In this document: piece by piece, positions 1 to 64,000 of the stretch | Numbering within the stretch: position 1 is the first letter of the stretch | Layout of the letters: each line of letters opens with the position of its first letter | DNA from: Escherichia coli | Lineage (GTDB): Bacteria > Pseudomonadota > Gammaproteobacteria > Enterobacterales > Enterobacteriaceae | Reading direction: 5' to 3' (one strand) | DNA: 64,000 nucleotides | Assembly (NCBI RefSeq): GCF_003018255.1 | Contig: NZ_CP027440.1 | Program-made: the position numbers and the translations under genes | The notes under the pieces: model-generated | Told to the model about the DNA's origin: nothing | The model's input: the letters and a program-made list of their open reading frames with translations, nothing else | The model's database searches: none

Positions 1-445
1 TTTCAAGCTGTGCCACAAGCTGACGTAAGCCTTGCTCGTCCTCGTCTGTAAAGCGACCGAAGACGGTACTATCGATGTCGAGAACACCAATAATCTGATT
101 TTTCACCACCAGCGGCAGAACAATTTCAGAATTACTCGTCGCATCACAGGCAATATGCCCGTCAAACGCATGAACATCCTCGATACGCTGCACTTGATTG
201 CGGGCAACCGCAGTGCCGCACACGCCGCGCCCGACGGGTATCCGGACACAGGCAATTTTGCCCTGAAATGGTCCGAGCACCAGTGTATCGTCCTCAAGCA
301 AATAAAAACCTGCCCAGTTTACGTCAGTGAGACGCTCATATAACAACGCACTGGTGTTCGCAAGCGTTGCCAGAAAACTGGTTTCTCCTGCCATCAGCGC
401 GTTAAAGTCGCGATTTAAATCCGCGTAAAATTCTGTTTTGTTCAT
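1..445 (-). CDS. msrC: Free methionine-(R)-sulfoxide reductase, GAF domain (5' part of gene; ATG at 445, C-terminus beyond window edge)
   Basis: Reverse-strand translation from ATG at 443-445 reads MNKTEFYADLNRDFNALMAGETSFLATLANTSALLYERL..., recognised as the YebR/MsrC GAF protein. Not in the ORF track because there is no stop inside the window. Confidence 0.7.
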   Translation of the reverse strand, partial: MNKTEFYADLNRDFNALMAGETSFLATLANTSALLYERLTDVNWAGFYLLEDDTLVLGPFQGKIACVRIPVGRGVCGTAVARNQVQRIEDVHAFDGHIACDATSNSEIVLPLVVKNQIIGVLDIDSTVFGRFTDEDEQGLRQLVAQLE

Positions 446-574
446 TATATAATCACTTGGTTGTCTTACCAGGAACTGCCAGCCTATTAAAATAAGCATT
501 AAATGCGTTAATGCTCAAGATCATTCCCATCATGGGTTAAGATTAATGTTAATTCTTATTACATTTGGCACGTC

Positions 575-1858
575 ATGGCTCTTAACACACCACAAATTAC
601 GCCGACAAAAAAGATAACAGTGAGGGCTATCGGTGAGGAACTGCCGCGTGGTGATTACCAACGTTGCCCGCAATGTGACATGCTGTTTAGCCTGCCCGAG
701 ATAAATTCTCATCAAAGTGCCTATTGTCCGCGCTGTCAGGCAAAAATTCGTGACGGGCGCGACTGGTCGCTAACGCGCCTGGCGGCAATGGCCTTCACCA
801 TGCTGTTGCTGATGCCGTTTGCCTGGGGCGAACCGCTGTTGCATATCTGGCTGTTAGGCATTCGTATTGACGCCAACGTCATGCAAGGCATCTGGCAAAT
901 GACCAAACAGGGCGATGCGATAACGGGATCAATGGTCTTTTTTTGCGTTATTGGTGCCCCCCTCATTCTGGTGACCTCCATAGCTTATTTATGGTTTGGT
1001 AACCGACTGGGAATGAATCTACGTCCGGTACTGCTGATGCTTGAGCGACTGAAAGAGTGGGTAATGCTCGATATCTACCTGGTCGGCATTGGCGTTGCTT
1101 CTATAAAGGTACAGGATTATGCCCATATCCAGGCGGGTGTCGGCTTGTTCTCTTTTGTGGCGTTAGTGATTTTAACGACGGTGACGTTGTCACATCTCAA
1201 TGTCGAAGAACTGTGGGAGCGATTTTATCCACAGCGCCCCGCTACGTGTAGAGACGAGAAACTCCGTGTCTGTCTTGGGTGCCATTTTACCGGCTATCCT
1301 GATCAGCGTGGTCGCTGCCCGCGTTGCCATATCCCGCTACGCCTGCGTCGCCGTCATAGTCTGCAAAAATGCTGGGCGGCGCTGTTAGCGTCAATCGTTT
1401 TATTGTTACCTGCCAACCTGTTGCCTATTTCTATCATTTATCTGAATGGTGGCCGGCAGGAAGATACAATTCTTTCCGGGATTATGTCGCTGGCAAGTAG
1501 CAACATTGCGGTCGCCGGAATCGTGTTTATCGCCAGTATTCTGGTACCGTTTACTAAAGTGATCGTCATGTTCACTTTACTGTTGAGTATTCATTTTAAA
1601 TGCCAGCAAGGTTTACGCACACGCATTCTGTTACTGCGGATGGTGACCTGGATTGGTCGCTGGTCGATGCTCGACCTGTTTGTCATATCTTTAACCATGT
1701 CGCTGATTAATCGCGATCAGATCCTCGCTTTTACTATGGGACCGGCTGCGTTTTATTTCGGCGCAGCGGTAATTTTGACTATTCTTGCTGTGGAATGGCT
1801 GGACAGCCGCTTACTTTGGGATGCACATGAGTCAGGAAACGCCCGCTTCGACGACTGA
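575..1858 (+). CDS. letA: Inner-membrane PqiA-family protein of the LetAB envelope lipid-transport system
   Basis: 427 aa ORF with two CxxC...CxxC zinc-ribbon-like motifs and multiple hydrophobic segments. Lies immediately upstream of and overlaps the MCE protein gene. Matches YebS. Confidence 0.9.
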
Positions 1859-4460
1859 AGCGCAGATTAAAAATAAACGCCGTATCTCACCTTTCTGGCT
1901 GCTGCCGTTCATCGCGCTAATGATTGCCGGTTGGCTGATTTGGGATAGTTATCAGGACCGGGGTAATACCGTCACCATCGACTTTATGTCGGCGGATGGT
2001 ATTGTCCCGGGCCGCACCCCTGTTCGTTATCAGGGCGTTGAAGTCGGAACTGTGCAGGATATCAGCCTGAGCGACGATCTTCGTAAGATTGAAGTCAAGG
2101 TCAGCATCAAGTCTGATATGAAAGATGCGCTGCGCGAAGAGACACAGTTCTGGCTGGTGACGCCAAAGGCCTCACTGGCAGGTGTCTCCGGGCTGGATGC
2201 CCTCGTCGGTGGTAACTATATCGGCATGATGCCAGGTAAAGGTAAAGAGCAGGATCACTTTGTCGCACTCGATACCCAACCGAAGTATCGGCTGGATAAT
2301 GGCGATCTGATGATCCACCTGCAAGCCCCCGATCTCGGTTCACTGAACAGCGGTTCATTGGTCTATTTCCGTAAGATCCCGGTGGGTAAAGTCTACGACT
2401 ATGCCATCAATCCCAATAAGCAAGGCGTGGTGATTGATGTCCTGATCGAGCGGCGTTTTACCGACCTGGTGAAAAAAGGTAGCCGTTTCTGGAACGTTTC
2501 CGGCGTTGATGCCAACGTCAGTATCAGTGGCGCGAAGGTGAAACTGGAAAGTCTGGCGGCACTGGTTAACGGTGCGATTGCCTTCGATTCACCTGAAGAG
2601 TCGAAACCTGCCGAGGCGGAAGATACCTTTGGTCTGTATGAAGATCTCGCCCACAGCCAGCGTGGCGTAATAATAAAACTGGAACTGCCGAGTGGGGCCG
2701 GATTAACCGCCGACTCGACGCCGTTAATGTATCAGGGGCTGGAAGTCGGACAGCTGACTAAACTGGATTTAAATCCTGGTGGTAAAGTCACCGGAGAAAT
2801 GACCGTTGATCCCAGCGTCGTTACGCTGTTACGGGAAAATACCCGCATCGAATTACGTAATCCGAAATTATCCCTTAGCGATGCCAATCTCAGCGCCCTG
2901 CTGACCGGAAAAACCTTTGAGTTGGTGCCCGGCGATGGTGAGCCACGCAAAGAGTTCGTTGTTGTGCCAGGCGAAAAAGCCCTGCTACAAGAGCCGGATG
3001 TTCTGACACTGACCCTGACAGCACCAGAAAGTTACGGTATTGATGCTGGTCAGCCGCTCATTCTCCACGGTGTGCAAGTAGGCCAGGTTATTGATCGTAA
3101 ACTCACCAGCAAAGGCGTTACCTTTACCGTCGCCATCGAGCCTCAGCATCGCGAACTGGTAAAAGGCGATAGCAAATTTGTCGTCAACAGCCGTGTCGAC
3201 GTGAAGGTGGGGCTGGATGGCGTTGAGTTTCTCGGTGCCAGCGCCTCAGAATGGATTAACGGCGGGATACGTATTCTGCCGGGCGATAAAGGCGAGATGA
3301 AAGCCAGCTATCCACTGTATGCCAATCTGGAAAAAGCGCTGGAGAACAGCCTTAGCGATTTACCCACCACAACCGTAAGTTTGAGTGCAGAGACGCTGCC
3401 GGATGTGCAGGCAGGATCGGTAGTGCTGTACCGTAAATTTGAAGTTGGTGAAGTTATTACTGTGCGTCCGCGAGCTAACGCGTTTGATATCGATCTGCAT
3501 ATTAAGCCGGAGTATCGCAACCTTCTGACCAGCAACAGCGTGTTCTGGGCAGAAGGTGGGGCGAAAGTTCAGCTAAATGGTAGTGGTCTGACCGTACAGG
3601 CATCCCCGCTCTCCAGAGCATTAAAGGGGGCTATTAGCTTCGATAACCTCAGCGGTGCCAGCGCCAGTCAGCGTAAAGGCGACAAGCGTATTCTGTATGC
3701 TTCCGAAACAGCGGCCCGTGCGGTTGGCGGGCAAATTACGCTTCACGCTTTCGATGCCGGAAAACTGGCGGTCGGGATGCCAATTCGCTATCTCGGTATT
3801 GATATCGGGCAAATCCAGACGCTGGATCTGATTACCGCGCGCAATGAAGTACAGGCAAAGGCGGTACTTTACCCGGAATATGTCCAGACCTTTGCACGCG
3901 GTGGTACACGCTTCTCAGTGGTCACACCGCAAATTTCGGCAGCTGGCGTTGAGCATCTTGATACTATCCTCCAGCCGTATATCAACGTCGAACCAGGCCG
4001 GGGCAATCCTCGGCGCGACTTTGAATTACAAGAGGCTACCATAACTGATTCGCGTTACCTGGATGGCTTAAGCATTATTGTTGAAGCGCCGGAAGCCGGT
4101 TCGTTAGGCATCGGTACGCCTGTGCTGTTCCGTGGTCTGGAAGTCGGTACGGTTACCGGAATGACGCTGGGGACATTGTCAGATCGCGTGATGATTGCGA
4201 TGCGCATCAGTAAACGCTATCAACACCTGGTGCGTAACAATTCCGTCTTCTGGTTGGCATCGGGTTACAGTCTGGACTTTGGTCTGACGGGCGGCGTAGT
4301 GAAAACCGGCACCTTTAACCAGTTTATCCGTGGCGGCATCGCCTTCGCCACGCCTCCGGGTACGCCACTGGCACCGAAAGCCCAGGAAGGCAAGCACTTC
4401 CTGTTGCAGGAAAGTGAACCGAAAGAGTGGCGTGAATGGGGAACTGCGCTTCCCAAATAA
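1827..4460 (+). CDS. letB: Multi-MCE-domain periplasm-spanning tunnel protein LetB
   Basis: 877 aa from [27 protein letters not shown] (ORF track starts 14 codons earlier). Repeated MCE-like modules and an N-terminal TM anchor; overlaps the letA 3' end by 32 nt. Matches YebT. Confidence 0.9.
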
Positions 4461-4533
4461 TGCCCACTGCTCCGGCGTGCCTGCGCCGGAGCGTTTATGC
4501 TAAACTGCGCGCCTGTTTTTTTGCCAGTGGTAT

Positions 4534-5979
4534 ATGCTCGTGGCCCAACACACCGTTTATTTCCCGGACGCCTTTCTGACACAAATGCGCGAAGCGATGC
4601 CTTCGACGCTCTCTTTTGATGATTTTCTTGCCGCCTGTCAGCGCCCGTTGCGCCGCAGCATTCGCGTTAATACGCTGAAAACCTCCGTTGCTGATTTCCT
4701 GCAATTAACTGCTCCTTATGGCTGGACGCTTACGCCAATTCCGTGGTGTGAAGAAGGTTTCTGGATTGAACGCGACAGTGAAGATGCATTGCCGTTGGGT
4801 AGTACCGCCGAGCATTTAAGCGGCCTGTTTTATATTCAGGAAGCCAGTTCAATGTTGCCTGTTGCCGCCTTGTTTGCTGACGGTAATGCACCACAGCGGG
4901 TGATGGATGTCGCTGCCGCGCCCGGCTCCAAAACGACGCAAATTGCCGCGCGGATGAATAACGAAGGGGCAATCCTTGCCAATGAGTTTTCCGCCAGTCG
5001 GGTAAAAGTGTTACATGCCAATATCAGCCGCTGTGGCATCAGTAATGTTGCGCTCACGCATTTTGATGGCCGCGTATTTGGTGCGGCAGTGCCAGAAATG
5101 TTCGATGCCATTTTGCTGGACGCTCCCTGCTCCGGCGAAGGCGTGGTGCGTAAAGATCCCGATGCGCTAAAAAACTGGTCACCAGAAAGCAATCAGGAAA
5201 TCGCAGCGACCCAACGGGAACTGATCGACAGCGCCTTTCATGCATTACGTCCTGGCGGTACGCTGGTTTACTCGACCTGTACCTTAAACCGGGAAGAAAA
5301 CGAAGCCGTTTGCCTGTGGCTGAAAGAGACTTATCCCGACGCAGTAGAGTTTTTACCGCTTGGCGATCTCTTCCCTGGTGCAAACAAGGCGCTGACCGAG
5401 GAAGGCTTTTTGCATGTTTTCCCACAAATTTACGACTGCGAAGGCTTCTTCGTTGCTCGTCTGCGTAAAACTCAGGCGATTCCCGCCTTACCCACCCCAA
5501 AATACAAAGTGGGCAATTTCCCGTTCAGCCCGGTGAAAGATCGCGAAGCCGGACAAATTCGTCAGGCGGCTGCAAGTGTTGGCTTAAACTGGGATGAAAA
5601 CCTGCGACTCTGGCAGCGTGACAAAGAACTGTGGTTGTTCCCGGTGGGCATTGAAGCCCTGATCGGTAAAGTCCGATTTTCTCGCTTGGGGATTAAACTT
5701 GCCGAAACGCACAACAAAGGTTATCGCTGGCAGCATGAAGCCGTTATTGCCCTTGCCTCCCCCGACAATGTGAACGCTTTTGAACTGACACCGCAGGAAG
5801 CGGAAGAGTGGTATCGCGGGCGCGATGTTTACCCGCAAGCCGCGCCAGTAGCGGATGATGTATTGGTTACTTTCCAGCATCAGCCGATTGGTTTAGCCAA
5901 ACGGATTGGTTCGCGACTGAAAAACAGCTACCCGCGTGAACTGGTGCGCGATGGGAAACTTTTTACCGGTAACGCCTGA
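4534..5979 (+). CDS. rsmF: 16S rRNA m5C1407 methyltransferase
   Basis: 481 aa ORF with SAM-binding motif ([11 protein letters not shown]) and Sun/NOL1-type catalytic region (DAPCSGEG). Matches RsmF/YebU. Confidence 0.9.
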
Positions 5980-6096
5980 CAGCGCACAAAAAAAGCGCAC
6001 TTTTTGACTGGCACATTCGGCTGCCTCAACTAGGCTGAAAAATGGTGCGATCGGACTGGTCGTACCACAACCGGCAGCTAAATGGAGAGCACGAAG

Positions 6097-6333
6097 ATGA
6101 AAACCAGTGTGCGCATAGGCGCTTTTGAAATCGACGACGGCGAATTACACGGCGAATCGCCGGGTGATCGAACGTTAACCATTCCTTGTAAATCAGACCC
6201 CGATTTATGTATGCAACTGGATGCCTGGGATGCTGAAACCAGTATTCCTGCCCTGCTAAATGGCGAACACTCTGTCCTTTACCGTACCCGTTACGATCAA
6301 CAATCTGATGCCTGGATTATGCGTCTTGCCTGA
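6097..6333 (+). CDS. yebV: Small uncharacterised protein YebV
   Basis: 78 aa from MKTSVRIGAFEIDDGELHG; position between rsmF and pphA as in E. coli. Confidence 0.7.
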   Translation: MKTSVRIGAFEIDDGELHGESPGDRTLTIPCKSDPDLCMQLDAWDAETSIPALLNGEHSVLYRTRYDQQSDAWIMRLA

Positions 6334-6437
6334 TCCAAAAAGAACCCGTCGGCATGGCGGGTTATTTGTCCTGGTTATTTCCCCGTTGTAAAATCTCTCC
6401 TAAACTTAACGGTACGGCACCACACTTCGGGGATGAA

Positions 6438-6629
6438 ATGTTCGCGCTGGTACTTTTTGTTTGCTACCTGGATGGCGGTTGTGAAGATATTGTTGTGGAT
6501 GTCTACAACACGGAACAGCAGTGTCTTTATTCTATGAGCGATCAACGGATCCGCCATGGCGGTTGTTTTCCAATCGAGGATTTTATTGATGGTTTCTGGC
6601 GACCAGCACAGGAGTACGGTGATTTTTAA
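6438..6629 (+). CDS. yebW: Small uncharacterised protein YebW
   Basis: 63 aa from MFALVLFVCYLDGGCEDIVVDVYNTEQQC; conserved small ORF, start chosen by recollection of YebW. Confidence 0.6.
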   Translation: MFALVLFVCYLDGGCEDIVVDVYNTEQQCLYSMSDQRIRHGGCFPIEDFIDGFWRPAQEYGDF

Positions 6630-7289
6630 TTATTGCAATTGCACAAGAGTCAGTTCGCCCCCAAAGACAGCACCGGTATCAATATAATGCAGGTTGCCAA
6701 TATCCACGCGATGTCGCAACGGTGTATGACCAAACCAGAAATGATCAGCACCTTTAATTCCCTGCCCTTTTGGGCGTTCACCTAATCGCGAGCGGCTCCA
6801 CAAGACCTGATGCAAATCAACGTCCTTTTGCCATTCATAAACATCATCCGGATAATCGGCATGGGCAATAACATGTTTGCCGGTGCGACTGTGTACTTCA
6901 AGAATAAAGGGCAAATGCTGACATTTTTCCAGCGCCGTTTTCGCTTGTTTCTGTTGATTATCTGCCAGCGCAATAAACCAGTCGCCGCCATTCATGAACC
7001 ACAAAGACATCTGCTGGGATGCCAGCGCATCCATCGCCATCTGTTCATGATTGCCTCTTACCGCACGAACCCAATGTTGTTCCAGTAACTGCAGGCAACG
7101 TAAACTTTGCGGCCCACGATCGATAACGTCTCCCACTGAGATAAGTAAATCTCGCCACGGATCAAAACGACAATGCCATAATTTGCGGCGCAACTGCTCA
7201 AGACAACCGTGTATATCGCCTGAAAGCCAGATATGTCGCCATTGATGACCCGCAATTCTCTGATAAACGGGCGCAGGCTGTTTCATCAA
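6630..7289 (-). CDS. pphA: Serine/threonine protein phosphatase 1 (lambda-phosphatase-like metallophosphoesterase)
   Basis: 219 aa with metallophosphatase motifs GDIHG, GDVIDRG, GNHE. Matches PphA/PrpA. Confidence 0.85.
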   Translation of the reverse strand: MMKQPAPVYQRIAGHQWRHIWLSGDIHGCLEQLRRKLWHCRFDPWRDLLISVGDVIDRGPQSLRCLQLLEQHWVRAVRGNHEQMAMDALASQQMSLWFMNGGDWFIALADNQQKQAKTALEKCQHLPFILEVHSRTGKHVIAHADYPDDVYEWQKDVDLHQVLWSRSRLGERPKGQGIKGADHFWFGHTPLRHRVDIGNLHYIDTGAVFGGELTLVQLQ

Positions 7290-7384
7290 TATTTTCCTCC
7301 CGCGCTAAAGATCACATAATCTTAACAAGAATGTTAAAAAACGCTGGACGCAGACAGTAGAGTGTGTGTTATGGTTGACTATAA

Positions 7385-7652
7385 AGTCAGCGAAGGGAAT
7401 GCTTCTGGCTTTTAACAGATAAAAAGAGACCGAACACGATTCCTGTATTCGGTCCAGGGAAATGGCTCTTGGGAGAGAGCCGTGCGCTAAAAGTTGGCAT
7501 TAATGCAGGCTTAGTTGCCTTGCTCTTTAAGAATAGATGACGACGCCAGGTTTTCCAGTTTGCGTGCAAAATGGTCAATAAAAAGCGTGGTGGTCATCAG
7601 CTTAAATGTTAAAAACCGCCCGTTCTGGTGAAAGAACTGAGGCGGTTTTTTA
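7385..7652 (+). ncRNA. ryeA: RyeA (SraC) small RNA, antisense to and fully overlapping SdsR
   Basis: Established locus organisation (RyeA encoded opposite SdsR between pphA and yebY). A plus-strand hairpin plus T-tract at about 7613-7651 can serve as its terminator. The 5' end is not determinable from sequence. Confidence 0.45.
7420..7523 (-). ncRNA. sdsR: SdsR (RyeB) sigmaS-dependent small RNA
   Basis: Minus strand reads GCAAGGCAACTAAGCCTGCATTAATGCCAACTTTTAGCGCACGGCTCTCTCCCAAGAGCCATTTCCCTGGACCGAATACAGGAATCGTGTTCGGTCTCTTTTT, which matches SdsR as I recall it. A CTATTCT -10-like element lies just upstream on that strand and a GGTCTC-T-tract terminator at the 3' end. Confidence 0.7.
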
Positions 7653-7680
7653 TTGGAAATCAAAAGGCTATTTTAGGTAA

Positions 7681-8022
7681 TTAACAGAGTTTTTCAGCTC
7701 GCTCTATAAACGGTGCCAGACTCATTTTTTCGCCGGGATTGTTAGGATCATCAATCTGAATCACCGAAATGGGTTGGGCTTTAGTCTTCCCACTGGCAAC
7801 TTCCTTTTGTGCGATATCGTTTAACGGATACTGCACGAGGGTACTTGGGTTGATGACATACAAAGCATTACCCGGTCGGCAAGTCAGCATCACCTCTTCG
7901 CGATTAAACGCCCATTTGTCTTTACCCACTTCAAAACGGCTGACGGTAATCACCTGCGGTGCCGCCAGCGCCGCTGCAGAACTGGTGAGTAACAGAAACG
8001 CCAGAATACTTTTTTTCATCAT
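7681..8022 (-). CDS. yebY: Secreted DUF2511-type protein YebY
   Basis: 113 aa with N-terminal signal peptide ([20 protein letters not shown]); last gene of the yobA-yebZ-yebY cluster. Confidence 0.8.
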
Positions 8023-8034
8023 TTTCGTAATCCA

Positions 8035-8907
8035 TCAAAAAGGTTCGAGAGTCGCAAGCAGGCTGATGATCACCAGCACTACCGCACCTATCGCCCATTC
8101 GAGTTTAGTCATCCACACAAACCAGGGAGCCGCACGATCTTCATCCTGCCTCATGCGCGGTACAAGAACATAACGATTAGCCAGCGCGATGACCACCATA
8201 ATCATCACCAGGATGGCTTTGAGCATTAAGAGTTGGCCCCAGTAAGTCGTAAGCGTGGGGGGAAATCCGGTAATCAACAATGCATTAAGCACGCCGCTTG
8301 CCAGTACGCCGATCACCGCAAAATGCCCGCACCAGGAAAAACGCATCAGCGCCTGAATAGCCTGGTGTCGCCAACGGCCTTTGATGAGTTGCATACACCA
8401 GAGCACCGGCAGTAATCCCCCAAACCACGCCGCCGCACAGATCAGGTGAATTGCGTGATTAGTCTGATGGATTTTCGCCGTTACCCCTTCATTCAGCGTC
8501 GCATGCCCGACTCCCGCCAGCAGAATAAATTGCGCGGTAGTGAGCATAAATAGCAAACGTGGCATATTCTGCGGTTGCATAAGGGCAACGATCAACGTTA
8601 CGAGGGCGAGAACAATTTGCCATAACCAGATGCCACCAAACTGCGTTTGCAAAACAGCCAGCCAAATGTTTGGCGAAAATACATCTGACCATCCCGTTCC
8701 CATCAACCCGCCCTGAACGGCGAGCATTGCAGTGGCACTGATCAAACTCCAGACGGCAGCGTGCTGTTGTAAACGCAGAAAACGCTTCGTCAGCAAGCGA
8801 CGAATCGTTAAGGGGGCCAGCCAGGCACCGTACATTGCGAAGCCAAAAACCAGCATCAACGAGGTGAAATGGATAAATCGCAGCGCGATCCAGGTAAACG
8901 CCAGCAT
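8035..8907 (-). CDS. yebZ: CopD-family inner membrane protein
   Basis: 290 aa polytopic membrane protein recognised as YebZ (CopD homologue), directly downstream of the CopC-like gene. Confidence 0.85.
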   Translation of the reverse strand: MLAFTWIALRFIHFTSLMLVFGFAMYGAWLAPLTIRRLLTKRFLRLQQHAAVWSLISATAMLAVQGGLMGTGWSDVFSPNIWLAVLQTQFGGIWLWQIVLALVTLIVALMQPQNMPRLLFMLTTAQFILLAGVGHATLNEGVTAKIHQTNHAIHLICAAAWFGGLLPVLWCMQLIKGRWRHQAIQALMRFSWCGHFAVIGVLASGVLNALLITGFPPTLTTYWGQLLMLKAILVMIMVVIALANRYVLVPRMRQDEDRAAPWFVWMTKLEWAIGAVVLVIISLLATLEPF

Positions 8908-8910
8908 GAT

Positions 8911-9285
8911 TTATTTCACGCTAAAGGTGTAGTGTCCTTTCGTTTTATGCCCGTCCACCGAAACAACATGCCAGTCAACGGTGTAGGTTCCGGGTTTCAG
9001 CGAATCGGCCAGTGGAACAATCAGTTGCTTTTGGTCCTGCTCATTCCGCTTCGCCGGTAATGTTTTAATATTTTCGTTTTTTGGCCCCGTGATTTTTGCA
9101 CCACTGAATCCTGTTTCAACGCCTTCCGAGAAGTTTAAAGTGATTGCCTGCGGGGCAGCTGTCACTTGCGCATTTGCCGCAGGATACTGATGCGTTAAAT
9201 GCGCATGTGCCCAGACGGAAGGTGTCACCAACGAAGTGGTCAGGATTGCCAGCGCGTAGCGAAGGGAGCGTGCAGTTGAAGCCAT
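8911..9285 (-). CDS. yobA: CopC-family periplasmic copper-binding protein
   Basis: 124 aa with signal peptide and N-terminal His motif after cleavage (AHAHL...). Matches YobA. Confidence 0.85.
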   Translation of the reverse strand: MASTARSLRYALAILTTSLVTPSVWAHAHLTHQYPAANAQVTAAPQAITLNFSEGVETGFSGAKITGPKNENIKTLPAKRNEQDQKQLIVPLADSLKPGTYTVDWHVVSVDGHKTKGHYTFSVK

Positions 9286-9423
9286 ATTATCTATTCCTTT
9301 TTGTAATAACTTTTTTACAGAGCATAACCTTGTCTAATGTCTGAGTCGAGGATCATCAATTCCGGCTTGCCATCCAGGCTCACTCTTAGTAACTTTTGCC
9401 CGCGAATGATGAGGAGATTAAGA

Positions 9424-9654
9424 ATGCTGAAGAATCTGGCTAAACTGGATCAAACAGAAATGGATAAAGTGAATGTCGATTTGGCGGCGGCCGGGGTGGC
9501 ATTTAAAGAACGCTACAATATGCCGGTGATCGCTGAAGCGGTTGAACGTGAACAGCCTGAACATTTGCGCAGCTGGTTTCGCGAGCGGCTTATCGCCCAC
9601 CGTTTGGCTTCGGTCAATCTGTCACGTTTACCTTACGAGCCCAAACTTAAATAA
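9424..9654 (+). CDS. holE: DNA polymerase III theta subunit
   Basis: 76 aa from [38 protein letters not shown]; the ORF track has a 29-codon upstream extension. Confidence 0.85.
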
Positions 9655-9755
9655 AACTTATACAGAGTTACACTTTCTTACATAACGCCTGCTAAATTAT
9701 GAGTATTTTCTAAACCGCACCCATAATTTGCAGTCATTTTGAAAAGGAAGTCATT

Positions 9756-10412
9756 ATGTCGTTCTGGAAAGTTGCAGCAGCGCAATATGAGCCTCGTAAA
9801 ACCTCACTGACCGAACAGGTAGCTCATCATCTGGAGTTTGTGAGTGCCGCCGCCAGGCAACAATGTCAGCTATTAGTTTTTCCATCGCTTTCTTTACTGG
9901 GGTGTGATTATTCGCGACGTGCCCTTCCTGCCCCACCCGATCTCTCGCTGTTAGACCCGCTTTGTTATGCTGCAACGACCTGGCGAATGACCATCATTGC
10001 CGGCCTTCCCGTTGAATATAACGATCGCTTTATTCGTGGAATTGCGGTGTTCGCACCGTGGCGAAAAACACCAGGGATCTACCATCAGAGTCATGGTGCA
10101 TGTCTGGGCCGTCGTTCCAGAACCATCACGGTGGTCGATGAACAACCGGAAGGTATGGATATGGACCCGACCTGTTCACTGTTTACGACAGGGCAATGTC
10201 TGGGGGAACCCGACCTACTGGCATCTACCCGCCGCTTACAATTTTTTTCACATCAGTACTCAATTGCCGTGCTGATGGCAAATGCCCGTGGTAACAGTGC
10301 ACTATGGGATGAACATGGTCGTCTCATCGTTCGCGCCGATCGTGGTTCATTATTGTTAGTCGGTCAGCGTTCATCACAGGGTTGGCAAGGCGATATCATT
10401 CCATTACGCTAG
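9756..10412 (+). CDS. yobB: Carbon-nitrogen hydrolase (nitrilase-superfamily) protein YobB
   Basis: 218 aa ORF at the YobB position between holE and exoX. Confidence 0.75.
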   Translation: MSFWKVAAAQYEPRKTSLTEQVAHHLEFVSAAARQQCQLLVFPSLSLLGCDYSRRALPAPPDLSLLDPLCYAATTWRMTIIAGLPVEYNDRFIRGIAVFAPWRKTPGIYHQSHGACLGRRSRTITVVDEQPEGMDMDPTCSLFTTGQCLGEPDLLASTRRLQFFSHQYSIAVLMANARGNSALWDEHGRLIVRADRGSLLLVGQRSSQGWQGDIIPLR

Positions 10413-10435
10413 GCTTTTTCGGCCTGGAGCATGCC

Positions 10436-13182
<2,747 letters not shown>

Positions 13183-13363
13183 TTATAAGGGTGGCAAAAC
13201 TCACCGGGGATGCAAGCGAAACAGGGTAGTCATTGCTTAGATGATGACAGGTAATGGCGCGGATATCGAATGTTATGCAGACAGAGAAAATCAGCCTGCT
13301 CAAATGGCTGTGCGGTTCTGGATAACCCGAAATAATCAGCTTCAGGCTATCCAGAGAGCGGAA

Positions 13364-14023
13364 TTACTCCGCCAAAGTACGTTTTTGCTGTTCGAGATCG
13401 CGTTCAATGCCTTCACGAACATCCTGGGGGATTTTCAGCGCATCACCCAGTGCATTCAGGTAACTGCGTTCCATAAAATGGTCAATATCAATAGCCGCGC
13501 AGCTCAGGAAATAGATTTCCAGCGCCTCTTCTTCATTGCGGACCCCGGTAGCCAGGCGTTGTGGATCCAGCGGTTGTTCGATTGCCTGCTCAATGAGTAC
13601 ACGCCCCTTCTCTTCCACACCGGCTTCTCGCAATTGCTGGTCGATTGCCGCACGTTCTTTGGCATCAATATGGCCATCACTTTTAGCGGCAAAGACCAGC
13701 GCAAGGATCAAACGTTCCGTACGCTCATCCAGCGGCGTACTTTGCGCGCCAAACTGCGGTTCATCCTGATGCGCCGCGCGAATTTTATCTTTGTATTTAT
13801 TCCACAGCACCGTACCCGCTACCGCTCCGCCGCCAACCAGTAACGCGTTTGTGCCATATTTCGTAAGAAGTTTACGTGCTGATTTATTTGCGACCAGCAG
13901 CCCAGCCAGTCCGCCTAATGCGCCAGGCACTAAAAGTTTGCCCAATCCCTGATCCGCAGACGAGGAGGTAGAAGAACGGCTTTGCCCAAGCAGGGATTGC
14001 AGTTGATTTAACCAGTTAGCCAT
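13364..14023 (-). CDS. yebE: Inner membrane protein YebE (DUF533)
   Basis: 219 aa ORF matching YebE. Confidence 0.8.
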
Positions 14024-14349
14024 ATTTGCTCCTCAATAACCATTTTTAGTGCCTGTAGCATAGCGGATGAGGATGTCAGAAAATGTATATTGAGACAAAA
14101 GATGCGCAAATAAGCGGGGCGGTAGGCCGTTATTCAAAGAAATTCGCGCCAGGTAAGGTGTTCACTGTATATAAGGTGATAAGGGTATTTTAGGTGAAAG
14201 TAGTTTGACGTTTTGAGTGGAACTGTTTGATGCTGATTGCCCGGTTCGACGCTGCTGCGTCTTCTCAGGACTACGATTGTGTTGCGTTGTAGGGCGGACA
14301 AGGCACTCGCGCCGTATCCGCCAACGGTCAATCGAATTATCAGAAGCCA

Positions 14350-14754
<405 letters not shown>

Positions 14755-14772
14755 TCAGGAGCGCAAGTTGCT

Positions 14773-15063
14773 TCAGGCCGCGTGTGAGGCATCTTCCTCT
14801 TCGGATTCAGCACCGACGACCTGTGGGGACGGTAATTTGCCGGTTTTCAGAATGGTGCTCAGCACATCTTTTTGTTCTGCCAGCCATAGCGAAAGGGCTT
14901 CACGTTGCTCGTCTTCCATTTGCACTGGAGAATTTGTCAGCCAGGTGTCAAGCAGATCCGCCGTATCAAGCATTTTGTCATAAGCATCGGCTTCCTTTTT
15001 GCTGGTAAACGACATTTTCTCTTCGCCCTCACGAATGACTACGTATTTAACTTCAACCGCCAT
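14773..15063 (-). CDS. yebG: DNA-damage-inducible protein YebG
   Basis: 96 aa MAVEVKYVVIREGEEKMSFTSKKEADAYDKML...; a LexA box sits immediately upstream. Confidence 0.85.
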   Translation of the reverse strand: MAVEVKYVVIREGEEKMSFTSKKEADAYDKMLDTADLLDTWLTNSPVQMEDEQREALSLWLAEQKDVLSTILKTGKLPSPQVVGAESEEEDASHAA

Positions 15064-15082
15064 TTGCAGCCTCTCATAATAA

Positions 15083-15098
15083 CTGTGATTTTATACAG
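15083..15098. promoter_or_regulatory. LexA (SOS) box upstream of yebG
   Basis: Plus strand aaCTGtgattttataCAGta, a CTG-N10-CAG palindrome; reverse complement TACTGTATAAAATCACAGTT. Confidence 0.7.
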
Positions 15099-15143
15099 TA
15101 TATTTCTTCTCGATTGGGAAATCAACATCAACAATAAAGACAC

Positions 15144-15159
15144 GCGCAAACGTTTTCGT
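15144..15159. promoter_or_regulatory. PurR operator (PUR box) upstream of purT
   Basis: GCGCAAACGTTTTCGT closely matches the PUR box consensus aCGCAAACGTTTTCtT, about 40 bp upstream of the purT start. Confidence 0.6.
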
Positions 15160-15196
15160 TTATACTGCGCGCGGAATAAATCAGGGGATATTCGTT

Positions 15197-16375
15197 ATGA
15201 CGTTATTAGGCACTGCGCTGCGTCCGGCAGCAACTCGCGTGATGTTATTAGGCTCCGGTGAACTGGGTAAAGAAGTGGCAATCGAGTGTCAGCGTCTCGG
15301 CGTAGAGGTGATTGCCGTCGATCGCTATGCCGACGCACCAGCCATGCATGTCGCGCATCGCTCCCATGTCATTAATATGCTTGATGGTGATGCATTACGC
15401 CGTGTGGTTGAACTGGAAAAACCACATTATATCGTGCCGGAGATCGAAGCTATTGCCACCGATATGCTGATCCAACTTGAAGAGGAAGGACTGAATGTTG
15501 TCCCCTGCGCTCGCGCAACGAAATTAACGATGAATCGCGAGGGTATCCGTCGCCTGGCAGCAGAAGAGCTGCAGCTGCCCACTTCCACTTATCGTTTTGC
15601 CGATAACGAAAACCTTTTCCGCGAGGCGGTTGCTGAAATCGGCTATCCCTGCATTGTTAAACCGGTGATGAGTTCCTCCGGCAAGGGGCAGACGTTTATT
15701 CGTTCTGCAGAGCAACTTGCTCATGCATGGGAGTACGCTCAGCAAGGCGGTCGCGCCGGAGCGGGCCGCGTAATTGTTGAAGGCGTCGTTAAGTTTGACT
15801 TCGAAATTACCCTGCTAACCGTCAGCGCGGTGGATGGCGTCCATTTCTGTGCACCGGTAGGTCATCGCCAGGAAGATGGCGACTATCGTGAATCCTGGCA
15901 ACCACAGCAAATGAGCCAGCTGGCTTTGGAACGTGCGCAAGAGATTGCCCGTAAAGTGGTGCTGGCACTGGGCGGTTATGGGCTGTTTGGTGTCGAGCTG
16001 TTTGTCTGTGGTGATGAGGTGATTTTCAGTGAGGTCTCCCCTCGCCCACATGATACCGGGATGGTGACGTTAATTTCTCAGGATCTCTCGGAGTTTGCCC
16101 TGCATGTGCGAGCCTTTCTCGGACTTCCGGTTGGCGGGATCCGTCAGTATGGTCCTGCAGCTTCTGCCGTTATCCTGCCACAACTGACCAGTCAGAATGT
16201 CACGTTTGATAATGTGCAGAATGCCGTAGGCGCAGGCATACAGATTCGTTTATTTGGTAAGCCGGAAATTGATGGCAGCCGTCGTCTGGGTGTTGCGCTG
16301 GCGACCGCTGAGAGTGTTGATGAAGCGATTGAGCGCGCAAAGCACGCCGCCGGACAGGTAAAAGTACAGGGTTAA
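15197..16375 (+). CDS. purT: Formate-dependent phosphoribosylglycinamide formyltransferase (GAR transformylase T)
   Basis: 392 aa ATP-grasp protein beginning [27 protein letters not shown]. Matches PurT. Confidence 0.9.
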
Positions 16376-16400
16376 ACCCGGCAAAAAAACGCTACAAAAA

Positions 16401-16425
16401 TGCCCGATCCTCGATCGGGCATTTT
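16401..16425. terminator. Hairpin plus T-tract between convergent purT and eda
   Basis: TGCCCGATCCTCGATCGGGCATTTT; a perfect stem with flanking A and T runs, so potentially bidirectional. Confidence 0.5.
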
Positions 16426-16430
16426 GACTT

Positions 16431-17072
16431 TTACAGCTTAGCGCCTTCTACAGCTTCACGCGCCAGCTTAGTAATGCGGTCGTAATCGCCCGCTTCCAGC
16501 GCATCTGCCGGAACCAGCCAGGAACCACCGATGCACAGCACGCTTTTCAGCGCCAGGTAGTCACGGTAGTTAGCCGGAGAAATACCACCTGTCGGGCAGA
16601 AACGGACCTGGGAGAACGGACCCGCGATCGCCTGCAGGGCTTTCACACCGCCGTTAGCTTCAGCCGGGAAGAATTTGAACTCTTTCAAACCGTAGTCCAT
16701 ACCCAGCATCAGTTCGGAAACAGTGCTGATCCCCGGAATCAGAGGAATAGTCCCTTCGGTAGCAGCTTTCAGCAGCGGCTCGGTCAGACCCGGGCTAATT
16801 GCAAACTGTGCACCCGCTTCAGTGACTTCTGCCAGCTGCTGTGGATTCAGCACCGTACCGGCACCCACAATCGCTTCAGGCACTTCTTTGGCGATAGCAC
16901 GGATAGCGTCAACTGCGCACTCGGTACGCAGAGTCACTTCCAGAACGCGCACCCCACCAGCAACCAACGCTTTTGCCATCGGCACCGCGTGTTCCAGTTT
17001 TTTTACCACGATAACCGGTACAACCGGGCCGGTGGTCAGGATTGATTCTGCACTTGTTTTCCAGTTTTTCAT
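16431..17072 (-). CDS. eda: KDPG / KHG aldolase
   Basis: 213 aa. Matches Eda. Confidence 0.9.
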
Positions 17073-17108
17073 CAGAGTTTTCTCTCGCCTGATTACAAAT
17101 TTGTCGTC

Positions 17109-18920
17109 TTAAAAAGTGATACAGGTTGCGCCCTGTTCGGCACCGGACAGTTTTTCACGCAAGGCGCTGAATAATTCACGTCCTGTTCCCACGCGTGACG
17201 CGCTCAGGTCAGGAATGTGTGGTTCGCGAGCAGCCAGTTCCGCTTCGTCTACCAGCAGCGTCAGTTCGCCTGTCTGTCCATTCACACGAATGATGTCCCC
17301 GTCGCGCACTTTTGCCAGCAGCCCGCCATCGTAGGCTTCTGGTGTTACGTGGATAGCTGACGGCACTTTACCTGAAGCGCCGGAGAGTCGTCCATCAGTA
17401 ACTAACGCAATTTTGAAACACCGGTCCAATAATACACCAAGTGGCGGCATGAGTTTATGTAATTCTGGCATTCCGTTCGCTTTTGGCCCCTGATGACGGA
17501 CAACAACGACACAATCGCGGTCCAGCAAACCCGCTTCAAAGGCCGGCATAACGTCATGCTGGCTTTCAAAAACAACCGCAGGCGCTTCAATCACCTGGTT
17601 CTCTACCGGCACGGCAGAGGTTTTCATAACCGCACGGCCCAGGTTACCGCTTAACACTTTTGTCCCACCATGATGAGAGAAAGGTTGTTCGAAGGAAGCG
17701 ATCACATTGCTGTCGAGTGATTTTTCCGCCCCTTCCCGCCAGTCCAGTTCACCATTATTCAGCCATGGTTCAAGGGTATAACGAGACAGACCAAAGCCTG
17801 CCACCGTATTGACATCTTCATGCAGCAGGCCTGCTTTGAGCAGTTCACGCACCAGAACCGGTACGCCACCTGCCGCCTGGAAGTGGTTAATATCGGCCGG
17901 ACCGTTCGGGTAGAGACGTGCCATCAGCGGTACAACATCAGAAAGGTCAGAGAAGTCATCCCAGTTAATCTGAATACCGGCTGCGCGCGCCATCGCCACC
18001 AGGTGCATGGTGTGGTTAGTGGAACCACCGGTCGCCAGCAGTGCAACGATACCGTTCACCACCACTTTCTCATCGATCATCTTACCGATCGGCATCCATT
18101 CATTACCATTACCGGTCATGCGCGTAACCTGGCGCGCAGCTGCAGCGGTCAAAGCATCGCGCAGCGGAGAATCCGGATGAACAAAAGAAGAGCCTGGCAA
18201 CTGCATCCCCATAAACTCCACCACCATCTGGTTGGTGTTGGCAGTACCGTAGAAAGTACATGTTCCCGGCGCATGATAAGACGCGGCTTCTGACTCCAGT
18301 AGTGCCATGCGGTCCACTTTACCTTCGGCATAAAGCTGGCGAATACGCACTTTTTCTTTATTTGGCAAACCGCTTGCCATCGGTCCAGACGGCACAAACA
18401 CCGCAGGCAAATGCCCAAACGACAGGGCTGCCATCGTCAGACCCGGGACAATCTTGTCGCACACACCGAGGAACAGAGCACCATCAAACATGTTATGGGA
18501 CAGCCCCACCGCCGCAGACATCGCAATCACTTCGCGGCTTAACAGCGACAATTCCATTCCATCCTGCCCCTGGGTGACACCATCACACATCGCCGGAACA
18601 CCGCCTGCAACCTGACCAACCGCATTTGCTTCATGCAGGGCTTTACGAATGATTTCTGGATAGTGTTCATAAGGCTGGTGCGCGGAGAGCATGTCGTTAT
18701 AGGAGGTGATGATGGCGATATTGTTACGCAACATGCTTTTCAAAGAGGCTTTGTCTTCTGGCTGGCAGGCAGCGAAACCGTGTGCCAGGTTACCGCATGC
18801 CAACTGCGAACGATGAACGGTCGAAGTTTTCGCTTGTTCTATCCGGGCGAGGTAAGCAGAGCGAGTCTCGCGCGAACGTTCAATGATTCGATTTGTTACA
18901 CGTAACAATTGTGGATTCAT
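17109..18920 (-). CDS. edd: Phosphogluconate dehydratase (Entner-Doudoroff)
   Basis: 603 aa from [16 protein letters not shown]; IlvD/Edd family; the ORF track has a 22-codon extension. Confidence 0.9.
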
Positions 18921-19114
18921 AAAGGCTCCTGAAATTGAGTTGTCAGAGCAGGATGATTCACAACACGTTTCATTCAGAGGATTCATGACTGAAACGCCTG
19001 TAACCGGAGCTCATAGGGCAAAAACGTTTCAGTCAGTGTAATAAAAAAAGCCTCGTGGGTGAATCCGCACGAGGCCTGAAAGTGTAAAAATTGTTCTACA
19101 ATCTGTGCAAGATC

Positions 19115-19130
19115 ATGTTACCGGTAAAAT
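19115..19130. promoter_or_regulatory. Candidate GntR operator upstream of edd
   Basis: ATGTTACCGGTAAAAT, a near-palindrome resembling the GntR site ATGTTACCGGTAACAT, about 195 bp upstream of the edd start. Confidence 0.4.
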
Positions 19131-19154
19131 AACCATAAAGGATGAGCGCAGATA

Positions 19155-20630
19155 TTACTCAAACTCATTCCAGGAACGACCATCACGGGTAATCATCGCC
19201 ACTGAGGCAACGGGTCCCCAGGTTCCGGCCTGATACGGTTTCGGCGCATCATTGTCCATCGCCCACGCCTCAGTAATGGAGTCTACCCATTTCCAGGCTT
19301 CTTCCACTTCATCGCGACGTACGAACAGTGCCTGAATACCACGCATGGTTTCCAGCAGCAGACGTTCATAGGCATCTGCCAGATGCGTTTGATTAAAGGT
19401 TTCTGAATAGCTCAGATCCAGCTTGGTGATTTGCAGGTTATGTTTATGGTCAAGGCCAGGAACTTTATTTAGTACCTGGATATCCACGCCTTCATCAGGT
19501 TGCAGACGGATAGTCAGTTTATTCTGCGGCAGATCCTGCCACGACTCTTTAAACAGATTCAGTTCAGGTGTTTTGAAATAGACCACGACTTCAGAACATT
19601 TGGTCGGCAGACGTTTACCAGTACGCAGGTAGAATGGCACACCGGCCCAGCGCCAGTTATCAATGTCGACGCGGATCGCCACGAAGGTTTCTGTATTGCT
19701 GCTCTTGTTCGCGCCCTCTTCTTCCAGATATCCCGGCACTTTTTTGCCCTGGGCGAAGCCCGCAGTATATTGCCCGCGTACGGTTTTTTCGCGCACGTTG
19801 GAGCGGTCAATGCGGCGCAGAGACTTCAGTACTTTCACTTTTTCATCGCGGATGCTGTCTGCACTCAGGTCAGACGGCGGAGACATCGCAATCATGCAAA
19901 GAATTTGCAGCAGGTGGTTCTGGATCATGTCGCGCATCTGACCGGCTTTATCAAAATAGCCCCAGCGCCCTTCGATCCCCACTTCTTCTGCCACGGTAAT
20001 CTCAACATGATCAATGGTGCGATTGTCCCAGTTATTCACAAACAGGGAGTTAGCAAAACGCAGCGCCAACAGGTTCAGCACCGTTTCTTTACCAAGATAG
20101 TGGTCGATACGGTAAACCTGGCACTCCTCGAAGTATTCGCCAACCTGATCGTTGATTTCCTGCGAGGTCGCCAGCGACGTCCCCAGCGGTTTCTCCATGA
20201 CTACGCGTGCCGGTTTAGCATTCAGTTTTGCCTCACCAAGCCCTTTGCAAATTGCGCCAAAAGTGCTGGGCGGCATGGCAAAGTAGTTAATGGTGATACG
20301 ATTTTTTTGATCCAGCATCGCGCCGAGACGGCTGAATGCAGCAGTGTCATTGACATCGAGATTACAAAAATCCAGACGTGCACTCAGGGTGTCCCATAAA
20401 CCTTCATCAATGGTTTCTTTCATGAAAGTTTCGAGCGCCTCGCGGACAACTTTGGTATAAGCCGCTTTATCCCAGTCAGCACGCCCTACGCCGATAATCC
20501 GGGTGTCCGGGTTGAGCTGACCGGCTTTTTCCAGTTGATACAGGGAAGGCAGCAATTTACGACGCGCAAGGTCGCCTTTCGCGCCGAAAATGACCAGGTC
20601 ACAGGCCTGGGCTGTTTGCGTTACCGCCAT
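19155..20630 (-). CDS. zwf: Glucose-6-phosphate 1-dehydrogenase
   Basis: 491 aa [33 protein letters not shown] with the RIDHYLGKE active-site motif. Confidence 0.95.
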
Positions 20631-20967
20631 GTCATTCTCCTTAAGTTAACTATCCCGGTACTTAAGCCAGGGTATACTTGTAATTTTCTTACGGTGCACT
20701 GTACTGCTTTTACGAGCTTGCGAAAACTGTAAACGCTTATCCACCCGTGCGATTACGGTAAAAGCGCGCAAAGTGCGGCAAAACTGATAAAAAAATCATC
20801 GTTTTCCATTGGGTAAAAATCTGACACTGATCATGTTATGAAAAAAAATAACAACTTTTTTATCTGCTTTTGTCATTAACACAGCACACAGGCGTAATAT
20901 CTGACAAAACTGCATTTCGATTTCTTTCAGAGCGGAAATCGTCATTACCCGTGAGTCTCTTTACATC

Positions 20968-21837
20968 ATGAATATGCTGGAAAAAATCCAGTCTCAGCTG
21001 GAACATTTGAGCAAATCTGAGCGCAAAGTTGCCGAGGTCATTCTGGCTTCGCCCGATAACGCGATCCATTCGAGTATTGCTGCTCTGGCGCTGGAAGCCA
21101 ATGTTAGCGAACCGACGGTGAATCGTTTCTGTCGCAGCATGGACACTCGCGGTTTTCCTGATTTTAAACTTCATCTGGCACAAAGTCTGGCGAATGGCAC
21201 TCCCTATGTTAATCGCAACGTCAATGAAGATGACAGCGTTGAATCATACACGGGGAAAATATTTGAGTCCGCAATGGCAACGCTCGATCATGTCCGTCAT
21301 TCACTGGATAAATCTGCCATCAACCGCGCCGTCGATTTGCTCACTCAGGCAAAAAAAATCGCCTTTTTCGGATTAGGCTCTTCAGCCGCCGTTGCCCACG
21401 ATGCGATGAATAAGTTCTTTCGTTTTAATGTTCCGGTGGTGTACTCCGATGATATCGTGCTGCAACGCATGAGTTGTATGAATTGTAGCGACGGAGACGT
21501 GGTGGTGCTGATTTCTCACACGGGAAGAACAAAAAATCTGGTCGAGCTGGCGCAGCTGGCACGCGAAAACGACGCCATAGTGATTGCCCTCACCTCTGCG
21601 GGTACCCCGCTCGCCCGGGAAGCAACGCTGGCAATTACCCTCGACGTACCGGAAGATACTGACATTTATATGCCCATGGTTTCTCGACTTGCGCAGCTGA
21701 CCGTGATAGATGTGCTGGCGACAGGATTTACTTTGCGACGCGGTGCAAAATTCAGAGATAACTTGAAGCGGGTCAAGGAAGCGCTGAAGGAATCGCGTTT
21801 TGATAAGCAGCTACTTAATTTAAGTGACGATCGCTAA
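20968..21837 (+). CDS. hexR: RpiR/HexR-family transcriptional regulator (HTH plus SIS domain)
   Basis: 289 aa; divergent from zwf. Matches YebK/HexR. Confidence 0.85.
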
Positions 21838-21964
21838 AAACGACTGTCACTGTCCTAATCTTATACGACATCCGAATGAGATTAATTTATCGCCATCGCG
21901 GCGTTATTTCATTCGGATTTCATGTTCAAGCAACACCTGGTTGTTTCAGTCAACGGAGTATTAC

Positions 21965-23407
21965 ATGTCCAGAAGGCTTCGCAGAACAAAAATCGTTACC
22001 ACGTTAGGCCCAGCAACAGATCGCGATAATAACCTTGAAAAAGTTATCGCAGCGGGTGCCAACGTTGTACGTATGAACTTTTCTCACGGCTCGCCTGAAG
22101 ATCACAAAATGCGCGCGGATAAAGTTCGTGAAATTGCCGCAAAACTGGGGCGTCATGTGGCTATTCTGGGTGACCTCCAGGGGCCCAAAATTCGTGTATC
22201 CACCTTTAAAGAAGGCAAAGTTTTCCTCAATATTGGGGATAAATTCCTGCTCGACGCCAACCTGGGTAAAGGTGAAGGCGACAAAGAAAAAGTCGGTATC
22301 GACTACAAAGGCCTGCCTGCTGACGTCGTGCCTGGTGACATCCTGCTGCTGGACGATGGTCGCGTTCAGTTAAAAGTACTGGAAGTTCAGGGCATGAAAG
22401 TGTTCACCGAAGTGACCGTCGGTGGTCCCCTCTCCAACAATAAAGGTATCAACAAACTTGGCGGCGGTTTGTCGGCTGAAGCGCTGACCGAAAAAGACAA
22501 AGCAGACATTAAGACTGCAGCGTTAATTGGCGTAGATTACCTGGCTGTCTCCTTCCCACGCTGCGGCGAAGATCTGAACTATGCCCGTCGGCTGGCACGC
22601 GATGCAGGATGTGATGCGAAAATTGTTGCCAAGGTTGAACGTGCGGAAGCCGTTTGCAGCCAGGATGCAATGGATGACATCATCCTCGCCTCTGACGTGG
22701 TAATGGTTGCTCGCGGCGACCTCGGTGTGGAAATTGGCGATCCGGAACTGGTCGGCATTCAGAAAGCGTTGATCCGTCGTGCGCGTCAGCTTAACCGCGC
22801 AGTAATCACGGCGACCCAGATGATGGAGTCAATGATTACTAACCCGATGCCGACGCGTGCAGAAGTCATGGACGTAGCAAACGCCGTTCTGGATGGTACT
22901 GACGCTGTGATGCTTTCTGCAGAAACTGCTGCTGGTCAGTATCCGTCAGAAACCGTTGCAGCCATGGCACGCGTTTGCCTGGGCGCGGAAAAAATCCCGA
23001 GCATCAACGTTTCTAAACACCGTCTGGACGTTCAGTTCGACAATGTGGAAGAAGCCATTGCCATGTCAGCAATGTACGCGGCTAACCACCTGAAAGGCGT
23101 TACGGCGATCATCACCATGACCGAATCGGGTCGTACCGCGCTGATGACCTCCCGTATCAGCTCTGGTCTGCCAATTTTCGCCATGTCACGCCATGAACGT
23201 ACGCTGAACCTGACTGCTCTCTATCGCGGCGTTACGCCGGTGCACTTTGATAGCGCTAATGACGGCGTAGCGGCTGCCAGCGAAGCGGTTAATCTGCTGC
23301 GCGATAAAGGTTACTTGATGTCTGGTGACCTGGTGATTGTCACCCAGGGCGACGTGATGAGTACCGTGGGTTCTACTAATACCACGCGTATTTTAACGGT
23401 AGAGTAA
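21965..23407 (+). CDS. pykA: Pyruvate kinase II
   Basis: 480 aa from [20 protein letters not shown]; the ORF track has a 47-codon upstream extension that is unlikely to be real. Confidence 0.9.
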
Positions 23408-23411
23408 GTAC

Positions 23412-23450
23412 GTTGCCGGATGCGGCGAAAACGCCTCATCCGGCCTACAG
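23412..23450. repeat. REP element downstream of pykA
   Basis: GTTGCCGGATGCGGCGAAAACGCCTCATCCGGCCTACAG matches the REP consensus family GCCGGATGCGGCGTAAACGCCTTATCCGGCCTAC. Confidence 0.6.
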
Positions 23451-23538
23451 TTCAATGATAATTCAACAGATTTCGAATCTTCTGAAGCAAACTTGAACTT
23501 ATCACCAGTCGAAGGCCTCTCCTCGCGAGAGGCATTTT

Positions 23539-24510
23539 TTATTTGATGGGATAAAGATCTTTGCGCTTATACGGTTGGATTTCGCCCGGTTTGCGAGTTT
23601 TCAGCAATTTTAATATCCAGGTGTATTGTTCTGGTCGCGGACCAACAAAAATCTCGACTTCTTCATTCATCCGCCGCGCAATCGTATGATCATCCGCCTC
23701 TAACAGATCATCCATCGGTGGGCGCACCTGAATCGTCAAACGATGCGTTTTGCCATCATAAATCGGAAACAGCGGTACAACGCGCGCACGGCACACTTTC
23801 ATCAAACGACCAATCGCAGGCAACGTCGCTTTATAGGTGGCAAAGAAATCAACAAATTCGCTGTGCTCTGGGCCATGATCCTGATCGGGTAAATAATATC
23901 CCCAGTAGCCCTGACGTACCGACTGGATGAATGGTTTAATACCATCATTTCTCGCATGCAGACGACCGCCAAAGCGACGACGCACCGTGTTCCAGACATA
24001 ATCAAAAACCGGGTTGCCCTGATTATGGAACATCGCTGCCATTTTCTGCCCTTGCGAGGCCATCAGCATGGCAGGAATATCGACGGCCCAACCGTGCGGC
24101 ACCAGAAAAATCACTTTCTCGTTATTACGCCGCATCTCTTCGATAATCTCCAGCCCTTGCCAGTCAACGCGCGGCTGAATTTTCTCCGGCCCGCGTATTG
24201 CCAACTCAGCCATCATTGCCATCGCTTGCGGCGCGGTGGCAAACATCTCATCTACAATCGCTTCGCGTTCAGCTTCACTACGTTCTGGAAAGCAGAGCGA
24301 CAGATTGATTAACGCACGACGGCGTGAGCTTTTTCCCAGTCGTCCGGCAAAACGTCCCAGCCGTGCCAGAATGGGATCACGGAACTTTGGCGGCGTTAAA
24401 GCGATACCCGCCATCGCGGCTACGCCCAGCCATGCTCCCCAGTAGCGCGGGTGGCGAAAGGATTTATCAAACTCAGGAATGTATTCGCTATTATTTTTTT
24501 TCGTTTCCAT
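23539..24510 (-). CDS. lpxM: Lipid A myristoyltransferase (late acyltransferase)
   Basis: 323 aa. Matches LpxM/MsbB. Confidence 0.9.
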
Positions 24511-24629
24511 GCTTTTCCAGTTTCGGATAAGGCAAAAATCAATCTGGTGATAGTGTAGCGGCGCAACTTGCCCCGCACCAAATAAAAAAAGCCGGTACTG
24601 ACTGCGTACCGGCTGCGAATGGATGTTAA

Positions 24630-25952
24630 TTAATCAAACCGTAGCTGCGGCACAATCTCTTTGGCCTGCGCCAGGAATTCGCGACGATCGGAGCCGGTCA
24701 GCCCTTCGGTACGCGGCAGTTTTGCCGTCAGCGGGTTTACGGCCTGCTGGTTTATCCATACTTCATAGTGCAGATGCGGCCCGGTTGAACGTCCGGTATT
24801 ACCGGAAAGCGCGATACGGTCGCCACGTTTCACCTTCTGTCCCGGTTTCACCAGGATCTTGCGCAAGTGCATATAACGCGTGGTGTAGCTGCGACCATGA
24901 CGAATAGCCACATAATAACCTGCTGCGCCACTGCGTTTGGCAACCACCACTTCACCGTCACCCACTGAAAGCACTGGCGTACCTTGTGGCATGGCAAAAT
25001 CAACACCTCTGTGTGGCGCAACGCGACCGGTCACCGGATTAGTACGACGCGGGTTAAAGTTAGATGAGATACGGAACTGTTTCGCCGTCGGGAATCGCAA
25101 GAATCCTTTCGCCAGACCAGTACCGTTACGATCGTAGAATTTGCCATCTTCAGCGCGGATTGCGTAATAATCTTTACCTTCTGAACGCAAACGTACGCCC
25201 AGCAGCTGGCTTTGCTCACGTTTACCATCAAGCATTTCTCGTGACATTAACACCGCAAATTCATCGCCTTTTTTCAGTTTGCGGAAATCCATTTGCCACT
25301 GCATGGCTTTAATCACTGCGCTCACTTCGGCGCTGGTTAAACCGGCGTTTCTGGCGCTGGCAACAAAGCTTCCCCCGACGGTACCTTTCAGCAGATTGTT
25401 GACCCACTCTCCTTGCTGCATTTCGCTGGTCATTTTAAAACCGTTAGCGGCAGTACGGTCATAGGTTCGGGTTTCACGACGAGACACTTCCCAGGTGAGG
25501 CGCTGCAGTTCGCCGTCCGCGGTTAATGTCCAGGAGAGTTGTTGACCGATTTTCAGGTTACGCAATTCTTTGTCGGCAGCAGCCAGTTGGGTGATATCAC
25601 CCATATCAATACCATACTGATTGAGAATGCTGCTTAGCGTATCGCCAGTGGAAACAACATATTCATGCACGCCCGCTTCACCGGCGATTTTGTCATCCAG
25701 TTCATCCTGGGGAATGGCTTCATCTTCTTGTGCAGCTTGATCAATCGGCTCACTGGCTTCAGGTAAGAGCGAACGAATTTCGTTCTGTTCCAGCTCAATG
25801 GTTTTGACAATTGGCGTGGCATCGCGGTGATAAACATAGGGCCGCCAGACAGCGACGGCCAGAGTAAGAACGGTGAGCGACCCTAACATAACGCGGTGTG
25901 GTCGCGGTAAATTATTAAACGCCAGGGCGACAGAGCGGGCTATCTGTTGCAC
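24630..25952 (-). CDS. mepM: Murein DD-endopeptidase, LysM plus M23 peptidase
   Basis: 440 aa with LysM segment and C-terminal M23 zinc-peptidase motifs (HRGVDFA...HLHYEV). Matches YebA/MepM. Confidence 0.9.
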
Positions 25953-25967
25953 GTAATCACTTCCTCA

Positions 25968-26900
25968 TTAATCTCCTTTCAGGCAGCTCGCATACTGGTT
26001 GGCTAATTGATTCAGGAATTCTGAATAGCTTGTTTTACCCAGTTTGATATTCGTCCCCAGGGGATCCAACGTTCCCATACGAACGGATGTCCCTCGTGCG
26101 ACGCTCTCAACGACCGCTGGCCTGAACTGTGGCTCAGCAAAAACGCAGGTTGCTTTTTGCTCAACCAACTGTGTTCTTATTTCATGTAAACGCTGCGCGC
26201 CAGGTTGAATCTCAGGGTTAACGGTAAAATGACCAAGCGGTGTCAGTCCGAACTGTTTTTCGAAGTAGCCGTAAGCATCGTGAAAAACGAAATAACCTTT
26301 CCCCTTGAGCGGCGCGAGCTCGTTACCAACCTGCGTTTCGGTTGAGGCTAATTGTGCCTCAAAATCCTTCAGGTTGGCGTCAAGTTTGGCTCGACTTTGC
26401 GGCATAAGTTCCACTAATTTTCCATGGATTGCAACCGCTGTAGCCCGCGCTATCTCTGGGGAAAGCCAAAGATGCATGTTGAAATCGCCGTGATGGTGAT
26501 CTTCGTCACTTTTTTCCGCGTGGTCGTGATCATCATCATCGTCGTGAATACTTTTCATCAGCAGCGGTTTCACATCTTCTAGCTGCGCAATCGTTACCTG
26601 TTTCGCTTCTGGTAATTTACTTACCGGTTTTTGCATGAACGCTTCCATCTCCGGGCCAACCCAAACGACTAAGTCCGCGTTCTGTAAGCGTTTTACATCC
26701 GATGGACGCAGTGAATAATCATGTTCTGAAGCGCCGTCAGGCAGTAAAACCTGCGTTTCTGTTACCCCATCAGCAATGGCAGAAGCGATGAACCCAACGG
26801 GTTTAAGCGAAGCGACAACGGCGGCATCTGCGGCCTGTGTTGCACCGCCCCAGAGAGCGGCGGATAATGCTGCGAAAAGAAGCGTTTTTTTATGTAACAT
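25968..26900 (-). CDS. znuA: Periplasmic zinc-binding protein of ZnuABC
   Basis: 310 aa from [23 protein letters not shown] (signal peptide) with the His/Asp/Glu-rich loop ([20 protein letters not shown]); the ORF track has a 42-codon extension. Confidence 0.9.
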
Positions 26901-26934
26901 AATGCGACCAATCATCGTAATGAATATGAGAACT

Positions 26935-26953
26935 GTGATATTATAACATTTCA
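26935..26953. promoter_or_regulatory. Zur box in the divergent znuA / znuCB promoter region
   Basis: TGTGATATTATAACATTTC, reverse complement GAAATGTTATAATATCACA, a Zur-type palindrome between znuA (start 26900) and znuC (start 26979). Confidence 0.65.
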
Positions 26954-26978
26954 TGACTACTGCAAGACTAAAATTAAC

Positions 26979-27734
26979 ATGACAAGTCTGGTTTCCCTGG
27001 AAAATGTCTCGGTTTCTTTTGGCCAACGCCGCGTCCTCTCTGATGTGTCGCTGGAACTTAAACCTGGAAAAATTTTGACTTTACTTGGGCCAAACGGCGC
27101 AGGTAAGTCGACACTGGTACGGGTAGTGCTCGGGCTGGTAACACCCGATGAAGGGGTTATCAAGCGCAACGGAAAACTGCGCATCGGCTATGTACCGCAG
27201 AAGCTGTATCTCGACACCACGTTGCCACTGACCGTAAACCGTTTTTTACGCTTACGCCCTGGCACACATAAAGAAGATATTTTGCCTGCACTGAAACGTG
27301 TCCAGGCCGGGCATCTGATTAACGCACCGATGCAAAAGCTCTCGGGTGGCGAAACGCAGCGTGTACTGTTAGCGCGAGCATTGTTAAATCGACCGCAATT
27401 ATTAGTGCTGGATGAACCCACTCAGGGCGTGGATGTGAATGGTCAGGTGGCGTTATATGACCTTATTGACCAACTGCGTCACGAACTGGATTGTGGCGTT
27501 TTAATGGTATCTCACGATCTGCATCTGGTAATGGCAAAAACCGATGAAGTGCTTTGCCTGAATCACCACATTTGTTGTTCCGGTACACCGGAAGTTGTTT
27601 CCCTGCATCCGGAGTTTATTTCTATGTTTGGTCCTCGTGGTGCTGAACAACTGGGTATCTATCGCCATCATCATAATCATCGTCACGATTTACAGGGACG
27701 AATTGTTTTGCGTCGGGGAAATGATCGCTCATGA
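26979..27734 (+). CDS. znuC: Zinc ABC transporter ATPase
   Basis: 251 aa with Walker A (GPNGAGKST) and ABC signature (LSGGETQR). Confidence 0.9.
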
Positions 27735-28516
27735 TTGAATTATTATTTCCCGGTTGGTTAGCCGGGATCATGCTCGCCTGTGCCGCGGGTCCGCTGGGTT
27801 CGTTTGTGGTCTGGCGTCGTATGTCTTATTTCGGTGATACGCTGGCTCATGCCTCATTACTTGGCGTCGCGTTTGGTTTGTTGCTGGACGTGAATCCATT
27901 CTATGCGGTGATTGCAGTTACGCTGTTGTTGGCGGGCGGTCTGGTATGGCTGGAGAAGCGCCCACAGCTGGCGATCGACACATTATTAGGGATTATGGCG
28001 CACAGTGCCCTGTCGCTGGGCCTGGTGGTCGTTAGTCTGATGTCTAACATTCGTGTTGATTTGATGGCTTATCTGTTCGGTGATTTGCTGGCAGTGACGC
28101 CAGAAGATCTCATCTCTATTGCGATTGGCGTGGTCATCGTGTTGGCGATTCTGTTCTGGCAATGGCGCAATTTGCTGTCAATGACGATTAGCCCGGATCT
28201 GGCGTTTGTTGATGGTGTGAAATTACAGCGCGTGAAATTGTTGTTGATGCTGGTGACAGCATTGACAATTGGTGTAGCGATGAAATTTGTCGGCGCGTTG
28301 ATTATTACTTCGCTGCTGATTATTCCTGCAGCTACAGCGCGTCGCTTTGCCCGCACGCCGGAACAGATGGCCGGTGTCGCTGTTTTGGTGGGAATGGTGG
28401 CAGTAACTGGCGGTTTAACCTTTTCCGCATTTTACGATACGCCGGCGGGTCCGTCGGTAGTGCTATGTGCGGCACTGTTATTTATTATCAGTATGATGAA
28501 AAAGCAGGCCAGCTAA
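27731..28516 (+). CDS. znuB: Zinc ABC transporter permease
   Basis: 261 aa polytopic membrane protein; 4-nt overlap with znuC. Confidence 0.9.
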
Positions 28517-28535
28517 TCTGTCGCTGAACACATTT

Positions 28536-29677
<1,142 letters not shown>

Positions 29678-29682
29678 TTACC

Positions 29683-30294
29683 TCATAACGCGGCGCGTAG
29701 GGCTTCGCGAATTAATGTTTCACTGCTGGCGTCAGGGCGAGCGATTTTGCTCACCATACGGCTTGCTTCTTGTGGTTTATAGCCCAGCGCCACCAGCGCA
29801 GCAACCGCTTCCTGTTCAGCATCGTCGGTCGCCGGGCTGGCAGGTGACGTGAGTACCAGGTCGGCGGCTGGCGTAAAGAGATCGCCATGCAAACCTTTAA
29901 ATCGGTCTTTCATTTCGACAATCAAGCGTTCGGCGGTTTTTTTGCCAATACCCGGCAGTTTCACCAGTGCCCCCACTTCTTCACGCTCAACGGCATTAAC
30001 GAACTGCTGCGCTGACATTCCGGAGAGGATCGCCAGCGCCAACTTCGGGCCGACGCCGTTGGTTTTGATCAACTCTTTGAACAACGTGCGCTCTTGTTTA
30101 TTGTTAAAACCGTACAGCAGTTGCGCGTCTTCACGCACCACAAAGTGGGTGAAAACGATCGCTTCCTGACCCGCTTCAGGGAGTTCATAAAAACAGGTCA
30201 TCGGCATATGCACTTCATAGCCTACGCCGCCCACTTCAATTAACACCAGCGGGGGTTGTTTTTCAATGATGATGCCTCTGAGTCTGCCTATCAC
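29683..30294 (-). CDS. ruvA: Holliday junction DNA-binding protein RuvA
   Basis: 203 aa [28 protein letters not shown]... Confidence 0.95.
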
Positions 30295-30346
30295 ATGACG
30301 CTCCTGCGTAATGAATCAAAGATAATGCTGTATGATAAAAAAATGC

Positions 30347-30362
30347 TGGATAGATATCCAGC
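30347..30362. promoter_or_regulatory. LexA (SOS) box of the ruvAB promoter
   Basis: CTGGATAGATATCCAG, a CTG-N10-CAG perfect palindrome about 55 bp upstream of ruvA; the 20-mer context CGCTGGATATCTATCCAGCA matches the ruvAB SOS box as I recall it. Confidence 0.75.
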
Positions 30363-30568
30363 GAAGGATGAAGAAAACTTGCGAGGTGTCCCGATGATCT
30401 GAAAAATGGCGCAGTATAATTTATTCTACAGATTATATTGGAAGCAAATATTTAAATATTACATATTCAGCGAAGAAATGTGTAATAAAAATACACATCG
30501 CGACCCCTGAAAAAATAAATTTTTTATGCTATTACGTATATTCATATCTATTTCAATGGAATGACAAC

Positions 30569-31171
30569 GTGAATATTAATTATCCTGCTGAATATGAAAT
30601 TGGTGATATCGTCTTTACATGTATAGGTGCTACCTTATTTGGTCAAATATCAGCTGCATCAAATTGCTGGAGTAATCACGTCGGGATCATTATCGGTCAT
30701 AACGGTGAAGACTTCCTGGTTGCAGAAAGCCGGGTTCCCCTTTCAACCATCACCACGCTATCTCGTTTTATTAAACGTTCGTCTAATCAACGCTATGCTA
30801 TAAAGCGATTAGACGCTGGGCTGACAGAACAACAAAAACAACGAATTGTTGAACAGGTTCCCTCCCGGCTACGCAAACTTTACCACACCGGTTTTAAATA
30901 CGAATCTTCGCGCCAGTTCTGTTCAAAATTTGTTTTTGATATTTATAAAGAAGCGCTATGTATTCCGGTGGGTGAAATAGAGACGTTTGGAGAATTGTTA
31001 AATAGCAATCCGAATGCAAAACTCACTTTCTGGAAATTCTGGTTCTTAGGTTCTATTCCGTGGGAGCGTAAAACCGTCACGCCAGCCAGTTTGTGGCATC
31101 ATCCGGGTTTGGTGTTGATTCATGCGGAGGGAGTGGAAACGCCTCAGCCGGAACTGACCGAGGCGGTATAA
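30569..31171 (+). CDS. yebB: Uncharacterised YebB; probable permuted papain-fold (DUF830, YiiX/YaeF-like) hydrolase
   Basis: 200 aa from a GTG start; His motif ([11 protein letters not shown]) precedes the Cys motif ([10 protein letters not shown]), the permuted order typical of the family. The gene is markedly AT-rich compared with the flanking ruv genes. Confidence 0.7.
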
Positions 31172-31172
31172 C

Positions 31173-31694
31173 TTAACGCAGTCGCCCTCTCGCCAGGTTC
31201 AGCCGCGATTCGCTCATCTGCATCGCATTCTGACTGACGTGACAATGGGTAATCGCGATAGCTAATGCATCGGCAGCATCCGCCTGTGGATTAGCGGGCA
31301 GTTTCAGCAAGGTGCGGACCATATGCTGCACCTGGCTTTTTTCGGCACTACCAATACCTACCACCGTTTGCTTTACCTGACGTGCCGCATATTCAAATAC
31401 CGGCAATTCCTGATTCACCGCTGCCACAATCGCCACGCCGCGCGCCTGACCCAGTTTCAGGGCTGAGTCAGCGTTCTTCGCCATAAAGACTTGTTCAATG
31501 GCGAAATAATCAGGCTGGAACTGGGTGATGATTTCCGTCACGCCCGCATAGATGAGCTTCAGACGAGACGGTAAATCATCCACTTTGGTGCGTATGCATC
31601 CGCTACCCAGGTAGGACAGTTGCCTGCCTACCTGGCGGATGACGCCATAGCCGGTCACGCGCGAACCCGGGTCAATGCCGAGAATAATAGCCAT
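31173..31694 (-). CDS. ruvC: Holliday junction resolvase RuvC
   Basis: 173 aa from [18 protein letters not shown] (RNase H-fold resolvase). Confidence 0.9.
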
Positions 31695-31728
31695 CACGCG
31701 TCTCCGTTTTGCTGTTTAGCAGGCCTCA

Positions 31729-32469
31729 TCAGAGAGTCGCTGCAACCTCATCAGAGATTTCACCGTTATGGTAAACTTCCTGCACGTCGTCGCAATCTTC
31801 CAGCATATCGATCAGACGCATCAGTTTCGGTGCGGTTTCTGCATCCATATCAGCTTTGGTGGACGGGATCATGGAAACTTCCGCGCTGTCTGCTTTCAGA
31901 CCTGCCGCTTCCAGAGCGTCGCGTACTTTGCCCATTTCTTCCCATGCAGTGTAGACATCAATCGCGCCGTCATCATAGGTCACAACGTCTTCAGCACCGG
32001 CTTCCAGGGCTGCTTCCATGATGGTGTCTTCATCGCCTTTCTCGAAGGAGATCACGCCTTTTTTGCTGAACAGATAAGCTACGGAACCATCAGTACCGAG
32101 GTTACCGCCACATTTACTGAATGCATGGCGCACTTCAGCAACGGTACGGTTGCGGTTGTCAGACAGACATTCAATCATGATTGCCGTGCCGCCAGGACCG
32201 TAACCTTCGTAGATGATGGTTTCCATGTTTGCATCATCATCACCGCCCACACCTCGTGCAATTGCGCGGTTCAGAGTGTCACGGGTCATGTTGTTAGACA
32301 GTGCTTTATCAATTGCTGCACGCAGACGCGGGTTAGCGTCCGGATCACCACCGCCCAGCTTAGCCGCGGTTACCAGCTCACGAATGATTTTAGTGAAGAT
32401 TTTACCGCGCTTAGCATCCTGCGCAGCTTTACGATGTCTGGTGTTGGCCCATTTACTATGACCTGCCAT
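31729..32469 (-). CDS. yebC: YebC/PmpR-family transcriptional regulator
   Basis: 246 aa [27 protein letters not shown]..., the family signature. Confidence 0.9.
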
Positions 32470-32497
32470 AAAAATATCTCCAGATAGCCCTGCCTGT

Positions 32498-32941
32498 TCA
32501 GGCAGCGTTAATTACAAACTGTTCAATCGCCTGCCGGTTGCTCCAGGACTTAGTGAGCGCCGCAGCAGCAGGCGCGTCAAGCCACTTGTAAGCCAGATGT
32601 TCAGTGAAAACGATCTGGCGCTCGTGCGGGAGCGCAAGACAGAACCATGATTCCGTATTACGCGTCACGCCCGGCGCATAGCGATGACGTAAATGTGAAA
32701 AAATTTCAAACTCTACCGTGCGCTGACAGTCAATTAAGGTCAGTTGTTCAGCGACAACATCAATGGTGACCTCTTCCTTTACTTCGCGCATGGCAGCTTG
32801 CGGCGCGGTTTCACCCTCTTCCACGCTGCCGGTTACCGACTGCCAGAAATCGGGATCGTCACGCCGCTGCAACATCAGCACCCGTTTCGTATCTTGTGCG
32901 TAGATGACCACTAAGATCGAAACGGGACGCTTATAAGCCAT
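32498..32941 (-). CDS. nudB: Dihydroneopterin triphosphate pyrophosphatase (Nudix)
   Basis: 147 aa with Nudix box ([21 protein letters not shown]). Confidence 0.85.
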
Positions 32942-32942
32942 A

Positions 32943-34715
32943 TCAGTTATTCTCAGCCTTCTTCACAACCTGAATGCTCAGCTCAGCCAGTGCAGTCGGG
33001 TTAGCAAAGCTCGGTGCTTCAGTCATCAGACACGCTGCCGCCGTGGTTTTCGGGAAGGCGATAACGTCACGGATATTGTCGGTGCCGGTCAGCAGCATGG
33101 TCAGACGGTCAAGACCGAATGCCAGACCTGCGTGCGGCGGAGTACCGTATTTCAGGGCGTCGAGCAGGAAGCCGAATTTCTCGCGCTGTTCCTCTTCGTT
33201 GATACCCAGAATACCAAACACCGTCTGCTGCATATCACCATTATGGATACGCACAGAACCACCGCCCACTTCGTAACCATTGATGACCATATCGTAAGCG
33301 TTCGCCACCGCATTTTCTGGTGCAGCTTTCAGTTCTGCAGCAGTCATGTCTTTCGGTGAGGTGAACGGATGGTGCATTGCCGTCAGGCCGCCTTCACCGT
33401 CGTCTTCAAACATCGGGAAATCGATAACCCACAGCGGTGCCCATTTGCTTTCGTCGGTCAGACCAAGGTCTTTACCCACTTTCAGGCGCAGTGCGCCCAT
33501 CGCGTCGGCAACAATTTTCTTATTGTCGGCACCGAAGAAAATCATATCGCCATCTTGCGCGGCAGTACGATCCAGGATGGCTTCGATGATTTCTGCATTA
33601 AGGAACTTAGCTACCGGGCTGTTGATACCTTCCAGACCTTTCGCGCGTTCGTTAACTTTGATGTAAGCCAGACCTTTCGCGCCGTAGATTTTAACGAAGT
33701 TACCGTATTCGTCGATCTGCTTACGGGTCAGCGATGCGCCACCCGGAACACGCAGAGCGGCAACGCGACCTTTCGGATCGTTCGCCGGACCTGCAAATAC
33801 TGCAAACTCAACAGATTTCAGCAGATCGGCAACGTCGGTGAGTTCCATCGGGTTACGCAGATCCGGTTTATCAGAACCATAACGGCGTTCTGCTTCTGCA
33901 AAGGTCATTACCGGGAAATCGCCCAGATCCACGCCCTTCACTTCCAGCCACAGATGACGCACCAGCGCTTCCATCACTTCACGCACTTGCGGCGCGGTCA
34001 TGAAAGAGGTTTCCACATCGATCTGAGTAAATTCAGGTTGACGATCAGCGCGCAGGTCTTCGTCACGGAAGCATTTAACGATCTGATAGTAGCGGTCAAA
34101 ACCGGACATCATCAGCAGCTGTTTGAACAACTGCGGGGATTGCGGCAGCGCGTAGAATTTACCTTTGTGCACACGAGAAGGCACCAGGTAGTCACGCGCG
34201 CCTTCCGGCGTGGCTTTAGTCAGCATCGGAGTTTCGATGTCGAGGAAGCCGTGGTCATCCATAAAACGACGTACCAGGCTGGTGATTTTAGCGCGGGTTT
34301 TCAGGCGCTGAGCCATTTCCGGGCGACGCAGGTCAAGATAGCGGTACTTCAGACGCGCTTCTTCGGTGTTGACGTGGTTAGAGTCAAGCGGCAGAACGTC
34401 TGCGCGGTTGATGATGGTCAGCGAGGACGCCAGCACTTCGATTTCGCCGGTCGCCATATCGCGGTTAATATTTTTTTCGTCACGCGCACGTACGGTGCCC
34501 GTGACCTGAATGCAGAACTCATTACGCAGTTCAGAGGCCAGCTTTAACGCGTCCGCACGATCCGGATCGAAAAATACCTGCACGATACCTTCGCGGTCGC
34601 GCATATCGATGAAGATCAGGCTACCAAGATCACGACGACGGTTGACCCAACCACACAGAGTCACCTGCTGCCCCACGTGGGACAAACGGAGCTGTCCACA
34701 ATATTCTGTACGCAT
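32943..34715 (-). CDS. aspS: Aspartate--tRNA ligase
   Basis: 590 aa [31 protein letters not shown]..., class II aaRS. Confidence 0.95.
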
Positions 34716-35024
34716 GAGATATCCCTTAACTTAGCTGCCGGCGGATGCCCCCTGCTGCGCAGGTGACCAAGTCGCAGCGTTAGCTGTATGTCACAACTGA
34801 ATGAAAAAAGGCGGCTATTATACTGGAAATTCTGCCGCACCGTAAGAGCCTGGCCCGCGCTGGAACGCCTCGTTACCACTTTATATCGGGCCTGAAATCA
34901 GACTCTACGCCAGTTTGCTATAAAGGTGTTGCCCGAACTCATAAAAATTAACAAAATTTGTCGTTCCGCCATCGGCTAATCGCATTAAGGTGAGAGGCAC
35001 GATTTTGTTTTGTCAGGAGTCATC

Positions 35025-35591
35025 ATGCTTGAACTTAATGCTAAAACCACCGCGCTGGTGGTGATTGATTTACAAGAAGGCATCTTACCTTTTGCCGGTG
35101 GCCCGCATACTGCCGATGAGGTGGTTAATCGCGCCGGGAAGCTGGCGGCGAAATTTCGCGCGAGTGGTCAGCCCGTGTTTCTGGTGCGCGTTGGCTGGTC
35201 TGCCGATTATGCCGAAGCATTAAAACAGCCGGTTGATGCCCCTTCCCCCGCTAAAGTGTTACCCGAAAACTGGTGGCAACATCCTGCTGCATTAGGTGCA
35301 ACCGACAGCGATATCGAAATCATCAAACGTCAATGGGGTGCGTTTTACGGTACGGATCTGGAGTTGCAATTACGCCGCCGGGGTATCGATACAATAGTAT
35401 TATGTGGGATCTCGACCAATATCGGTGTTGAATCCACCGCCCGCAATGCCTGGGAACTCGGTTTTAATCTGGTGATTGCCGAAGACGCCTGCAGCGCCGC
35501 CAGCGCCGAGCAGCACAATAACAGCATCAACCATATCTACCCACGCATCGCCCGTGTGCGCAGTGTGGAAGAGATCCTCAACGCATTATGA
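35025..35591 (+). CDS. yecD: Isochorismatase-family hydrolase YecD
   Basis: 188 aa from [19 protein letters not shown] (isochorismatase/CSHase fold motif with downstream Cys: [14 protein letters not shown]). Confidence 0.8.
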
Positions 35592-36406
35592 TTTACATCG
35601 GTCTGCCGCAATGGTCGCATCCTAAATGGGTGCGGTTGGGGATCACCAGCCTTGAAGAGTATGCCCGCCACTTTAACTGTGTGGAGGGTAACACCACGCT
35701 TTATGCCCTGCCGAAACCCGAGGTTGTCCTGCGCTGGCGTGAGCAGACCACAGATGACTTCCGCTTCTGTTTTAAGTTTCCGGCGACCATTTCGCATCAG
35801 GCAGCATTACGGCATTGCGATGATTTAGTGACTGAATTTTTGACCCGCATATCACCGTTGGCTCCGCGCATTGGACAATACTGGCTGCAACTGCCTGCCA
35901 CATTCGGCCCACGGGAGCTGCCTGCGCTTTGGCATTTTCTCGATTCTCTTCCCGGCGAATTTAATTATGGTGTGGAAGTCCGCCATCCACAGTTTTTCGC
36001 CAAAGGGGAAGAGGAACAAACGCTTAATCGCGGTTTACATCAGCGCGGCGTTAATCGGGTGATTTTAGACAGCCGCCCGGTTCATGCAGCACGTCCACAC
36101 AGTGAAGCTATTCGCGACGCTCAACGAAAAAAACCTAAAGTTCCGGTACATGCTGTACTGACGGCGAAAAATCCACTGATCCGTTTTATCGGTAGTGATG
36201 ATATGACGCAAAACCGGGAATTATTTCAGGTCTGGTTACAAAAATTAGCGCAGTGGCATCAGACCACTACGCCTTATCTTTTTTTACATACGCCAGATAT
36301 TGCCCAGGCCCCGGAACTGGTACATACCCTGTGGGAAGACTTACGTAAAACGCTTCCAGAGATCGGAGCAGTTCCGGCTATTCCACAGCAATCTTCTCTT
36401 TTCTGA
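35588..36406 (+). CDS. yecE: DUF72-family protein YecE
   Basis: 272 aa [15 protein letters not shown]...; 4-nt overlap with yecD. Confidence 0.8.
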
Positions 36407-36458
36407 ATTTGCCACCTATCATAGACAGGTGCCATCGGCCATTTTAAAGGGAGTTTGT

Positions 36459-38606
<2,148 letters not shown>

Positions 38607-38618
38607 AGGTCTGGTATT

Positions 38619-38721
38619 ACTGCCGGATGCGGCGTGAACGCCTTATCCGGCCTACAAAACCTTGCTAATTCAATATATTGCAGGGACTATGTAGGCCTTA
38701 TAAGCATAGCGCATCAGGCAG
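38619..38721. repeat. REP pair (BIME) between cmoB and torZ
   Basis: TGCCGGATGCGGCGTGAACGCCTTATCCGGCCTAC, then an inverted copy (GTAGGCCTTATAAGCATAGCGCATCAGGCA); followed by a GC hairpin plus T-tract at about 38731-38758. Confidence 0.6.
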
Positions 38722-38770
38722 TTTTACGTTTGCATAACCTCAGCGCCCGTTTCCGGGCGCTTTTCACGTC

Positions 38771-41200
38771 TTATGCCTGAACAGCTGGCTGATCAAACGC
38801 CGTTAACTTCGGTGCATTGCCCGTATATTTTTCGATATACACCAGCGCAGAGTTACCGGCACAGGCATTTGCCAGCTGAGAGCTGGGGATATCCGCCGTT
38901 AACACGTTCGCACTGCCGTTTTTACACAAGCCATTTTCCAGATCTGGCCATGCACCTTCATGCACGCATACCACGCCTTTTTTGATCCCGTCAGTCACCA
39001 CCGCGCCTGTCAGAATCTGACCACGTTTGTTCCAGACACGCACCAGATCGCCATTCGCAATACCAAAGCGAGCAGCATCTTCGGTGTGAATAGTGATCGG
39101 TTCACGATCGGCAACCGCATATTTTTTACGCAGTTCCGCATAGTTAAGCTGACTGTGTAAACGGTGTGCCGGATGTGCGGTCAGAAGCTGCAACTGCTTC
39201 TCGTCGGCGGAACCTTTCCACTCATCAGGCGCAAGCCAGGTTGGGTGTGCCGGGCAATCCTTATAGCCAAATTTTTCCAGCGTTTTGGAGTAAATCTCAA
39301 TTTTGCCGCTTGGCGTACCCAGCGCATTTTTCACCGGATCGGCGCGGAAATCACCATAACGAACGTATTGTTCGTTCTTCTCACTGCGGCGCATTTCGAT
39401 CAGTTTATTTTGCTGCCAGAAAGCATTAAACATCGGCATAGTCACGCGTTGCGCACGGGCACCTTTCTGAGCGGCATCATAGAAAAATTTCAGCCACGCC
39501 ATTTCATCTTTACCTTCGGTATAGATCTCTTTTCCGCCAGGTTTGAGTAATTCAGCAAGATCGGCAAACACGTCAAAATCGTTGCGCGCTTCAAATTGCG
39601 CAGCGACAGCCTGCTTCATCGGCACAATATGCTGGTTGCTGTAATCACCGGTCATCGTCAGGTCATTGCGCTCAAACGATGTGGTGATCGGTAATACGAT
39701 ATCTGCATGTTTAGCAGCTGCGGTCCAGTAGCATTCAGAAACGACGATCATCTCCGGTTTCTGCCATGCTTTAATCAGACGATTAGTATCCTGGTGATGG
39801 GTAAAGTTACCGCCACCCGCCCACCAGATCATTTTGATATTTGGGTACGTTTGCTCTTTACCGTTATGCTGATATTTGCCGCCAGGATTTTCCAGCGCAT
39901 CGACAATACGGGCGACCGGAATCGCGGTCATTCCGCCATCATCAGCTTCCTCACTTGCCTGTCCGGCAATCGCCGCAGACATTTCTGGCAGTACGCCGCC
40001 AACTCGCGTCGGATTGCCACCGTTGGAGTAATGATAAGAGAATCCAAAACCGCCGCCCGGTGTACCAATTTGCCCTAACATCGCCGCCAGCGTCACCAGC
40101 ATCCAGTGTTTCTGTTCACCGTATTGCTGGCGTTGGATCCCCCAGCCTGCCATCAGCATCGTGCGATTCGCCGCCATCAGTTCTGCAAGTTTGACAATCT
40201 GCGCTTCCGGTACGCCAGTAATTTCCGCCGCCCAGGCCGCGCTCTTCGGCGTATTATCGCTCTTACCTGTCAGATACTCTTCAAACTGCGGATACCCGGT
40301 AGTGTATTTTTCAAGGAACACTTTATCGTGTTTGCCTTGTGTCATCAGGGTATGCGCAATCCCTAACATCAGTGCCACGTCGGTGCCCATATTCGGTGCG
40401 ATCCAGGTGGCATTATCGCCAAAGAATTCGATGGTTTCGGAGCAGATAGGATCAATGGCAATCACTGGTTTGCCAGATTTTTTCAGCTGATGGAAGTATT
40501 CCAGCCCTTGCTCATCGGTACTGCTCCAGGCAATTTTGAGCGTGTTCAGCGGGTTCATCCCCCACAGCACCACAACCTGGCTGTTTTCCAGAATCAGCGG
40601 CCAGGAGGTCTGCTGTTCATACACCTCCACGGAACCCACCACATGCGGCATGATCACCTGTGCCGCCCCGGTTGAATAATCGCCGCTATGCCCGGAATAA
40701 CCGCCCGCAAGGTTCATATAACGTTGCAGTAAGGTTTGCGCTTTATGCAACACGCCAGAAGATCGCCAGCCGTAAGATCCGGCAAAAATGGCCGATGGTC
40801 CGTTAGATTTACGAATACGATCGTGTTGCTCATGAATCAGTTTTAATGCTTGTTCCCAGCTCACCTGTACATAGGTATCTTCGCCACGACCTTTCACCGG
40901 TTGCAGTGGATTATCGAGATAGCTTTTTCTCACCATCGGATGCTGAATACGCGCCGTGGTGTGTACCTGATCTGCCGCCGTAGACTGTAAGGAGTTCGGT
41001 ATGGTCTTCGCCAGCGCGCCTGTCGAAGAAACAATCTTGCCGTCCTTCACTTCTACGTTCATCGCTCCCCAACGGCCTGCGGTGAGAATTTTGCCGCCCT
41101 TCTCTTCTGCCCATGCGGGTAGCGGTGCAGCCGATGTCACCACCAGCGTCCCAGCGGCAATACCGCTGTGTTTAATAAATTCACGTCTTGTTAATGTCAT
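38771..41200 (-). CDS. torZ: TMAO / S- and N-oxide reductase, molybdopterin catalytic subunit
   Basis: 809 aa from [21 protein letters not shown] (Tat signal). Matches TorZ/BisZ. Confidence 0.9.
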
Positions 41201-41224
41201 AACTTCCTCCCTGATCAACGAGGA

Positions 41225-42325
41225 TCACTGTTTCTCGGTAATATCTTTGGCGTTGTACTGGAAGTACCGCGTCAAAATGTCCAGTTCGTTTTCGCTCATG
41301 CTGGTTCGCGCACCCATTCCTTTGGCAATGGACGGCCATGTATTGACGGTGTAATGGTCGGCGGCAATAGGGGCATGGCAGCCAGCGCAATAGGTATCGT
41401 CAAGTTTTTCAGCGTATTGCCATAGCGGTTTACGGTCCGCTAATGCGGGATCGATAAGCGCCCCCTGCAAAGACGCCTGACGCCATTGATTGCCGTATTC
41501 GTCAGCCTGCCATTCCCCGTTTACCGTTAGCGCCTTGATACCTTCTTCACTTAATGTGGCGAGCGCCAGCCGTTGACCTGCCGCCAGGTAGAGCGTGTTT
41601 TCACTGCCCTGCATTTGATAACCCTGCAACAGAACGATCGGCTGTTTGCCACTGGCATCAACGACGGTGAGATCGGTACCAGGATTCACGGTAGCCAGTT
41701 CGCCTATGCGAGAAGTTTTGAAAGGATAAATATGTGCGCCATTAGTAACTGAAGTAGCGGCCTGACTTTCCAGCTCATGCGCCGCGTTGTCATCCATTTT
41801 TATTTCTGGCGGAAAATGGGCAATGCCTTTATGGCAATCGATACAGGTTTCGCCGTCCTTTTGCGCTTTATTATGCATTTTCTGCGCAGATTCACTTTGC
41901 GAGGCAATATCCATGGCATCAAAAGAATGGCAACTACGGCAGGTTGCAGAGTCAGTGGCTTTTAATTCTTTCCATACTGTTTCGGCCATTTCCTGGCGAT
42001 GAGCTTCGAACTTATCATCACTGTCTATTTTGCCGCTAACAAATTCATGATAAATATCTTTAGATGCTTTTAATTTAGCAAATAAATAATCCATCCCTGA
42101 CTTTGGAATATGGCAATCGGCACATTCCGCACGTATCCCTTTCTGGTTTGAAAAGTGGACAGTTCCCTGATATTCCTCAAAAGGTTTACTCATCGAGTGG
42201 CAGGAAAGGCAAAATGCGGTATCCGACGTTTTATGTAAGGCTTTTTGCGCCAGTAATAACCCGCCGCCACCAACCACAACCGCTATCAGCAAAAACAATA
42301 ACCCAATGCGTTTTTTCCCTCGCAT
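41225..42325 (-). CDS. torY: Membrane-anchored pentahaem c-type cytochrome (NapC/NirT family)
   Basis: 366 aa with multiple CxxCH haem-binding motifs (CLSCH, CADCH, CRSCH, CIDCH, CAGCH). Confidence 0.9.
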
Positions 42326-42632
42326 AGATTCCTCTAATTAAATTCCAGGACACCGATACCATTGTATAAATAAATACACAACGAATTGACTACTTGCTTA
42401 ATTCGGCACAACACTGCCTGAAATAATCGATAAAGAATATGATTTATTACAATGTAATCATTAATTGCTAAGGAATAACCCAGTTGTTATTTAGAATATA
42501 TATTTGTCAGTTTTGTCAATTTAAATCACATAATGAATGTGAATATATAAAATATTTTTAGCACAACGCTATGCGCACTGTCACCCGCTCAACAGATCAC
42601 GGCAATCGTTCGTTTTTTATACTGCTCAGAGA

Positions 42633-43468
<836 letters not shown>

Positions 43469-43472
43469 TTAA

Positions 43473-44039
43473 TTACGCCGACTGCTCGCTGGCAACGATC
43501 TCTTCAATGGACCACGGATGAAATTTAATGGTCGTTTTGCCATCGGTGACCGCCAGCGTCGGATTCGGTAATCGCTCATGCTCACCTTTTGGCGAACTGG
43601 TTTTAACTGAGATCCCCGGCAGGCTGAGTCCTTCATCAGAAAGCAATGCCAGCGCACGGGCATTCAGCGTTTCTGGATCGCCCGGCAGAACGATTTCAAT
43701 ATGTTCCCAACCTTCGTGCGGGTAACGTTTTTCCCCGGGCCACGGTAGCTCCACAATGGAAAACTGCCAGTGAGCAACCTGTACCGGTTCATGCAATTTA
43801 AACAGACAAATCGGCCTGCCATTGATCATATTTTCTGACAAAAGCTCGCCGCACTGTTCAAACCCGCGACGCCAGCGCTCAGCAGTGGCGTTTTGATGGC
43901 AACGCAAGGAAATGTGATCGGCAGTCAGCGGAGTGATATCCAACCCCAGACGGCGGGAAAGTTCATCTAATGCGTGGGTAAATCGCGGTAAATCCGATGC
44001 AATATCCTGCAACTCGTTGATAGATTGCCAGTTCGCCAT
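43473..44039 (-). CDS. yecM: Uncharacterised glyoxalase-fold protein YecM
   Basis: 188 aa from MANWQSINELQDIASDLPRF; the ORF track has a 2-codon extension. Confidence 0.8.
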   Translation of the reverse strand: MANWQSINELQDIASDLPRFTHALDELSRRLGLDITPLTADHISLRCHQNATAERWRRGFEQCGELLSENMINGRPICLFKLHEPVQVAHWQFSIVELPWPGEKRYPHEGWEHIEIVLPGDPETLNARALALLSDEGLSLPGISVKTSSPKGEHERLPNPTLAVTDGKTTIKFHPWSIEEIVASEQSA

Positions 44040-44254
44040 AATCACTCTTCGTCGTTCAATAAAAGCGTTAATTTACCCTGTTGCCCTGCGCCAACCAACC
44101 GCTGATTGCACGCCGCTTCTGATGCAATAGTGAAAACGGCAATACGCCACGCGCACGTTGCTGACGAAAACAGCCATTTGCAGTATACTCCCGCCCTAAT
44201 TTCTTTAACTGGTGCGGGCAAATTTTGCTCGCTTCATCAATGTAAGGTATTCCG

Positions 44255-45988
44255 GTGAATATTCAGGCTCTTCTCTCAGAAAAAGTCCGTCAGGCCATGA
44301 TTGCGGCAGGCGCGCCTGCGGATTGCGAACCGCAGGTTCGTCAGTCAGCAAAAGTTCAGTTCGGCGACTATCAGGCTAACGGCATGATGGCAGTTGCTAA
44401 AAAACTGGGTATGGCACCGCGACAATTAGCAGAGCAGGTGCTGACTCATCTGGATCTTAACGGTATCGCCAGCAAAGTTGAGATCGCGGGTCCTGGCTTT
44501 ATCAACATTTTCCTTGATCCGGCATTCCTGGCTGAACATGTTCAGCAGGCGCTGGCGTCCGATCGTCTCGGTGTTGCTACGCCAGAAAAACAGACCATTG
44601 TGGTTGACTACTCTGCGCCAAACGTGGCGAAAGAGATGCACGTTGGTCACCTGCGCTCTACCATTATTGGTGACGCAGCAGTTCGTACTCTGGAGTTCCT
44701 CGGTCACAAAGTGATTCGCGCAAACCACGTCGGCGACTGGGGCACTCAGTTCGGTATGCTGATTGCATGGCTGGAAAAGCAGCAGCAGGAAAACGCTGGT
44801 GAAATGGAGCTGGCTGACCTTGAAGGTTTCTACCGCGATGCGAAAAAGCATTACGACGAAGATGAAGAGTTTGCCGAGCGTGCACGTAACTACGTGGTAA
44901 AACTGCAAAGCGGTGACGAATATTTCCGCGAGATGTGGCGCAAACTGGTCGACATCACCATGACGCAGAACCAGATCACCTACGATCGTCTCAACGTGAC
45001 GCTGACCCGTGATGACGTGATGGGTGAAAGCCTCTACAACCCAATGCTGCCGGGTATCGTGGCGGACCTGAAAGCCAAAGGTCTGGCGGTAGAAAGTGAA
45101 GGCGCGACCGTCGTATTCCTTGATGAGTTCAAAAACAAGGAAGGCGAACCGATGGGCGTGATCATTCAGAAGAAAGATGGTGGCTATCTCTACACCACCA
45201 CTGATATCGCCTGTGCGAAATATCGTTATGAAACACTGCATGCCGATCGCGTGCTGTATTACATCGACTCCCGTCAGCATCAACACCTGATGCAGGCGTG
45301 GGCTATCGTCCGTAAAGCAGGCTATGTACCGGAATCCGTACCGCTGGAACACCACATGTTCGGCATGATGCTGGGCAAAGACGGCAAACCGTTCAAAACC
45401 CGCGCGGGTGGTACAGTGAAACTGGCCGATCTGCTGGATGAAGCCCTGGAACGTGCACGCCGTCTGGTGGCAGAAAAGAACCCGGATATGCCAGCCGACG
45501 AGCTGGAAAAACTGGCTAACGCGGTTGGTATTGGTGCGGTGAAATATGCGGATCTCTCCAAAAACCGCACCACGGACTACATCTTCGACTGGGACAACAT
45601 GCTGGCGTTTGAGGGTAATACCGCGCCATACATGCAGTATGCATACACGCGTGTATTGTCCGTGTTCCGTAAAGCAGAAATTGACGAAGAGCAACTGGCT
45701 GCAGCTCCGGTTATCATCCGTGAAGATCGTGAAGCGCAACTGGCAGCTCGCCTGCTGCAGTTTGAAGAAACCCTCACCGTGGTTGCCCGTGAAGGCACGC
45801 CGCATGTAATGTGTGCTTACCTGTACGATCTGGCCGGTCTGTTCTCTGGTTTCTACGAGCACTGCCCGATCCTCAGCGCAGAAAACGAAGAAGTGCGTAA
45901 CAGCCGTCTGAAACTGGCACAACTGACGGCGAAGACGCTGAAACTGGGTCTGGATACGCTGGGTATTGAGACAGTAGAGCGTATGTAA
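44255..45988 (+). CDS. argS: Arginine--tRNA ligase
   Basis: 577 aa [21 protein letters not shown]... with the class I HVGH motif ([13 protein letters not shown]). Confidence 0.95.
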
Positions 45989-46002
45989 TCGCGTTATACG
46001 GC

Positions 46003-46036
46003 AAAAGCCGATGTCATGGCAGACATCGGCTTTTTT
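46003..46036. terminator. Bidirectional intrinsic terminator between convergent argS and flhE
   Basis: AAAAGCCGATGTCATGGCAGACATCGGCTTTTTT, a perfect hairpin flanked by A and T runs. Confidence 0.6.
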
Positions 46037-46040
46037 ATCA

Positions 46041-46433
46041 TTAACGATAATTCACAATCACTTCATTCCGTTGTACCTTTAGCGGCGGAATTAACCGCCC
46101 ACCGCCAGACACTTCCCAGATAAATCGCAACGGTTCTATCGCCGGTATACCGGAAAAGGCCACGGTGGTTCCACTCTGCCCTTCTAATTCGACACAACGA
46201 GATTGTGAACACAAGCGAACCCGCAGTCCTGCAGGTGTCGGGCCGATAAGCTGATAACGCCACGCCACCAGCGTCATCAATCCTGCAGCAGGTTGTCGAG
46301 TAGAAAGAGGCGCTGACGACATCGACTCACCACGGTGATTCAGCGTAACGCCCACACTACTCGCCTGCCACATCCCCTCCCCCGCGGCTTGCACCAGCAG
46401 CGGAAACAATAATATTGCTAATAAGGTTCTCAT
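46041..46433 (-). CDS. flhE: Flagellar protein FlhE
   Basis: 130 aa from MRTLLAILLFPLLVQA (signal peptide); its start overlaps the flhA stop. Confidence 0.85.
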   Translation of the reverse strand: MRTLLAILLFPLLVQAAGEGMWQASSVGVTLNHRGESMSSAPLSTRQPAAGLMTLVAWRYQLIGPTPAGLRVRLCSQSRCVELEGQSGTTVAFSGIPAIEPLRFIWEVSGGGRLIPPLKVQRNEVIVNYR

Positions 46434-48511
46434 CATTTACCGCCAATTGTCGCCGTCATGCGGATATGTCGGTTATCAGATAGTTCCAGATTCGACAGCA
46501 CCACTAACTGCGGCAGGCTGCGGCGCAGGAAACGAGACAATAATGGTCGCAGCGCGTGGTTCACCAACAATACAGACGGCGCACCCAACATCTCCTGACG
46601 GGATAGCGCTTCCTGAGTTTGCGCCAGCAAACGATCCGCCAGCCCTGGCTCCAGTCCGCCCCCACCCTGCAACGCCTGTAGTAACAAACGTTCCAGCGGC
46701 GTATCAAGGCCAATAACATGGACTTCATCTTTGCCAGGAAACCACTGCTGGGTAATCGCCCGTCCCAACGCCACGCGCACGACGGCGGTTAATTCATGTG
46801 GATCGCTCTGAATGGGCGCATGTTCTGCCAGCGTTTCGAGAATGGTGCGCATATCGCGAATCGGCACTTTTTCATCGAGCAGATTTTGCAGCACTTTATG
46901 CAGTGTGGTGAGCGTGACGACGCCAGGAACGAGATCTTCCGTCAGCTTTGGCATCTCCTGGGCGACGCGATCCAGCAACTGTTGCGCCTCCTGACGACCA
47001 AACAGCTCTGCGGCATGCTGGCTAATGAGGTGGTTAAGATGCGTTGCCACCACCGTGCTGGCCTCAACCACGGTGTACCCCTGAATCTGCGCCTGTTCTT
47101 TAAGCGCACTTTCAATCCAGATAGCATTCAGGCCAAACGCCGGATCGACGGTCGCCTCACCAGGTAACGTCCCGGCAGCGGTACCAGGGTTAATCGCCAA
47201 CCAACGCCCCGGATAAGCATCACCACTGCCTATCTCCACGCCTTTCATCAAAATGCGATAGCGGGCAGGTTGCAGATCCATATTGTCGCGAATGTGCACC
47301 ACCGGCGGCAGAAACCCCATCTCCTGGGCAAATTTCTTGCGAATACTGCGTATACGGCCCAGCAACTCACCATCCTGCTGGAAATCGACCATCGGGATCA
47401 GGCGATAACCCACTTCCATTCCCAGAGAATCTTCCAGTTGTACATCGTTCCACGTTGCTTCGATTACCGAATTATTCTCTGCCATTTTTACCGGTTTTGG
47501 TTCGGCAGGCGCTTTTTGTTCACGTCCGCGGATCCACCAGGCCAGTCCCAGCAATCCGGCAGTGAACAGCAAAAATACCAGGTTCGGCATTCCAGGCACC
47601 AGGCCGAGTAAACCGAGCACGGCGGCGCTTAACAACATAACGCTTGGGTTACTGAAAAGCTGATTCACCATCTGCTCGCCAACATCCTGATCGGTGCTGA
47701 CACGCGTAACGATGACCCCGGCGGCGGTAGAAATCACCAGCGCCGGAATTTGTGCCACAAGACCGTCGCCAATGGTCAATAGCGTATAACTTTCCGCCGC
47801 GTGTCCCATGCTCATGCCATGTTGCAGCACGCCGACCAGCAACCCGCCGACAACGTTAATGACCATGATGAGGATCCCGGCGATGGCATCGCCGCGGACA
47901 AACTTACTTGCCCCGTCCATTGAGCCGTAAAAATCGGCTTCCTGAGTCACTTCGGAGCGGCGTTTTTTCGCCTCATCTTCACCAATCAATCCGGCGTTAA
48001 GGTCGGCGTCAACCGCCATCTGCTTACCCGGCATACCATCGAGAACAAAGCGCGCGCCCACTTCCGCAATACGCCCGGCACCTTTGGTGATAACCATAAA
48101 GTTGATGATCACGAGAATGACGAACACCACGATACCGATAGCGAAATTGCCACCAACGAGGAAGTGACCGAACGCTTCGACCACCTTTCCAGCCGCCGCC
48201 GCGCCGGTATGCCCTTCCATCAAAATGATACGGGTTGAAGCCACATTAAGTGCCAGACGCAACAACGTGGTAAACAACAGAATCGTCGGAAACGCAGCAA
48301 ACTCAAGCGTGCGTTGGGTAAACATCGCCACCAGCAACACCATGATCGACAAGGCAATATTGAAGGTAAACAGCAGGTCGAGTATGAATGCGGGCAGTGG
48401 CAGTACCATCATCGACAAGATCAACAGGATCAAAATCGGTCCGGCAAGGATCTGCCAGTGTGTCGATTTCAGGTTTGCGGGCAGGCGCAGCATCGCGGCC
48501 AGATTACTCAT
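46433..48511 (-). CDS. flhA: Flagellar export apparatus protein FlhA
   Basis: 692 aa from MSNLAAMLRLPANLKSTHWQILAGPILILL; the ORF track has a 25-codon extension. Confidence 0.95.
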   Translation of the reverse strand: MSNLAAMLRLPANLKSTHWQILAGPILILLILSMMVLPLPAFILDLLFTFNIALSIMVLLVAMFTQRTLEFAAFPTILLFTTLLRLALNVASTRIILMEGHTGAAAAGKVVEAFGHFLVGGNFAIGIVVFVILVIINFMVITKGAGRIAEVGARFVLDGMPGKQMAVDADLNAGLIGEDEAKKRRSEVTQEADFYGSMDGASKFVRGDAIAGILIMVINVVGGLLVGVLQHGMSMGHAAESYTLLTIGDGLVAQIPALVISTAAGVIVTRVSTDQDVGEQMVNQLFSNPSVMLLSAAVLGLLGLVPGMPNLVFLLFTAGLLGLAWWIRGREQKAPAEPKPVKMAENNSVIEATWNDVQLEDSLGMEVGYRLIPMVDFQQDGELLGRIRSIRKKFAQEMGFLPPVVHIRDNMDLQPARYRILMKGVEIGSGDAYPGRWLAINPGTAAGTLPGEATVDPAFGLNAIWIESALKEQAQIQGYTVVEASTVVATHLNHLISQHAAELFGRQEAQQLLDRVAQEMPKLTEDLVPGVVTLTTLHKVLQNLLDEKVPIRDMRTILETLAEHAPIQSDPHELTAVVRVALGRAITQQWFPGKDEVHVIGLDTPLERLLLQALQGGGGLEPGLADRLLAQTQEALSRQEMLGAPSVLLVNHALRPLLSRFLRRSLPQLVVLSNLELSDNRHIRMTATIGGK

Positions 48512-49652
48512 GGGTCGGTTTCTCGTTAATAAAATCCAGGGCTTCCGGCACCGGAAGATGAGTAGGTTGTACAGGGCGCTGTCCACCAGCCAGACGCCAG
48601 CGTTTCAGTTGCCAGACCCAGGCCAGCACTTCCGCCACCGCGGCGTACAGTTGACCCGGGATTTGTTGACCGATCTCCGCATGTCGATACAGCGCACGCG
48701 CCAGCGGCGGCGCTTCAAGCGTCGGGACGTTATTTTCAGCGCCAATTTCACGAATGCGCAGCGCGACCAGCCCTGCACCTTTAGCGACCACTTTCGGTGC
48801 GCTCATTTTGTTTTCGTCATACTGCAAAGCCACTGAGTAGTGAGTTGGGTTATTGACGATAACGTCCGCTTTCGGCACATCGGCCATCATCCGCCGCCGC
48901 GCCGCAGCTCGCTGCATCTGACGGATTCGCCCTTTGACATGAGGGTCGCCTTCGCTTTGTTTGAACTCATCACGAATATCCTGCCGTGACATACGCAGCT
49001 TTTTCAGGTGGCTGAAGATTTGGAAAAAGACGTCAAATCCCACCATCGGAATGACACCAAGCACCACCAGCAATGCGCACAGCCCTACCAGATCCATCGC
49101 ATTACCCATGGCGGTAATGGGGGACTCCGCCATTAAGCGCATCATTTGCGGCCAGTGGTGCCAGAGATAAAACCCCGTCACACTGCCGACCAGGATGGAT
49201 TTCAAAATCGCTTTAAGCAACTCCGCACCGGTTTGTGCCGAAAACATCCGTTTAATGCCCGGTAGCGGGTTGAGTTTGGAAAACTTCGGCTGCAAGGATT
49301 TGCCGCTAAATACCAGGCCACCCAACATAACCGGAGAAATAAGCGCCACCAGCACCACACCGCTAATCAGCGGCAGCAGCGCCAGCATGGCTTCTCTGAT
49401 CAGCAGAATAATTTGCCCGAGGATCAGATTCGGGTCATTGATAATACTGTGATCAAAATGCAGCCCAGCGGAGAGCATGCCCGACAATCGACGGGCCAGC
49501 GACACACCGCCAAACCAGATAACACACACGCCCACTAACAAAATCAGCAGTGACGTTAATTCACGTGAACGCGGGATTTGCCCCTCTTCCCGCGCTTTTT
49601 CTAGTCGGTGAGGTGTGGGGGCTTCTGTTTTGTCGTCGCTCTCGTCAGACAC
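48504..49652 (-). CDS. flhB: Flagellar export apparatus substrate-specificity switch FlhB
   Basis: 382 aa with the NPTH autocleavage motif (VIVNNPTHYSVAL). Confidence 0.95.
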   Translation of the reverse strand: MSDESDDKTEAPTPHRLEKAREEGQIPRSRELTSLLILLVGVCVIWFGGVSLARRLSGMLSAGLHFDHSIINDPNLILGQIILLIREAMLALLPLISGVVLVALISPVMLGGLVFSGKSLQPKFSKLNPLPGIKRMFSAQTGAELLKAILKSILVGSVTGFYLWHHWPQMMRLMAESPITAMGNAMDLVGLCALLVVLGVIPMVGFDVFFQIFSHLKKLRMSRQDIRDEFKQSEGDPHVKGRIRQMQRAAARRRMMADVPKADVIVNNPTHYSVALQYDENKMSAPKVVAKGAGLVALRIREIGAENNVPTLEAPPLARALYRHAEIGQQIPGQLYAAVAEVLAWVWQLKRWRLAGGQRPVQPTHLPVPEALDFINEKPTHE

Positions 49653-49782
49653 GTCGCCAATCCTGGAAAGAGTATTAAGCGTAAATGATGCCAGAGCGCA
49701 AAGCGTTCAATGGTTTGAGTAAGGGGCAAAACAGGCGGGATTTAGGGCTTTTACTGCCACACATCAAGCATAGTATGCGTTT

Positions 49783-49835
49783 GTCGGATGCGGCGTCATC
49801 GCCTGATATGACGTGGTCACGCCACATCAGGCAAT
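49783..49835. repeat. REP element between flhB and cheZ
   Basis: TTGTCGGATGCGGCGTCATCGCCTGATATGACG...CACATCAGGCAA, a REP-like palindromic unit. Confidence 0.55.
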
Positions 49836-49840
49836 ACAAA

Positions 49841-50485
49841 TCAAAATCCAAGACTATCCAACAAATCGTCCACCTGATCCTGACTGGCTACCACACCGGC
49901 TTTGCTGGTATCGACCTGAGGTCCATTAAGCAAACTCTGGTTTTCACGTTTTGGACGCGACTCCTGTTCCGGGATGTTTTCCAACAGCACCATCAACAAC
50001 TGGCGTTCGATCTCCTGAATGACATCCATCATCCGCTTAATAACCTGCCCGGTGAGATCCTGAAAATCCTGCGCCATCATGATTTCCAGCAGTTGCGCGT
50101 TAGTAAAGCTGGTATGCGCGGGGACATCTGCCAGAAATTGCCGCGTATCTGTTACCAGTTCTCGGGCGTCGGCAAGGTCAATCGGATCGGCAAACCAGTC
50201 ATCCCAACGTTGGGTTAACGCTTTTGCTGATTTCTCCATTTGATCCTGATGCGGTTGTGACGCCTCAACACTGTTCAGCGCCCGCTCCGCAGCCTGGGCG
50301 GTCATCTGCACAACATAGTACAAACGATCGCGCGCATCGGGGATGGCTTCCGCCGCTTCGGCAATGGCCTGATCCAGCCCCAGTTCCCGCAAACTGTCGC
50401 GCAGCATACGCGTCAGGCTGCCGATGCGCGCAATGATATCGCCAGCTGAATGCTCGTCAGCAGGTTTGATTGATGGTTGCATCAT
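49841..50485 (-). CDS. cheZ: CheY-P phosphatase CheZ
   Basis: 214 aa from [32 protein letters not shown]. Confidence 0.9.
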
Positions 50486-50495
50486 AGTCGCATCC

Positions 50496-51949
<1,454 letters not shown>

Positions 51950-51951
51950 CG

Positions 51952-52812
51952 TTAATCCTTACTTAGCGCATACACCGTCTGACCACGCAGCGTGAAGCGG
52001 CGCTCAAGGTGGCTAAAGTTTTCAGAGTGACCCGCAAACAGCAATCCGTCGGGTTTAAGGAGCGGAACAAAGCGGCGCAAAATCTCCTGCTGGGTAGTTT
52101 GATCGAAGTAGATCATGACGTTACGACAGAAGATCGCATCAAACGGCCCCGGCACGGTGTACTGTTTCGCCAGTAAATTCAGCGGGGCAAAATCAACATA
52201 GTTCGCCAGCTCCTGACGCACGCGTACCAGCCCTTCATGCGGTCCCGTCCCTCGCATGAAATACCGTTGCAGTTGCTGCGGCGTCAGGTTTTTCAACTCT
52301 TCATGGCGATAAATACCGCTTCTGGCTTTTTCCAGCACTTCGGTGTCGATATCGCTGGCAAACACTTTCCAGCGTCCGGGCACGGTGCCCAATGTGTCAG
52401 CCAGCGTCATCGCAATGCTGTACGGCTCTTCGCCGGTCGAAGCCGCCGCGCTCCATACGCGATACTCGCCAGAACGGCGACGTGCGTGATCCGCGAGCAG
52501 AGGAAAATGATGCGCCTCACGGAAAAATGCCGTCAGATTCGTGGTCAGCGAATTGATAAACGCCTGCCACTCACCGCTGTGCAGATTAGATTCCAGCAAG
52601 TTCAGGTAATGACCGAAATCCGTCAGTCCCAGCGAACGCAAACGACGAACCAGTCGGTTGTAAACCATGTCGCGTTTATGGTCGGCCAGGACGATCCCGG
52701 CTCGTTGATAGATCAATTGACTTATCCGCCGAAAATGCGCGTCGGAAAGCGCCAGGCGCTCGGTCATCTGTAACAATAAAGACGTTTGCCCACAGGGCAG
52801 AGATGAAGTCAT
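51952..52812 (-). CDS. cheR: Chemotaxis receptor methyltransferase CheR
   Basis: 286 aa. Matches CheR. Confidence 0.95.
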
Positions 52813-52830
52813 AGCGCCTTCTCAATCACT

Positions 52831-54432
52831 TCAGGATACCACTGGCGCAATTTGTAACTGCGCCGACTCATGTCGTGCTACTTCATGCTCTTCAAGGGTA
52901 AATACCGCCACGCGCGACGAAAGATGGTCGGCCTGATTCGCCAGTTGTTCTGTTGCCACCGCCGCTTCTTCTACCAGGGAGGCGTTCTGCTGTGTCACCT
53001 GATCCATCTGGCTGACAGCCTGTGCAACCTGCTCAATCCCCCGCCGTTGTTCTTCCGAGGCCGAAGCAATTTCTCCCATAATGTCGTTCACGCGGGTCAC
53101 CGAACTGACAATATCAGTCATGGTCGCGGCGGCGTTATTCACCAGTTTCGAACCCTGCTGGACACGATTGACTGACTCTTCGATCAGCCCTTTGATCTCT
53201 TTTGCTGCCTGGGCGCTACGGCTGGCAAGATTGCGCACTTCACCTGCCACTACCGCAAAACCACGCCCCTGCTCTCCGGCGCGAGCCGCTTCCACTGCCG
53301 CATTCAGGGCCAGAATATTGGTCTGGAAAGCAATGCCGTCGATAACGCTGATAATGTCGCCAATTTTTTGCGAGCTGGTAGCGATCTCCTGCATGGTGTG
53401 AGTCATGGTACTGACCTGAACACCGCCCGCCTGCGCCGTTGTCGCGGCATTTTTTGCCAGTTCCGACGCCTGTCGTGCGTTATCGGCGTTTTGCCCTACC
53501 GTGGCGGTTAATTGCTCCATACTGGCGGCCGTTTGTGCCAGCGATGCCGCCTGCTGTTCGGTGCGACTTGAGAGATCGTTATTGCCTGCGACAATCTCCG
53601 CGATACCAATGTGCATCTCCTGGCTTCCCTTACGCACATCACTTACCGTCCCACGCAAAGCCTGCTGCATGGTCTTCAGGCTGGCAAAAATGGCGGTGAT
53701 CTCATTGCGACCATACACCGCAATCGGACGTGCCAGATTACCCGCAGCAATGCTGTCAAAATGGCTACCGATAATGGCCAGTGGTTGAACAATCATCTTG
53801 CGCGTCCACCACAGCGCACTGCTGATGTAGATCGCCGCAACAATAATCATGCTGATAAACACCAGCGCCGAAATGTGATAGTTACGCTGGCTTTGCGCAC
53901 TGGCACTTTCCAGCACATGGTTGATCTCCAGCTGCCAGGCCTCAAAGTTAACGTCAAACGCATTCTGTGATTCCTGCACCGGCGCAGTGAGGAAATCCGA
54001 AAGTTGATTACTTTCAAGCCAGGTCGCCTGATGTTCGAGATCGTTGTGCCAGCGGGCAAAACTTTTCTCCGTCTCTTTTTGCAACGCCCTGACGTGCTCG
54101 TTGCCCGCAGTCATCGCCATAAAACTTTTAAACAGCGTGGTGGATTGCGTCAGACTGGCGCGCGCCGTCGTCATCAACGTTTTAATGTCATCCGCCGGAT
54201 AGCTAAGCGCCGTCAGAGTGCCCGCTTTGTTCAGCGCGGTACTGGCCTGTAACATTACCGCCCGAGTTTGCGCTAATGCCGCACGTTGCTGATTGCTCTG
54301 CTCGACCTGATTCAGTCGTTGCAAATCGTCGCGAAATGCCCAAAAAGACATGCCGTTACTGCCAATCTGCAAGATCCCGCAGAGAATCAAAATTAAAAAC
54401 AGCGTGGTCGAAATTCGAATACGATTAAACAT
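52831..54432 (-). CDS. tap: Methyl-accepting chemotaxis protein IV (dipeptide / pyrimidine sensor)
   Basis: 533 aa from MFNRIRISTTLFLILILCG; MCP signalling domain; position downstream of tar. Confidence 0.9.
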   Translation of the reverse strand: MFNRIRISTTLFLILILCGILQIGSNGMSFWAFRDDLQRLNQVEQSNQQRAALAQTRAVMLQASTALNKAGTLTALSYPADDIKTLMTTARASLTQSTTLFKSFMAMTAGNEHVRALQKETEKSFARWHNDLEHQATWLESNQLSDFLTAPVQESQNAFDVNFEAWQLEINHVLESASAQSQRNYHISALVFISMIIVAAIYISSALWWTRKMIVQPLAIIGSHFDSIAAGNLARPIAVYGRNEITAIFASLKTMQQALRGTVSDVRKGSQEMHIGIAEIVAGNNDLSSRTEQQAASLAQTAASMEQLTATVGQNADNARQASELAKNAATTAQAGGVQVSTMTHTMQEIATSSQKIGDIISVIDGIAFQTNILALNAAVEAARAGEQGRGFAVVAGEVRNLASRSAQAAKEIKGLIEESVNRVQQGSKLVNNAAATMTDIVSSVTRVNDIMGEIASASEEQRRGIEQVAQAVSQMDQVTQQNASLVEEAAVATEQLANQADHLSSRVAVFTLEEHEVARHESAQLQIAPVVS

Positions 54433-54477
54433 CAACGCTCCCCATCAGGCGGCAATGACCGCGTTAGTAAATACTCG

Positions 54478-56139
54478 TCAAAATGTTTCCCAGTTTGGAT
54501 CTTGTTCAGCAATTCGCAGTCGTGGCTGTGCCGGTGGTTGCTCACTGGCAGGACGGGATGGTGTTTGCGGTTTATTGGTGAGTGGGCTGGCTGCCAGACG
54601 GAACGCGGAAACCGCTTGCGTTAAACGACTCGCCTGTTCTTCCAGCGCAGCTGCGGCGGCAGCTGATTCCTGCACCAGCGATGCGTTCTGTTGCGTGACG
54701 CGATCCATTTCCGAAACCGCCAATGCGACTTGATCGATGCCACGGCTCTGTTCATCCGATGCCGATGCAATCTCGCCCATAATGTCAGTCACGCGAGTGA
54801 CAGCATTGACGATATTGTTCATTGTTTCCCCGGCGCTTTCGACCAGCACCGAACCGGTATCAACGCGCGAGACGGAGTCTTCAATGAGGGCTTTGATCTC
54901 TTTTGCCGCCTGGGCGCTGCGACTGGCAAGATTACGCACTTCGCCCGCCACCACGGCAAAACCACGGCCCTGTTCACCCGCTCGTGCGGCTTCAACAGCG
55001 GCATTCAGCGCGAGGATATTAGTCTGGAAGGCAATACCATCGATAACGCTGATAATGTCGGCAATTTTCTTCGAACTATCGGCGATCTCATGCATCGTTT
55101 TCACTACGCCATCCACCACTTTGCCGCCGTGCTGGGCGGTGTCGGAGGCACTTTGCGCCAGTTGCGAGGCCTGGCGGGCGTTATCGGCGTTTTGCTTCAC
55201 TGTCGCGGTGAGCTGCTCCATGCTGGCGGCAGTTTCTTCCAGCGCGGATGCCTGCTGTTCCGTACGGGAGGAAAGATCGGTGTTGCCCGCCGCAATTTCA
55301 CGGGTACCGGCATAGATGGCATCTGAACCTTCACGCACATGAGTGACGGTGTCAGTCAAAGAGCGTTGCATATGTGAAACGCTCTGCGCCAGGTCGCCCA
55401 TTTCACTGCGCCCGTCAATGGTCAGGGTATTCGCCAGGTTACCACCGGCGATTTCGCGAATGTGAGCAATAATTTTTGCCAGCGGTGTAAGCAACATACG
55501 GCGAATGCCGTACCACGCCACCAGCAGAATCAATACCACCACCAGCGCGATAACCGCCAGTTGCCACTGGGCAAATCGGTAATCATCTGCGTTGTCAGTG
55601 ACGATATCGCGATACAGTTTTTCACTGCTGAGGGCGTACTGAGCAAACGCTTCGCCCATTGCATTTTGCATTCCCTGGGTTGGCTGAGCGAAATAAGCTC
55701 CAGTATTGCCATAATCAAGATAATCAATCAGTTCAGTTAACGCTGTGTGATAGTTTTTATATTTTTCATCAATATTACGACTGGTAGCGACCATTTCAGG
55801 TAACGGTGCCATGCTTTTGAATTTTTTATAATGAGTCGCTGCCTGGGCCAATGTTTTCCTGGCGCTATCGAGCAATTCAACTTTGGCATTACTTTGCTGA
55901 TTGGATGAATCCATCATCATCCGCACCGCTGAACGACTCAGGTTAATGCGCGTTTGCAGCATTAAATCCCATGTTGACGTCAGCTCGCCCTGCTGTTCCC
56001 GTAATTGATTGGAAACCACAAAGCTCTTCTGGCTATGGTGAAGGGAAGAAAAAAACAGACTGCCGGAAATAAGCTGTAACAGTGCGAATACCCCCAGCAC
56101 CATTACCAACAGCGTGACTACGCGGATACGGTTAATCAT
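54478..56139 (-). CDS. tar: Methyl-accepting chemotaxis protein II (aspartate / maltose sensor)
   Basis: 553 aa from [23 protein letters not shown]; ends with the NWETF pentapeptide. Confidence 0.9.
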
Positions 56140-56170
56140 AAGGCACCTTCCTGAAAACAAGTTGATCTCG

Positions 56171-56197
56171 TTATCGGCAAGGAAGGGGGAAACTTTA
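56171..56197 (-). promoter_or_regulatory. sigma28 (FliA) class 3 promoter of the tar-tap-cheRBYZ operon
   Basis: Minus strand TAAAGTTT, 11-nt spacer (cccccttcctt), GCCGATAA; a perfect match to the sigma28 consensus about 30 nt upstream of the tar start. Confidence 0.7.
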
Positions 56198-56228
56198 TTG
56201 CTGATGCCACCCGCCGCGAAACTGAAAT

Positions 56229-56257
56229 AAAAAACCCGATGCGCAGATCATCGGGTT
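56229..56257 (-). terminator. Intrinsic terminator downstream of cheW
   Basis: Minus strand AACCCGATGATCTGCGCATCGGGTTTTTT. Confidence 0.55.
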
Positions 56258-56283
56258 CATTGCAATTGAGGAAATCGGGAGAA

Positions 56284-56787
56284 TTACGCCACTTCTGACG
56301 CCGCGCTATCTAACAGCGCCATCTCTTCGCTGTTCAGCAGTTTTTCGATGTTCACCAGAATCAACATACGGTCGCCCAGTGCACCCAGTCCAGTGAGATA
56401 TTCTGTTGAAAGCGTCACGGCAAATTCCGGTGCCGGACGAATTTGCTCCGCCGTCAATGAAAGCACGTCTGAGACGCCGTCAACCACGATGCCGACCACC
56501 CGCTGTCCGAGATTCAGGACGATAACTACCGTGTTGTCGTTATAGTCCACATCCACCTGGCTGAACTTAATTCGTAAGTCCACAATCGGCACAATAACAC
56601 CGCGCAGATTCGTGACGCCTTTGATAAACGCTGGCGTGTTCGCAATCCGTGTTACCTGATCGTAGCCACGGATCTCCTGCACTTTCAGAATATCAATACC
56701 GTACTCTTCATCACCAAGGGTAAATACCAGAAATTCCTGGCCTGACGGCTCGCTGGCCAGCTTTGTTACATTCGTCATACCGGTCAT
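56284..56787 (-). CDS. cheW: Chemotaxis coupling protein CheW
   Basis: 167 aa. Matches CheW. Confidence 0.95.
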
Positions 56788-56807
56788 ATTGTTACCTTTT
56801 TACTCAT

Positions 56808-59699
<2,892 letters not shown>

Positions 59700-59703
<4 letters not shown>

Positions 59704-60587
59704 GCTTCCTCGGTTGTCGTCTGTTGTTGCGGATTTTTCACCGCACGCACATGCTCTTCCAGTTCAATAAACGACGGACGTTCGCTGGAATAGAGCGTTT
59801 TGCGACCAAACTCAACGGCGATAGGCGGTGCGTAACCGTTCAGATTAGATAGCAGTGTGACTTTGACGCACTGCATCATTTTGCTGGTTTCGGCGCTTTT
59901 CTGACGTAAAACACTCGCTAATGGGGAAATAAATCCGTAAGCCAATAAAATACCGAGGAAAGTCCCCACCATCGCATGTGCGATAAGCGCCCCCAGCTCG
60001 GCGGCAGGACGATCGGCTGAACCTAACGCGTGAACGACCCCCATTACAGCCGCAACAATACCAAACGCCGGAAGTGAGTCCCCGACCAGCGCCAGACTGT
60101 TCGCCGGGACTTCTGCCTCGCTTTCGTGCGTCTCAATCTCTTCATCCATCAGAGCTTCGATTTCGAAGGTGTTCATGTGACCGCTGATAATCAGGCGCAG
60201 ATAATCGACGATAAATTCAAGCATGACGCTATCCGCAAGGATGCGTGGGTAGCTGGCGAAGATCTCGCTCTCACGGGGATTTTCAATATCACGTTCCAGC
60301 GAAAACATCCCCATCTGCCGCGATTTCGCCATCAACCGATAAAGCAGAGCCAGCAGATCCATATACATTGCTTTGGTGTATTTGGAGCGACGAAACAGCA
60401 ACGGCAGCGCCTTCAGCGTGCCTTTAATCGCTTTGCCATTATTGCCGACGATAAACGACCCAATCCCTGCACCGGCAATAATCACCAGTTCAGCGGGTTG
60501 ATAGAGTGCTCCAAGGCTTCCACCGGTCATCAAATAACCGCCGAAAACTGTACCGAGAACAACCAGGTAACCTAATAAGATAAGCAC
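59700..60587 (-). CDS. motA: Flagellar stator protein MotA
   Basis: 295 aa; 4-nt overlap with motB. Confidence 0.95.
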
Positions 60588-60655
60588 GACATCATCCTTC
60601 CACTGTTGACCATGACAGGATGTTCAGTCGTCAGGCGTTAACACGCGATAGGGGC

Positions 60656-60749
60656 AAAAAAAAGCAGCGGTACGTCGTTACCGCTGCTGGAATGTTTCGC
60701 CACACCGTATCAGTTAAACAGCCTGTACTCTCTGTTCATCCAGCAGTTG
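60656..60749 (-). ncRNA. motR: Candidate MotR-like sigma28-dependent small RNA (motA leader transcript ending at an intrinsic terminator)
   Basis: A sigma28 promoter lies inside the flhC 3' coding region, followed about 60 nt downstream by a strong hairpin (GCAGCGGTAACGACGTACCGCTGC) and a run of 8 T before motA. The predicted RNA is about 94 nt. Confidence 0.45.
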
Positions 60750-61292
60750 TGGGATAATATCGGCAGGATTCTGGGAAAGTTTACGTCTTTTTACTGCCCG
60801 GGATGGCGGCTGACATAAGCTGCAGGCAAAGCTGCCAACAGGCTGGTGAGCGTGGGTAATAAAATTGCCGCCGCAGCAGTTGCAGCTGGAAAGTTGCAGT
60901 AATCCACTTTCAACAAACCGCACCAATGTCCAGGCACGGGTTAATGCCAGCAGCGGTCCCTCTTCTGCTTGCGGGCACTGTTCAAGGTATAAACGGTAGG
61001 CTTTGATCACCGCATCGACGCCATTACACAAACCGGTTTTCAGTAAAAACTGCCATGCGTTACAGAACATCGAAGCATGAACGTTTTGTTCCCAGGTCAT
61101 AAACCAGTCGGTTGAGAATGGCAGCATGCCTTTCGGCGGTGGGCTTCCGCGCAGTTCTTTATAGAGTTTTATCAGGCGTCCGCGACTTAACTGTGTTTCG
61201 CTTTCCAGCATCTGCAAACGAGCGCCCAGGGTGATCAATTCCATTGCCAGCTGAATATCCCGCGCTTCCTGAACAATGCTTTTTTCACTCAT
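60714..61292 (-). CDS. flhC: Flagellar master regulator subunit FlhC
   Basis: 192 aa with the C-terminal Cys4 zinc site (CNCCGGNF...CSLC). Confidence 0.95.
60757..60784 (-). promoter_or_regulatory. sigma28 promoter within the flhC 3' end (motAB-cheAW and MotR promoter)
   Basis: Minus strand TAAACTTT, 11-nt spacer (cccagaatcct), GCCGATAT; two mismatches to the sigma28 consensus. Confidence 0.6.
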
Positions 61293-61294
61293 GA

Positions 61295-61654
61295 TCAGGC
61301 CCTTTTCTTGCGCAGCGCTTCTTCAGGCTGATTAACATCATTCAGCAAGCGTGTTGAGAGCATGATGCCGGTATGAATTTGCTGGAGATCGTCAACGCGG
61401 GAATCTTGCGTCAACTGAGTAATCGTCTGGTGACTGTCAAAACGGAAGTGACAAACCAGTTGATTGGTTTCTGCCAGCTTAACCATTTGCGGAAGAGTCA
61501 GTGCCGCTAACGTTGTCGCCATTTCTTCATTTATGCCGAGACGAAACATAGCGGACGCTTTGTCCTGAACAATCAGACGCTGTGCAAGTAGTAAATATGA
61601 CAAGTTGATGTCATAAATGTGTTTCAGCAACTCGGAGGTATGCATTATTCCCAC
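61295..61654 (-). CDS. flhD: Flagellar master regulator subunit FlhD
   Basis: 119 aa as drawn ([28 protein letters not shown]); the true start may be the internal MHTSELL (116 aa). Confidence 0.95.
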
Positions 61655-62425
61655 CCAGAATAACCAACTTTATTTTTATGCGGTCTCACCGCACCCCGTG
61701 ATGTCGCCGGGAAGCCCCGGTAAAAAATAATTAGCATTAGAATAGTTGCGATAAGCTGCAATAGGCAGAGCCCCTTTGTGGGATTTAATAAGTCCTTACA
61801 AATAGAAGGGGTTCTTTACACTTATCTAAGATTTTTCCTAAATCGACGCAACTTTACTCGTCACTACACGCACATACAACGGAGGGGGGCTGCGATTTTC
61901 AATAATGTGTGATGCAGATCACACAAAACGCTCAATTACTTAACATAAATGTATAAGTCATACTTTTGTTTTGGGTGTATTTCAATCTGTTAAAAAGTTT
62001 TTCGCGACGCTAGCAAGCAAAAATGAAACAGGAATAATAGAAATGGGATGTTGCGCACAGTTAAAATAACTCACCGTAAATAATCATCTGCTATAAATAA
62101 TTGCTTTAATGCAATACCAGATAAGCTATTTTTAAACAGACACTTACTGCACAACAAACTAATTAAATACAAAGAAAGGCAACAATCAACTTAATGTTGA
62201 TAAAATGTTTTACATATATTAACCACTTGTTTAATATGGAGAATCAGTACATTATTTTCTTATAATTACAGTTGAAATCATATGATCACCGAGAGTGATT
62301 GATTAATTGTATTTACTAATAATCACGCTAATATTTACCTGTTTGACTGAGTTGGGATTGCGTCGTTTCTCCATTAGGAGTAAAGCTTTAATGTCACCTG
62401 AAGTTCACAGAATAAGGAACAGGTT
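61655..62425. promoter_or_regulatory. AT-rich divergent regulatory region of flhDC and uspC, with no IS insertion
   Basis: 771 bp noncoding and visibly AT-rich; flhD and uspC diverge from it. No transposase ORF or IS terminal inverted repeats are visible. Confidence 0.6.
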
Positions 62426-62854
62426 ATGAGCTATAGCAATATTCTTGTCGCTGTTGCGGTTACACCGGAAAGTCAGCAACTGCTGGCAAAAGCGGTATCT
62501 ATCGCCAGGCCAGTAAAGGGACACATCAGTTTAATTACTCTCGCTTCCGACCCGGAAATGTACAATCAATTAGCTGCGCCGATGCTTGAAGATTTACGCA
62601 GCGTGATGCAGGAAGAAACGCAAAGCTTTCTTGATAAGTTAATTCAGGATGCGGGGTATCCCGTTGACAAGACGTTTATTGCCTACGGTGAGTTAAGCGA
62701 ACATATTCTGGAAGTTTGTCGCAAATATCATTTCGATTTGGTGATTTGCGGTAATCACAATCACAGTTTCTTTTCGCGAGCATCCTGCTCGGCGAAAAGA
62801 GTGATTGCCTCAAGTGAGGTCGATGTGCTGTTAGTTCCACTTACGGGAGATTAA
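62426..62854 (+). CDS. uspC: Universal stress protein C
   Basis: 142 aa MSYSNILVAVAVTPESQQLLAKAVSIARP..., UspA fold. Confidence 0.85.
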   Translation: MSYSNILVAVAVTPESQQLLAKAVSIARPVKGHISLITLASDPEMYNQLAAPMLEDLRSVMQEETQSFLDKLIQDAGYPVDKTFIAYGELSEHILEVCRKYHFDLVICGNHNHSFFSRASCSAKRVIASSEVDVLLVPLTGD

Positions 62855-62860
62855 CCGCTC

Positions 62861-64000
62861 CTACGCAAGCTTAGGAAAGGTAGCAACTTTATCGCGCTGC
62901 TGGCTTTCCGCGCTTCGCGGAACTATCTGCTTTAGGTCGCTAATGAAGCACTCCTGCCAGTGGTTAATATCGTTTTTCACGATAACGTCCAGCATTTCTG
63001 CATGACGGGAAATACGTTCCGCCAGCGACATAGTCAATGCACGATCCAGCGCAGCTGCAACTTCGTCACGATCGTAGGGATTAACAATTAACGCCGACGT
63101 TAACTCGTTTGCTGCTCCCGCAAATTGCGAAAGAACAAGTACGCCCGGGTTGGCTGGGTCCTGAGCGGCAACATACTCTTTTGCCACCAGGTTCATCCCG
63201 TCACGCAGTGGCGTCACTAAGCCCACGTCAGAGTAGCGGAATATTTTCATCAGTAATTTACGGTCAAAATGCTGATTCAAATAATAAAGCGGCGTCCAGC
63301 CTAATTGCCCGTATTTACCATTAATTCGTCCAGCTTCATTTTCGAGCTGATGACGAATATCCTGATAGGCTTGCACATCACCACGCGACGTTGGTGCAAT
63401 CTGGGTATAACGAATTTTACCATGATGCTGCGGATATTTTTCCAGCAACGCTTCATAGGCGAGAAAACGCTCCGGCAAACCTTTGGAATAATCCAGCCGT
63501 TCGACAGAAAAGATATTTTGTACGTTTTTCAGTTCCGCTTTAAGTTGCGCCAGTTTTGGCGGCAGTGGTCCGGCAGCCTGTTTCGCTATTTCTTTCGGTT
63601 CAATGCCGATCGGGTAAACTTCCGTTCGAAACGCTTTGCCGCAGGCCGTATGGCTTTTTGCGCTACGTGTCGTGACGCGGGTCAGGTTAGAAAGGCAATC
63701 CAGGAACGCCAGACGATCGTTCTCCGTCTGGAAACCCAGCAAATCATAATCACAAAGCTGTTCAAGCAAGGTGTCATATGTCGGCAGCGCGTTGAAGATT
63801 TCCGGCGTCGGGAAAGGAATATGCAGAAAGAAACCAATGCGATTATTCACTCCCCGTTTGCGTAATTCATGCGCAAAGGGCAACAGGTGATAATCGTGGA
63901 TCCAGATAATGTCATCGTCTTGCAACAGCGGCAGTAATTTATCTGCCAGCAACGCATTTACGCGTAGATAGCCATCCCAGGCAGGACGCTGAAATTGCAC
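62861..64000 (-). CDS. otsA: Trehalose-6-phosphate synthase (3' part of gene; N-terminus beyond window edge)
   Basis: 379 aa C-terminal fragment ending ...DLKQIVPRSAESQQRDKVATFPKLA; GT20 family. Confidence 0.9.
   Translation of the reverse strand: MQFQRPAWDGYLRVNALLADKLLPLLQDDDIIWIHDYHLLPFAHELRKRGVNNRIGFFLHIPFPTPEIFNALPTYDTLLEQLCDYDLLGFQTENDRLAFLDCLSNLTRVTTRSAKSHTACGKAFRTEVYPIGIEPKEIAKQAAGPLPPKLAQLKAELKNVQNIFSVERLDYSKGLPERFLAYEALLEKYPQHHGKIRYTQIAPTSRGDVQAYQDIRHQLENEAGRINGKYGQLGWTPLYYLNQHFDRKLLMKIFRYSDVGLVTPLRDGMNLVAKEYVAAQDPANPGVLVLSQFAGAANELTSALIVNPYDRDEVAAALDRALTMSLAERISRHAEMLDVIVKNDINHWQECFISDLKQIVPRSAESQQRDKVATFPKLA

Follow-up and report, generated by a model that had tools for sequence, protein, structure and literature searches.

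Near the start of the window, the 64,000-nt stretch of Escherichia coli DNA that was analyzed, lie the genes letA and letB (yebS and yebT), which we regard as almost certainly the native letAB (yebST) operon of this species (Table 1). Megablast of positions 400 to 4600 returned annotated E. coli yebS/yebT as the best match, with 99.6% nucleotide identity, and recovered the locus in 5424 of 5426 complete E. coli genomes, with msrC, yebS, yebT, and rsmF as the annotated features. The order msrC (minus strand), letA, letB, rsmF, yebV, yebW, and pphA (minus strand) is common to the window, K-12, and the best match. The first-pass annotation, made from the sequence alone, had described the system as positioned exactly as in E. 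coli, and gene order, gene lengths, and the 32-nt overlap of the two genes do match those of K-12 b1833/b1834.

Table 1. Features of the letAB locus (coordinates are positions in the window; aa, amino acids of the encoded protein)
Feature	Coordinates	Strand	Basis or remark
msrC (free methionine-(R)-sulfoxide reductase), 5' part	1..445	-	Divergent upstream neighbor, cut by the window start; named in the megablast feature list
msrC-letA divergent intergenic region	446..574		One sigma-70-like consensus match, 466-493 (+)
letA (yebS), 427 aa, inner-membrane PqiA-family lipid-loading subunit	575..1858	+	ATG ORF; Pfam, NCBIfam, K-12, and PDB matches
LetA N-terminal zinc ribbon, aa 24-65	644..769	+	CPQC aa 31-34, CPRC aa 51-54; limits from PMC13017536
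LetA TMD-N, aa 66-218	770..1228	+	Limits from PMC13017536; first Pfam PqiA stretch
LetA C-terminal zinc ribbon, aa 219-261	1229..1357	+	CLGC aa 233-236, CPRC aa 248-251; holds R225C (nt 1247)
LetA TMD-C, aa 261-418	1355..1828	+	Best Pfam PqiA stretch and limits from PMC13017536
GGGA, weak Shine-Dalgarno-like element for letB	1818..1821	+	Inside conserved LetA Trp-Asp codons; pairing ends 4-5 nt before ATG 1827
letA/letB overlap, 32 nt	1827..1858	+	LetA aa 418-427 and stop in one frame, LetB aa 1-11 in another
letB (yebT), 877 aa, N-terminal TM helix, then seven MCE domains	1827..4460	+	ORF, Pfam, K-12, PDB
MCE domain 1, aa 45-137	1959..2237	+	Pfam and phmmer
MCE domain 2, aa 160-250	2304..2576	+	phmmer
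MCE domain 3, aa 279-369	2661..2933	+	phmmer
MCE domain 4, aa 391-480	2997..3266	+	phmmer
MCE domain 5, aa 513-602	3363..3632	+	phmmer
MCE domain 6, aa 633-726	3723..4004	+	phmmer
MCE domain 7, aa 746-837	4062..4337	+	phmmer
GC-rich hairpin, 11 pairs, possible operon terminator	4468..4493	+	8 nt past the letB stop; consensus match only, T-tail imperfect

The boundary of msrC was placed from the annotation of K-12 and H1, in which msrC ends 130 nt before letA. A consensus scan for promoters and terminators gave match counts no greater than in shuffled sequence, and the sigma-70-like match upstream of letA, which scored 9 of 12, is therefore no evidence of a promoter; both this site and the hairpin downstream of letB are listed only as candidates. 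No Rfam match was found in or adjoining letAB in a scan of positions 1 to 7500 (E ≤ 1), the only matches being the known SraC/RyeA and SdsR/RyeB pair from position 7417 onwards.

The protein encoded by letA had been assigned to the PqiA family and described as having two pairs of CxxC motifs, and the family models bear out the assignment: LetA scores 701.3 bits against TIGR00155 (PqiA/YebS family; cutoff, 260.35) over aa 16 to 417 and matches Pfam PqiA (PF04403) at 1e-81 in two stretches, with the best stretch at aa 263 to 418. It also matches chain A of the solved complex (PDB 9n8w_A; E = 2.7e-290). The four CxxC motifs begin at aa 31, 51, 233, and 248 and are spaced as CxxC-Xn-CxxC with n = 16 in the first pair and n = 11 in the second, within the range (n = 11-18) that, followed by a transmembrane domain (TMD), defines the zinc-ribbon module (PMC13017536). 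Together with the two PqiA stretches, the motif pairs give two modules in which a TMD follows a tetracysteine zinc ribbon. It has been reported for K-12 LetA that both CXXC-Xn-CXXC ribbons bind zinc, that their cysteines are essential, and that the transmembrane domains are tetraspanin-like (PMC13017536). Experiments have further shown that lipid loading into LetB depends on LetA (PMC13017536). On the strength of its 99.8% identity to the K-12 protein, LetA of the window would be expected to bind zinc and to load lipids into LetB in the same manner.

LetB aligns with PDB 9n8w_B over aa 1 to 877. A hydrophobic N-terminal segment is visible in its translation, and residues 14 to 45 have been modeled as a transmembrane helix. 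The multiple tandem MCE modules that had been noted for LetB number seven in a domain scan with Pfam MlaD/MCE (PF02470; 1.6e-84, seven stretches) and with phmmer, where a search seeded with MCE1 alone already recovers all seven. Structures are available for the LetAB complex (PDB 9n8w and 9n8x) and for LetB (6v0c-6v0j, 6kz3, 6kz4, 7see, and 6vci). By analogy with these structures of the near-identical K-12 protein, LetB of the window would form a hexameric hydrophobic tunnel that spans the periplasm.

Both genes are intact, as the first-pass annotation had stated. No frameshift or truncation was found in letA or letB in comparison with K-12, and the protein lengths are equal (427 and 877 aa). 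LetA is identical to its K-12 counterpart at 426 of 427 positions, with R225C as the sole difference, and LetB at 875 of 877 positions, with the differences S35G and H388Q. Against these three amino acid differences (one in LetA and two in LetB) stand 104 nucleotide differences in the 3886 nt of letAB, so that nearly all of the changes are synonymous, a pattern that indicates strong purifying selection. For each of LetA and LetB, the identical protein sequence has been recorded on at least 1000 contigs.

Because identity in the initial search did not exceed 99.6%, an origin of the window in a relative of E. coli (Shigella or another Escherichia) was considered. This was ruled out with a 25-kb query, which is 99.9% identical to E. 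coli JNE23-011 and therefore identifies the window as E. coli. The lower local identity is attributed to a short segment of letA. Twelve of the 14 single-nucleotide differences from the best whole-region relative fall in letA, between nt 1024 and 1516 of the window, and this segment is 100% identical to that of seven other complete genomes, including those of PCN033 and CFSAN018748. Such clustering, combined with perfect identity to other genomes, points to a homologous-recombination patch of about 0.5 kb, whose allele is typical of other lineages within E. coli. The R225C substitution is carried by the patch and gives LetA a twelfth cysteine, which lies in the C-terminal zinc ribbon. The substitution is most likely neutral, because no noncysteine residue of the zinc ribbons is mutation sensitive (PMC13017536) and because the allele is widespread, as seen from the number of contigs with the exact LetA sequence.

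LetAB had been called a second PqiAB-like paralogue, and sequence comparison agrees that it is a paralogue of pqiAB and not pqiAB itself, because the identities are low and neither LetA nor LetB reaches the cutoff of the corresponding equivalog model (PqiA or PqiB). LetA shares 29% identity with K-12 PqiA over 396 aa and scores 211 against the PqiA equivalog NF011683 (cutoff, 562); LetB shares 33% identity with K-12 PqiB over the first two MCE domains and scores 475 against the PqiB equivalog (cutoff, 525). The opposite reading, in which the locus would be pqiAB itself or an additional MCE system gained by horizontal transfer rather than core letAB, could draw on the high score of LetB against the PqiB model (475 bits) and on the name "paraquat-inducible protein A/B" used in older sources. 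It is refuted by the equivalog scores, the identities, and the K-12 gene neighborhood, and it is further opposed by the seven MCE domains, compared with three in PqiB, and by the lack of a counterpart of the third gene, pqiC, after letB. The K-12 letAB neighborhood and the presence of the locus in essentially all E. coli genomes also speak against this reading, and we consider the probability of either version to be negligible. The core letAB assignment is retained: LetA is orthologous to LetA rather than to PqiA (426/427 identities, 211 versus 562 against NF011683, and the K-12 letA neighborhood), and LetB is orthologous to LetB rather than to PqiB (875/877 identities, PDB 9n8w_B over aa 1 to 877, and 475 versus 525).

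The 32-nt overlap proposed in the first-pass annotation was recovered, from ATG 1827 to position 1858, as in K-12 MG1655 (letA, b1833, 1916258..1917541; letB, b1834, 1917510..1920143), and the junction sequence is identical in the window and K-12. A 32-bp overlap of letA and letB has been stated explicitly in the literature (Santarossa et al., Nature 2026, PMC13017536). The figure depends on the choice of the letB start, since the longest mechanical open reading frame of letB begins with TTG at 1785 and contains in-frame ATG codons at both 1821 and 1827. ATG 1827 is supported as the start by the K-12 annotation, by the 877-aa chain of PDB 9n8w_B, by the GGGA about 5 nt upstream, and by its conservation in other genera. 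TTG 1785 and ATG 1821 were rejected because neither has a properly spaced Shine-Dalgarno (SD) element and because annotation and solved structure both correspond to the 877-aa form. GGGA is the only SD-like element for letB; the calculated anti-SD duplex is -4.0 kcal/mol for letB ATG 1827 and -1.5 kcal/mol for letA ATG 575, compared with -8.7 and -8.9 kcal/mol for K-12 pqiA and pqiB, respectively. LetA residues 419 to 427 are without cryo-EM density, with TMD-C ending at residue 418 (PMC13017536), and the overlap codes only for this C-terminal tail of LetA and for the LetB N terminus ahead of the transmembrane helix.

To follow the junction across genera, one genome per species was scanned with a degenerate DNA pattern, which yielded 120 loci. 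The pattern represents a motif in TMD-C of LetA and lies upstream of the overlap, a position chosen to keep the overlap itself from biasing the sample; the junctions were read automatically, with letB starts in other genera picked by homology to the E. coli N terminus. An overlap of exactly 32 nt was found in 25 Enterobacterales genera, including Escherichia, Citrobacter, Enterobacter, Kluyvera, Serratia, Yersinia, Rahnella, Pantoea, Erwinia, and Hafnia. Other lengths were 26 nt in Providencia and Moellerella, 29 nt in Mangrovibacter, 35 nt in Acerihabitans, 38 and 32 nt in Tatumella, 41 nt in Edwardsiella, and 50 nt in Brenneria; Pectobacterium and Dickeya have no overlap (-2, -15, and -16 nt, negative values being gaps). 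The overlap is 8 nt in Vibrio, 14 or 23 nt in Shewanella, mostly 8 or 17 nt in Pseudomonas (mostly six-MCE proteins), and 4 nt in Amphritea. Across 47 orthologous junctions with the 32-nt overlap, TGGGA(T/C) is near-invariant, and third-codon-position conservation inside the overlap is 0.90 in the letA frame and 0.84 in the letB frame, compared with 0.68 (letA) and 0.63 (letB) in the single-coding flanks. The higher conservation within the overlap is as predicted by dual coding alone and is no proof of a regulatory role.

The first-pass annotation took the overlap to imply translational coupling. The layout is that of a coupled pair, with the start of letB within the end of letA on the same strand, and coupling of letB to letA is plausible given the weak letB SD element (-4.0 kcal/mol) and the conserved overlap. 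The two genes are cotranscribed, and letB begins 32 nt before letA ends, in another reading frame. Ribosomes that complete letA would therefore travel across the weak ribosome-binding site of letB, and this passage probably helps initiation at letB. Coupling as the main control of letB is disfavored, because a plasmid in which letA and letB were refactored as nonoverlapping open reading frames works and was used for functional assays (PMC13017536). No start-masking RNA fold beyond chance was found at the junction (positions 1775 to 1875) in comparison with shuffled sequence (z = 0.32), which, like the lack of an overlap in Pectobacterium and Dickeya, also argues against it. In the complex, one LetA sits under ring 1 of the LetB hexamer, a stoichiometry of 1:6 (Santarossa et al., Nature 2026, PMC13017536); reinitiation alone is therefore insufficient, and letB must also initiate independently or more efficiently.

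The same observations can be read to mean that the overlap is an evolutionary by-product without a role in expression, in which a dispensable LetA tail runs past a letB start that initiates independently. The restriction of the overlap to LetA aa 418 to 427, of which 419 to 427 lack cryo-EM density, the functional refactored construct, the variation in overlap length outside the core Enterobacterales (4, 8, 14, 17, 23, 26, 29, 35, 38, 41, and 50 nt) and its absence from Pectobacterium and Dickeya, the lack of special RNA structure at the junction, and the independent letB initiation required by the 1:6 stoichiometry are all consistent with this view. However, most of the sampled gammaproteobacterial loci keep some overlap of the PqiA-like and MCE genes, with exactly 32 nt in 25 genera; a weak letB SD element inside letA codons is the usual setting for coupling; and the plasmid result tells little about native expression levels. 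We consider the by-product explanation rather unlikely, though deserving of weight, and retain a contribution of coupling to letB initiation as the plausible reading. More speculatively, the overlap and the ribosome-binding site within the invariant LetA Trp-Asp codons might constitute a dedicated device that makes synthesis of LetB depend on translation of LetA yet permits a 1:6 ratio, and, separately, R225C might supply the C-terminal zinc ribbon with a fifth cysteine and thereby have an effect related to redox or metals; we judge this proposal to be improbable.

With regard to function, LetA would be a single-copy inner membrane protein of two zinc-ribbon and tetraspanin-like modules, seated beneath ring 1 of the LetB hexamer. 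It would open ring 1 and hand inner membrane phospholipids into a hydrophobic tunnel of about 225 Å, which seven stacked LetB MCE rings would form across the periplasm towards the outer membrane. A cycle of lipid export from the inner to the outer membrane has been proposed as a model (PMC13017536), and we infer export as the direction of transport here.

The first-pass annotation judged the system not to be novel, and we concur: LetAB structures and the 32-bp overlap are in print, and letAB of the window is thus known in every element, the operon structure and the gene overlap included. As the result of a scan, the locus carries little weight, being an intact and correctly read example of a core operon for envelope-lipid transport in E. 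coli. The occurrence of the exact 32-nt overlap in 25 genera, its restriction to disordered tails of LetA and LetB, and the contrast with pqiAB are new but minor and incremental; they are of possible interest for research on operon expression or LetAB assembly.

The closest known system is LetAB of K-12 (YebS/YebT, b1833/b1834), which has the same protein lengths, 32-nt overlap, flanking genes, four CxxC motifs, and seven MCE domains and is 99.8% identical in both proteins. The window differs from it in LetA R225C, in LetB S35G and H388Q, in 104 mostly synonymous nucleotides, and in the allele at letA 1024-1516. PqiABC (b0950-b0952; PqiB, PDB 5uvn) resembles LetAB in having a PqiA-family inner membrane protein of two zinc-ribbon and TMD modules, an MCE protein with an N-terminal transmembrane helix as its anchor, and the gene order A then B. 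In contrast to the seven MCE rings of LetB, PqiB has three MCE domains and a C-terminal helical needle, and the Pqi system includes an outer membrane lipoprotein, PqiC, whereas letAB has no third gene of that kind here. The genes pqiA and pqiB lie 4 nt apart and have strong SD elements (-8.7/-8.9 kcal/mol), in contrast to the 32-nt overlap and weak letB SD element of letAB. MlaD of the MlaFEDB system shares with LetB the MCE fold and the principle of the hexameric ring, and LetB matches the MlaD model TIGR04430 weakly (72 bits; cutoff, 135). While the single-MCE protein MlaD is powered by an ABC transporter, LetAB is without an ATPase, and the fold of LetA is unrelated (PMC13017536).

The window differs from its closest whole-region relative by 14 SNPs. 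Twelve of them fall within positions 1024-1516, inside letA, and this segment matches seven other complete E. coli genomes, such as that of PCN033, at 100% identity. Because of that identity, letA 1024-1516 looks like a short homologous-recombination patch. The LetA difference R225C (nt 1247), which places an additional cysteine in the C-terminal zinc ribbon, lies within it.

In a search of complete E. coli genomes, a letAB match was absent from 2 of 5,426. In one E. coli record, a copy of letAB sits on a replicon that is labelled a plasmid. Exact-sequence look-up placed both LetA (427 amino acids) and LetB (877 amino acids) in a single "cluster 1" of 16,074 members. This shared cluster is probably a display artefact; it is also conceivable, because the two genes overlap by 32 nt, that a frameshifted LetA-LetB fusion linked both proteins during clustering.

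Features downstream of letAB (window coordinates)
Feature	Position	Strand	Remarks
GC-rich hairpin, 11 bp	4468-4493	+	between letB stop (8 nt after) and rsmF; T-tail imperfect
rsmF	4534-5979		earliest ATG of the ORF at 4534
SraC/RyeA	7417-7500 and beyond	+	Rfam match, 108.6 bits (partial)
SdsR/RyeB	7417-7500 and beyond	-	Rfam match, 93.2 bits (partial)

The hairpin could serve as the letAB terminator or represent a REP-like element; a run of seven T residues lies downstream of it, at about 4516-4522. By the length of the K-12 annotation (1,440 nt), rsmF would start at GTG 4540 rather than at the earliest ATG, which puts the candidates two codons apart. The bit scores of the two small RNAs are those of partial matches, which run past the edge of the searched range. 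The same arrangement, with SraC/RyeA and SdsR/RyeB overlapping in antisense downstream of pphA, is found in K-12.

Among the letAB-like loci of the pattern scan, the Pseudomonas and Stutzerimonas homologues (L023, L033, L042, and others) code for proteins of about 766 amino acids with six MCE domains, and their overlap is 8 or 17 nt. The Pectobacterium and Dickeya orthologues (L056, L098, and L107) have no letA/letB overlap, with gaps of 2 to 16 nt instead, whereas relatives of these genera retain the 32-nt overlap.

Follow-up and report, generated by a model that had tools for sequence, protein, structure and literature searches.

The small-protein genes yebV and yebW next to pphA in Escherichia coli, with a conserved candidate operator in the yebV leader

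In a 64,000-nucleotide stretch of Escherichia coli DNA (hereafter the window), two small open reading frames, yebV and yebW, lie side by side next to the phosphatase gene pphA. They raise the questions of whether both are genes, where their translation starts, whether they are expressed together and what their products may do. Open frames of such size are abundant here, 41 of at least 30 amino acids overlapping the 3.5 kb around the locus, so the frames by themselves are no evidence that yebV and yebW are genes. To address these questions, we compared 80 Enterobacteriaceae loci (79 for counts concerning yebW).

Two conserved genes and their start codons

yebV occupies positions 6097..6333 of the plus strand (ATG 6097, TGA 6331–6333) and encodes 78 amino acids; yebW follows on the same strand at 6438..6629 (ATG 6438, TAA 6627–6629) and encodes 63. 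The gap between them, read from the sequence, is 104 nt (6334–6437). RefSeq places yebV, yebW and pphA at the same coordinates, as judged from a 100% identical genome and from K-12 annotations, and a sequence-only reading of this DNA had thus given the names, sizes and spacing of the two genes correctly. The YebV protein is that of K-12, the four nucleotide differences all being synonymous. YebV matched Pfam family PF07351 (DUF1480) with 144.1 bits (cut-off 25, E = 1.4e-42), residues 7–82 of its longer, 83-aa open reading frame aligning to positions 3–78 of the 78-position profile. YebW matched PF07358 (DUF1482, the YdfD/YebW family) with 120.3 bits (cut-off 25, E = 3e-35). RefSeq and Pfam already list both genes with their families and coordinates, and the finding is an ordinary one.

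Of 5426 complete E. coli genomes, 5424 contain the region, and the gene order rsmF-yebV-yebW-pphA is kept in more than 20 genera. Ratios of dN/dS were 0.03–0.10 for the two genes (0.03–0.08 for yebW), with ~71–73% of the differences at third codon positions, a pattern that indicates strong purifying selection on both. yebV and yebW very probably belong to the core genome of the Enterobacteriaceae as real small-protein genes, each transcribed on its own and using the shorter of its possible starts. The earlier reading had called their function unknown, which is broadly right but slightly outdated: a crystal structure (PDB 8VVA), RpoS dependence, an effect of yebW on minimal inhibitory concentrations (MICs) and the YdfD paralogue have been published.

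As had been remarked, the open-reading-frame track gives longer versions of both genes, at 6082–6333 (83 aa) and 6354–6629 (91 aa). In the window, each frame extends without a stop back to its upstream ATG, and some gene callers output 91-aa and 97-aa versions. However, the upstream ATGs are found only in Escherichia. The one for yebV (6082–6084) overlaps the conserved ribosome-binding site and is replaced by ACG or AAC elsewhere; the one for yebW (6354–6356) falls inside a conserved terminator hairpin, in its loop. Many genera carry in-frame stops 3–10 codons 5' of the yebW ATG, which break the extension, whereas the ATG at 6438 is invariant across the loci compared, and 78 of the 79 loci have a yebW of 63 codons. 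Supporting the short starts, a Shine-Dalgarno sequence precedes each of them: GGAGAG at 6084..6089 (+) for yebV, with 8-nt spacing (GGAG in nearly all genera, GGGG in the Klebsiella group), and GGGGA at 6429..6433 (+) for yebW, conserved across genera (GAGG in other genera). Duplexes with the anti-Shine-Dalgarno sequence had energies of −6.4 (yebV) and −7.8 (yebW) kcal/mol at the short starts, compared with −2.0 and −1.7 kcal/mol at the long ones, which have no ribosome-binding site of their own. The Pfam profiles likewise start at the short methionines, position 1 of PF07358 being aligned to the Met at 6438. It is therefore extremely unlikely that the 83-aa and 91-aa forms are the real products. 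In most other genera, including the crystallised Klebsiella protein, YebV starts one codon upstream of the position of 6097 (MxKTS, 79 aa); the E. coli protein is without this extra second residue, which makes no material difference. Conservation of start codons across genera, the test proposed in the earlier reading, supports its preference for the shorter forms, and we predict that yebV is translated from ATG 6097 and yebW from ATG 6438. The comparative evidence resolves the doubt about the starts, a result of little weight in itself.

Probable separate transcription units and the junction with pphA

A terminator scan identified an intrinsic-terminator-like hairpin 3' of yebV, AACCCGTCGGCATGGCGGGTT with the tail ATTTGTCCT, at 6343..6372 (+). 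All 69 distinct sequences keep its 8-bp stem (−12.5 kcal/mol) intact, without a single broken pair; one pair covaries (UA/UG/CG), and the loop is variable in both sequence and length. With its stem-loop and U-tract, the element is a predicted Rho-independent terminator. The U-tract is interrupted (UUAUUUGUCC), so that some yebV transcripts may plausibly run on into yebW, and the efficiency of the terminator is uncertain.

Downstream of the hairpin lies a promoter candidate for yebW at 6378..6406 (+), composed of a conserved −35-like TTTCCC (6378–6383), a 17-nt spacer and the −10 element CTAAACT (6400–6406). Of the 79 loci, 53 have CTACACT or CTACAAT as the −10, which lies ~30 nt ahead of the ATG. 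The element is also found in Erwinia (L084) and Lonsdalea (L086); the CTAAACT of the window differs from the CTACACT of other genera. A promoter scan additionally returned an alternative found only in Escherichia, TTGTCC-17-TAAAAT at 6366–6394. The conserved CTACACT-type −10 is also the sole evidence of a link between yebW and RpoS.

Same-strand neighbors that lie 91–129 nt apart in ~75 of 80 loci, separated by a terminator with a weak U-tract, could also be a functional pair or operon joined by read-through, for example one in which the acidic YebV neutralises a toxic, YdfD-like YebW; the YebW paralogue YdfD is indeed toxic. This arrangement is improbable. The hairpin and yebW's own −10 are conserved, and in two Citrobacter loci (L022, L030) a 2.2-kb insertion carrying an MFS transporter and a LysR regulator splits the two genes. 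Each gene also occurs without the other, yebW in Lonsdalea and Chania and yebV in loci L036 and L078. Moreover, cells tolerate yebW by itself in multicopy and show no phenotype when it is deleted. The genes are thus very probably separate units, with starts, promoters and a terminator that are predicted from sequence comparison.

On the other side of yebW, pphA (protein Ser/Thr phosphatase 1; 6630..7286, minus strand) is convergent with it, and the pphA stop codon (6630–6632) abuts the yebW stop. RefSeq and a match to NCBIfam equivalog NF008516 (440 bits) agree on the identity of this neighbor, whose product also matched the NinI-like phosphatase family phrog_246 (E = 2e-87). Both the identity of pphA and the immediate adjacency of the two stops had been proposed from the letters of the window, and both hold, with 0 bases between the stops. 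The same gap of 0 nt is seen in 45 of 63 pphA-bearing loci, and in 17 more it measures −4 to +5 nt. There is no room for a terminator between the stops, so the transcripts must overlap. Consistently, the MG1655 excludome includes yebW-pphA, with RNA-seq overlap in at least 50% of 58 transcriptomes. Like the convergent excludons, the pair is convergent, with 0 nt between the stops and overlap in RNA-seq, and by its overlapping transcripts it is one of them. Transcription of pphA would run antisense through yebW; that it lowers yebW expression is possible, but we propose this only tentatively. Kept across genera, the stop-to-stop junction offers a clean case for asking whether convergent overlap is regulatory.

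YebV and a candidate operator in its leader

The crystal structure of a YebV ortholog, KPN_02352 of Klebsiella pneumoniae, is available (PDB 8VVA, PMC11809132), and the protein is described as a monomeric, acidic split β-barrel whose production in stationary phase and under stress is controlled by RpoS. The window's YebV matched 8vva_A with a phmmer E value of 4.2e-43, shares 81–88% identity with its orthologs in other genera and belongs to the DUF1480 family. Like the rest of the family, it keeps the invariant motifs FEIDD.EL and C.SDPDLC; the cysteine pair C31 and C38, together with E11, D13, D14, S33, D34 and D36, is invariant in 15 genera. The split β-barrel resembles that of the PilZ domain, a c-di-GMP receptor (2.06 Å rmsd to PDB 4XRN, according to the 8VVA authors). 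The likeness is in fold only: at 78 residues YebV is shorter than PilZ (~110), the PilZ motifs RxxxR and (D/N)xSxxG are absent from it, and Pfam returned no PilZ match. YebV is not a PilZ member, a conclusion that the 8VVA authors likewise reach. A search of YebV against phage genomes and PHROGs gave no match.

Expression of yebV has been reported to be RpoS-dependent, 72-fold in EDL933 (PMC2907692); it is also documented as an RpoS-dependent gene elsewhere (PMC5437024), and the link is further drawn from a Salmonella proteome and from induction by osmotic and acid stress. On this published basis, yebV belongs to the RpoS (sigma-S) regulon. The predicted yebV promoter has the −10 element CTAGGCT at 6030..6036 (+), followed by the A-rich GAAAAAT. 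Among the 80 aligned loci, 56 have CTACGCT at this place, and another 18 carry CTAGGCT or CCAGGCT. The sigma-S −10 consensus is KCTAYRCTTAA, which the yebV element matches, and the predicted promoter is of sigma-S type.

At a fixed 17–19 nt after the −10, the comparison revealed a 17-bp inverted repeat in the yebV leader, gaCTGGTCGTACCACaa (6054..6070, no strand assigned), which we consider a candidate FadR/GntR-type operator. All 80 loci carry the sequence CTGGTC(G/A)TACCA(C/G), as does the Erwinia locus L084, and it varies only at the central base and at position 15. The repeat stops 26 nt short of the yebV ATG and spans ~+11 to +27 relative to the predicted transcription start, while FadR sites are generally described in a review as lying over the −10/+1 region. 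We found no second such site elsewhere in the 64-kb window. This candidate regulator-binding site is the only new lead at the locus.

The 12-mer at 6056–6067 is identical to the FadR operator of K-12 fadBA at 12 of 12 bases. Both are 17-bp inverted repeats with the shared core CTGGTCGTACCA, and their distances from the start codon are alike (26 nt for yebV, 25 nt for fadB). They differ at the outer positions (ga...Caa in yebV, at...Gat in fadBA), and unlike fadBA, yebV is not a fatty-acid gene and has a sigma-S-type promoter. Compared with the published FadR consensus aaCTGGTCnGACC(T/A)Gtt, the yebV site agrees at 10 of 12 core positions, departing at position 10 (T, not G) and position 15 (C, not G). 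We propose that a GntR-type repressor bound at 6054–6070 would keep yebV off during growth. That this repressor is FadR, released by long-chain acyl-CoA, is suggested by the fadBA match and has, in our judgement, a little less than an even chance. The operator would then offer a hypothesis for the control of yebV and tie the gene to stationary-phase fatty-acid and membrane turnover.

A serious competitor, though we do not rate it as probable, is that the motif serves another regulator of the GntR/FadR subfamily, or acts as an element of the leader RNA. TGGT-N3-ACCA is the generic core of the subfamily, shared by the PdhR box (AATTGGTnnnACCAATT), and the two departures from the FadR consensus point in the same direction. 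When the window was scored with a crude weight matrix derived from seven FadR sites in the literature, the yebV site fell outside the 12 best; the fadBA site itself, however, reached only 7.8 bits once it was left out of the matrix, and the outcome is no clear negative. A literature search found no link between yebV and FadR. FadR is nevertheless favored by the 12 contiguous bases shared with the fadBA operator and by the matching spacing to the start codon. PdhR itself was rejected, because the half-site reads CTGGT and not TTGGT and because neither yebV nor rsmF appears in the PdhR genomic SELEX table. As RNA, the motif can pair over just 4 bp around a 3-nt loop; its flanks have no conserved pairing partner.

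YebW and its kinship with YdfD

YebW is 38% identical to YdfD of the Qin prophage (E = 4e-12) and matched phrog_1092 (E = 4.5e-13). YdfD, also found in related lambdoid phages, is a characterised lysis protein (PMC8835842) that binds the cytoplasmic enzyme IspG through its residues 1–28. Both proteins are DUF1482 members of 63 residues and share a hydrophobic N-terminal strand, G13, C29 and C43; in a 50-sequence alignment of the family, no sequence departs from C29, and L4, G13 and C43 each reach at least 90% conservation. In contrast to YdfD, which is part of the dicB-ydfD phage early operon, YebW is encoded on the chromosome, in the core genome, by a gene that has a predicted promoter to itself, and the protein has an extra cysteine pair (C9/C15) and a conserved DGFWRPA tail. 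The two also differ in effect: multicopy yebW is not lytic and raises the MICs of gentamicin, ceftriaxone and levofloxacin 2–4 fold (PMC5857375, corrigendum PMC9676061), and its deletion is phenotype-free. The MIC rise and lack of lysis argue against strong YdfD-like toxicity.

The AlphaFold model of YebW (mean pLDDT 79.6) places residues 2–9 in a core strand (pLDDT ~89). From the model and the kinship with YdfD, YebW may be a cytoplasmic mini-domain made of a β-hairpin, a helix and a strand. Its N-terminal hairpin might dock on an enzyme of the host, IspG for example, as in YdfD but in attenuated form, which would slow isoprenoid and quinone supply and raise drug tolerance. We put this forward as a doubtful proposal, one that nonetheless supplies a concrete target (IspG, in the MEP pathway) for the resistance conferred by multicopy yebW. 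A Foldseek search of the model against the PDB gave no match with E below 0.9. Resemblances to the N-terminal half of ubiquitin were dismissed as weak and meaningless for a fold of ~45 residues. In the family search, a 5994-aa match (P0250) was discarded as a compositional artefact, being repetitive and rich in Ser, Thr and Asn; a rebuilt profile found nothing in it.

Two other accounts of YebW bear on this proposal. The hydrophobic N-terminus MFALVLFVCYL, the label 'secreted protein' given to orthologs in some sources, and the cysteines, with C29 invariant, C43 nearly so and C9 and C15 added in the YebW branch, would fit an exported or membrane-anchored protein stabilised by disulfides. The hydrophobic stretch, however, is only ~10 residues long with no K or R ahead of it, and D-G-G before C15 makes no lipobox; the YebW sequence thus does not fit a Sec signal peptide or lipoprotein, which would have a basic n-region, at least 12–15 hydrophobic residues, and a cleavage site or lipobox. 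Residues 2–9 belong to the folded core in the AlphaFold model, and the YdfD target IspG is cytoplasmic. Export is accordingly unlikely. Less likely still, and in our view very improbable, is that yebW, alone or together with pphA, is a prophage remnant in decay that lacks a host function. The kinship of YebW with Qin YdfD and phrog_1092, the NinI-like phage phosphatase match of the pphA product, a GC content of 0.45–0.49 over 6300–7350 compared with ~0.52–0.55 upstream and the phenotype-free knockout could all be read in this way. Decay is difficult to reconcile with the low dN/dS of yebW and its constant length, with the near-universal presence of the region in E. coli, or with an identical chromosomal position in more than 20 genera between core genes on both flanks. 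Erwinia and Lonsdalea have yebW beside rsmF and no pphA, and phage ydfD lies in the dicB operon, not beside ninI. As phage ydfD and ninI belong to different operons, yebW and pphA were not acquired together, and we rejected the idea of a single phage-derived island.

The proposals for the two genes can be combined. yebV would be an unrecognised member of the FadR regulon, its sigma-S promoter gated by the fadBA-type operator in the leader, such that this conserved acidic β-barrel protein is made only in cells that have ceased growing and in which long-chain acyl-CoA is rising. YebW would be a domesticated YdfD paralogue that damps an essential host enzyme such as IspG, giving low-level multidrug tolerance, with antisense transcription from the heat-shock gene pphA holding yebW in check. 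Taken as a whole, this scheme is conceivable and clearly speculative. The operator, the YdfD homology and the pphA junction are three leads that make two conserved 'y-genes' testable.

Several minor features of the region were also recorded. An antisense open reading frame at 6375–6557 (−), of 60 aa, was rejected as a gene, being open in just 18 of 78 loci. Further overlapping frames lie at 6260–6391 and 6433–6537. An Rfam scan of 5000–9000 placed nothing inside 6097–6629; its sole matches, SraC/RyeA and SdsR/RyeB, lie beyond pphA.

Identity, conservation and start codons of yebV and yebW

Two small ORFs of 78 and 63 aa, proposed in the sequence-only reading, run from ATG 6097 to TGA 6333 and from ATG 6438 to TAA 6629 (+), with the claimed 104 nt between them as read in the sequence. 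The minus-strand ORF of pphA, the neighboring protein phosphatase gene, ends at 6630–6632, in direct contact with the yebW stop as had been noted, and the names yebV, yebW and pphA are borne out by the RefSeq annotation, which maps exactly onto 6097–6333, 6438–6629 and 6630–7286. The longer versions mentioned there also appear in the mechanical ORF list, from ATG 6082 (83 aa) and ATG 6354 (91 aa). Over 3.5 kb here, that list contains 41 ORFs that are 30 aa or longer; because ORFs of such length are frequent, the gene status of yebV and yebW must rest on other evidence. A 721-nt region matched two E. coli chromosomes at 100% identity and was present in 5424 of the 5426 complete genomes of this species; K-12 has the three genes, arranged alike, as b1836, b1837 and b1838. 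Over a 664-nt stretch the window differs from K-12 at 12 positions; at the protein level YebV is identical and YebW carries one change, H40Q. yebV matched Pfam DUF1480 (144 bits), yebW matched DUF1482 (120 bits) and pphA matched the NCBIfam equivalog NF008516. The initial observation is confirmed and its interpretation supported: yebV and yebW are known genes of known families, an ordinary finding. Three testable leads of modest interest are a possible operator of fadBA type in the leader of yebV, the homology between YebW and YdfD, and the conserved stop-to-stop overlap with pphA. The ORF list and RefSeq give different starts for pphA (TTG 7289 versus ATG 7286, 218 aa; its GGGAGG ribosome-binding site is compatible with either) and for the upstream rsmF (ATG 4534 versus 4540, 479 aa).

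One genome per species was scanned, yielding 80 loci from Escherichia, Citrobacter, Salmonella, Klebsiella, Raoultella, Enterobacter, Lelliottia, Leclercia, Kosakonia, Buttiauxella, Cedecea, Trabulsiella, Atlantibacter, Franconibacter, Pluralibacter, Pseudocitrobacter and others. Almost all 80 share the gene order rsmF–yebV–yebW, followed by pphA in convergent orientation. Pairwise dN/dS, each against the window, was 0.03–0.10 for yebV and 0.03–0.08 for yebW, and third codon positions accounted for 549 of 752 and 518 of 729 differences, respectively; it follows that strong purifying selection acts on both frames.

Exceptions to this layout were also recorded. A deletion in Trabulsiella odontotermitis TbOT1.10 (locus L036, 4270–4330) took the yebW promoter and 5′ part, and the 3′ remnant adjoins pphA; a Pluralibacter MAG (L078) is without yebW, and yebW is truncated to 46 codons in Leclercia adecarboxylata (L077). 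pphA is absent from L011, L032, L035, L063–L065 and L074 (Citrobacter, Intestinirhabdus, Pseudocitrobacter, Enterobacter) and apparently truncated in E. albertii, C. koseri and one C. amalonaticus (L008, L014, L029), with yebW intact in every one of these. Enterobacterial yebV or yebW sequence also occurs in records labeled Microbacterium oleivorans (444-bp contig), Chryseobacterium sp., Stenotrophomonas maltophilia, Listeria monocytogenes and 'Escherichia phage ECO95 1-6-1' (1861 bp); these records (loci L042 and L062, family-search proteins P0108 and P0178, and hit H11) are probably contaminated or mislabeled.

The shorter starts, preferred from the outset, are supported for both genes because cross-genus start-codon conservation, ribosome-binding sites and anti-SD pairing all favor them at the sequence level. 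For yebV, the ribosome-binding site GGAGAG is kept across genera, and anti-SD pairing was −6.4 kcal/mol at 8-nt spacing for ATG 6097 versus −2.0 for ATG 6082, upstream of which this pairing revealed no ribosome-binding site. ATG 6082 falls within the site itself (aATGGAGAG); other genera and E. whittamii have ACG or AAC there. Outside Escherichia, yebV starts at an ATG one codon 5′ of the E. coli ATG, so that the protein begins MxKTS and has 79 aa, which is also the length of the crystallized Klebsiella YebV; Escherichia has AAG at that codon and uses ATG 6097 instead. In Salmonella proteomics, YebV was seen by LC-MS and its start re-annotated to the 78-aa form. For yebW, every locus retains the ATG and a GAGG-type ribosome-binding site, 78 of 79 loci have a 63-codon gene, and the Met at 6438 is the first position of the DUF1482 profile. 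ATG 6354 of the long form is confined to Escherichia and sits in a hairpin loop, in-frame stops lie 3–10 codons 5′ of the conserved ATG in many genera, and anti-SD pairing was −7.8 kcal/mol for 6438 versus −1.7 for 6354.

Predicted promoters, a candidate operator and transcription units

Alignment identified a yebV −10 element, CTAGGCT (6030–6036, +), followed by an A-rich stretch; it reads CTACGCT in 56 of the 80 loci. The element fits the sigma-S −10 consensus KCTAYRCTTAA. It is also in line with the published RpoS dependence of yebV, which is 72-fold in EDL933 (PMC2907692). RpoS dependence was also reported from a Salmonella proteome, and yebV is co-regulated with genes of osmotic and acid stress. 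Another conserved block, TTGACTGGC (6004–6020; ACTGGCGCTTTTGC in other genera), lies ~20 nt 5′ of the −10 element and repeats the ACTGG half of an inverted repeat in the yebV leader; it may serve as a −35 element or as a weaker second repressor half-site.

This 17-bp inverted repeat, gaCTGGTCGTACCACaa (6054–6070), lies 17–19 nt 3′ of the −10 element and is better conserved than any other feature between yebV and the gene upstream. CTGGTC[G/A]TACCA[C/G] was found in 80 of 80 loci plus the Erwinia locus, variation being confined to the central base and position 15; ten loci with G at position 15 have perfectly symmetric half-sites. Within the 64-kb window, the yebV site is the only CTGGT-N3-ACCA. 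The repeat is very probably the operator of a GntR/FadR-type repressor.

As to which repressor, FadR itself is a tentative candidate with somewhat less than an even chance. The 12-mer CTGGTCGTACCA (6056–6067) is identical to the fadBA FadR operator, as checked in the published probe and the K-12 fadB leader, the distance from operator end to ATG is 26 nt in yebV and 25 nt in fadB, and 10 of 12 core positions match the published FadR consensus aaCTGGTCnGACC(T/A)Gtt. Three points speak against a firm assignment to FadR: a review places such sites usually over the −10/+1 region, a crude matrix built on seven of them gave the yebV site no high rank, and the papers that could be searched contain no yebV–FadR link. 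PdhR is less likely because its box needs TTGGT and the PdhR SELEX table lists neither yebV nor rsmF.

A terminator-like hairpin, AACCCGTCGGCATGGCGGGTT (6343–6363, +), flagged by a terminator scan and followed by ATTTGTCC, lies between yebV and yebW. Its 8-bp stem is unbroken across 69 distinct sequences, one stem pair covaries (UA, UG or CG), and the loop varies in both sequence and length, a pattern indicating by alignment a structural element, not coding sequence. Termination after yebV may be partial because the U-tract is interrupted. Beyond the hairpin come a conserved TTTCCC and, 17 nt 3′ of it, the aligned yebW −10 element CTAAACT (6400–6406), which most genera carry as CTACACT or CTACAAT; it is found ahead of yebW in Erwinia and Lonsdalea too. 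In two Citrobacter loci (L022 and L030, 4265–6490), a 2.2-kb insertion with divergently oriented genes for an MFS transporter and a LysR regulator separates the yebV terminator from the yebW promoter. Lonsdalea and Chania have yebW without yebV, and two loci have yebV without intact yebW (L036, where the deletion spared only the yebW 3′ end, and L078). This insertion and the occurrence of each gene without an intact partner show yebV and yebW to be separable. We conclude that each forms its own transcription unit and that a degree of read-through may occur. A shorter insertion of ~0.36 kb was seen at the same site in L023.

YebV and YebW proteins

The Klebsiella YebV ortholog, with a reported identity of 87%, is a monomeric six-stranded split beta-barrel with a short helix cap, and its acidic patch is made of the family's most conserved residues (PMC11809132). 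The fold resembles PilZ but is without c-di-GMP motifs (PMC11809132); RxxxR and (D/N)xSxxG are both absent from the YebV sequence, read directly. No phage homolog of YebV was found in phage genomes or PHROGs.

The YebW family is small, with 92 representatives at 50% clustering, and includes phage proteins and the Qin protein YdfD (38% identity, E 4e-12), whose phage gene comes after dicB in an early operon. C29 is invariant in the family and G13 and C43 nearly so; the chromosomal branch has C9 and C15 in addition. The AlphaFold core is confident (mean pLDDT 79.6), with strands at 2–9 and 15–23, a helix at 26–35, a strand at 41–45 and a disordered tail, and a PDB fold search with this model returned no significant match. 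The hydrophobic N-terminus, in which no signal-peptide or lipobox features could be read from the sequence, is modeled as a core strand. YdfD lyses cells and binds IspG via residues 1–28 (PMC8835842). On a multicopy plasmid, yebW raised gentamicin, ceftriaxone and levofloxacin MICs 2–4 fold, and its deletion gave no phenotype (PMC5857375, corrigendum PMC9676061); the MIC result was originally published as yebV and then corrected to yebW (PMC9676061). Hypothetically, YebW might exert a mild YdfD-like inhibition of isoprenoid/quinone supply that would lead to tolerance to the three drug classes.

Both yebW and pphA have phage relatives, and GC content is 0.42–0.49 over 6300–7800 (yebW, pphA, an sRNA pair and yebY) versus ~0.52–0.55 upstream (letB, rsmF). 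Despite these features, conservation, selection and fixed position argue for yebW and pphA as long-standing host genes. Their joint acquisition is disfavored because yebW occurs without pphA in other families (Erwinia, Lonsdalea).

The junction with pphA

Among 63 pphA-bearing loci of many genera (within L004–L083), the yebW and pphA stop codons (6627–6632 in the window) abut with 0 nt between them in 45; seven Klebsiella-group loci show a 4-nt overlap, and ten more a gap of 2–5 nt. Because this junction leaves a terminator no room, each transcript must run into the other gene. The pair belongs to the MG1655 'excludome', with transcript overlap detected in 50% or more of 58 RNA-seq samples, and this overlap may have regulatory effects. 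Read on the minus strand, the yebV hairpin (6343–6363) is followed by CTTTTTGG (AAAAAG before it on the plus strand), and it may act as a bidirectional terminator, ending pphA transcripts beyond all of yebW; the E. coli minus-strand stem has a C-A mismatch and reaches only −8.9 kcal/mol. Between pphA and yebY (7417–7561) lie the overlapping antisense sRNAs SraC/RyeA (+, 176 bits) and SdsR/RyeB (−, 114 bits), placed as in K-12, with a terminator-like hairpin at 7455–7427(−) within the region of the pair.

Follow-up and report, generated by a model that had tools for sequence, protein, structure and literature searches.

The sdsR/ryeA antisense small-RNA locus between pphA and yebY in an Escherichia coli chromosome, in a K-12-like state

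The DNA analyzed here is a 64,000-nucleotide stretch of the Escherichia coli contig NZ_CP027440.1 (hereafter, the window), in which the genes pphA (6630..7286) and yebY (7681..8022), both on the minus strand and both taken from the open reading frame (ORF) list and from annotation, are separated by a spacer at 7287..7680. An initial annotation made from the letters alone had held that this spacer is not empty and that an overlapping antisense pair of small RNAs (sRNAs) fills 7382-7652 of it; the spacer is indeed occupied, although it is 394 bp long and not 390 bp as stated there. In the curated MG1655 record (NC_000913.3), ryeA (b4432; 1923066..1923337, plus strand) and sdsR (b4433; 1923104..1923207, minus strand) are both annotated between pphA and yebY, and we transferred these two features to the window by a global alignment of the window to the MG1655 locus. 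Placed in this way, ryeA (sraC) lies at 7383..7653 on the plus strand, 1 nt away from the extent first proposed, and specifies an ~271-nt antisense sRNA covering all of sdsR (ryeB), which lies at 7421..7524 on the minus strand (104 nt per RefSeq). Since sdsR is wholly contained within ryeA on the opposite strand, one locus yields two RNAs of which the shorter is completely complementary to the longer. Both the ORF list and the MG1655 annotation put sdsR directly downstream of yebY, its conserved upstream neighbor, on the same strand, and this is the position that sdsR has been reported always to take (PMC3333887). Among the records examined, sdsR and ryeA features are present only in the curated MG1655 entry; in RefSeq E. 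coli genomes annotated with PGAP, such as NZ_AP045067.1 (1538..1931), the pphA-yebY spacer is blank.

The whole window was scanned against Rfam 15 at gathering thresholds. The SdsR_RyeB model (RF00111) matches 7421..7520 on the minus strand over its full length (model positions 1-100 of 100; 114.4 bits against a gathering score of 38; E = 1.8e-21), and the SraC_RyeA model (RF00101) matches 7417..7561 on the plus strand, likewise over its full length (1-145 of 145; 176 bits against 37; E = 1.6e-40). Matches of this strength on both strands are far beyond chance, sdsR/ryeA is really present in the sequence, and nothing in the sequence speaks against the identification. It should be noted that RF00101 exceeds its threshold on the strand opposite SdsR in Shewanella and Paraglaciecola as well, and in an Erwinia MAG (47-95 bits); because it fires even there, the Rfam match to RyeA is largely a mirror image of SdsR, and we rejected it as independent proof of RyeA, the model mirroring SdsR wherever SdsR occurs. 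The case for RyeA rests instead on its collinearity, at 98.5%, with the K-12 gene mapped by experiment, promoter and terminator included. Elsewhere in the window, the same scan returned three further curated sRNAs: MicL (42634..42941, minus strand; 371 bits, full length), C0465 (56187..56264, plus strand; 103 bits), and ES036/CssrF (38656..38698, plus strand), the last at 45.5 bits, slightly over its gathering score of 37.6.

In K-12, the SdsR start site was mapped by Choi et al. (2019) to a position lying 1 nt further downstream than the older 5' end, equivalent to 7523 in the window, and the 3' ends to +100..+102, equivalent to 7424..7422 (PMC6610125); the transcript with these experimentally mapped ends runs from 7523 to 7422 on the minus strand and is 102 nt long. 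Ahead of the start site, the minus-strand sequence TCTATTCTTAA carries the -10 hexamer TATTCT (7535..7530) with a C at -13 (7536), followed by an A/T-rich discriminator, and the strand reads ...CTGGAAAACCTGGCGTCGTCATCTATTCTTAAAGA up to the start site and GCAAGG from there on. A -35-like TGGAAA (7557..7552) is separated from the hexamer by a 16-nt spacer, so that the sdsR promoter, as read from the sequence, spans 7530..7557. The -10 element with its -13C and the A/T-rich discriminator are features that would confer sigma-S selectivity on this promoter; the -13C and the sigma-S dependence of sdsR have been described by Frohlich et al. (PMC3333887), and E-sigmaS transcribes sdsR in vitro (PMC6610125). 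At the opposite end, a terminator scan and folding both identify a Rho-independent terminator with an 11-bp stem at 7427..7455, after which the strand continues with CUCUUUUU and forms a U-tail at 7426..7421. The 104-nt RNA as a whole folds at -34.6 kcal/mol (z -3.7). A complete SdsR, a sigmaS-type -10, and an intrinsic terminator had all been recognized on the minus strand in the initial annotation. All three are borne out, SdsR by the full RF00111 model and by identity to K-12 over 7422..7523, and the terminator by its 11 pairs and its U-tail, as is the proposal in that annotation of a longer antisense RyeA on the plus strand that ends at a distal hairpin.

For ryeA, we assign by our own reading of the sequence a putative sigma-70 promoter at 7345..7375 on the plus strand, made up of a probable -35 element, TGGACG (7345..7350), and a probable extended -10, TGtTATGGT (7367..7375), which precede the start site, an A at 7383. 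Both the start site and the extended -10 are identical to K-12, from which the promoter differs by a single SNP at -33 (7350). E-sigma70 alone transcribes ryeA in vitro, and primer extension and RACE have mapped both ends of RyeA in K-12, with a processed 5' end at the annotated +1 (window 7383) and 3' ends that fall within the distal hairpin and its U-tract, at +261..+270 (PMC6610125). In the window, this hairpin is a bidirectional intrinsic terminator at 7611..7650 that ends RyeA on the plus strand (U6 at 7646..7651) and yebY on the minus strand: it folds equally well on both strands (-20.0 kcal/mol, z -4.9, on the plus strand; -19.8 kcal/mol, z -6.5, on the minus strand) and therefore also serves as the yebY terminator. 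The whole RyeA transcript has a folding z of -4.1. The ryeA (plus) and yebY (minus) transcripts are convergent at the hairpin, and the sdsR promoter begins ~55 bp beyond it on the minus strand. A generic sigma-70 promoter scan called neither the sdsR nor the ryeA promoter, as is to be expected when the first is of the sigma-S type and the second has an extended -10. The generic terminator scan picked up the SdsR terminator and missed the hairpin at 7611..7650, because the stem is interrupted and the loop exceeds the limit of the scan; direct folding was used in its place.

Alignment to the annotated K-12 genes leaves SdsR without divergence, the mapped transcript (7422..7523) being identical at 102 of 102 positions, while RyeA carries three substitutions (7397, 7524, and 7603) and one T fewer over 272 nt (98.5% identity). 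Across the spacer, the window has G where K-12 has T at 7350, G for A at 7397, T for C at 7524, and T for G at 7603, and it is one T shorter in the run after 7645. Strain JNE23-011 has an identical 471-bp region (100%), and Nissle 1917 and ATCC 11775 match it at 99.8%; the region is found in 5425 of 5426 complete E. coli genomes, and sdsR is at least 99% identical in 5208 of these 5425. The allele seen in the window is common to many E. coli genomes, among them strains such as Nissle 1917 and E2348/69, which we take to be members of phylogroup B2. The copy of sdsR/ryeA in the window is thus essentially the K-12 sequence of a locus that is already known and well characterized. Two copies in the E. 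coli collection stand out by their context: one sits on a record classed as a plasmid, and in NZ_AP027783.1 (2685..3893), from a human fecal isolate, an IS4-like (IS4-family) ISVsa5 transposase element lies inside sdsR at approximately window positions 7496..7516. The latter is a natural sdsR/ryeA knockout.

Three of the differences from K-12 fall at regulatory positions, namely 7350 in the -35 region of ryeA (-33), 7524 at position -1 of SdsR, and the RyeA terminator, which has U6 in the window and U7 in K-12. Judged from these positions, a shift in the RyeA:SdsR balance, and in read-through into pphA, relative to K-12 is conceivable, though we consider it decidedly unlikely; if it did occur, it would amount to a lineage-specific re-tuning of a known circuit. 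A second reading built on the changes at 7350 and in the T-run after 7645 is that RyeA is absent or present at an altered level in this strain, leaving a locus that is effectively sdsR alone. We find this very hard to credit: other genera with the same promoter motif also have G at the position of 7350 (TGGACG), the extended -10 and start site of ryeA are the same as in K-12, a strong GC stem followed by U6 still makes a canonical terminator, and the ryeA allele of the window is common to many E. coli genomes.

The ORF list also contains a 63-aa frame over sdsR (7387..7578, minus strand), which the initial annotation had set aside as almost certainly not a real protein. The frame opens with a TTG 55 nt upstream of the SdsR start site, has no stop within the SdsR transcript, and runs on through the terminator; among the matches listed, 2 of 121 loci retain its start, and its stop varies from +71 to +428. 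Among the same 121 loci, the usual first in-frame start is an AUG at SdsR +24, which opens a frame of 37 codons. That the 63-aa frame is open in this strain, and that the AUG at +24 is conserved, might be read as signs that one or the other encodes a real small protein; this AUG, however, lies in the invariant RNA core, no Shine-Dalgarno sequence was seen before either start on reading the sequence, and the frames are unannotated in the MG1655 and PGAP records examined. An NCBIfam search with the 63-aa ORF and two other ORFs overlapping the locus gave no family match, and a protein reading of all three was rejected on that ground and for want of conserved ORF boundaries. The 63-aa ORF is not a gene, and we give a protein-coding reading of either frame virtually no credence. 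Recognizing sdsR and ryeA avoids both the blank spacer left by PGAP and the spurious 63-aa protein that ORF callers can put there.

An exact-pattern scan for the SdsR core motif, with one genome per species, returned at least 120 loci; among the matches listed, nearly all are from Enterobacterales, with the remainder from Shewanella, Paraglaciecola, and a few MAGs. We measured conservation as identity to the window in a 104-locus enterobacterial alignment drawn from among these listed matches. Identity is 0.90-1.00 over SdsR +21..+100 and 0.69-0.77 over the sdsR promoter (-40..-1), and it falls to the background level of 0.2-0.3 outside the SdsR terminator, that is, in the 5' part of RyeA; the RyeA -10 region stands at 0.61, and in the hairpin at 7611..7650 the stems are better conserved than the loop. 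In the SdsR terminator, compensatory changes occur in 5 of the 11 pairs across 32 diverse orthologues, 99.1% of cells are paired, and the covariation score was reached by none of 500 shuffles. The corresponding analysis is uninformative for the central stem, which the search pattern itself had fixed, and in the 5' stem the 5' ends align poorly, so pairs there are not reliably countable. The K-12-type ryeA promoter motif (TGGAC-N-TATGGTT) is present in 22 of 114 loci among the matches listed, from genera that include Escherichia, Citrobacter, Enterobacter, Cedecea, Leclercia, Kluyvera, Atlantibacter, and Pseudescherichia; the G found at 7350 in the window (TGGACG) is the form in Citrobacter, Enterobacter, Pseudescherichia, and Atlantibacter. 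Conservation is thus confined to SdsR and its promoter, whose sigma-S-type -10 and -13C are kept from genus to genus, with the RyeA-only parts poorly conserved, a pattern that reproduces the published view of SdsR as the selected element and SraC/RyeA as variable: in the study of Frohlich et al., roughly half of the species surveyed had SraC, which the authors considered dispensable for the control of SdsR (PMC3333887).

The SdsR homologues beyond Enterobacterales, from five Shewanella loci and one of Paraglaciecola, and likewise that of the Erwinia MAG, keep the 3' two-thirds of the RNA (UAGCGCACGGCUCU..., the central stem, and the terminator) behind an unrelated 5' part. In four of these loci, three from Shewanella and one from Paraglaciecola, the Rfam SdsR model scores 62-87 bits, and in the Erwinia MAG locus 90.5 bits, in every case above its gathering score. 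RF00101 fires opposite SdsR in all five of the scanned loci, there purely as a mirror image.

The last 23 bp of ryeB (7421..7443 in the window) have been identified as a prophage attachment site, according to the review PMC7380047, which cites Balbontin et al. (2008). In ~236 of the 5425 complete E. coli genomes, the match to the window is split at ~7420, at the sdsR 3' end, and in STEC 2013C-4538 (NZ_CP027582.1, 2547..4035) a prophage integrase, an excisionase, recET, and ralR adjoin the split point; the split genomes and the phage-side junction fit the published attachment site at the ryeB 3' end. In the window, the site is unoccupied, the sequence being collinear with K-12, and RyeA consequently keeps the chromosomal, K-12-type 5' end and promoter. 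Taken together, the feature in the window is almost certainly the sdsR/ryeA (ryeB/sraC) locus of the E. coli chromosome, K-12-like and with no prophage inserted. The phage-side junction of the E. coli lysogen recurs as the alternative RyeA upstream region of E. albertii, Salmonella arizonae, C. amalonaticus, and K. oxytoca: among the matches listed, another 12 species loci have a junction beside sdsR that differs from the K-12 type and is shared with the E. coli lysogen (...TTGTTGTG(A/G)TATAA...). At those 12 loci, the 5' part of RyeA and its promoter appear to come from acquired DNA. When the integrase-att junction from the lysogenic E. coli genome was searched against a phage collection, one record came back, PP818812.1 (46270..47508), assigned to the Actinobacillus phage vB_Apl-pPE4; over 1.2 kb it matches the integrase-att end of the prophage at sdsR in E. 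coli with 97% identity. Such a match is odd for the stated host, the record may be mislabeled or contaminated, and it is uninformative as to which phages use the sdsR site.

The window itself shows the identity of the sequence and its positions, the motifs of the promoters and terminators, how the RNAs fold, and how far they are conserved; expression pattern, targets, the roles of Hfq and RNase III, and toxicity would carry over from the literature on K-12 and Salmonella. On the minus strand, the sigma-S-type promoter (TATTCT, -13C) would drive an SdsR of ~102 nt to the Rho-independent terminator. By analogy with K-12 and Salmonella, where SdsR is known as an abundant, Hfq-associated, RpoS-dependent RNA (PMC3333887, PMC6610125), it would act in stationary phase as an Hfq-associated, trans-acting sRNA that base-pairs to repress tolC, yhcB, mutS, and ompD; an RNase E-processed form beginning at +31 also exists according to the literature. 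Some transcription would pass the SdsR terminator into pphA, as in K-12, where sdsR-pphA dicistronic read-through has been shown and gives the main pphA transcript (PMC6610125). On the plus strand, a sigma-70 promoter would drive RyeA (~271 nt), fully complementary to SdsR, to the hairpin shared with yebY. In K-12, SdsR and RyeA promote each other's degradation and ryeA transcription interferes with the convergent sdsR promoter (PMC6610125), and RyeA may here, too, limit SdsR during exponential growth in both ways, through a duplex that leads to RNase III-dependent mutual degradation and through transcriptional interference.

This control of SdsR by RyeA, by duplex degradation and interference, is what has led to the type VIII (RNA-RNA) toxin-antitoxin (TA) label for the pair, and the statement in the initial annotation that the two RNAs have been described as toxin and antitoxin agrees with PMC6610125 and PMC8610362, which list sdsR-ryeA as the type VIII prototype. 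If the locus were primarily a genuine type VIII addiction or stress module, SdsR would kill or arrest cells by repressing yhcB, a gene located outside the window, and RyeA would neutralize SdsR. The complete containment of SdsR within RyeA, and hence their full complementarity, is in line with such a module, as are the reports, in the same two papers, that ectopic SdsR expression kills cells and that RyeA overexpression relieves the effect. The toxicity, however, is an overexpression phenotype, and the high natural level of SdsR in stationary phase does not kill cells. The distribution of the sequence also points the other way: conservation is limited to SdsR and the sigma-S promoter, with RyeA-specific sequence at background (0.2-0.3), the ryeA promoter motif occurs in just 22 of 114 loci among the matches listed, and SraC, present in about half of the species that Frohlich et al. 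studied, was judged by them to be non-essential for controlling SdsR (PMC3333887). We therefore regard a primary TA function as unlikely and the TA framing as a secondary reading whose label rests on ectopic overexpression. The best-supported role of SdsR, drawn from K-12 and Salmonella, is that of an RpoS-dependent, Hfq-associated trans-acting regulator, and a core regulator SdsR with RyeA as a lineage-variable damper fits the conservation better than an obligate TA pair. The locus is biologically important: it encodes a regulator that depends on RpoS and acts on genes for the envelope, efflux, and mismatch repair, it is the type VIII TA prototype and the driver of pphA expression, and it contains an attachment site for prophages. 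Each of these points has been published.

Set against the systems already described, the SdsR of the window is the K-12 RNA (RyeB, RF00111) in its transcript, its position downstream of yebY, its sigma-S-type promoter, and its terminator, the sole difference being at window position 7524 (-1, formerly +1), where the RNA strand has A here and G in K-12. RyeA shares with its K-12 counterpart (SraC, RF00101) the start site, the extended -10, and the terminator hairpin, and differs from it at 7397, 7524, and 7603, in the terminator (U6 here, U7 in K-12), and at -33 (G here, T in K-12). With the type VIII TA system of Choi et al. (2018, 2019), of which sdsR-ryeA is the prototype, the window has in common the locus itself and the complete antisense overlap, whereas conservation suggests that SdsR, and not the pair, is the selected unit. 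Finally, the loci of Salmonella and of lysogenic E. coli with a prophage at the ryeB 3' end (phage PhiW104; Balbontin et al., 2008, as cited in PMC7380047) have the same sdsR and the same 23-bp site, but in these lysogens the 5' part of RyeA is phage-derived, whereas the site in the window is empty.

Follow-up and report, generated by a model that had tools for sequence, protein, structure and literature searches.

Introduction

The yobA-yebZ-yebY (AZY) operon of Escherichia coli K-12 has been the subject of two functional papers (Hadley et al. 2021, PMC8689200; Palmer et al. 2025, PMC11923076). It was reported that YobA raised copper import, that YebY dampened it as a negative modulator of YebZ, and that the copper handled by AZY served NDH-2 activity as well as MarR/mar activation (PMC8689200, PMC11923076). 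The two papers differ in emphasis. In the earlier one, delivery of copper to membrane targets, 'not import', was concluded: NDH-2-dependent NADH oxidation was lowered by the deletion of yobA or yebY and not by that of yebZ, which was dispensable for NDH-2. Copper tolerance was altered neither by deletion nor by overexpression of AZY, even in a copA mutant (PMC8689200). In the later one, import was shown mainly with overexpressed YebZ and a copA-lux reporter; the reporter signal was unaltered in the single AZY deletions, and in the triple deletion cytoplasmic copper as reported by CueR fell 3-4 fold and mar activation was abolished (PMC11923076).

The importance of AZY is that no dedicated route of cytoplasmic copper uptake had been described in E. 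coli before it, and that it ties copper to mar-mediated multidrug resistance. The cluster analyzed here is this published operon, and since both the uptake route and the mar link have already been published, no new system is added. The small residual value of the analysis is the negative evidence on regulation, namely that no cis regulator was found, nor any site that could be recognised as one for CueR, CusR/HprR, Fur or Zur.

Gene organization and conservation of the locus

The window, a stretch of 64,000 nucleotides, is E. coli chromosomal DNA, matching E. coli chromosomes at 100%. Three closely spaced genes were found by the analysis of open reading frames on the minus strand at 7681-9285:

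yobA, 8911-9285, minus strand, open reading frame of 124 aa encoding a periplasmic CopC-type Cu(II)-binding protein
yebZ (annotated as copD), 8035-8907, minus strand, open reading frame of 290 aa encoding an inner-membrane CopD-family copper importer
yebY, 7681-8022, minus strand, open reading frame of 113 aa encoding a periplasmic DUF2511 protein

The spacers were 3 nt between yobA and yebZ (8908-8910) and 12 nt between yebZ and yebY (8023-8034), exactly as recorded in the first-pass annotation of this DNA. RefSeq names the same trio yobA, copD and yebY in a genome that is 100% identical, and the cluster was found in 5425 of 5426 complete genomes at an identity of 95-100%.

A 13-taxon ortholog set was built from a homologue search with the YobA protein and eight exact-protein contig look-ups; it superseded a YebZ contig scan that had given five loci, four of them from Escherichia. 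The gene order was the same in the 12 other Enterobacteriaceae, with spacers of 1-5 nt (yobA-yebZ) and 12-23 nt (yebZ-yebY). The layout is not due to chance, since the short spacers and the order were kept in all of these taxa. The cluster is surrounded by pphA, the SraC/SdsR sRNAs, holE, yobB, exoX and ptrB, and the synteny ptrB-exoX-(yobB)-holE<>yobA-yebZ-yebY was kept across the 12 other taxa.

It had been noted at first pass that neither a Cop/Pco partner nor a metal-sensing regulator was encoded nearby, and this held for positions 1-50000 of the window, where no CopA/CopB/CopRS-type genes were annotated, HexR and YebC were the only annotated transcription factors, and no cis-encoded regulator stood beside AZY. 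Multicopper oxidase CopA/PcoA, outer-membrane CopB/PcoB and CopRS/PcoRS adjoined AZY neither here nor in the 12 syntenic taxa. The gene cutC was located at 42840-43586, 33.6 kb from yobA, in agreement with the 33 kb given earlier, and znuACB lay 16.7 kb from the cluster. In a separate paper on DigH, yebZ merely marks where a suppressor deletion ends, which has no functional relevance.

Properties of the encoded proteins

All three family identities proposed at first pass (CopC, CopD and DUF2511) were recovered with profile scores above the cut-offs, those of Pfam by a wide margin. YobA matched Pfam CopC (PF04234) with an E value of 1.2e-27 and 97.1 bits (cut-off 23.3), and among the NCBIfam models it hit the equivalogs for YobA (264.6 bits, cut-off 129) and CopC (141.2 bits, cut-off 95). 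In alignments to the solved CopC structures 6NFQ, 1IX2, 6TPB and 9C14, its ligand positions were conserved; the stretches VWA|HAHLTH, where the bar marks the cleavage site, and VDGH (residues 110-113) lined up with the CopC 6NFQ motifs AHAHL and VDTH. The signal peptide comprises residues 1-26, leaving His27 at the mature N-terminus (PMC8689200). The mature protein thus starts with H27-A-H29-L-T-H32, the His-rich N-terminus that had been pointed out before. The ligand residues H27, (H29), D111 and H113 were present and invariant across the 13 taxa, and the mature protein contained no Met at all and had no Met-rich Cu(I) site. The earlier proposal to look for conserved copper-binding His/Met residues was therefore borne out for the His/Asp/His site and misframed for Met, as YobA, judged from its sequence, is a member of the Cu(II)-only CopC class.

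The first-pass annotation had left the metal open; in fact copper is established. Cu(II) was bound by YobA with a Kd of ~3 nM, as determined by ITC, via His27/Asp111/His113, the affinity for Zn, Ni, Co and Hg was lower by 2-3 orders of magnitude, and Cu(I) binding has not been published (PMC8689200). Uptake dependent on YebZ was copper-specific and energy-dependent, required His135/His154, being lost in the H154A variant, and left the Zn, Fe and Co content unraised when YebZ was overexpressed (PMC11923076).

YebZ matched Pfam CopD (E 3.3e-26, 92.1 bits, cut-off 32.1) and the NCBIfam CopD equivalog NF033808 over residues 4-290 (296 bits, cut-off 195). The CopD trait was defined from the published work as eight transmembrane helices and two conserved periplasm-facing His residues (PMC11923076). 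Eight separate hydrophobic segments were seen in the hydropathy profile, and both H135 and H154 were present and invariant in 13/13 orthologues. A search for a solved structure of YebZ found none.

YebY matched Pfam DUF2511 (PF10709; E 4.8e-45, 152.3 bits, cut-off 21), and its residues 21-113 matched the PDB entry 7N0J, 'YebY' (E 2.9e-58). The disulfide pair C48 and C113 was invariant in the 13 taxa, and YebY was the best-conserved AZY protein in this comparison, with an identity of 76-99% versus 47-94% for YebZ. The protein binds several metals with Kd values of 50-100 uM (PMC8689200). No sequence evidence contradicting the copper-uptake reading of AZY was encountered.

Together with the published function, these family matches fit the copper-uptake or delivery module suggested at first pass. 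We proposed that AZY is, with high probability, a copper-uptake operon in which YobA and YebZ import copper, YebY restrains the import and FnrS acts on expression in trans. Cu(II) would be taken up in the periplasm by the N-terminal His27/Asp111/His113 site of YobA and passed to the 8-helix inner-membrane YebZ, which would carry it to the cytoplasm through His135 and His154, while periplasmic YebY would hold back the import. The imported or delivered copper would feed NDH-2 activity and MarR oxidation, the latter leading to mar-dependent antibiotic resistance.

Putative promoter, leader and terminator

Two elements were placed at the ends of the presumed transcript:

putative sigma-70 promoter of AZY, 9321-9349, minus strand, proposed from conservation
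intrinsic terminator, 7606-7650, minus strand, 30 nt past the yebY stop codon

The putative promoter consists of a -35 element TCGACT (9349-9344), a 17-nt spacer and a -10 element TATGCT (9326-9321); TCGAC and GTTATnCT were invariant blocks in the 13-taxon alignment. A consensus promoter scan of 9286-9423 found nothing, as this candidate matched the consensus at only 8/12 positions and fell below the scan threshold. The transcription start would be expected at ~9316-9313, giving a leader of ~30 nt. Cleavage by MazF 19 nt upstream of the yobA AUG sets a lower bound on the leader length (PMC5001579). The fold of the leader was not above shuffles in stability (z +0.71), i.e., it was unstructured, and a permissive-threshold Rfam search of the 5' region of yobA picked up neither a riboswitch nor a leader RNA, its only hits being SraC/SdsR downstream.

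The terminator is formed by a G+C-rich hairpin (7650-7611) followed by a U tail, with an energy of -19.8 kcal/mol and a z of -3.84; none of 200 shuffles was as stable. The A-run on its opposite side suggests that it is bidirectional and serves the convergent ryeA too, the 3' end of which maps in K-12 to ~7653 (PMC12288456 Table 1). AZY would be transcribed as a single unit from a weak, probably constitutive sigma-70 promoter to the hairpin past yebY.

Control by FnrS

The control of the cluster had also been regarded as open at first pass. This no longer applies to anaerobic repression: yobA-yebZY was FNR-repressed with no FNR ChIP peak and was assigned to FnrS (PMC3688515 Table 5), the repression by FNR via FnrS was also stated in PMC8689200, and yobA is among the experimentally supported FnrS targets (PMC4086111).

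The FnrS sequence was verified before the duplex prediction, and a pairing site was predicted by RNAduplex:

predicted FnrS pairing site over the yobA Shine-Dalgarno and start-codon region, 9283-9302, minus strand

In the predicted duplex, yobA mRNA -17..-9 (AAAAAGGAA) pairs with FnrS nt 52-60 (UUCCUUUUU), and -7..+3 pairs with FnrS nt 39-48, giving a 9-bp and a 10-bp helix (19 bp) over the Shine-Dalgarno sequence and AUG with a core energy of -19.3 kcal/mol. When FnrS 39-95 was paired with yobA -40..+20, the energy was -26.8 kcal/mol, which ranked third among 48 gene starts (median -14.3); this energy was not unique in the window, as the yebF and flhA starts paired with FnrS equally well or better. 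The full-length FnrS duplex with yobA -80..+30 (-56.8 kcal/mol) was uninformative, because shuffles averaged -36 kcal/mol, and the restricted windows were used instead. The block AT(T/A)ACAAAAAGGAATAG was nearly invariant in the alignment of the 13 leaders, and the 9-bp pairing core was invariant in 13/13. In this post-transcriptional control, which acts in trans, FNR induces FnrS under anaerobiosis; FnrS would then pair with the translation-initiation region of yobA, covering the Shine-Dalgarno sequence and the AUG, and shut expression off.

An FNR-like site, TTGATGATCCTCGA (9359-9346), was also considered. It had two mismatches, was matched by 10% of shuffles and overlapped the conserved -35 block; it was rejected as a direct FNR site because no FNR ChIP peak was seen by Myers et al. 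(PMC3688515).

Search for copper boxes and metal-responsive sites

Two sites homologous to the pco 'copper boxes' have been placed at -34 and -22 of yobA (PMC8689200). The hexamers TGTAAA and ATTACA were indeed present at these positions, and their cores form the following element:

inverted repeat TGTAA-N8-TTACA, 9302-9319, no strand assigned, the halves being the literature 'copper boxes'

Relative to the CusR/HprR box consensus CATTACAAAATTGTAATG (PMC9302797), the TGTAA and TTACA halves, set 8 nt apart, are everted. Upstream of yobA, the best match to the full CusR/HprR/PcoR box CATTACAAAATTGTAATG had 6/18 mismatches, equalled by 14% of shuffles, and the best match to the CusR palindrome AAAATGACAAnnTTGTCATTTT had 9/20 mismatches, no better than shuffles. 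The TGTAA half was kept only in Escherichia and two relatives and was not conserved in Salmonella, Citrobacter, Enterobacter, Buttiauxella and Dryocola. The repeat is also poorly placed for an activator, because it lies between the putative -10 element and the Shine-Dalgarno sequence. On these sequence grounds, its assignment as a CusR/PcoR/HprR site is not supported.

A CueR (MerR-type) site is a CCTTCC-N7-GGAAGG dyad within a promoter that has a 19-bp spacer. The best match to the dyad upstream of yobA had 6/12 mismatches, equalled by 99% of shuffles, so the CueR- or CusR-type sites for which a search of 9286-9423 had been recommended were not recovered above the shuffle level. No Fur or Zur box was found upstream of yobA, whereas the same search recovered the Zur box of znuA/znuC as a positive control, and the CpxR and marbox scans upstream of yobA were no better than shuffles.

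The 'copper boxes' thus failed the consensus and conservation tests, whereas the predicted FnrS site is deeply conserved, and we infer that the AZY promoter may lack copper sensing. The question is thereby sharpened to whether copper import is regulated by copper at all. It is conceivable, with a likelihood a little below even, that AZY expression does not sense copper and that copper import in enterobacteria is gated by oxygen (FNR to FnrS), perhaps also by pH via YdcI. If so, the 'copper boxes' would be a chance, Escherichia-specific everted repeat, the FnrS/Shine-Dalgarno block would be the sole conserved cis-regulatory element in the yobA leader, and YebY would provide post-translational restraint in place of a metalloregulator.

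Alternative explanations

An alternative to the import reading is that the system is primarily a periplasmic chaperone, YobA with YebY metallating cuproproteins of the inner membrane or periplasm such as NDH-2, and import by YebZ being secondary or an effect of overexpression. We regard it as rather unlikely. It would account for the lowered NDH-2-dependent NADH oxidation in yobA and yebY deletions, an effect not shared by the yebZ deletion (PMC8689200), for the unchanged copA-lux signal of the single deletions and the reliance of the import data on overexpressed YebZ (PMC11923076), and for YebY being better conserved than YebZ. However, the triple deletion phenotypes and the copper-specific, energy-dependent uptake killed by H154A (PMC11923076) argue for import, as do the invariance of YebZ H135/H154 in all 13 orthologues and CopC-CopD fusions such as YcnJ, which favor a coupled hand-off. 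The two roles are also compatible, and both are included in the 2025 model (PMC11923076).

A remnant of a Cop/Pco copper-resistance determinant, serving detoxification and controlled by a copper-sensing two-component system at the 'copper boxes', is largely refuted and was considered highly improbable. YobA and YebZ are homologous to CopC and CopD of Cop/Pco, and TGTAAA and ATTACA do occur at the published -34/-22 sites (PMC8689200), but CopA/CopB/CopRS-type genes are absent from positions 1-50000, AZY deletion or overexpression did not change tolerance even in the copA mutant (PMC8689200), and the half-sites are everted, mismatched at the shuffle level, unconserved in TGTAA and poorly positioned for an activator.

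The published data on specificity already refute the reading that AZY handles another metal, e.g., zinc, or has no metal role, and its likelihood is negligible: weak YobA binding of Zn, Ni, Co and Hg, the several metals bound by YebY (PMC8689200) and the nearby znuACB would speak for it, but YobA prefers Cu(II) by 2-3 orders of magnitude (PMC8689200), YebZ overexpression raised no Zn, Fe or Co (PMC11923076), and a Zur/Fur box is absent upstream of yobA although the znuA/znuC control was recovered.

Comparison with known systems

The system closest to the cluster is AZY of E. coli K-12 (yobA b1841-yebZ-yebY), which is the same locus in another strain: the genes, order, spacers and functional residues are identical, the neighbors pphA, ryeA/sdsR and holE are the same, and the differences are strain-level nucleotides only.

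The copper-uptake operon ycnKJI of Bacillus subtilis resembles AZY in acquiring copper by way of a CopC domain that passes it to a membrane domain of the CopD type, with a small extracytoplasmic accessory protein as the third component; YobA aligned to the structure of the YcnJ CopC domain (9C14). However, CopC and CopD are fused in YcnJ and encoded by separate genes in AZY, the accessory protein is the DUF1775 protein YcnI rather than the DUF2511 protein YebY, and ycnKJI has the copper-responsive repressor YcnK, plus CsoR, encoded in or acting on the operon; AZY has no adjoining regulator.

The plasmid and Pseudomonas operons copABCDRS and pcoABCDRSE share homologous CopC/PcoC and CopD/PcoD with AZY. 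They differ in also encoding an outer-membrane protein, a multicopper oxidase and the CopRS/PcoRS two-component system with its copper boxes, all of which AZY lacks, and in the extra Met-rich Cu(I) site of CopC/PcoC, which is missing from YobA. Cop/Pco confers copper resistance, whereas AZY gives no copper tolerance (PMC8689200).

With regard to control, AZY resembles the FnrS regulon (sodB, maeA, gpmA, folE, folX, cydDC, metE and others) in its anaerobic FNR-dependent repression. In this regulon, as at the predicted yobA site, FnrS uses a single-stranded, C/U-rich stretch to pair with the ribosome-binding site of its target. AZY is the sole copper-handling member listed in the FnrS regulon.

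Organization of the AZY operon

The cluster is the published 'AZY' operon, the genes of which were taken from a six-frame ORF list, and the metal-related loci znuACB and cutC from the RefSeq annotation of an identical genome:

8911-9285, minus strand, yobA, 124 aa
8035-8907, minus strand, yebZ (RefSeq copD), 290 aa
7681-8022, minus strand, yebY, 113 aa
25968-28516, znuACB
42840-43586, cutC

The three ORFs were consecutive in the minus-strand sequence, and the spacers of 3 nt (yobA/yebZ) and 12 nt (yebZ/yebY) were exactly those of the first-pass annotation. Its CopC/CopD/DUF2511 naming was also correct according to the RefSeq names, Pfam (YobA, CopC, 1.2e-27; YebZ, CopD, 3.3e-26; YebY, DUF2511, 4.8e-45; all far above the gathering score) and the NCBIfam equivalogs 'CopC domain-containing protein YobA' (264.6 bits, cut-off 129) and 'copper homeostasis membrane protein CopD' for YebZ (296 bits, cut-off 195). 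The 2.4-kb AZY region matched E. coli chromosomes at 100% identity and occurred in 5425 of the 5426 complete E. coli genomes.

In the RefSeq annotation of window 1-50000 the gene order was msrC, yebS, yebT, rsmF, yebV, yebW, pphA / yebY, copD (yebZ), yobA / holE, yobB, exoX, ptrB and onward. No CopA/CopB-type gene was annotated there, as had been noted from the sequence, and HexR and YebC were the only transcription factors. A 105-aa ORF (9337-9654, plus strand) was rejected as a separate gene; it was holE (9424-9654, 76 aa) extended 5' to an earlier in-frame ATG, overlapping the yobA promoter region.

Functional residues and published activities

In the suggested comparison with CopC, YobA carried H27, H29, D111 and H113, and its mature part lacked methionine. 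Along the whole mature length it aligned to solved CopC/PcoC/YcnJ-CopC structures, and the AHAH and VD-H motifs were in register. The protein belongs to the typical Cu(II)-only CopC type: it binds Cu(II) with a Kd of ~3 nM through the N-terminal amine/His27, Asp111 and His113, shows no binding of Cu(I) and binds other metals 100-1000 times less tightly (PMC8689200, Hadley et al. 2021). YebZ contained eight hydrophobic segments and both H135 and H154; no relative with a solved structure was found. In YebY both C48 and C113 were present, and residues 21-113 matched PDB 7N0J (E 2.9e-58), the 1.8 Å YebY structure, in which the fold is MlbQ-like and a disulfide is conserved (PMC8689200).

The operon plays no part in copper tolerance or oxidant defence, and full NDH-2 activity needs yobA and yebY, not yebZ (PMC8689200). 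Its deletion lowers CueR-reported cytoplasmic copper 3-4 fold, and overexpressed YebZ gives specific, energy-dependent copper accumulation, with uptake reduced by H135A, abolished by H154A, raised by YobA and lowered by YebY (PMC11923076, Palmer et al. 2025). Copper-dependent mar activation and resistance to norfloxacin, ciprofloxacin and ampicillin also require the operon (PMC11923076).

Conservation across Enterobacteriaceae

A YebZ-based scan of reference genomes yielded five loci only, and eight more orthologous loci were added via YobA homologues. The set comprised Escherichia spp., E. albertii, three Citrobacter, Salmonella, Enterobacter kobei, Intestinirhabdus, Buttiauxella, Dryocola and one further enterobacterial locus. 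The order ptrB-exoX-(yobB)-holE, divergent from yobA-yebZ-yebY, was kept at every locus, with spacers of 1-5 nt (yobA-yebZ) and 12-23 nt (yebZ-yebY), and the functional residues of all three proteins were invariant. Identity to window 7681-9285 was highest for YebY (76-99%) and lowest for the transporter YebZ (47-94%); YebY, the most conserved of the three, has the least clear function.

Putative promoters, leader and terminator

The 13-taxon alignment of the holE/yobA spacer revealed four conserved blocks:

9367-9395, holE-side block, GGCAAG and GTTACTAAG, read on the plus strand as TTGCCA-17 nt-TAACTT
9349-9345, TCGAC block
between the TCGAC block and the yobA start, GTTATnCT block
9307-9291, AT(T/A)ACAAAAAGGAATAG block, immediately 5' of the yobA AUG

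The first block is plausibly the holE promoter. For yobA, the TCGAC and GTTATnCT blocks together gave a putative weak sigma-70 promoter (-35 TCGACT, 17-nt spacer, -10 TATGCT; 9349-9321). It agreed with the consensus at only 8 of 12 positions, and a promoter scan missed it. It would give a leader of ~30 nt. MazF reportedly cleaves at two ACA sites, one lying 19 nt before the yobA AUG and the other (~8930) 23 nt before that of yebZ (PMC5001579), and the first of these fits a leader no shorter than 19 nt. This yobA ACA (9304-9302) lay inside an ATTACA 'copper box' half and abutted the predicted FnrS pairing site.

The operon ended in a strong hairpin with a U tail (7650-7611, -19.8 kcal/mol, z -3.84), 30 nt past the yebY stop. 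Within 7606-7653 the hairpin was flanked by an A-run and, on the opposite side, by a T-run, and the K-12 ryeA 3' end maps to ~7653 (PMC12288456 Table 1); hence, it looks like a bidirectional terminator common to the convergent yebY and ryeA. The antisense sRNA pair between pphA and yebY, SraC/RyeA (7417-7561, plus strand, 176 bits) and SdsR/RyeB (7421-7520, minus strand, 114 bits), is a known E. coli feature outside the AZY operon.

Metal-regulator sites

The 138-bp divergent holE/yobA spacer (9286-9423), in which a search for CueR- or CusR-type sites had been suggested, was scanned on both strands, and matches were judged against shuffled sequence. The scan included the consensus sequences of CueR, Fur, Zur, FNR, CpxR and the marbox. 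With the Zur consensus as a positive control, the znuA/znuC spacer operator GAACTGTGATATTATAACATTTC (26930-26952, plus strand) was recovered with 2 mismatches. Elsewhere, yecM carried a perfect match to the CpxR-type direct repeat GTAAA-N5-GTAAA (GTAAATCGCGGTAAA; 43978-43992, plus strand), within the yecM-cutC transcription unit; ~0.1 such matches per 64 kb are expected by chance. For CusR, the CusR/HprR box CATTACAAAATTGTAATG (PMC9302797) and the palindrome AAAATGACAAnnTTGTCATTTT (PMC11195947) were used. No metal-regulator match in 9286-9423 was better than those in shuffles.

Two sites 'homologous to copper boxes' have been placed at -34 and -22 (PMC8689200), corresponding to TGTAAA (9319-9314) and ATTACA (9307-9302). 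These hexamers are everted half-sites with an 8-nt gap, whereas real boxes are TTACA-N4-TGTAA; the TGTAA half was conserved only in Escherichia and two relatives, and the ATTACA half was part of the longer block just before the yobA AUG, for which FnrS pairing offers another explanation. Judged by sequence, the copper-box claim is therefore unsupported. Together with the lack of a recognisable metalloregulator site in the spacer, this suggests that AZY transcription may not be copper-responsive. If so, oxygen, acting via FNR and FnrS, would be left as the main conserved input.

A conserved minus-strand block, TTGATGATCCTCGA (9346-9359), lay just upstream of and overlapped the inferred yobA -35. 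It resembled an FNR half-site with a degenerate second half (2 mismatches, equalled by 10% of shuffles), and no FNR ChIP peak occurs at the yobA promoter (PMC3688515). The block could be an UP-like element, a promoter part or a site for YdcI, a pH-related LysR-type protein with a ChIP-exo peak at this promoter (PMC6237786). A minor-sigma SELEX signal also falls within the spacer (PMC5493296).

Predicted pairing of FnrS with the yobA leader

The AT(T/A)ACAAAAAGGAATAG block exceeded the length needed for a Shine-Dalgarno sequence and was complementary to the single-stranded body of FnrS, an FNR-dependent sRNA encoded between zntB and dbpA, outside the window. The FnrS sequence used was confirmed in 5389 E. 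coli genomes and by Rfam RF01796 (134.8 bits). RNAduplex predicted two helices, FnrS nt 52-60 (UUCCUUUUU) with yobA -17..-9 (AAAAAGGAA) and FnrS nt 39-48 with yobA -7..+3, AUG included. The core had an energy of -19.3 kcal/mol, and FnrS 39-95 paired with yobA -40..+20 at -26.8 kcal/mol. By the FnrS 39-95 duplex yobA ranked third among 48 window gene starts (median -14.3), the yobA leader was unstructured (z +0.71), and the 9-bp core was kept in 13/13 orthologous leaders. The predicted pairing agrees with the literature: FNR represses yobA-yebZY, no FNR ChIP peak is seen there, and the operon has been attributed to FnrS (PMC3688515 Table 5); yobA is also among the targets of FnrS with experimental support in a benchmark list (PMC4086111). 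The strongest predicted FnrS 39-95 duplex of the 48 (-33.1 kcal/mol) was at the yebF start (14706, minus strand), which may be chance or an unlisted target.

Proposed mechanism and relation to known systems

In the best-supported account, YobA captures periplasmic Cu(II) and passes it to His135/His154 of YebZ, which imports copper, with import damped by YebY; part of the YobA/YebY role is delivery to membrane cuproproteins. Expression would start at a weak promoter, probably a constitutive one, and FnrS would stop it under anaerobic conditions by occluding the ribosome-binding site. A chaperone-only system overlaps with this model and does not replace it. Both the handling of another metal and a remnant of a Cop/Pco-like resistance system controlled through copper boxes are contradicted by the published phenotypes and the site scans.

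The metal and control, regarded as open in the first-pass annotation, had mostly been answered in the literature (copper, PMC8689200, PMC11923076; FNR/FnrS, PMC3688515). The AZY locus is already known and experimentally characterised, and the regulation result is a modest refinement of that picture, not a discovery.

Follow-up and report, generated by a model that had tools for sequence, protein, structure and literature searches.

Adjacent LexA and PurR operators between yebG and purT of Escherichia coli: very probably two independent simple-repression promoters

Does the close packing of two operators in one divergent spacer mean that the genes on either side are regulated together? The question is raised by the region between yebG and purT of Escherichia coli, in which a LexA operator (SOS box) and a PurR operator (PUR box) lie back to back. 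The initial annotation, made from the sequence, proposed that this arrangement "couples" a DNA damage-inducible gene pair and a purine biosynthesis gene "through one compact control region." The spacer was analyzed here as part of a 64-kb stretch of DNA, hereafter the window. In all probability, the spacer contains two sigma-70-type promoters, each under simple repression and independent of the other, which stand back to back with their -35 hexamers 11 bp apart. The LexA and PurR dependence of the two genes and the positions of the sites have been shown by others in K-12; the identity, statistical strength, and conservation of the sites come from the present analysis.

The locus and its two operators

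The DNA derives from the E. coli chromosome: a 2.1-kb query around the spacer found matches in 5,425 of the 5,426 complete genomes of this species, at 100% in three. Gene names were taken from K-12, from Pfam, and from E. coli genomes identical or nearly so, as annotated in RefSeq. Three genes frame the region:

14350..14706, minus strand: yebF coding sequence, 118 aa by the K-12 annotation (open reading frame list, RefSeq annotation)
14773..15063, minus strand: yebG coding sequence, DNA damage-inducible protein YebG, 96 aa (open reading frame list, RefSeq, K-12)
15197..16375, plus strand: purT coding sequence, formate-dependent GAR transformylase, 392 aa (open reading frame list, RefSeq, K-12)

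Their products match Pfam YebF (PF13995, E=8e-44), YebG (PF07130, E=4e-34), and ATP-grasp together with PurT_C, respectively. In yebF, an in-frame ATG at 14718 gives an open reading frame of 122 aa, slightly longer than the 118 aa annotated in K-12. The yebG/purT spacer occupies 15064..15196 and measures exactly 133 bp from start codon to start codon, with yebG on the minus and purT on the plus strand, just as the initial annotation described it. In K-12 MG1655 the spacer has the same length and differs at six single bases; the LexA box and the promoter hexamers are free of such differences, and the PUR box carries one, at its outermost position. When the spacer was searched for repeats, only the PUR-box palindrome and an imperfect, GC-rich one across the purT -10 and start region came up, and no RNA family was detected inside the spacer by an Rfam scan of 14000..16500. 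Downstream of yebF, in the yebE-yebF intergenic region (14292..14368 of the window), the REP-derived family naRNA4 matches below threshold, at 25.6 bits where the gathering score is 59.5; this match is probably a REP element.

Two operators were identified within the spacer:

15081..15100, minus strand: LexA operator (SOS box) of yebG, a 20-mer reading TACTGTATAAAATCACAGTT on the yebG strand and AACTGTGATTTTATACAGTA on the plus strand
15144..15159, minus strand: PurR operator (PUR box) of purT, a 16-mer reading ACGAAAACGTTTGCGC on the minus strand and GCGCAAACGTTTTCGT on the plus strand

The LexA 20-mer stops 17 bp short of the yebG ATG. Its CTG-N10-CAG core (15083..15098) reads CTGTGATTTTATACAG and forms a CTGT-N8-ACAG palindrome within the 20-bp AT-rich site. 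The box is without differences from that of K-12 and is identical to the yebG box published in Table 4 of PMC3009722. A search with the 20-mer LexA consensus at up to three mismatches found no site, because the yebG site carries five mismatches to the idealized consensus; this search was too strict, and weight matrices were therefore used. The LexA matrix was built from 16 published boxes (PMC3009722, Table 4), with those of yebG and ruvA left out. Over the 64-kb window, the yebG box ranks first at 21.2 bits, inside the 13.3-28.9 range of the training boxes, followed by the ruvA box at 19.2 bits and a third match at 13.5 bits. By the exact score distribution, about 1e-5 LexA hits of this strength are expected by chance in the 133-bp spacer. 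Recovery of the withheld ruvA site served as an internal positive control for the matrix:

30344..30363, strand not given: published ruvA SOS box, CGCTGGATATCTATCCAGCA, 19.2 bits, second LexA match in the window

The bare CTG-N10-CAG pattern was dropped as evidence for an SOS box, since the window contains 28 copies of it where dinucleotide shuffles predict 13.5. This roughly twofold excess probably stems from CTG and CAG being frequent or favored codons, and it warns against calling SOS boxes by the core pattern alone.

Experimental work on K-12 bears on the same site. Sort-Seq of the yebG promoter resolved LexA and RNA polymerase sites, and induction by mitomycin C was confirmed (Belliveau 2018; PMC6003448). 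In an RNA-seq study of 2024, yebG was induced 4.4-fold by AZT and depended 9.7-fold on lexA, and its box had a heterology index of 6.3 (PMC11228462). In every sequence-level feature, the yebG box is thus a gammaproteobacterial LexA operator, and the binding evidence for the identical K-12 site is found in the literature. The canonical SOS box that the initial annotation placed upstream of yebG therefore stands, as the best site for the LexA matrix in the window.

The PUR box stops 37 bp short of the purT ATG. It matches ACGCAAACGTTTGCGT, a 16-bp palindrome with a central CG, at 14 of 16 positions and is the sole site in the window within three mismatches of it. A PurR matrix was built from 27 ChIP-chip motif sites (PMC3159470, Table 1), with purT left out. 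The purT box again scores highest in the 64-kb window, at 22.6 bits, inside the 12.0-23.5 range of those 27 sites, and the next match reaches 17.4 bits; about 2e-6 PurR hits this strong are expected by chance in the 133-bp spacer. The runner-up was set aside as a probable chance match, as it falls within a coding sequence, is absent from the ChIP-chip list, and has a strength at which about 0.09 hits per window are expected:

54606..54621, in the tar coding sequence (methyl-accepting chemotaxis protein II, minus strand): second-best PurR-like 16-mer, CGGAAACCGCTTGCGT, 17.4 bits

At position 15144, the outermost base of the PUR box, this strain has G and K-12 has A, which gives scores of 22.6 and 24.7 bits, respectively. 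The G variant is also present in the GTDB E. coli representative, in E. albertii, and in the natural purHD site. Judged from the matrix, it could slightly weaken PurR repression in this strain.

In K-12, purT falls in a PurR ChIP-chip region with the motif ACGAAAACGTTTGCGT and is listed among those genes that PurR represses directly. The ChIP-chip peak is stronger with adenine (2.00 vs 1.02), and purT expression depends on adenine and purR (Cho 2011; PMC3159470). Applied to the purT promoter, Sort-Seq revealed a -35 and a -10 element with a repressor site between them that is seen only with adenine. In DNA-affinity mass spectrometry this site enriches PurR in the presence of hypoxanthine, and it is gone in a purR deletion (Belliveau 2018; PMC6003448). 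On sequence-level grounds, the purT box qualifies in every respect as a PurR operator, and binding is documented in the literature for the K-12 allele, which differs at one outer base. The PUR box upstream of purT, also part of the initial annotation, is accordingly a known K-12 operator as well as the best PurR matrix site in the window. The two operators are 43 bp apart from 20-mer to 16-mer, or 45 bp from CAG to PUR box, in keeping with the "about 45 bp" given earlier. In the scan with LexA and PurR weight matrices that had been proposed as a check, no other site of the 64-kb window scores as high as the box in question (21.2 bits for LexA and 22.6 bits for PurR).

Placement of the operators within the promoters

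A consensus scan of 14300..15400 found exactly two promoter-like sites, one for yebG and one for purT:

15120..15125, minus strand: yebG promoter-like -35, TTGATT, 17 bp from the -10 (consensus scan)
15097..15102, minus strand: yebG promoter-like -10, TATACT, overlapping the LexA box by 4 bp (consensus scan)
15137..15142, plus strand: purT promoter-like -35, AAGACA, 18 bp from the -10 (consensus scan)
15161..15166, plus strand: purT promoter-like -10, TATACT (consensus scan)

These hexamers and the corresponding transcription starts are predicted from consensus matches together with conservation. The two -35 hexamers face away from each other across 11 bp, so that the promoters would stand back to back. 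The same -10 hexamer, TATACT, occurs in both. On these consensus matches, the LexA box overlaps the yebG promoter, covering 4 bp of its TATACT and the predicted start region. Between AAGACA and TATACT of purT there are 18 bp, of which the PUR box takes up 16, a placement that agrees with Sort-Seq.

After the purT -10 comes a GC-rich stretch that is conserved, GCGCGCGG (15167..15174), and that forms an imperfect palindrome with its flanks (15159..15180). A GC-rich discriminator is typical of promoters under stringent (ppGpp) control, and the purT stretch may be a discriminator of this type. Genomic SELEX has placed the strongest sigma-S holoenzyme peak in the K-12 genome at the purT 5' end and a second one in the yebG/purT spacer (PMC5493296).

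For yebG, a different register can be tentatively considered, though it is the less likely of the two. Here the -10 would be TAAAAT (15093..15088, minus strand), which lies inside the LexA box, so that LexA would cover the -10 itself and repression would be unchanged. This register would fit the report that the yebG RNA polymerase site is placed 9 bp downstream of an earlier (1997) computational annotation (Belliveau 2018; PMC6003448), as the distance from TATACT downstream to TAAAAT is exactly 9 bp; the reported shift could, however, equally be onto TATACT. The -35 that would match TAAAAT (15116..15111) is CAATCG here and CAACCG in K-12, a poor element that varies between species, whereas the TTGA-17 bp-TATACT arrangement is kept from Escherichia to Erwinia, also at bases that the LexA 20-mer does not cover. 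TATACT is the more probable -10 of yebG.

With TATACT as the -10, a LexA dimer bound to the 20-bp SOS box over the -10 and start region of yebG would block RNA polymerase. DNA damage would lead to RecA-stimulated self-cleavage of LexA and free the yebG promoter, and transcription would then run on into yebF, because no terminator separates the two genes: no terminator-like hairpin was found between yebG and yebF (14707..14772). In K-12, a single UV-induced transcript touches yebG and yebF, and yebF was described from lexA mutants as "under full LexA control" (Thomassen 2010; PMC3009722). Upon SOS induction, the mRNAs of yebF and yebG increase in parallel (PMC11002266), and in a Salmonella study yebF and yebE were treated as co-induced by read-through (PMC8072944). 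The suggestion that the downstream yebF is probably also damage-inducible is borne out by this LexA-dependent transcript, the parallel mRNAs, and the lack of a terminator, all of which support co-induction of yebF by read-through from yebG. On the purT side, PurR together with hypoxanthine or guanine would occupy the PUR box between the -35 and -10 and repress purT when purines are plentiful. Neither operator would overlap the promoter of the other gene, and neither repressor would be expected to affect the other gene.

Separate or joint control

The comparative evidence comes from a scan for YebG with one genome per species, which gave 80 loci from Escherichia, Citrobacter, Salmonella, Kosakonia, Klebsiella, Raoultella, Erwinia, Pantoea, Serratia, Yersinia, and others. 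In 79 of the 80, purT is divergent and upstream of yebG. A LexA box of at least 17.4 bits precedes yebG in 79 of these 80 Enterobacterales loci, and a PUR box of at least 18.6 bits precedes purT in all 79 loci with purT. The 79 orthologous LexA boxes comprise 40 distinct sequences, in which CTG and CAG are invariant (79/79) and the center varies; this is the pattern expected under selection on the contact bases. Within Escherichia itself the LexA box is polymorphic, for instance TACTGTATAAAAATACAGTT in locus L002, which scores 26.4 bits.

The two genes are directly divergent in 59 loci (Enterobacteriaceae and Erwiniaceae), with spacers of 128-141 bp and one exception of 261 bp. Best scores range from 17.4 to 29.3 bits for LexA and from 18.6 to 23.5 bits for PurR in this group. 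Between the LexA and PUR boxes, 54 loci have a gap of 41-45 bp, four have one of 51-55 bp, and a single locus has 170 bp. Four conserved blocks emerge when 34 spacers are aligned:

Block 1: LexA box with the adjoining TATA of the yebG -10
Block 2: TCAA, which is the TTGA of the yebG -35 on the other strand
Block 3: purT -35 in Enterobacteriaceae, AAAGACA
Block 4: PUR box, TATACT, and the GC-rich stretch after it

A GTATA block, two bases of which lie outside the LexA 20-mer, is kept from Escherichia to Erwinia, and the TTGA of the yebG -35 is kept at the same 17-bp spacing in Erwinia and Pantoea. The purT -10, TATAC/AT, is invariant or nearly so among the 34 aligned spacers.

Two natural arrangements separate the operators. 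In 20 Yersiniaceae loci, yebG and purT are 1,669-2,074 bp apart, with a dbpA-type DEAD-box helicase gene containing the DbpA RNA-binding domain between them. Coordinates within two of these loci are as follows:

L065, 1030..2412: dbpA-type gene between purT and yebG
L065, 2831..3172: ASCH-domain gene between yebG and yebF
L078, 1025..2407: dbpA-type gene between purT and yebG
L078, 2843..3169: ASCH-domain gene between yebG and yebF

Given these intervening genes, the E. coli gene order is either not ancestral to, or not retained in, Yersiniaceae. Throughout the 20 loci, both boxes are retained: that of LexA scores 18.4-28.4 bits and lies 16-38 bp from the yebG ATG, and the PUR box scores 20.0-23.5 bits at a distance of 56-87 bp from the purT ATG. 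The second arrangement is found in Klebsiella spallanzanii (locus L048, spacer 2240..2500), in which a 126-bp insertion between the -35 hexamers leaves the operators 170 bp apart and both intact. The insertion has an ERIC-like core, with 4-5 mismatches to each of the ERIC primer sequences. Each operator thus travels with its own gene, both when the pair is split (Yersiniaceae) and when it is spread by a repeat element (one Klebsiella species), which is a small comparative addition of the present work. The sole locus lacking a LexA box is that of Yersinia nurmii (L054, 2455..2474), in which the right half of the box, ATACAGTT, is kept and the left half is replaced by unrelated sequence. In this genome, purT was not found within 2.5 kb upstream of yebG, and the locus looks like a rearrangement breakpoint inside the operator.

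If the region were coupled, occupancy of one operator would affect the other promoter through competition for RNA polymerase, divergent-promoter supercoiling, or contacts between the repressors. LexA release or heavy yebG transcription, for example, would alter purT, and PurR binding would alter yebG. Such coupling is very improbable. The geometry at first seems to invite it, as the -35 hexamers of yebG and purT are merely 11 bp apart and the gap between the boxes stays at 41-45 bp in 54 of the 59 directly divergent loci. The three kinds of insertion on record (+8, +10 to +12, and +126 bp), all of which sit in the 11-bp stretch between the -35 hexamers, are moreover each within about 2.5 bp of whole helical turns, a fit that, with three events, is not significant (estimated chance probability of about 0.1). 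However, the 43-bp gap consists almost wholly of promoter hexamers and their fixed spacers, and its near-constancy follows from the packing of promoter elements between the operators. By the consensus hexamers, the center of the LexA box would lie about 82 bp upstream of the predicted purT start and that of the PUR box about 61 bp upstream of the predicted yebG start, in each case outside the core promoter of the other gene. An operator acting on both promoters was looked for in the spacer and not found, as each box appears to overlap the promoter-like site of its own gene only.

Published experiments also speak against coupling. The Sort-Seq features are directional, with LexA and RNA polymerase sites for yebG and PurR and RNA polymerase sites for purT only, and the figure that presents them is titled to the effect that the method "distinguishes directional regulatory features" (Belliveau 2018; PMC6003448). 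The PurT protein was unchanged in two SOS-induction proteome comparisons (log2 0.04 and -0.06, not significant), and in the same study YebG reached log2 2.93 (about 8-fold) at a later point. In addition, purT is not named among the UV- or SOS-induced genes in PMC3009722 and PMC11002266, and yebG is not mentioned in the PurR regulon paper (PMC3159470). The genes remain 1.7-2.1 kb apart in the 20 Yersiniaceae loci, each with its own box, and the extra 126 bp in K. spallanzanii came with the loss of neither box. The proposal that the spacer couples SOS and purine control is therefore not supported, in view of the overlap of each operator with its own promoter only, the directional Sort-Seq features, the Yersiniaceae split, and the unchanged PurT.

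A narrower version, which has if anything slightly poorer prospects, is that the near-constant gap might reflect selected cross-talk, with SOS-driven yebG transcription modulating purT through polymerase competition or supercoiling. Were this true, DNA repair would be linked to formate-dependent purine synthesis. That the boxes are chance motif matches without function is next to impossible: though bare CTG-N10-CAG is common in the window (28 matches) and a PurR score of 21.8 bits was reached in one of 100 random sequences of 64 kb, both boxes are the top weight-matrix sites, each at its own promoter, both are conserved across about 80 species, and both have been the subject of direct experiments in K-12, whose LexA box is the same and whose PUR box departs from this one at one outer base. 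Two independent promoters back to back is the reading retained, and the adjacency of the operators here is a matter of genome packing and not of shared regulation. Since the operators stay with their own genes upon separation, adjacency in a divergent spacer should not be read as regulatory coupling.

Relation to known systems

The yebG/purT control region of E. coli is already known from experiment, with each operator controlling its own gene only, and an earlier description of the K-12 region is reportedly that of Lomba in 1997. As a clean textbook case of two simple-repression promoters within 133 bp, the region has already served as a Sort-Seq test case, and its importance beyond correct annotation is slight. 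A literature search with the box sequence as a word found no paper, and the supplements of the tiling-array paper contain no mention of the purT and yebG genes.

The K-12 region (Cho 2011; Belliveau 2018) is the same locus, with the same 133-bp length, LexA box, hexamers, and PUR-box placement, from which the window departs by six single-base differences. Among PurR-regulated promoters, purT resembles 14 of the 32 promoter regions in which the PUR box lies between the -35 and -10 (Cho 2011; PMC3159470). PurR-repressed promoters of that type have a 16-bp palindrome with a central CG and are blocked at initiation, and purT shares the mechanism. In contrast, the PurR sites of purB and purR lie inside reading frames and act as roadblocks (PMC3159470).

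Among LexA-regulated genes, the boxes of ruvAB and yebG are alike in having the CTG-N10-CAG core and an intermediate heterology index (7.6 for ruvA and 6.3 for yebG; PMC11228462). The Salmonella yebG box is likewise 17 bp from the ATG, and a natural SNP within it changes the size of the uninduced ON subpopulation (PMC8072944). Both the ruvAB and the Salmonella yebG boxes differ from the yebG box of the window in their central AT-rich bases. A parallel in layout is uvrA/ssb, a divergent pair that, like yebG/purT, has a LexA box in a short common spacer (PMC8072944). However, the single SOS box of uvrA/ssb is described as common to both genes, whereas in the yebG/purT spacer the LexA box lies on the yebG promoter only and purT has another repressor.

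Follow-up and report, generated by a model that had tools for sequence, protein, structure and literature searches.

How the Entner-Doudoroff operon edd-eda is brought under gluconate control from the short DNA between zwf and edd is the question raised by this locus. The window, which is the whole stretch of 64,000 nucleotides of E. coli DNA analysed here, has the gene order purT (+), eda (16431-17072, -), edd (-), zwf (-) and hexR (+). According to the open reading frame list and an annotated E. coli record, edd (17109-18920, minus strand) encodes 603 aa and is the first gene of the regulated operon, and its Shine-Dalgarno sequence AGGAG, seen in the sequence and with GAGG conserved in the alignment, lies at 18926-18930 on the same strand. 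The open reading frame list, the sequence and the annotated record, which is 99.9% identical, likewise place zwf at 19155-20630 on the minus strand, and its stop codon TAA occupies 19155-19157 (open reading frame list and sequence). When a 701-bp query covering the zwf-edd junction (18700-19400) was searched against complete E. coli genomes, 5,425 of the 5,426 gave a match with a best identity of 99.9%, which was found with strains JNE23-011 and JNE112863. Edd (17109-18920) is 100% identical to Edd of the Escherichia whittamii representative genome, from which the window differs in the zwf-edd intergenic DNA. An Rfam search of 18700-19400 returned zero matches.

The initial annotation had marked a GntR-like operator at 19086-19154, about 25 bp past the zwf stop and about 195 bp upstream of edd. 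This span contains the motif but is wider than the motif itself, a 16-mer at 19115-19130 (listed without strand; hereafter O1) that was assigned by dyad match, matrix score and conservation, and both distances agree with our count of 24 nt from O1 to the zwf stop codon and 194 nt from O1 to the edd ATG. O1 reads ATGTTACCGGTAAAAT on the plus strand and ATTTTACCGGTAACAT on the gene (minus) strand, with one mismatch to the perfect palindrome ATGTTACCGGTAACAT (15/16 positions). We defined a GntR operator as a 16-bp dyad with half-sites TGTTAC and GTAACA flanking a central 4 bp, and this is the structure found in O1, which also agrees with the published GntR consensus ATGTTACCCGTAACAT at 14 of 16 positions. 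Allowing up to three mismatches to ATGTTACCGGTAACAT, O1 was the only match in the 64 kb, where 0.10 was expected. A position weight matrix scan for GntR, the check that had been proposed, was carried out with a matrix trained on five other K-12 sites (two at gntT, two at gntK, and idnK/D; O1 excluded), and O1 ranked first among all 16-mers of the 64-kb window with 19.7 bits, above the maximum of 18.8 bits reached in 200 shuffles of the window. The third-ranked match (5960-5975) scored 11.6 bits, which is within the chance range. In addition, the gntT and gntKU operators share the 16-bp dyad ATGTTACCSRTAACAT with edd. The pattern was matched three times, against 0.16 expected, in the 45 kb of K-12 sequence that surround gntT and gntRKU, and these matches sit only upstream of gntT (one) and gntK (two, overlapping); the idnD-idnK spacer of K-12 has a weaker copy of the GntR motif.

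For the conservation of O1, edd loci were taken from 80 Enterobacterales species, comprising 60 Enterobacteriaceae and 20 more distant species. O1 was present upstream of edd in all 60 Enterobacteriaceae species, at a distance of 197-220 bp from the ATG, and the core TTAC-GGTAACAT was invariant in all of them. In the alignment of 61 sequences, TTAC-GGTAACATGATCT is invariant, and the adjoining spacer varies freely. In 46 of 59 species, the spacing from O1 to the start of the edd-eda promoter P1 (described below) is 93.5, and in the other 13 it deviates by no more than 1 bp. The pentamer GATCT immediately 3' of O1 (19110-19114, minus strand; alignment columns 23-27) is invariant in all 61 sequences as well; it includes a Dam GATC site, its role is unexplained, and it was not found beside the gntT or gntK operators and does not belong to the GntR motif of either. 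A different arrangement was seen in the 20 species outside Enterobacteriaceae (Serratia, Yersinia, Rahnella, Proteus, Xenorhabdus, Erwinia and others), in which zwf lies upstream of edd in one locus only (L072). Where these species have GntR sites, the sites are found either at -78 to -160, as singles or as doublets with a spacing of 14-15 bp, or 600-950 bp upstream; some of the species have no GntR site in the range searched.

The protein that would bind O1 calls for one correction of terms. The description "GntR-like" is right for a site of the E. coli protein GntR and wrong for the GntR family: E. coli GntR consists of a LacI helix-turn-helix (PF00356) and a periplasmic-binding-protein fold, is listed in the LacI family, and did not show the GntR-type winged helix (PF00392). 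It is a LacI-family repressor and does not belong to the GntR winged-helix family. The flagged feature is already known as the GntR control of the edd-eda promoter P1. Repression of P1 by GntR and its induction by gluconate are established in the literature, the Entner-Doudoroff pathway is activated when gntR is deleted or mutated (PMC9648032; PMC6637570), and the binding of such 16-mers by GntR is sensitive to gluconate and is abolished when 2 bp are inserted at the centre (PMC10450161). A full-text literature search with the sequences of O1 and of O2, the second site described below, retrieved cloning primers only, and individual edd sites were absent from a RegPrecise-based supplement. The K-12 edd-eda P1 is the same locus with a few bases different from the window; the operator, the promoter TTCACC-17-TACACT and a start 109 nt upstream of edd are shared, and beside O1 the window has TTGCAC where K-12 has TTGCGC. 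We take the window locus to be RegulonDB eddp, the known K-12 edd-eda P1, and this promoter and its GntR control were reportedly described by Egan et al. in 1992 and by Murray and Conway in 2005. Gluconate-responsive control of edd-eda, as proposed in the initial annotation, is thus borne out by the consensus match, the gluconate-regulon motif, the conservation and the published effect of gntR loss, and O1 is supported by its sequence as a genuine GntR operator controlling edd-eda.

The promoter itself had been expected in the zwf 3' flank, and this is where it was found. In K-12, the operon b1851|b1850 has a transcription start at 1934713 by SMRT-Cappable-seq of cells grown in glucose or rich media and without gluconate (PMC6131387 supplement). 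Mapped through the K-12 sequence, this P1 start is an A at 19029 (minus strand); the zwf 3' end precedes it by 14 nt, and the edd ATG follows 109 nt later. The edd-eda promoter is listed as TTCACC-17-TACACT, and the spacer binds RpoD holoenzyme in vitro (PMC3946193). In the window, the -35 hexamer TTCACC is at 19058-19063 and the -10 hexamer TACACT at 19035-19040, both on the minus strand, and TTACACT is invariant or nearly so in the alignment. The two hexamers are 17 bp apart and the start lies 6 nt past the -10, as expected of a sigma-70 promoter (5-8 nt).

The same DNA also carries the intrinsic terminator of zwf (19043-19077, minus strand), formed by a hairpin (19077-19048) and a run of seven T (19049-19043). 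The RNA of 19036-19100 folds with -21.9 kcal/mol (z = -6.3), and the stem has compensatory changes in 6 of 12 pairs, with 42 double-change cells compared with 7.5 in shuffles, none of 500 of which reached 42. Transcripts of zwf in K-12 start at 1936374 and have their 3' end at 1934727; 14 of the 41 reads end at this position, and 4 read through (PMC6131387 supplement). This 3' end corresponds to 19043 in the window, so the hairpin, the covarying stem and a 3' end in the U-run together identify a Rho-independent terminator. A consensus promoter and terminator scan of 18800-19300 had found nothing, because the P1 hexamers match the consensus at 8 of 12 positions and the threshold was 9, and because the stem contains a mismatch and the loop is over-long; this negative result was overruled by the evidence from the start site, the 3' end, the folding and the covariation. 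While the stem covaries, the terminator loop GGATTCACC is near-invariant, and this loop together with the TTACACT block places the P1 -35 in the terminator loop and makes the T-run a part of the promoter spacer. P1 is therefore superimposed on the zwf terminator. Over the P1 start, a Cra (FruR)-like operator CTGAAACGTTTTTG spans -3 to +11 (19019-19032, minus strand) with 10 of 14 positions in agreement with the Cra motif cTGAAtCGaTTCAg (PMC5888115), and the conserved block of the alignment at this site is CTGAAGCGATTTTG. Cra has been reported to repress edd-eda by binding at a place that overlaps the polymerase site or comes after it, and the position of this operator agrees with such reports.

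The position of O1 relative to P1 is the less obvious part of the question. Within the zwf 3' UTR, O1 comes after the stop codon and ahead of the terminator; it spans -101 to -86 with its centre at -93.5, about 94 bp upstream of the P1 start. No GntR site was found over -35 to +20 of P1, where it could directly occlude RNA polymerase, and this geometry argues against simple occlusion. A conserved partner of O1 inside edd had been missed in the initial annotation. This second GntR-type site, O2, occupies edd codons 5-9 (18893-18908, listed without strand) and was assigned by its matrix rank and by codon conservation; it reads TTGTTACGTGTAACAA on the gene strand and spans +122 to +137 with its centre at +129.5, which is 222 bp from the centre of O1 in the window. 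O2 scored 15.9 bits, which is rank 2 in the window and above the second-best match of every shuffle, and its K-12 version, with CGC at the centre where the window has CGT, scored 19.3 bits. Between O1 and O2, the best GntR-like site in the matrix scan reached only 2.4 bits. Another candidate partner of O1, the weak half-site CTCCGGTTACAG near +23, was rejected, with a matrix score of -4 bits or less and no conservation.

The O2 part TGTTACGNGTAAC was invariant in 60/60 Enterobacteriaceae, and Leu6 was TTA and Val8 was GTA in all 60 species, both being rare codons. In contrast, the third base of Arg7, which is the centre of O2, varies (CGC in 41 species, CGG in 18 and CGT in 1). Such freezing is seen in only 6 of the 305 codons of edd that are conserved and 4- or 6-fold degenerate. 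In all 20 species without the upstream O1 arrangement, O2 was absent and these codons were variable; O1 and O2 co-occur and are gained and lost together across the species. Part of the conservation of O2 could come from the Leu-Arg-Val-Thr peptide or from constraints on translation initiation. With window ranks 1 and 2, O1 and O2 thus form the pair of operators flanking a promoter that repression by a loop requires.

Another frozen cluster was seen in edd codons 496-503 (17412-17435), which read GTA TTA TTG GAC and then TTC AAA in the 60 species. These codons coincide with the internal eda start (K-12 1933106), which is preceded by TATTAT, and start sites lie nearby at window positions 17422 and 17358. 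Just downstream of the internal eda start, TGTTTCAAAAT may be the KdgR box of eda P2, as we presume.

Since neither GntR site lies over the core promoter, an indirect mode of repression (a loop or a roadblock) is indicated, and the status of O1 as an operator is unaffected; for the same reason, O1 is proposed to work with O2. We propose, with a probability of about 60%, that O1 is the GntR operator for edd-eda and acts together with O2 on P1 by a loop and/or a roadblock. GntR dimers on O1 and O2 would enclose P1 in a 222-bp loop, as in gal, and GntR at O2 may additionally stop elongation from P1 and from zwf read-through; gluconate would then release GntR and free P1. Cooperation of O1 and O2, through looping and/or a roadblock, is inferred as the likely mechanism. 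The more specific statement that P1 in Enterobacteriaceae is repressed by the bracketing pair O1 (-93.5) and O2 (+129.5) and not by occlusion, from a promoter fused with the zwf terminator, is possible but somewhat doubtful, and we put it forward tentatively.

Several observations weaken the two-operator model. The O1-O2 distances range from 209 to 232 bp and are grouped at 209-214, 218-223 and 232, and the phasing has p of about 0.05-0.07 when distinct values are used, the species not being independent. GntR (331 aa) aligns to LacI only through residue 316 of the 360 LacI residues, and the missing LacI segment includes the C-terminal tetramerisation helix. As GntR has no counterpart of this helix, a loop would depend on some other contact between dimers or on a helper protein. 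Furthermore, the P1 start was mapped in non-inducing media.

Among known systems, the arrangement at edd resembles that of gal, where the two operators OE and OI flank a promoter that is left uncovered and one of them is inside the first structural gene, likewise as at edd. GalR and GntR are both LacI-family dimers that lack the tetramerisation helix of LacI, and tetramerisation and looping have been reported for GalR. However, the gal loop is about 113 bp and requires HU, whereas the edd operators are 222 bp apart and the loop is proposed here from sequence. Within the gluconate regulon, gntT of K-12 also has two separated sites, 141 bp apart; one is said by Peekhaus and Conway (1998) to lie over the -10 and the other near +120, with looping proposed, whereas neither site at edd touches the core promoter. 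For gntT, the SMRT-Cappable data list no start site that could be compared. The pair of sites at gntK is 13 bp apart and overlapping, beside the gene start, in contrast to the separated sites of edd. Intragenic roadblocks by LacI-family proteins are also known, for example PurR at purB and CcpA at cre sites. Like these sites, O2 is located inside a gene, some 130 nt after the start, and by analogy a LacI-type repressor bound at O2 could stop elongation; O2 differs from them in being paired with an upstream site. In K-12, a GntR/IdnR-like sequence ACTTTACCGATAACTT with 14.5 bits was also observed inside idnD (6196-6211 of locus L083), 311 bp from the idnD-idnK intergenic site, which hints that intragenic distal partner sites may be a habit of the gluconate regulon.

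The closest competitor to this model keeps O1 as the sole operator: O1 would repress P1 from -93.5, for example through DNA bending or by preventing contacts of upstream DNA or of the alpha-CTD, and O2 would be kept for coding or translation. O1 does outscore O2 in the window (19.7 and 15.9 bits), its spacing to the promoter is rigid while the P1-O2 distance varies by 23 bp, and the Leu-Arg-Val-Thr peptide is conserved in itself. However, a lone LacI-type dimer at -93.5 is outside the usual reach of RNA polymerase, and rare TTA and GTA codons frozen in 60/60 species around a free central base fit a DNA site and not a peptide. O2 also vanishes exactly where O1 does, and in K-12 it reaches 19.3 bits, and we consider repression by O1 on its own unlikely. 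A further possibility would be a chance match of the O1 palindrome with no regulatory role, for which the short length of the motif speaks and nothing else. One match with a single mismatch where 0.10 was expected at up to three, a score above those of all 200 shuffles, and a core that stays invariant in 61 sequences amid a variable spacer refute this origin, and we give it practically no weight.

Two further explanations assign O1 to a target other than P1. O1 could control a separate gluconate-specific promoter, TTGCAC-18-TACACT (19110-19081), with a start at the foot of the hairpin and the centre of O1 at about -47. These promoter-like hexamers adjoin O1, the stretch from O1 to the hairpin is nearly free of indels across the 61 sequences, and a start used only in gluconate might be missed in data from non-inducing media. 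On the other hand, the hexamers, separated by 18 bp, match at no more than 7 of 12 positions and are not conserved, TTGCAC being replaced by TTGCGC in K-12 and by TAACAC or TGACGC elsewhere; the transcript would include the entire zwf terminator, the invariant elements belong to the downstream P1, and no start is reported there (PMC6131387 supplement). As the main promoter this candidate was rejected, since its hexamers are not conserved and it has no reported start, and a gluconate-specific role for it is improbable. Alternatively, O1 could act mainly on zwf, with GntR in the 3' UTR blocking polymerase ahead of the terminator and thereby limiting read-through into edd. The location of O1 within the zwf transcription unit, between stop codon and terminator, suits this idea, as does the passage of 4 of 41 zwf reads beyond the terminator. 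Such a block would nevertheless be largely redundant with an efficient-looking terminator 40 bp further on, and it leaves the gluconate induction of P1 and the existence of O2 unexplained; we regard it as very improbable as the main function of O1. Joint action of O1 and O2 on P1 is therefore the reading that we retain.

The two-operator arrangement also has practical consequences. In a published strain, eddp1 was replaced with pTrc, and the homology arms keep O1 and O2 (PMC4172795), so the engineered promoter is still bracketed by both GntR sites. Strains in which only the P1 core is swapped may stay under GntR control. O2 explains the rare codons 6 and 8 of edd, and these codons should not be "optimised". 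For annotators, the locus shows how signals can be stacked, with an operator in a 3' UTR, a promoter in a terminator and an operator in codons.

In conclusion, the flagged site belongs to the textbook gluconate switch of the Entner-Doudoroff operon and is nothing new in itself. If O2 and its partnership with O1 are undescribed, the edd-eda operon would illustrate a gal-type loop or a roadblock in a clean natural setting, and, if the model is true, the codons of edd would provide a case in Enterobacteriaceae of measurable codon freezing imposed by a repressor site.

Follow-up and report, generated by a model that had tools for sequence, protein, structure and literature searches.

The 78 bp that separate the divergent zinc-uptake genes znuA and znuCB of Escherichia coli raise a question in three parts: whether a short, imperfectly symmetrical sequence noticed there in raw DNA is the operator of the zinc-responsive repressor Zur, whether one such site can serve both promoters, and how far the allele carried here allows conclusions about zinc regulation. 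The window, that is, the whole 64-kb stretch of DNA that was analyzed, is E. coli DNA and has the gene order lpxM-mepM-znuA / znuC-znuB / ruvB-ruvA in common with K-12. Its closest relative in the genome collection is strain JNE23-011, with 99.4-99.8% identity and exact identity from 18,901 to 27,583; the zur gene itself is located outside the window. The following features frame the locus:

25968..26900, minus strand: znuA CDS, periplasmic zinc-binding protein, 310 aa (ORF translation)
26901..26978, unstranded: divergent znuA/znuCB spacer, bidirectional promoter region, 78 bp as delimited by the two start codons
26979..27734, plus strand: znuC CDS, ABC ATPase, 251 aa
27731..28516, plus strand: znuB CDS, permease, 261 aa

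The start of znuB overlaps the stop of znuC by 4 bp, so that znuC and znuB form one operon. The same ends of the znuA and znuC coding sequences are annotated in the near-identical strain JNE23-011 and in K-12, with the znuA ATG at 26900..26898 on the minus strand and the znuC ATG at 26979-26981 on the plus strand; the spacer length of 78 bp given in the original prediction is thus correct. At its edges the spacer reads ttatgtaacat followed by AATGCGACC on the znuA side and AAAATTAAC followed by atgacaagt on the znuC side. A spacer of the same length is present in K-12, BL21, and Citrobacter, and 57 of 80 other Enterobacterales loci have spacers of 74-86 bp. Moreover, a 278-bp query around the spacer found matches of at least 95% identity in 5,425 of 5,426 complete E. 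coli genomes, always accompanied by znuA and znuC annotation. E. coli NIPH17_0036 (NZ_AP024561.1, about 3040-3050) lacks approximately 153 bp that correspond to window positions of about 26848-27001; the gap takes away the start of znuA, the whole spacer with the Zur box, and the start of znuC, and PGAP annotates overlapping znuA and znuC CDSs in this genome; either the strain is naturally devoid of a znu promoter or the genome was misassembled.

Several other features of the window were recorded in passing. Compared with JNE23-011, it shows approximately 35 clustered differences at 27808-28643, in znuB and just downstream; given the exact identity up to 27,583, this clustering suggests a putative recombination boundary inside the znuCB operon. 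At the aspS-nudB junction (32935/32936), the window is without approximately 125 bp that are seen in JNE23-011 and K-12, such that a single nucleotide separates the aspS stop from a new nudB ATG and NudB starts with MAYKRP... as against MKDKVYKRP...; the short junction is found also in at least some other genomes, e.g., GN03507, and K-12-type genomes have the longer form. The tap gene is intact in the window and a pseudogene in JNE23-011. Matches above the Rfam gathering threshold, at 7417-7561, 38656-38698, 42634-42941, and 56187-56264, comprise SraC/RyeA (plus strand) overlapping SdsR/RyeB (minus strand), ES036, MicL (minus strand), and C0465, all known E. coli sRNAs and none of them near the znu spacer.

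With respect to the symmetry of the site, the original prediction had singled out as a palindrome the 19-mer TGTGATATTATAACATTTC, which is a real substring of the window with one occurrence, at 26934-26952 on the plus strand. As a palindrome it does not stand, given that just 2 of its 19 positions agree with its reverse complement: it is cut asymmetrically and is not self-complementary. When symmetry was computed at every possible axis in the spacer, the true units turned out to be a 23-mer, with arms GAACTGTGATA-T-TATAACATTTC around the best axis, and a 20-mer, with halves TGTGATATTA and TAACATTTCA around the second-best axis, at which 7 of 10 pairs are complementary:

26930..26952, unstranded: 23-bp gamma-proteobacterial Zur box GAACTGTGATATTATAACATTTC, axis 26941, 9 of 11 arm pairs complementary, 2 mismatches to the consensus GAAATGTTATANTATAACATTTC
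26934..26953, unstranded: structure-based 20-bp E. coli Zur box TGTGATATTATAACATTTCA, pseudo-dyad 26943.5, 20/20 against the pattern TGWNAYRWTATAWYRTNWCA

Owing to the imperfect arms, a repeat search picked up no more than a 9-nt palindromic core. Measured from the center of the 23-mer, the distance is 41 bp to the znuA ATG and 38 bp to the znuC ATG, and the two axes fall within 1.5-4 bp of the spacer midpoint, 26939.5, so that the description of the site as centered is approximately right. The gamma-proteobacterial Zur box GAAATGTTATA-N-TATAACATTTC (quoted in PMC4219657) agrees with the window at 20 of the 22 specified positions, the left arm being degenerate in the window (GAACTGTGATA as against GAAATGTTATA).

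Matches of this quality are not expected by chance in DNA of this composition. At up to 3 mismatches, the 23-bp consensus has 26930-26952 as its sole match in the 64 kb and none in 100 dinucleotide-preserving shuffles, and at up to 1 mismatch the 20-mer IUPAC pattern also has a sole match in the window, with 0.02 expected; the skeleton RNNNYRNNRYNNYRNNNY by itself, matching 244 times per strand, is too loose to be informative. For a non-circular scan, we built a position weight matrix (PWM) only from the K-12 zinT, ykgM, and pliG operators, the sequences of which agree with the EMSA probes of PMC4219657. This znu-free matrix, which implements a check suggested along with the original prediction and bears it out, places the znu site at rank 1 of approximately 128,000 positions, with 23.2 and 23.1 bits on the two strands (z = 6.0), compared to a maximum of 16.8 bits in 50 shuffles. 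The znu site occupies third place as well, displaced by 5 bp to the left (26929-26948, AGAACTGTGATATTATAACA, 15.5 bits), in a register that fits the 5-bp offset between the overlapping dimer sites described below.

The second-best match of the matrix, at 17.7 bits and hence above the shuffle maximum, is a palindrome in the zwf-hexR spacer, TGTTATGAAAAAAAATAACA, at 20834-20853. Without the central TATA on which Zur depends, it is probably the target of another regulator of zwf/hexR.

Fur-family boxes in general are similar AT-rich inverted repeats, so an operator for Fur (iron) or for another Fur-family paralog could in principle look much like the site in the znu spacer. However, a search with the 19-bp Fur box GATAATGATAATCATTATC at up to 3 mismatches returned 0 matches in the window, and the znu site has the central TATA, contacted by Tyr45, that is specific to Zur and absent from the Fur consensus (PMC4219657). 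We consider an assignment to Fur or to another paralog scarcely credible.

The assignment to Zur can be taken to the level of individual bases given that E. coli Zur was crystallized on a 31-bp duplex of the znuABC operator as a (Zur2)2-DNA complex (pdb 4mtd; Gilston et al. 2014, PMC4219657), the oligonucleotide being 31mer2bpOH-f, AGAAGTGTGATATTATAACATTTCATGACTA(TG), of Table S2 (PMC4219657). The mutagenic primers znu11TA and znu12AT of the same study fix the numbering, such that crystal base n is window position 26928+n. In this frame, the sole mismatch between the window and the crystal duplex is C for G at base 5, that is, 26933; over the whole spacer, only one more SNP separates the window from K-12, C for A at 26913, which is outside the operator. 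Each Zur dimer binds a motif RNNNYxxxRNNNY, and two such 13-bp motifs offset by 5 bp overlap to give RNNNYRNNRYNNYRNNNY (PMC4219657). Translated to the window by motif arithmetic, the expected arrangement is as follows:

26929..26959, unstranded: equivalent of the 31-bp K-12 znuABC crystal duplex, 30/31 identical
26935..26947, unstranded: predicted site of one Zur dimer, RNNNYxxxRNNNY, bases 7-19, dyad at base 13 (26941)
26940..26952, unstranded: predicted site of the second Zur dimer, RNNNYxxxRNNNY, bases 12-24, dyad at base 18 (26946)

The specified bases of both sites are all in place, namely G7, T11, A15, and C19 in the first and A12, T16, A20, and C24 in the second. Accordingly, crystal bases 7, 11, 12, 15, 16, 19, 20, and 24 are all as in K-12, including the hydrogen-bonded bases that were mutated in the structural study (11, 12, 15, 16, 19, and 20; PMC4219657), and the central TATA is present. 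The structure-derived pattern TGWNAYRWTATAWYRTNWCA (PMC4219657) is matched in full at 26934-26953. The two-fold axis of the complex runs between bases 15 and 16 (26943.5), where A15 and A16' make the most important contacts (PMC4219657), and is thus located 2.5 bp to the right of the axis of the gamma-proteobacterial box at 26941; the overlap of offset dimer sites would account for this distance between the palindrome axis and the crystallographic pseudo-dyad. The locus is the ortholog of the K-12 PznuABC operator, with the same 78-bp spacer, an identical structure-based box, and all the hydrogen-bonded bases kept.

These correspondences bear on the claim that the site is single. It is the sole match at the thresholds used, as claimed; nevertheless, two Zur dimers share it, binding cooperatively to half-sites that overlap. 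Binding of the two dimers to znu proceeds with a Kd-app of 8.2e-18 M^2 and a Hill coefficient of at least 2, without a single-dimer intermediate (PMC4219657). An analogous overlapping-dimer model, with two dimers on opposite faces of the DNA at overlapping inverted repeats, has been put forward for the Fur family, as in the Zur operator. The znu operator binds Zur at least 100-fold more weakly than the zinT and ykgM operators, and in vivo repression is approximately 6.6-fold for znuC compared to 560-980-fold at ykgM and zinT (PMC4219657). The operators of zinT, ykgM/L31p, and pliG have the core TGT.AT..TATAACA in common with the znu site, which is set apart from them by governing two divergent promoters.

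Comparison with other znu loci was the second check suggested with the original prediction. A scan with ZnuC, one genome per species, collected 80 loci with 60-98% protein identity, from Escherichia to Gilliamella (Enterobacterales/Orbales); znuA is divergent and upstream of znuC in all 80, and a Zur box was found in all 80 as well. The best 23-mer in each spacer scores 13-21 of 22 and the second-best 10-17, and the center of the box is 35-40 bp from the znuC ATG in 73 loci. Among 79 distinct sequences, positions 26934-26950 are near-invariant (T-G-T-k-A-T-A-T-T-A-T-A-A-C-A-T-T, roughly 1.1-2 bits per column), flanked by low-information columns, and family-wide symmetry is higher around the axis at 26941 (0.80) than around 26943.5 (0.64). 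The column alignment of these 79 sequences was anchored on the consensus; when the analysis was repeated unanchored with MAFFT on 58 spacers of 70-86 bp, 26934-26950 was again the dominant conserved block.

The unanchored alignment also revealed smaller conserved blocks outside the box, at 26961-26965 (TGCAA, 1.3-2.0 bits per column), 26972-26974, and 26913-26918. These could be 5'-UTR or ribosome-binding sequence, or else the counterpart of the second Zur footprint of Yersinia pestis, where the 73-bp znu spacer, compared to 78 bp in E. coli, shows two separate DNase footprints (PMC2706843). Hence an additional regulatory input in the spacer, for example another Zur site of lower strength or a site for an activator, has to be weighed, all the more as SoxS has been reported to raise znuACB expression. 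Against such an input, the only other Zur-like match in the spacer is the 5-bp-shifted register, and the conserved blocks may be accounted for by the 5'-UTR or by ribosome binding. We regard an additional input as unlikely, although it is the alternative that we take most seriously. A SoxS site (marbox) as the second operator was rejected: SoxS is reported to act indirectly and to produce no gel shift with the promoter.

The preferred reading, a Zur operator bound by two dimers, leads to the question of how one site could control transcription in both directions. A search for the pattern TGnTAnnnT identified one candidate promoter element for each direction:

26936..26944, plus strand: predicted extended -10 element of znuCB, TGATATTAT
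26940..26948, minus strand: predicted extended -10 element of znuA, TGTTATAAT, with a consensus hexamer

The two motifs lie within the box and share essentially the same hexamer positions, and columns 26940-26948 are nearly invariant in the 79 distinct orthologous sequences. From the placement of these elements, transcription would be predicted to start near 26951 for znuC and near 26933-26934 for znuA. A generic scan for sigma-70 promoters and terminators returned nothing in 26800-27080; it needs a match to the -35 element and so is blind to extended -10 promoters. Two published observations are in line with this placement. An extended -10 RNA polymerase site is marked inside the crystallized duplex (Fig. 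1B of PMC4219657), and primer extension and footprinting in Y. pestis revealed an overlap between the Zur site and the -10 elements of both znu promoters (PMC2706843). Both E. coli znu promoters are active in vivo, as relayed in PMC2611976. According to the same source, run-off assays show that zinc-loaded Zur keeps RNA polymerase off the znuC promoter. The Y. pestis znuA/znuCB promoter is a close parallel with respect to organization, having the same divergent layout, a short spacer, and repression verified with lacZ (PMC2706843).

The coincidence of operator and promoters opens another reading, namely, that the palindrome is conserved only for the sake of two overlapping divergent -10 elements, with no need for a repressor. 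The predicted extended -10 elements of both directions are indeed within the conserved core, where selection on a promoter and selection on an operator are inseparable from sequence alone. Conservation, however, reaches past the -10 hexamers into the TGT and ACAT arms (26934-26936 and 26947-26949), the operators of unrelated genes (zinT, ykgM, and pliG) predict the znu site by PWM, and direct binding of Zur has been demonstrated in the literature on essentially the same DNA. The probability that promoter function alone maintains the palindrome appears negligible.

The proposed mechanism of the Zur operator, then, is the following. With enough zinc in the cytosol, the Fur-family repressor Zur would be loaded with zinc and bind the operator with two dimers, placed on opposite sides of the helix, at the RNNNYxxxRNNNY sites at approximately 26935-26947 and 26940-26952 with their 5-bp offset, the cooperativity being provided by Asp49-Arg52 salt bridges. 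Since both predicted -10 elements are in the AT-rich core bound by Zur, the bound repressor should occlude both promoters and shut RNA polymerase out in either direction. When zinc falls, Zur would come off the DNA and the ZnuABC importer would be made. The model can be summarized as (Zur2)2 occlusion of two back-to-back promoters by an operator that would deliberately not be the tightest in the regulon. Zinc-responsive co-repression of both transcripts by one operator, the central tenet of the original prediction, is supported for K-12 by the crystal structure, EMSA, footprinting, and run-off transcription, as reported in PMC4219657, PMC2611976, and PMC2706843. In the assignment of the operator, sequence identity, statistical significance, and conservation were computed here, and binding, stoichiometry, and repression come from the literature on K-12 DNA, which is identical at 30 of 31 positions. 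We are highly confident that what the bidirectional znuA/znuCB promoter carries at this site is its canonical E. coli Zur operator.

The remaining part of the question concerns the one position at which the window departs from the crystallized duplex:

26933, unstranded: C as the minority allele, against G in K-12 and BL21; base 5 of the crystal duplex and fourth position of the 23-mer, approximately +1 of the predicted znuA transcript

The allele census was performed with SNP-centered 35-mers, for which megablast seeds only where the SNP matches, and gave G in 5,042, C in 133, and T in 11 E. coli genomes; C is thus present in approximately 2.5% of complete genomes, and the A allele, as in E. 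albertii, was found in none of the E. coli genomes of the census. The carriers of C include the species type strain, ATCC 11775, and NU14; several, going by their strain names, we take to be extraintestinal pathogens. The exact 78-bp spacer of the window occurs in only 2 of 5,422 genomes (JNE23-011 and JNE112863), compared to 4,183 with the BL21-type spacer. This rarity stems from the combination of alleles in the haplotype, the type strain, for instance, having also A at 26955; near-uniqueness of the spacer was dropped as a point of interest because the C allele itself is carried by 133 genomes. Other variants in the E. coli genomes sampled are located at 26922, 26925, 26926, 26929, and 26930, all in the left flank, and at 26953, where the 20-mer ends; the conserved core, 26934-26950, contained none.

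It is conceivable that the operator is real but quantitatively altered, that is, that C26933 changes the affinity for Zur or the strength of the znuA promoter and confers a lineage-specific set-point. The position is inside the crystallized and footprinted duplex and inside the 23-bp box, and also falls within the alternative PWM register at 26929-26948; it is 7 nt downstream of the predicted znuA -10 element; C is nearly absent there across genera, the column of 79 distinct sequences consisting of A in 36, G in 24, T in 18, and C in one, the window itself; and in an operator that is already weak, small changes could matter. On the other side, base 5 belongs neither to the 20-bp box nor to the hydrogen-bonded bases, the column carries little information (0.4 bits) and has three alleles within E. 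coli, the other sampled E. coli variants are also in the left flank, with the one further exception at 26953, and the allele is shared with the type strain and NU14. Furthermore, the validated pliG operator, GAACTGTTATAATATAACA, carries the same C and begins with GAACTG like the window allele. A quantitatively altered operator is thus improbable, and the evidence points to C26933 as a tolerated flank polymorphism that would be neutral. Backbone contacts, or the location approximately 7 nt downstream of the predicted znuA -10 element, are possible routes by which an effect could arise; that C26933 subtly retunes Zur occupancy or znuA initiation, resulting in a different zinc-uptake set-point in the carrier lineages, seems to us quite improbable. 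It follows that the original prediction went too far in one respect: the contacted core is intact, but normal zinc regulation cannot be read off the window alone because zur lies elsewhere and a minority allele is present in the operator flank.

The operator is already known and is among the best-characterized metal-responsive operators of bacteria, with a crystal structure on essentially the same DNA. The value of the present case is that of a positive control, in which a real regulatory site was recognized from raw sequence; what is added is a map, in window coordinates, of the dimer sites, the dyads, and the predicted overlapping -10 elements. The natural variation of the site in E. coli, including C26933, is confined to the uncontacted left flank, save for the variant at 26953. 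A change of set-point through C26933 in pathogenic lineages, should it occur, would hold modest interest for nutritional immunity and for growth under zinc limitation by the host.
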